A stretch of 11,092 nucleotides of DNA from Promethearchaeota archaeon. GTDB lineage: Archaea; Asgardarchaeota; Lokiarchaeia; Sigyniarchaeales; SOKP01. The DNA is taken from NCBI GenBank assembly GCA_048941265.1, contig JBHLNT010000137.1, positions 1 through 11,092 of the forward strand, given 5' to 3'. Position numbers and translations under genes: made by a program. The notes under the pieces were generated by a model. It searched no databases and was not told the origin of the DNA. It was given only the letters and a program-made list of their open reading frames with translations. This document shows positions 1-11,092 of the stretch, piece after piece (position 1 is the stretch's first letter; the number at the start of each line of letters is the position of its first letter).

Positions 1-2
1 AA

Positions 3-170
3 GATGGTATTCTTTCATATTATGAGTTTAAATATGCTGGAGACACGGTAGTGAAGCTTGAACGTGAGTGGGAGTTTTTAAATGATTATTATAACTTGCT
101 GATTATAGGTGTTCTTGGTTTAATATCGCTAGCAATGGTTTTTTACTTCAATCTTATAAAGAGCCCATGA
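3..170 (+). CDS. 3' fragment of a hypothetical protein with a C-terminal transmembrane anchor (5'-truncated by window edge)
   Basis: Hand translation from base 3 is open to TGA at 168-170: DGILSYYEFKYAGDTVVKLEREWEFLNDYYNLLIIGVLGLISLAMVFYFNLIKSP*. It ends in a ~20-aa hydrophobic helix followed by K. A T-rich tract follows the stop. Confidence 0.75.
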   Translation, partial: DGILSYYEFKYAGDTVVKLEREWEFLNDYYNLLIIGVLGLISLAMVFYFNLIKSP

Positions 171-262
171 ATGTCTAAATCAGATATTTTTGGTTTTATT
201 ATTATTTACTGATTTCAATTTTACAGGCAAATTTTGAGTTGACTCTCTATTAATAGTTTCAC

Positions 263-270
263 TTTATATA
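263..270 (+). promoter_or_regulatory. Putative archaeal TATA box (TTTATATA) upstream of the alpha/beta hydrolase
   Basis: TTTATATA at 263-270, ~75 bp before the proposed start at 345. The background is AT-rich, so specificity is low. Confidence 0.35.
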
Positions 271-333
271 CTTTTGAAAATAATATTTAAATTGATTCGG
301 AAACATAAAATCTAAATTAATAAAATAAATTAA

Positions 334-340
334 AGGTGAG
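334..340 (+). promoter_or_regulatory. Shine-Dalgarno-like ribosome binding site (AGGTGAG)
   Basis: AGGTGAG at 334-340 lies 4 nt before the in-frame ATT at 345. No comparable motif precedes the GTG at 384. Confidence 0.65.
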
Positions 341-344
341 TTAA

Positions 345-1169
345 ATTCCAATTTTCAATTACAGTGATATTGAAATAAATTATGTGAAGAAAGGTAAAGG
401 GGAACCTCTTGTATTCCTTCAAGGTTGGGCAACAACTCTCGATGGATGGGCTTTTCAAACTCCATTTTTTAGACGTAAGATGACAGTCATAGCATTAGAT
501 AATAGGGGTATTGGTAGTAGTTCCCGGCCAAATTATCCTTATACGATGGATATGTTTGTAGATGAAACTAAAGCATTGCTTGACTCTTTGGGTATCCAAC
601 AAAAAATTCATCTATGTGGCATCAGTATGGGCGGAATGATTGCACAGAATCTTGTTTTAAAATACCCTGATATGGTTAAAACATTAATTTTACTCTCCAC
701 TACCCCATATTATAGAGAAGAATTTGCCCAACCCATAATGGAAGAATATAAGGCGATTATGCAGGATTTAGATTTAGAAGAAGGATTCAAAAGAAAACTC
801 AATTTAATGTTTTCTGAATCGTTTATTACAAGGGTAAATGAGGATGAAGTATTGCGTAACACTCTTTTTGATACATTGATGATGAAAAGTGCGAGTAATG
901 CCAGTTGGCAGGATTTAGAAAATCGGGGAGCTGCATTACTAAATCATGATACGCGCGACAGCCTTAAAAAAATTACCCAACCTGTGCTAATTATGCATGG
1001 TACAGAGGATAAATATATTCCTTTAGAAGATGCTCTTCTTTTGGATGAAAAAATTCCTAATTCAAAATTAATTACCCTCGAAGGTTTCGGACACGGAAGT
1101 ATCTTGATAGAAGATGCCGAAAGAGTAAATAGTCTAATTTGGAACTTTATAGAAGAGCATTTAGATTGA
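345..1169 (+). CDS. Alpha/beta-fold hydrolase (Abhydrolase_1, enol-lactonase/esterase-like); start probably ATT 345 rather than GTG 384
   Basis: Nucleophile elbow GISMGG (GxSxG), DNRGIGSS motif, acid in HGTEDKYIP and His in GFGHG. The in-frame upstream extension (M)PIFNYSDIEINY-VKKGKGEPLVFL resembles the usual N-terminal strands of the family and is bounded by TAA at 342-344. Confidence 0.92.
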   Translation: MPIFNYSDIEINYVKKGKGEPLVFLQGWATTLDGWAFQTPFFRRKMTVIALDNRGIGSSSRPNYPYTMDMFVDETKALLDSLGIQQKIHLCGISMGGMIAQNLVLKYPDMVKTLILLSTTPYYREEFAQPIMEEYKAIMQDLDLEEGFKRKLNLMFSESFITRVNEDEVLRNTLFDTLMMKSASNASWQDLENRGAALLNHDTRDSLKKITQPVLIMHGTEDKYIPLEDALLLDEKIPNSKLITLEGFGHGSILIEDAERVNSLIWNFIEEHLD

Positions 1170-1195
1170 CTTACTTTATGTTAAACTTAGTTTCA

Positions 1196-2482
1196 TTATT
1201 CTTCGCGAGTTTCTGTCTTTATAATATTTTCACTTTCCATTTCATTGACGAATAAATGGGGAATTATTGAAATTAGAACAATTAATCCGCCGACTATAAA
1301 AATTAATGGAGTTGGAACAGTTCCTGAAACCCCTTGTCTCACGATCGGAATTCCATATTGCAGCGCTAGCCACCCACCCAAAAAGGCTCCAATTACCATA
1401 GGGATTGTTGCGTTAAATAAATTCCAATACCCACTAAATTGCCCTCGACCTTCTTCAGGATAAAGATCTTTTATCCATGTTAAAGTCGCGATAGTCCAGG
1501 CGATATAGAACACAAGCCAACATGTTCCAAATAATAATAATAGAAAAACGTCTAAAACCAGTGCAAATATAATTAAAAAAAGTCCCATCAAGAGAGCTGA
1601 CACAAGTGCCATTTTTTTCCTGCCTATCCGGTCAGTAAGAATACCAAATGGATACCCTAATAGCATAGAAACGAGCATTGCAATGAAGATAAGGATTGAA
1701 GCTAAAGATAATGATAGTCCAACATAATGTTCTAAGTAGATTAATAAAAATGGAAAGAATACATAAAATCCAGTTTCAAAAACTGCAACACTAATTAATA
1801 ACCTCACGTAATCCTTGTGATTTTTAAGGGTTCCACCCTTAAATGTATTTTTAATGTGTACATAAATGCTAATATTCAATGGTTTTAACTCTTCTGAATC
1901 TTCAATTAAGAAGCTTCCTAATATACCAATGATCCCCACAACAATTCCCACTATATAAAAATATATGAAATAACCAAATAATTGAATGAAAAATCCAGAT
2001 ACTCCATATGTTATTATCAAAGCCATTAGAAAGACTACCTGAACGATCCCCATGACTTTACCTCTATTTTCTTCATTCGTTACATCCGTTACATACGCAT
2101 TAAATCCCGCATTCAGCGCTGTTGAACCAAAAAAAGTCATTATTGAATCAAATAATATAGCAATCAAGACTGCTAAAATTATCGGTCTAAAAAGGGCTGC
2201 TAAGGGAAAAATCGCCGTAGTTATACCCCAAAATATGAATCCCAAAATAATAATGCTCTTTCTTTTGCCTTTCACATCACTGTAAGAACCCATGATAATC
2301 GCAGCTACTGTCCCCACTATTGTGGTAACTGCTACAAGGATAGATATATATAAAGGAACTGGGGCTATAACATTATACATAAAAACATTATAATACTGAT
2401 TTTCTACGGCCCAAGCTATCTGACCAGCAAAATTTATGAGAATTACAGCTAATAAGATTTTACGGGGAATTTTTTCGCTCAA
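1196..2482 (-). CDS. Major facilitator superfamily (MFS) transporter
   Basis: 428 aa with ~12 hydrophobic segments. MFS motif A-like loops in both halves (GSYSDVKGKRK; GILTDRIGRKK), plus DVTNEENRGK and DLYPEEGRGQ loops. TTG start preceded by AAAGGTA. Confidence 0.93.
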   Translation of the reverse strand: MSEKIPRKILLAVILINFAGQIAWAVENQYYNVFMYNVIAPVPLYISILVAVTTIVGTVAAIIMGSYSDVKGKRKSIIILGFIFWGITTAIFPLAALFRPIILAVLIAILFDSIMTFFGSTALNAGFNAYVTDVTNEENRGKVMGIVQVVFLMALIITYGVSGFFIQLFGYFIYFYIVGIVVGIIGILGSFLIEDSEELKPLNISIYVHIKNTFKGGTLKNHKDYVRLLISVAVFETGFYVFFPFLLIYLEHYVGLSLSLASILIFIAMLVSMLLGYPFGILTDRIGRKKMALVSALLMGLFLIIFALVLDVFLLLLFGTCWLVFYIAWTIATLTWIKDLYPEEGRGQFSGYWNLFNATIPMVIGAFLGGWLALQYGIPIVRQGVSGTVPTPLIFIVGGLIVLISIIPHLFVNEMESENIIKTETREE

Positions 2483-2614
2483 ATTAGAAATACCTTTAAT
2501 AGTCTATAAGTTATATGTGTTAAAAATGCTGTTAACATAATAAGCTTTCTATCAAGCGCTACTATTTTAAATGATAAATTTCAGAATATAATGATTCAAA
2601 TTTTTATTCATGTC

Positions 2615-3112
2615 TTATTTATTCTGAGAAGTGGCAAGATAATTTATCCAAGCCCTTTGATCCTTTTCTAATAAAGATTTTACTAAGGAAAGCTTATCAA
2701 ACCCGGGAGTATCACGATATTTTTCTTTAAAGCTCTCGATTTGCTCATGTGCTTGCACGATTTCATTAGATTCTACAAGGATATCATATTTTTCATTCAA
2801 AATAAGGCATTCTTTCTCGATCTCTGTCTTAAAAAACTTTTTCTGTTCCTTCTTGGCTATTAATTGAAGTGTATCTTCTTGTTCTTTTATGCAATACATC
2901 ATATTATAACGAATCGCTAATTCTATAATTTGATTAGCAAGTTTTATCGCTTTTTCGTTATTTCCTTCAGCTATGTTTAAATCTTGATTAGATTTTAATT
3001 TATCAATTTCTAGCATAACATCTAATTTACTCATTCTTTCAACTTGTTGAGCGTCTTTTGCCTCTTCTAAGTCCTTAGTTTTTTTGGCTGATTTTTTCTC
3101 CTTCTTTTTCAT
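2615..3112 (-). CDS. Hypothetical protein, Lys/Glu-rich and predicted all-helical
   Basis: 165-aa ORF with ATG start, co-oriented upstream of the MFS gene. AEGNNEKAIKLANQIIELA resembles a TPR/MIT-like helical hairpin. No catalytic motif recognised. Confidence 0.8.
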   Translation of the reverse strand: MKKKEKKSAKKTKDLEEAKDAQQVERMSKLDVMLEIDKLKSNQDLNIAEGNNEKAIKLANQIIELAIRYNMMYCIKEQEDTLQLIAKKEQKKFFKTEIEKECLILNEKYDILVESNEIVQAHEQIESFKEKYRDTPGFDKLSLVKSLLEKDQRAWINYLATSQNK

Positions 3113-3535
3113 AATTTCATGCTAAGTTTTTTTGTTTTTCATATCAAACTACACAAGTGATAATAGATTTTAATTATAAATTTTTGTTTTTGGAATTATA
3201 ACCGCTAGATCAGCACAACAAAAGAAACTTATGCTAAAGAAATAGTCTACAACTATCAATTAAAAGGAATAAATTTCAAAATCAATGAAAAAATAGATTA
3301 GCTGCGAAGAAAAGAAAGCCTTTCTTTCTTTTAACAATTATAAAAACTATTTATATCCATTATTACTTTTCACTTACGATGAAAACGATGAAAATAATAA
3401 GAATTATGGTAAGAGATCCGCATTTTCGGAATTATTAATTTTCAATGCTTTCTAATAAGAAAATTTATGTATTTATTTTGACTTTCTCAATCATTATCAA
3501 AAAATTAGAAAAACATCATTTATCTAACAAAAGGA

Positions 3536-3543
3536 TTTATATA
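3536..3543 (+). promoter_or_regulatory. Putative archaeal BRE/TATA promoter for the longin-like gene
   Basis: Purine-rich CAAAAGGA followed by TTTATATA(TATA) at 3536-3547, ~55 bp upstream of the proposed start at 3599. Confidence 0.4.
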
Positions 3544-3598
3544 TATATTATCAAAAGAATAAATTTGAAAAATATTTTCTGCAGTTAGGTGTAATGGG

Positions 3599-4444
3599 AT
3601 TAACTTATGGATACTTGATTCGGATAGTGGGATCAAATTACTATACAAATCATTTTTAAAACTTCGTACTGATGAAGATATTATATCCGGTTTTTTAACA
3701 GCTTTTAACCAATTCTCAGAGGTTCAATTTCAACAATCATTGGAATCCATAGAAATGGGCGGTTTACGCTGGGTATATACTATGGAACCCAGCTATAATC
3801 TTCTTATTGTTGCTGCTGAAAATAAAAATATAAAAACAGAGATGATTATAGGCAGATTAGAAGCTATTAAAAAAGCATTTATCGAAGAATACGGGTCGCT
3901 CTTTAAAAAGAGGGGCGATAGTTGGGATGGGAATGTTAAAATATTTTTACCATTTGCTCACGTAATTGAAGATTATTATAATCAATGGGGAGAAGTGGAA
4001 ACACTAGCTCAGGTGGCCGATCTTTATGATATATTGCGAATTTTTCAACAAATTTTAATCAAACTTCGAAATATTGTAAGTACTAGAATGTATAGTAAGT
4101 CTCGAAATAATATTCTAAATAAATTTGAAGATGCATATAATTCTCTTCTCCAACGGAAAAAATTTAGGAACCGACCCGAGTTAAATAATATCACATTCTC
4201 CAAAGAAACCTGGTTTAATCTTGTTGATATCGACTTGGTAAAATGTGATAAAGAAATACTTATTGATTATCTAAAAGCAGTTTTCAGAATTCTGATTACG
4301 ATATTAGTCGACATAAAAGGAAAAAATTTATGCTTGAAATACTTTAATGAAGAAAAAATTTATGCCTATATCTATAATAATTTAAAATTTCTGCAGGATC
4401 TGAATTTAGATCTTTTCTTTTTAGAGCTCTTCTTTCTAATATGA
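3599..4444 (+). CDS. Longin-like domain protein (N-terminal longin-type fold plus helical C-terminal domain); extends 47 codons upstream of the ORF-track call at 3740
   Basis: The frame is open upstream of 3740 back to TGA at 3566-3568: (I/M)NLWILDSDSGIKLLYKSFLKLRTDEDIISGFLTAFNQFSEVQFQQSLESIEMGGLRWVYTMEPSYNLLIVAAENK...IIGRLEAIKKAFIEEY...FAHVIEDY. This fits the beta-beta-alpha-beta-beta-beta-alpha-alpha pattern and the 'SGFLTA' helix typical of Asgard longin-like proteins. AGGTGT at 3587-3592 precedes ATT 3599. Confidence 0.8.
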   Translation: MNLWILDSDSGIKLLYKSFLKLRTDEDIISGFLTAFNQFSEVQFQQSLESIEMGGLRWVYTMEPSYNLLIVAAENKNIKTEMIIGRLEAIKKAFIEEYGSLFKKRGDSWDGNVKIFLPFAHVIEDYYNQWGEVETLAQVADLYDILRIFQQILIKLRNIVSTRMYSKSRNNILNKFEDAYNSLLQRKKFRNRPELNNITFSKETWFNLVDIDLVKCDKEILIDYLKAVFRILITILVDIKGKNLCLKYFNEEKIYAYIYNNLKFLQDLNLDLFFLELFFLI

Positions 4445-4490
4445 GAGAGATATCATAAATTAGGATAACATATAATCTAAAAATGGCTTT

Positions 4491-4543
4491 AAAGGGAAAT
4501 TTACCTTTTTTCCGGTTCTCTAAAGATTTATTCTTTTTAGAAC
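4491..4543. terminator. Imperfect inverted repeats and T-tracts between convergent genes; putative terminator
   Basis: AAAGGGAAA/TTTACCTTT near-palindrome (4491-4508) runs into a T tract. A second imperfect repeat GTTCTCTAAAGA...TCTTTTTAGAAC spans 4515-4543. Confidence 0.35.
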
Positions 4544-4576
4544 TGTTTTTAATGGTTTAAATCAAAACTTTTTGTT

Positions 4577-4592
4577 AAAAAAAAAGAAGAAA
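4577..4592 (-). terminator. Oligo-T archaeal-type terminator of the aldo/keto reductase gene
   Basis: The minus strand reads TTTCTTCTTTTTTTTT starting 16 nt after the TAA stop at 4608. Confidence 0.5.
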
Positions 4593-4607
4593 TTAATTTG
4601 GTTAATA

Positions 4608-5831
4608 TTAAAGAACTTCCGAGACATTTTTTCTATCCCTAAAAATAAGATTCGCTTTTTCCATCATAGCGGGAATATCAATTTGTTGGGGGCACTTGTC
4701 CAAACATTCCCCGCATTGGATGCAAAGAGAAGCTGCTCCTTCGGCCTCATCTCCCCTCGTATTACTCTTTTCTAATTCCTCCGGAGTTTTGACCATTCGG
4801 TCGTAGAAAAAAGCAATCCTCATCCTACCCCTTTCGCCCCAATACGCAATCTCGTTTAATATTCGAAATACAGCCGGAATTGTTACGCCGTTCGGGCACG
4901 GAAGACAATAACTACAGTTCGTGCAAGGCACGACATCCAGTTTTTTATATGCTTCTCGTAATTCCGAAATTGTTTTTAACTCATCCTTGCTTAGAATATT
5001 AATTCCCGATTTATCTGCGGATTCCACATTTTCTATAACCTGCTGCATTGCACTCATACCGCTTAATACGATTGAGACTTCGGGCTGGTTCCATAGGAAC
5101 TGTAAGGCCCAATCGGGCATGCTCCTTTTAACCTTTGCTTTATCTAATACGTTTTTAATTTCGGGTTTTGTATCCAACTTATGTTCGGGAATAGCCAGCT
5201 TACCCCCCCTAAGAGGTTCCATAATAATTACCGCGATATTTTTACTTCCCGCATACTTTAGACCTTTAGTGCCTGCCTGAAAATCAATATCCAGATAATT
5301 ATGCTGGATTTGGCAGCAATCCCAATTGTAATAATCGATTATTTCCTTAAAAGCTTCAAATCCGTCGTGAAAAGAAAAGCCGAAATACTTAAATTTCCCC
5401 TTTTTTTTTGCTTCTTCCATCTTTTGTATTAAATTTAGCTCTTTGATCTTATCCAATCTTTCCCTATTTAACCCATGAAAGAGATATATGTCTGGATTGG
5501 TTTGCATTCTTTCAATCTGCTCGTCAAGATATCTATCAAAATCTTCCTTCTTCTTTACGAACCAAATGGGACATTTTGTGGTAAGATGAACTTTTTCACG
5601 ATACCCATCTTTCAACGCTTTTCCGACCACTACCTCACTTTCACCCATATGGTAAGGATATGCAGTATCGACGTAATTTACACCATGGTCGATCGCATAA
5701 CGGATCATTTTAATTGCCTCATCTTCGACAATTTTAAACTGTTTATCTACCGGTAACCGCATAGCGCCGAAACCCAACGCAGATACGTCCCATCCCAATG
5801 AACCCATTTTTCGATATTTCATATACATCAA
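4608..5831 (-). CDS. Aldo/keto reductase family oxidoreductase with C-terminal 4Fe-4S dicluster domain (COG1453-like)
   Basis: MKYRKMG...VSALGFGAMRLP N-terminus; catalytic D/Y in DTAYPY, K in TTK, H in YLFH; MEPLRGG; VLSGMS. Cys motifs CTNCSYCLPCP and CIQCGECLDKCP. The real start may be ATG at 5822 or 5828. Confidence 0.95.
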   Translation of the reverse strand: MMYMKYRKMGSLGWDVSALGFGAMRLPVDKQFKIVEDEAIKMIRYAIDHGVNYVDTAYPYHMGESEVVVGKALKDGYREKVHLTTKCPIWFVKKKEDFDRYLDEQIERMQTNPDIYLFHGLNRERLDKIKELNLIQKMEEAKKKGKFKYFGFSFHDGFEAFKEIIDYYNWDCCQIQHNYLDIDFQAGTKGLKYAGSKNIAVIIMEPLRGGKLAIPEHKLDTKPEIKNVLDKAKVKRSMPDWALQFLWNQPEVSIVLSGMSAMQQVIENVESADKSGINILSKDELKTISELREAYKKLDVVPCTNCSYCLPCPNGVTIPAVFRILNEIAYWGERGRMRIAFFYDRMVKTPEELEKSNTRGDEAEGAASLCIQCGECLDKCPQQIDIPAMMEKANLIFRDRKNVSEVL

Positions 5832-5958
5832 TAATAAGTGGCTTTATTTAATTAGATTTGTTTAGAAATATAAATAATTCTTTCTTTTTAAATTCAAAAT
5901 ACAAAAAAGTAAAGAGTTAGAGCTGTATACTTATCAGACCTAAGAAAAATTATACTTA

Positions 5959-6121
5959 TACGGCAATAAAACGACTTGTTGATAAGGGGTGAAATGACAT
6001 GGCACGAATCATGATTTACTACTCCTTTGATATAAAATTGAGGAATGTTGCAATGACCAACTCATTTATTTGTGCATTTTAATGGTTAAACATCGGCCGA
6101 AAAAGAGATCATATTGCCGTA
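5959..6121. repeat. Perfect 10-bp inverted repeat TACGGCAATA / TATTGCCGTA enclosing 143 bp of intergenic DNA
   Basis: Arms at 5959-5968 and 6112-6121, extendable by 3 bp outward (TTA/TAA) with a one-base bulge. Confidence 0.55.
5999..6082 (+). CDS. Possible small protein (27 aa, MARIMIYYSFDIKLRNVAMTNSFICAF)
   Basis: Strong SD-like GGGGTGA at 5986-5992, 6 nt before ATG 5999. No recognisable homology, so it may be chance. Confidence 0.25.
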   Translation: MARIMIYYSFDIKLRNVAMTNSFICAF

Positions 6122-6347
6122 GTAACATAAATAATATCGATAGGGGTTTAAATTGCCCACTATGATGCTCCTTTATTCTATAATCTGTTCTTTCCTGTAG
6201 TCTACAAGTGGAAGTTTCTCGATCTGATGAGGGTTTAATCCTTATGCTTATAATTTCTAAATAGAAGAGTTTTATTCATAAATTTACTAGTATTTGAGGT
6301 ACTTATCTTAAAAATAAAATAAAAAAGGAATAGTATAAATTCTAAAT

Positions 6348-7274
6348 TTAAGACCTAGAAATTGCTTTGTCCACAAGTAATGACTCAACAGTATCAAGAT
6401 CTACGTATTCATTATACGAAATATGCGTTAAATTCTCACTAATTTGCCATAATTTTTTCTGATAAGTCTTATTATAGGATGCTTTGGATGACTTTTTTGG
6501 TTTGCGTTTTATAAAGTATTTTCCGGTAACATTTGTTACTTGTGGAGAGCTCGCAAGAAAGATAGATGTGCGAGCACCTTTCTTTGCACTTATCAAAAAC
6601 AATCTAAAGAAATTAAAAGCCAAATTAAATAGTTTTCCGCCATTATTTTTACCAAATTTAGTTCTTACAACTCCAGGATGAAGTGCGTTAACTGTAATAC
6701 CCGTATTTTCTAATCTTCTGGCAAGTTCATAGGTAAATAAAAGAATTGCAAGCTTTGAATTTCCATAGGCTCTAAACCCTTTATAATTCTGTTCCATGTG
6801 AATATCATTAAAATCAAGTTTAGCAGACCTGTGAGCATGTGAGGATACATTTATAATTCTTGCAGGTGTTGACTTTTTTAACAGATCTAAAACTAGATAA
6901 GTTAGTAAAAAATGACCGAGGTGATTAATAGCAAGTGTTTTTTCATAACCGTCTGAAGTTGTGGATCTTTTCATTAACCATAAACCAGCGTTGTTAATTA
7001 AGACATGAAGATTCTCATATTTCTTCTTGAATTCTTCAACCATTAATCTAATTGAGTTTTGATCCGCAAGATCTGCTAAGAATAATTCCACTTTTTCTGA
7101 ATTAGCCCGTTCTTTTATTTCTTTAAGTGCTTTCTCCCCACGTTCTTTATTCCGGCATACCAATATCACTGTTGCTCCCATTTTAGCAAGTTCAACTGCT
7201 GTTTCTTTACCAATACCCGAGTTTGCCCCGGTAATCATCACAATTTTTCCATTCATATCTACATATTCTTTCAT
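6348..7274 (-). CDS. Short-chain dehydrogenase/reductase, retinol dehydrogenase-like (RDH11-14/WWOX-type) classical SDR
   Basis: TGANSGIG cofactor motif, LINNAG, INHLGHFLLT, NVSS, catalytic YGNSK (YxxxK), LHPGVVRT and C-terminal LWQISE. SD GGGTGA lies 6 nt upstream of the ATG. Confidence 0.95.
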   Translation of the reverse strand: MKEYVDMNGKIVMITGANSGIGKETAVELAKMGATVILVCRNKERGEKALKEIKERANSEKVELFLADLADQNSIRLMVEEFKKKYENLHVLINNAGLWLMKRSTTSDGYEKTLAINHLGHFLLTYLVLDLLKKSTPARIINVSSHAHRSAKLDFNDIHMEQNYKGFRAYGNSKLAILLFTYELARRLENTGITVNALHPGVVRTKFGKNNGGKLFNLAFNFFRLFLISAKKGARTSIFLASSPQVTNVTGKYFIKRKPKKSSKASYNKTYQKKLWQISENLTHISYNEYVDLDTVESLLVDKAISRS

Positions 7275-7287
7275 AATTTTTCACCCA

Positions 7288-7314
7288 TAGAGAGGGATTA
7301 TCGACTCCCCTCTA
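7288..7314 (-). promoter_or_regulatory. Stem-loop in the SDR 5' leader, just upstream of the SD
   Basis: The minus strand reads TAGAGGGGA-GTCGATAA-TCCCTCTCTA-T-GGGTGA-AAAATT-ATG: a 9-bp stem with a single bulge. Confidence 0.45.
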
Positions 7315-7707
7315 ATCTAAAAATTAATAGTTGATAAAATTTAAAAGCGTTCTTTTCATAAATTATAAGGGATTAACCTTAAAGCTCCTTATATTTATAA
7401 TCTAAATCTGAATTTTAATAATTTAAAATAAATGAGGAAAATCTCTGACTTTAAAAATCGTTCTTGAATTCTTTGTTAAGCAATATGGTTTTTATTTAGT
7501 AGCTATTTTATTGGTTTACTGTCGAATTCTCAAAAATTGAATATTTTCTATCCTAAATTTTATGAATTTTAAGTTGTAAGAAAATTTCTACTATTAAAAT
7601 CTCTCTTTTCAGCATTTTTTTATTAAGTTTTTGCATAAAACTTTTTAATAAATGTAGCGCATGTATAATTTGGAATTCAAATAATATAATTAATCGAGGT
7701 AAAGCTG

Positions 7708-9276
7708 TTGTTAGTGAGTAAAGAAAAATATTTATTGGAGTTATATGAAGATTTTTTAGCATTAAATTCCGAGGTTGAAGCTATAATTCTTTCTGATCAT
7801 GAGGGTTTTATAATTGCGGGGGAAAAAAGAAAAAACATTGATATGGAACTAGTTTCTGTGATGTCCACTATTGTAAATCCTATTCTAGATAGATTTCGTG
7901 ATGAATTTGCATTTAAAAAATATGGATCGGCTTCTTTCGATACAGAAACACATAGATTACTATTCGTATCCGTAGGGGAAAATGCTACATTGAGTTTAGT
8001 CTTAAATATCTCTGCTTCTATAGATAAACTTTATCCATATGCTTACTATATTGCCGAAAAATCTGCCCAAATTATAAATGCTGCTGAAGATGAGAAAATT
8101 CAAATACAAATTCCAAATTTTGAATATCAAGTAGAAAAATCTGAAAAGTTACAGCACCAAATTTATCAAATGAGGTTAGACCAAGGTTTATCTTACAGAT
8201 TTAAATTCGTAATTGTTGGTGATTTAAAAGTAGGAAAAACATCAATAGTAAGGCGTTTTGTGGATAAAAAATTTTCTAAGGATTATCGCTCAACAATCGG
8301 TTTGAATATTTTATCACATCGATTTAATTTTTTGGATAATGATATCCATATAAACCTGTGGGATATTGGTGCTCAGAAATATTTCAAAAGGTTTCGCAAA
8401 ACCTATTACTCCGGCTCTCAAGCGGCTTTTATCGCTTTTGATTTGACCAACCGCGATTCATTTAATAATATTCAAAAATGGTATGTTGAATTGATAGACT
8501 TTATAGGAGGAAGAGATATTCCGATTGTACTCGTGGGAAATAAAAAAGATTTGGTTGATCAAAGAGATATTACTCCCGAGGAAGGAATTTCGATGGCAAA
8601 ATATCTGTCTGAGACAGGAACCTCAAAAATTTCGTATATAGAAACTAGCGCTCTTACCGGTGAAAACATAGATGATGCATTCAATTTAATCTCATATTTC
8701 TATATTCAAATTTCTCAGGAAAGAGAAGAAGAGGCTCTTAAAAACAATTTGGTGACCTTAATTAATTCGATTTTAAATAAAAAAAAATCCTTAAATATCT
8801 GCTTAATCACTGAAACTCCTTACTGGAACCCCATGTTCCAAATTTTAACTGAACTAAAAAGTTTAGGAAAAGTTTCGAAAATAAAAGATGAGAAGGACGA
8901 GAAGATATATCAATATGCGAACGGATTATTACTCCGAGGCTATACCATCAATACTATGAATGTTTCTGACGCTGACGCAGTTTTCTGCATTTTTGATGTT
9001 CGAAAGAAAGAACATATCAGTATTAAATGGATAGAAATTATTCATGATATTGTACAAGAAATAGGAATAAAAAAAGTTGTATTATGCGGAATGAGAGTTT
9101 CGGATGAAACTAATTGGTCCGTCCTGCTTGATGAATTTTATGGTCTCAATATAAATCCATTTTTAGAAAAACAGATGATCTCTCTCTTAATTTTTAAAAT
9201 TGGCGTTGAATATCGATTGGAAATCTATGAAAAATTAGAGATTATGTTTAATAATATTATAGAATCATTAATATAG
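7708..9276 (+). CDS. Roadblock/LC7(MglB)-like domain fused to a Rab/Ras-like small GTPase, with an additional C-terminal alpha/beta domain (eukaryotic-signature-type protein)
   Basis: aa ~1-125: helix + VEAIILSDHEGFIIA + helix + 3 strands + helix (roadblock pattern). aa ~163-333: G1 GDLKVGKT (8218-8241), G2 YRSTIG, G3 WDIGAQ (D at 8362), G4 NKKD (8539-8550), G5 ETSAL. SD GAGGT at 7696-7700 lies 7 nt before TTG 7708. Confidence 0.93.
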   Translation: MLVSKEKYLLELYEDFLALNSEVEAIILSDHEGFIIAGEKRKNIDMELVSVMSTIVNPILDRFRDEFAFKKYGSASFDTETHRLLFVSVGENATLSLVLNISASIDKLYPYAYYIAEKSAQIINAAEDEKIQIQIPNFEYQVEKSEKLQHQIYQMRLDQGLSYRFKFVIVGDLKVGKTSIVRRFVDKKFSKDYRSTIGLNILSHRFNFLDNDIHINLWDIGAQKYFKRFRKTYYSGSQAAFIAFDLTNRDSFNNIQKWYVELIDFIGGRDIPIVLVGNKKDLVDQRDITPEEGISMAKYLSETGTSKISYIETSALTGENIDDAFNLISYFYIQISQEREEEALKNNLVTLINSILNKKKSLNICLITETPYWNPMFQILTELKSLGKVSKIKDEKDEKIYQYANGLLLRGYTINTMNVSDADAVFCIFDVRKKEHISIKWIEIIHDIVQEIGIKKVVLCGMRVSDETNWSVLLDEFYGLNINPFLEKQMISLLIFKIGVEYRLEIYEKLEIMFNNIIESLI

Positions 9277-9303
9277 ATAAATTAGGGAGAGAAAATTAAT
9301 TCT

Positions 9304-9684
9304 TTAATAAGTTTCATCAAAATCGCCAAGAGCTCTAAATTCTTCTGTTTTGCCCGGTTCTGCATCAAAAGCTTTTTGTAATAATTCTGCGGCTCGTTGC
9401 CAAATTGTTTTTAGATTAGTGCGTATAATTTCAAATTCTTCTCTATTTTTCATCTGTAATAGGACGGTTTTAAAATCTTCATTTACATCAATTTCAATAG
9501 GAATTTCTTCTGCTACTCCTCCAAAGATCCGAATCATCTCTCGTATTTCGTTTGGGGAACCTAAATCTCCGGGAACATAATCTTTTATTTTCACTTTTAA
9601 TTCAATTAATAATTGATTCTCATTTTCTATAATTTCTACAGCATTCTTTAATGTTTCACTTAATTTTGGGAATAATTCTTCCAT
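9304..9684 (-). CDS. Hypothetical acidic protein (126 aa)
   Basis: ATG preceded by AAGGTGT. It lies 40 bp downstream of the co-oriented CocE/NonD gene and has plausible alpha/beta composition. No motif recognised. Confidence 0.8.
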   Translation of the reverse strand: MEELFPKLSETLKNAVEIIENENQLLIELKVKIKDYVPGDLGSPNEIREMIRIFGGVAEEIPIEIDVNEDFKTVLLQMKNREEFEIIRTNLKTIWQRAAELLQKAFDAEPGKTEEFRALGDFDETY

Positions 9685-9724
9685 TTTTACACCTTTTCCT
9701 CTTTTATTATGATCTTTTTCATTT

Positions 9725-11092
9725 TTAATTCCTTTCTATAAATGGAATTTCTATAAAGGAAGGATTTTTGCTATTTCGTTCAAGGGTAATAATAGGTTTT
9801 CCATCAGCAGGATAACGCATAAAAACCTCCTTATCTGCCCCCGCAATTGCTACCCGAATTCTATGACCTTTCTTCACTAATACAGATGTTACGTGTAAGC
9901 CAAATTTAATTTCCGAGATCTCATCTGGTACAAGAGGGAGAGCATCTTTTTTCATAAAAGTATGATAAGGAATTAGCATCTTATATGGAGGGTTCTCTAA
10001 GGATATTTTTCTGTGAATTAATCGCAAATTACCATCAGTTATATAAGTTACGTTTCCTGCCTCATCAACATCTTCTAAATATACAAAAATCGCTCCATCA
10101 TCATGAGTCGATGACAGATATAATGTAATTATTGGAGTTCCCGTAATTTCTAAATCTTTTTCTAAAGAAATACTCGTATAAGTGAGTAGTTTTTTGTCAG
10201 CTCTGGTTCTATTGCTGTAATCAATTGGGAGCCCTGCTGGTGCCATCCACCGATTTAATAAACCTGTTGTTGTTCTAAAATTAATCTTATAGTCGTCTGC
10301 TCCGTCATTCGCTTGAGGTTTATTTGGACGTAATCCATTATTTTCTTGAAAATACCACATTTGTGAAGATTGTCCTAAAGGAGGCCATATTTCCGATTTC
10401 TTCCATCTCTCTTCACCCATAGTGTAATAATATAAAATTTTTTCTGAATAATCTCCATTAAGAATTCTGTTAAAGAAGCTAATTTCAGTTTTAATCCGAT
10501 TGTGCGGGGAAGGAATTACTTCTGATTTAGACGGGTAAAAAGGATTGGCGGGGAGATGAGCTCCATGATTCCAATCACCAATTATCGCAATCTGAGGATT
10601 TTTTAAATTTAAAAAACGCTGGATAACTACATCAGCAAAATTCGCATCCAACCATGAAGCCCAGCTATAAATAGGAATATTAAATTTTTGTAATTCCTGT
10701 TGATATCGAAAAAGGCTCCTGAAATCGAATGCCCTTTGTTCATTTCCAATTTTAACAAGATCCTCGCGATAGTTTACCTCGCTAATATTGTCAAAAACAG
10801 CTTCATTATTGTTATGTTCTTGAATAGCCTCTTTTAATTGAGTATAATTCGTATCTGAGTGTACTTGCTTTACTCCCTTCATTAGCATCCAACGAAATGG
10901 GATGAGGATCTTCATATGCTTTTGTACGTTTTGATCCAGTTGTTTTCCATAAAACGACCATAATTGAATAAAAGCAGTGTTAAAACACCCTCCCGGGAAA
11001 ATCATATCATAATATGGATCCCAACCATTATGACCAGGCATTACACTTTTAACTGCTGGATGATTATTGGTTGCTAACCATTCTGATGTAAA
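9725..11092 (-). CDS. CocE/NonD family serine hydrolase (peptidase S15/PepX_C type), 5'-truncated by window edge
   Basis: The frame stays open to the edge (FTSEWLATNNHPAVKSV-MPGHNGWDPY), so ATG 11041 is internal. Acid motif SWLD, His motif IGDWNHG, and a C-terminal jelly-roll signature LTYTS..LEKDLEITGTP...YITDGNLR...KKGHRIRVAIAG. Confidence 0.92.
   Translation of the reverse strand, partial: FTSEWLATNNHPAVKSVMPGHNGWDPYYDMIFPGGCFNTAFIQLWSFYGKQLDQNVQKHMKILIPFRWMLMKGVKQVHSDTNYTQLKEAIQEHNNNEAVFDNISEVNYREDLVKIGNEQRAFDFRSLFRYQQELQKFNIPIYSWASWLDANFADVVIQRFLNLKNPQIAIIGDWNHGAHLPANPFYPSKSEVIPSPHNRIKTEISFFNRILNGDYSEKILYYYTMGEERWKKSEIWPPLGQSSQMWYFQENNGLRPNKPQANDGADDYKINFRTTTGLLNRWMAPAGLPIDYSNRTRADKKLLTYTSISLEKDLEITGTPIITLYLSSTHDDGAIFVYLEDVDEAGNVTYITDGNLRLIHRKISLENPPYKMLIPYHTFMKKDALPLVPDEISEIKFGLHVTSVLVKKGHRIRVAIAGADKEVFMRYPADGKPIITLERNSKNPSFIEIPFIERN

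Follow-up and report, generated by a model that had tools for sequence, protein, structure and literature searches.

The window analysed here, an 11,092-nucleotide stretch of DNA from a Promethearchaeota archaeon (GenBank assembly GCA_048941265.1, contig JBHLNT010000137.1), contains at positions 7708..9276 an open reading frame of 522 codons plus stop, which lies on the forward strand, as do all features located below. A preliminary description of this locus proposed that the encoded protein joins a roadblock domain, a Rab-like GTPase and a putative pseudoGTPase in a single chain. Small GTPases and their roadblock/longin regulators are central to arguments on the Asgard roots of eukaryotic membrane and signalling machinery, and the locus raises the question of whether the three modules are genuinely fused, what each of them is, and how such a protein might work.

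Translation of the 522-amino acid product begins either at a TTG codon at position 7708 or at a GTG codon at 7714, two codons downstream, where the protein Atlas record starts; orthologues carry ATG at the aligned start position. Upstream of the TTG by 8 nt, the sequence GAGGT (7696..7700) may serve as a ribosome-binding site, and local G+C content around the frame is approximately 30%. Homologues with 54-92% identity over 91-100% of the length were observed in all 120 of the best 120 protein clusters, and the ratio dN/dS relative to the closest orthologue (L009) is 0.069. Given these full-length homologues and this level of constraint, the three-module architecture is not the product of chance, and the proposed fusion in one reading frame is confirmed. 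That assembly or annotation had artificially joined separate genes into one long frame has a vanishingly small probability: nothing was found in its favor, and it is refuted by the recurrence of the same uninterrupted architecture across the listed clusters and on independent contigs of many assemblies, as well as by purifying selection on all modules.

Identification of the N-terminal module (aa 3-124; 7714..8079) required comparison beyond direct domain scans. When the N-terminal 160 residues were scanned as a single sequence, no Pfam family was matched at E<=10, and the gathering score of the roadblock family PF03259 was not reached. A paralogue on C282, however, exceeds the PF03259 cut-off (24.1 bits vs 23), and homology to roadblock proteins is also supported transitively by Pfam matches in two-module paralogues. 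Three of the four PDB matches of the module profile are roadblock structures, the profile matching 7yh1_D (Roadblock/LC7) at E 2.5e-4 and additionally 9jue_D and 7f8m_A. Alignment with hhalign against 13 Robl_LC7 proteins of the same genome yielded a probability of 96.2% (E 2.2e-9, 117 columns), and a query profile restricted to three-module members yielded 80.2% (E 1.4e-5, 74 columns). In the AF2 model, DSSP assigns a helix at 2-19, strands at 23-30 and 35-40, a helix at 46-67, strands at 74-78, 82-89 and 93-100, and a helix at 105-124, an a-b-b-a-b-b-b-a order that corresponds to roadblock topology, with moderate confidence (pLDDT by block 48-86). The preliminary description had named a non-roadblock fold as the outcome that would speak against it; the model instead returned the roadblock topology, and the roadblock-like assignment is upheld by the PDB profile matches and by hhalign probabilities of 80-96%. 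Since the direct Pfam scan is negative while the paralogue on C282 lies above the cut-off, the module is classified, on sequence and model evidence, as a divergent member of the Roadblock/LC7 superfamily that falls below the Pfam threshold. It is followed by a linker (aa 125-161; 8080..8190) that is modelled as disordered (pLDDT ~30) and nonetheless contains conserved motifs, with P136 and F138 present in 132/132 family rows and Q154 in 129/132.

The central module (aa 162-320; 8191..8667) is a Ras-superfamily G domain. Pfam Ras (PF00071) matches aa 166-328 at E 9.3e-44, with 149.3 bits vs a cut-off of 21.6, and TIGR00231 matches with 80.4 bits vs 42.5. The best solved relative is a Thorarchaeota Rab (7ezb, E 9.4e-31), and a Foldseek search with the whole 522-residue model returned Rab-type matches (Rab6, Rab8 and Thor-Rab), to the central domain only, and was uninformative on the flanking modules. 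These results bear out the proposal of a Rab-like GTPase, where "Rab-like" denotes the best sequence and structure matches only: the hypervariable tail with prenylatable C-terminal cysteines of Rab-type proteins is absent, as the protein ends in ...IIESLI and the G domain is internal, placing it outside the Rab family proper.

The description of this domain as carrying a complete G1-G5 set stands for four of the five motifs, with GxxxxGK[ST] (G1), the switch-I Thr (G2), NKxD and SA[KL] each found in all 132 family rows, and needs correction at G3, which is non-canonical. Rather than the canonical DxAGQ, the G3 motif of the window protein reads D-I-G-A-Q (aa 219-223; 8362..8376), with Gly and Ala swapped. 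This arrangement is characteristic of the family: Asp219 is invariant, G221 is present in 131/132 rows, A222 in 123/132 and Q223 in 132/132, with canonical DxAGQ in a single row (1/132). Paralogues within the same genome carry DxAGQ or DIGGQ at G3; among its four two-module roadblock-GTPase paralogues (319-359 aa), three have DxAGQ, a motif not recovered in the fourth (L092), as opposed to DxGAQ in the three-module family. The P-loop is also unusual. Read from the translation and the family alignment, it is GDLKVGKTS in the window protein (aa 171-179; 8218..8244) and GDHEVGKTS in the family consensus, so that His and Glu occupy the sites of G12 and G13 in Ras (H173 in 110/132 rows and E174 in 99/132; L173 and K174 in the window protein). 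Judged by its motifs, the central domain is nucleotide-competent in appearance, with an unusual switch-II motif and bulky P-loop residues, and the combination of DxGAQ with a His/Glu P-loop suggests slow or partner-dependent hydrolysis rather than catalysis by an arginine-finger GAP.

Beyond the G domain, approximately 200 residues remain. The preliminary description had counted about 160, a figure that fits the globular C-terminal module (aa 362-522; 8791..9273) and omits a long helix (8668..8790; residues 321-359 in the model) by which the last G-domain helix extends into it. In the model of the C-module, for which prediction gives pLDDT 91.6 and pTM 0.87, this helix packs in the manner of the N-terminal helix of GDP-bound Arf. 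Fold searches with this predicted structure place small GTPases on top in Foldseek (best E 6.4e-6) and strongest in the wide VIA search (best Z 13.5, rmsd 3.5, 165 aligned residues), where the first non-GTPase alpha/beta fold appears at Z 10.8. In a second VIA comparison the top 39 rows are all Arf, Arl or Sar (best Z 14.3, rmsd 3.0, 162 aligned), GDP-state members of these families being closest in fold. Consistent with these structural matches, the seven best PDB matches of the C-module profile are all small GTPases, co-linear with the module, with a best E of 9.4e-5 (Rnd1/RhoE/Arf1) and Rnd1 as the best sequence match. The protein Atlas feature search contributed leads only, to Ras, Arf and CENP-M clusters, all with scores <=0.90 (CENP-M 0.89).

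Despite this fold, none of the 132 family rows has a Walker A motif (GxxxxGK[ST]) in the C-module. Strand 1 is followed by a shortened loop that lacks the Walker A Lys/Ser, the NKxD Asp is missing, the loop equivalent to G4 reads G-[IV]-R-V-S and that equivalent to G5 reads F-F-K-I-G. A predicted G-domain fold combined with the absence of Walker A and altered G4 and G5 loops identifies the C-module, from sequence and model, as a pseudoGTPase candidate, in agreement with what had been proposed. The module is functional rather than decaying, as indicated by dN/dS values of 0.02-0.19 in eight of eight close pairs and by the location of its best-conserved residues in the former nucleotide loops. 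Homology at the level of sequence is weak, with an hhalign probability of 9.7% against the protein's own G domain. An origin of the C-module from Arf was considered and is unsupported by sequence; it stands as a structural lead only, given a profile-profile probability of 0.5% against nine Arf/Rag-like domains of the same genome.

Two other interpretations of the C-module were weighed against the pseudoGTPase reading. According to one, the module is a generic three-layer alpha/beta domain, such as a receiver-, TIR- or flavodoxin-like fold, and its likeness to G domains is convergent. The wide VIA search does list TIR (Z 10.0), receiver (Z 9.2-9.6) and B12-binding (Z 10.2-10.5) domains, the profile-profile comparisons with real G domains just described are not significant, and a HMMER search with the C-module over 1.84 billion representatives recovered no canonical GTPase. 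Set against this, GTPases lead by ~3 Z units with 160-170 of 182 residues aligned, PDB profile matches below E 1 are confined to small GTPases and are co-linear over positions 79-135, and both the strand order and a beta4-alpha3-beta5 motif match Ras-like proteins, such that convergence of this kind appears very unlikely. The other interpretation accepts the G-domain fold and holds that the module is not ligand-free, its remodelled pocket accommodating a nucleotide, another phosphate-bearing ligand or a peptide, and acting as a sensor rather than as a passive scaffold. In its favor, the most conserved residues lie exactly in the loops equivalent to G1, G4 and G5, and are polar or aromatic (W373, P375, Q378, D430, R432, G461, R463, K/R497 and G499); the loss of the Walker A Lys/Ser and the NKxD Asp and the shortening of the post-strand-1 loop count against it, and we regard a ligand-binding role as doubtful.

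The phylogenetic distribution of the protein is narrow. The C-module was detected in 124 of 134 genomes of the family-level clade to which the window belongs. None of the 14 sister-family genomes from the same order has it, and almost all remaining families in the phylum yielded no match; the architecture hardly occurs outside this single family-level clade of the Lokiarchaeial (Promethearchaeota) lineage. Within this clade the usual setting is a tandem pair of paralogues adjoining a divergent RING-TPR gene. Two tandem full-length copies were found at 53 of 78 loci, and the copies fall into two clades. At four loci, match spans of 2.2 kb had raised the possibility of an intein or insertion, which was rejected, as an extra small-GTPase gene or fragment adjoins the first copy. 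The copy in the window is a duplicate that has moved away from this setting and diverged, and it has a 126-aa protein as its neighbor; a second paralogue is encoded on contig C130 of the same genome. Upstream and downstream copies show a fixed difference at only one alignment position, and so there is little sign of specialisation of the RagA/B versus RagC/D type. Furthermore, a single C-module match was seen in the majority of genomes from the genus to which the window belongs, and a heterodimer of paralogues can therefore not be obligatory.

Comparison with known systems delimits what is new. Fusions of roadblock and GTPase domains were reported for Lokiarchaeum (Klinger, 2016, as cited in Dey, 2016; PMC4917890, Box 1), and section 7 of a later study describes "RB-GTPase architectures" in MK-D1 (Tran, 2024; PMC10933270). 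Such fusions share with the window protein an N-terminal roadblock domain joined to a Ras-superfamily G domain, and differ in lacking the long helix and the second, motif-free G-domain fold that follow in the three-module family. The preliminary description was correct that the domain order is the reverse of that in Rag proteins, but the order of roadblock followed by GTPase had already been published (Tran, 2024), in a work whose Fig. 1f includes domains marked "?". In the searchable literature, no description of the three-module architecture or of an archaeal pseudoGTPase was found, and database names for family members are limited to "GTP-binding protein" or "Rab family GTPase". A previously characterised family, which would have spoken against the original proposal, was thus not encountered in the literature and databases searched. 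Roadblock-GTPase fusion is known in Asgard archaea; no account of an added dead G domain emerged from the literature that could be searched.

Among more distant systems, the Rag/Gtr proteins with Ragulator and the Asgard Rag-like proteins (8yl2, 9m28) similarly join a small G domain covalently to a roadblock-type domain, and Rag/Gtr resembles the three-module family in having co-encoded paralogue pairs and several G-fold units per assembly. LokiRagO (Z 11.1), LokiRagM (11.0) and RagD (11.0) are among the wide VIA matches of the C-module. Rag/Gtr is nevertheless defined by a G domain with the roadblock domain C-terminal to it, an order that is reversed here; the live G domain scores as Rab-like, and Gtr1_RagA (PF04670) has no match in the window protein at E<=0.01, although a precomputed PF04670 label is attached to some orthologues. 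Both partners of a Rag heterodimer bind nucleotide, whereas in the window protein the second G fold is present in cis and lacks nucleotide motifs. MglA and MglB, the polarity switch of bacteria, likewise offer a roadblock-domain regulator acting on a Ras-like GTPase, and the VIA searches with the C-module list MglA-GDP (Z 10.2-10.3); unlike the window protein, MglA and the dimeric GAP MglB are separate polypeptides with no pseudoGTPase module. Retention of the G-domain fold for interaction after loss of motifs is described for p190RhoGAP, CENP-M and Rnd, and p190RhoGAP also unites several G-like domains, one GTP-binding and two nucleotide-free, in one chain (PMC10211241). Such eukaryotic pseudoGTPases have no detectable sequence relationship to the C-module beyond the shared fold, and the window protein differs further in being archaeal and in combining a roadblock with an apparently live Rab-like domain. 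Lastly, GDP-bound Arf/Arl/Sar proteins superpose best on the C-module, including the packing of an N-terminal helix against the domain (second VIA comparison: ARL5 1zj6, Z 14.3, rmsd 3.0, 162 aligned; Asgard HodArfR1 8oul, Z 14.0), yet identity is 8-15% and the C-module lacks their nucleotide motifs.

The protein is a three-domain regulatory GTPase that, by analogy with these systems, probably operates as a roadblock-mediated dimeric switch with a pseudo-G partner in cis. The preliminary description had envisaged a self-contained switch with a built-in dimerisation/GAP module and a possible dead G-domain partner within the molecule. The roadblock domain would dimerise, as in MglB, Ragulator and the C-terminal domains of Rag proteins, with either a second copy of itself or the tandem paralogue present in most relatives. 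For MK-D1, Rag-like GTPases paired in operons have been modelled as heterodimers joined through their roadblock domains (Tran, 2024). The dimer would furnish a platform for reading or regulating the live G domain, and the dead G domain a constant, G-shaped interaction surface, acting as an in-cis partner of the live domain or as a docking site for effectors; such an assembly would resemble a Rag-type switch with multiple G domains of which only one kind cycles. Interdomain geometry in the full-length model is uncertain, with pTM 0.52 and a linker pLDDT of ~30. Alternatively, the protein may be a self-regulated monomer whose roadblock folds back on its own G domain as an MglB-like GAP or GEF, with the C-module as an effector-docking appendage. 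The 37-residue linker is long enough for this and contains invariant residues, and most genomes of the genus have one copy. MglB-type roadblock proteins contribute no arginine finger when acting on their Ras-like GTPase, a mode that would suit the His/Glu P-loop. Such a monomer nonetheless appears unlikely, albeit worth keeping in view, as tandem paralogue pairs are kept at the majority of loci and known roadblock regulators act as dimers (Tran, 2024; PMC10933270). A more elaborate version of the dimeric switch can be entertained only as a long shot: a Rag-like switch in one polypeptide, in which a roadblock platform and a live Rab-like domain with DxGAQ are combined with an Arf-shaped pseudoGTPase frozen in a GDP-like state, the tether helix relays nucleotide state, and the RING-TPR neighbor serves as an E3-like output or regulator.

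Should this last proposal be true, the C-module would be the first archaeal pseudoGTPase found in our searches and would represent an independent invention of live/dead G pairing. The union of live G, dead G and roadblock domains in one chain is a conserved, selected combination beyond the published two-domain fusions, and may bear on the origin of paired-GTPase regulators. Because it is restricted to one family-level clade, it is best regarded as an elaboration specific to this lineage and not as the ancestor of a eukaryotic system, and its weight for eukaryogenesis is accordingly limited. The family provides a compact, expressible system with which to study roadblock control of a GTPase in cis, the role of a pseudoGTPase in a prokaryote, and the consequences of a switch II in which Gly and Ala are naturally exchanged. 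In addition to the full-length proteins, there are short proteins of 179-267 aa that consist of the C-module only (P0122-P0124, P0126, P0127 and P0132), and these are either fragments or stand-alone forms.

The gene at 7708-9276 on the forward strand of the window is a single long open frame of 522 codons, lying in DNA with a G+C content of about 29-32%, and profile, fold, motif and selection evidence supports the three-module reading of its product offered in the preliminary description. Specifically, a roadblock domain (aa 3-124) and a linker (aa 125-161) precede a Rab-like G domain (aa 162-320), behind which lies a C-terminal module with a predicted G-domain fold (aa 362-522). The frame opens with TTG, preceded by GAGGT 8 nt to its 5' side, while the aligned start position is ATG in orthologues; because the protein-atlas record begins at a GTG two codons downstream of the TTG, the start codon is placed, from sequence, at 7708 or 7714.

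A direct Pfam scan of the first 160 residues gives zero matches even at E<=10. Four further lines of evidence agree in pointing to a roadblock domain at the N-terminus, as had been proposed. Firstly, the module matches the N-termini of four paralogues of 319-359 aa from the same genome, each of which continues into a GTPase (E 2.3e-18 to 1.7e-8); one of these exceeds the Pfam Robl_LC7 cut-off (24.1 bits vs 23) and two others match that family weakly, and a 149-aa stand-alone Robl_LC7 protein of this genome (E 1e-14) is likewise similar to the module (E 0.001). Secondly, three of the four matches of the module's profile in the PDB are solved Roadblock/LC7 proteins, the best being 7yh1_D (E 2.5e-4). 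Thirdly, hhalign pairs the module with 13 bona fide Robl_LC7 proteins of the same genome at 96.2% probability (E 2.2e-9, 117 columns), and at 80.2% (E 1.4e-5, 74 columns) when the bridging two-module paralogues are excluded. Lastly, the AF2 model, of moderate confidence, runs helix, two strands, long helix, three strands, helix. The linker (window 8080-8190) is modelled as disordered (pLDDT about 30) and carries the invariant residues P136 and F138 as well as the conserved motifs IPNFEYE and QIYQMRLDxGG (consensus).

The central domain matches the Ras family over aa 166-328 (Pfam, E 9.3e-44), with Roc and Arf at lower scores, and the only NCBIfam match of the protein above cut-off is the generic small_GTP domain. 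Among solved structures, its sequence comes closest to the Thorarchaeota Rab 7ezb (E 9.4e-31) and then to Rab6 and Rab14, and Foldseek matches the whole-protein model to Rab6, Rab8, Rab9 and Thor-Rab. Because the G domain is internal and a C-terminal cysteine is absent, 'Rab-like' is best taken to denote similarity, not membership of the Rab family. Of 132 full-length family sequences (the window protein and 131 copies from 78 loci), none lacks Walker A, the switch-I threonine, NKxD, SA[KL] or the switch-II glutamine (132/132 for each). To this extent the domain is the complete G1-G5 small GTPase originally described; the exception is G3, which has the non-canonical form D-x-G-A-Q, with position 222 being Ala in 123 sequences, Gly in 7 and Ser in 2, and which is canonical DxAGQ in only 1/132. 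For comparison, four small GTPases of the same genome carry DxAGQ and one DIGGQ. The family P-loop consensus, GDHEVGKTS, places His (110/132) and Glu (99/132) at the positions of Ras G12 and G13, where the window protein has Leu and Lys. In Ras and G-alpha, the gamma-phosphate is detected through the DxxG glycine, and a side chain at position 12 gets in the way of arginine-finger GAPs; given these roles, DxGAQ and the P-loop changes hint, by analogy, at slow or partner-dependent hydrolysis.

In the full-length model (pTM 0.52, linker at low confidence), the last G-domain helix is prolonged by 39 residues (321-359) and leads to a compact domain (362-521, pLDDT 82-95) which, folded alone with 32 homologues, reaches pLDDT 91.6 and pTM 0.87. 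Nearly all of the best 50 Foldseek rows against the PDB are small GTPases, headed by Arf1 and Arl1 (E 6.4e-6 to 2.5e-5, TM 0.55-0.65). A Foldseek-independent VIA search of 48,161 representative chains ranks an Asgard Arf, 8oul, at the top (Z 13.5, rmsd 3.5, 165 aligned), followed by Sar1 (13.2) and Arf (12.6), with LokiRagO, LokiRagM and RagD at Z 11.0-11.1 and unrelated alpha/beta folds (TIR, receiver and B12-binding domains) at Z 9.2-10.8. On a second look the best 39 of 50 VIA rows are all Arf/Arl/Sar, mostly GDP-bound full-length forms whose N-terminal helix is taken into the alignment (ARL5 1zj6, Z 14.3, rmsd 3.0, 162/173 residues). The module's profile also matches the PDB sequences of Rnd1 (E 9.4e-5), RhoE and Arf1, co-linearly at 79-135 on 79-135, which comprises strand 4, helix 3 and strand 5. 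Profile-profile comparison is weak both with the protein's own G domain (9.7% probability) and with nine Arf/Rag-like domains of the same genome (0.5%). The predicted G-domain fold is therefore well supported, with an Arf-type origin a possibility suggested by structure.

The suggestion that this module is a putative pseudoGTPase is supported by its motifs and by selection as well as by the modelled fold. The nucleotide motifs are gone: GxxxxGK[ST] occurs in 0/132 family sequences, the loop after strand 1 reads E-N-P-F-W-S-P-G-L-Q, and G-[IV]-R-V-S and F-F-K-I-G stand at the NKxD and SAx positions. Because the strongest conservation in the module (W373, P375, Q378, D430, R432, G461, R463, K/R497 and G499) falls in these former nucleotide loops, a remodelled site for a ligand or a partner is possible there. 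This module is not decaying: in eight close pairs its dN/dS is 0.02-0.19, and the roadblock and G domains give 0.03-0.38 and 0.03-0.14, respectively.

A search of 5.8 billion clustered proteins returned 947 matches at E<=0.001 among 8000 scored candidates, the best 120 of which are all 477-582 aa long with 54-92% identity and 91-100% query coverage; names among the matches listed, in Lokiarchaeota/Promethearchaeota-type records, are only 'GTP-binding protein', 'small GTP-binding protein' or 'Rab family GTPase'. A profile of the C-terminal module alone, run over 1.84 billion representatives, matched only 45 proteins at E<=0.001 and reached no canonical GTPases. Six of these (508-894 aa) have the module near the C-terminus, except P0125, which has further sequence behind it; the other 39 (26-374 aa) may be fragments. 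In a survey of 400 genomes of the phylum, the module was found in 124/134 genomes of the window's family, in the single genome of a second family of its order (more weakly, E 5.9e-26), in 0/14 genomes of a third (two single-contig genomes included), in 1/22 genomes of one other family, on a 4.3-kb contig in a bin with about 9% contamination, and in no genome of the remaining families. By this distribution, the three-module family is restricted to one family-level clade.

Several records stand apart. A variant of the family, seen in P0125 (894 aa) and at L085:6001-8466 (forward strand), continues past the module into a coiled coil and TPR repeats (TPR_1, E 7e-35); L085 lacks the RING-TPR neighbour discussed below. 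Record titles naming Thor-, Odin-, Hod- and Hermodarchaeota (e.g. loci L012, L055, L014, L011) conflict with the tight spread, and a typical tandem pair (L027, DATKTW010000108.1) is filed as 'Candidatus Nanopelagicaceae bacterium'; such titles are probably depositor labels or mis-binned contigs.

Relatives are encoded in 157 stretches of species-representative genome contigs, of which 80 loci were kept, 78 with at least one full-length copy. Two full-length copies lie in tandem on the same strand in 53 of the 78, with a median gap of about 144 nt (e.g. L019:6001-7563 and 7694-9253, among loci L017-L087). When the 132 sequences are placed in a FastTree, one clade (support 97) gathers 52 of 53 downstream copies, and the other holds every one of the 53 upstream copies and the window protein. 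Tandem partners share a median 64% identity in their roadblock domains, 62% in their G domains and 46% in their C-terminal modules. Directly upstream of the family gene, a divergently transcribed zf-RING_2 + TPR gene of about 190-200 aa is present at 69 of the 73 loci with enough flank (e.g. L019:5325-5897 and L012:3459-4031; in the window's own genome, L091:761-1354; all on the reverse strand); this adjacency may reflect a functional link or merely inherited synteny. Thiamine-synthesis and isopropylmalate/isocitrate dehydrogenase genes also lie nearby in standard loci.

While anatomy, motif states, conservation and gene pairing are read from sequences and models, function is inferred by analogy. 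Elsewhere, roadblock domains act as MglB dimers on MglA, in Ragulator and as the C-terminal domains of Rag proteins. These roles are summarised in the introduction of Tran 2024 (PMC10933270), and because of them the N-terminal domain may be expected to dimerise as a platform for the live G domain, with the dead G domain offering a constant G-shaped surface to the live domain in cis or to effectors. Tandem paralogues may also form heterodimers. That they do so obligately is argued against by the single C-module match in most genomes of the window's genus, and by the near absence of fixed differences between the upstream and downstream sets (only one position).

The roadblock-GTPase part of the family is an already known Asgard theme: passages of Tran 2024 (PMC10933270) describe 26 of 74 MK-D1 GTPases as combined with roadblock or longin domains, 'RB-GTPase architectures' and '?' domains of unknown function included, and the Liu 2020 preprint notes lineage-specific architectures for most of the multidomain signature proteins of Asgard archaea. 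These portions of the two texts, whose supplementary tables could list the family by cluster number, mention no second, degenerate G domain, and a literature search for pseudoGTPases in Lokiarchaeota, Asgard or archaea found only unrelated reviews and no description. The closest functional analogues, in excerpts of a review (PMC10211241), are eukaryotic pseudoGTPases, including p190RhoGAP, a single chain with three G-like domains, and CENP-M. The present family is set apart from the known roadblock-GTPase theme by the pseudoGTPase added behind, by a switch II of the form DxGAQ, by its tandem pairs of paralogues and by its RING-TPR neighbour.

The window holds one family copy, which falls in the upstream-type clade, grouped there with the copy of locus L009 (88% identity) on a long branch (0.38). 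Both lack the standard RING-TPR context and have in common a 126/128-aa ORF (74% identity) and an S15 peptidase. A second copy in the same genome (G000:C130:10668-11123; L091:1456-1965), 59% identical over aa 5-156, is ended by the contig edge, the rest being missing from the assembly, and is preceded by a RING-TPR gene (E 9.3e-9) and ThiD. Because this copy has the standard context and the window copy does not, the latter is a relocated, diverged duplicate. It departs from the rest of the family at 23 positions where conservation elsewhere is 90% or higher, with a 3-residue insertion in the C-terminal module and G376M among these changes, and retains purifying selection (dN/dS 0.069).

Its neighbours, all on the reverse strand, are a short-chain dehydrogenase (6348-7274), the convergent 126-aa ORF (9304-9684, no Pfam family) and the S15 peptidase (9725-11041); these have no obvious functional link to the GTPase fusion. 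The 126-aa ORF is judged a real conserved gene because of its counterpart at the corresponding place in L009. Nor is a link evident for the genes farther away, namely an aldo-keto reductase that carries ferredoxin domains, an MFS transporter and an alpha/beta hydrolase. The window also has a 234-aa ORF (3740-4444, forward) with no Pfam family, and a 165-aa ORF (2615-3112, reverse) whose sole Pfam match, HNHc_6, is sub-threshold (E 0.0033). In the 5.0-Mb assembly as a whole, the small-GTPase query draws 68 matches, Robl_LC7 17 and the Arf profile 9 strong ones; several of these nine are parts of long ORFs (315-1124 aa) that have Rag-like HKxD motifs.
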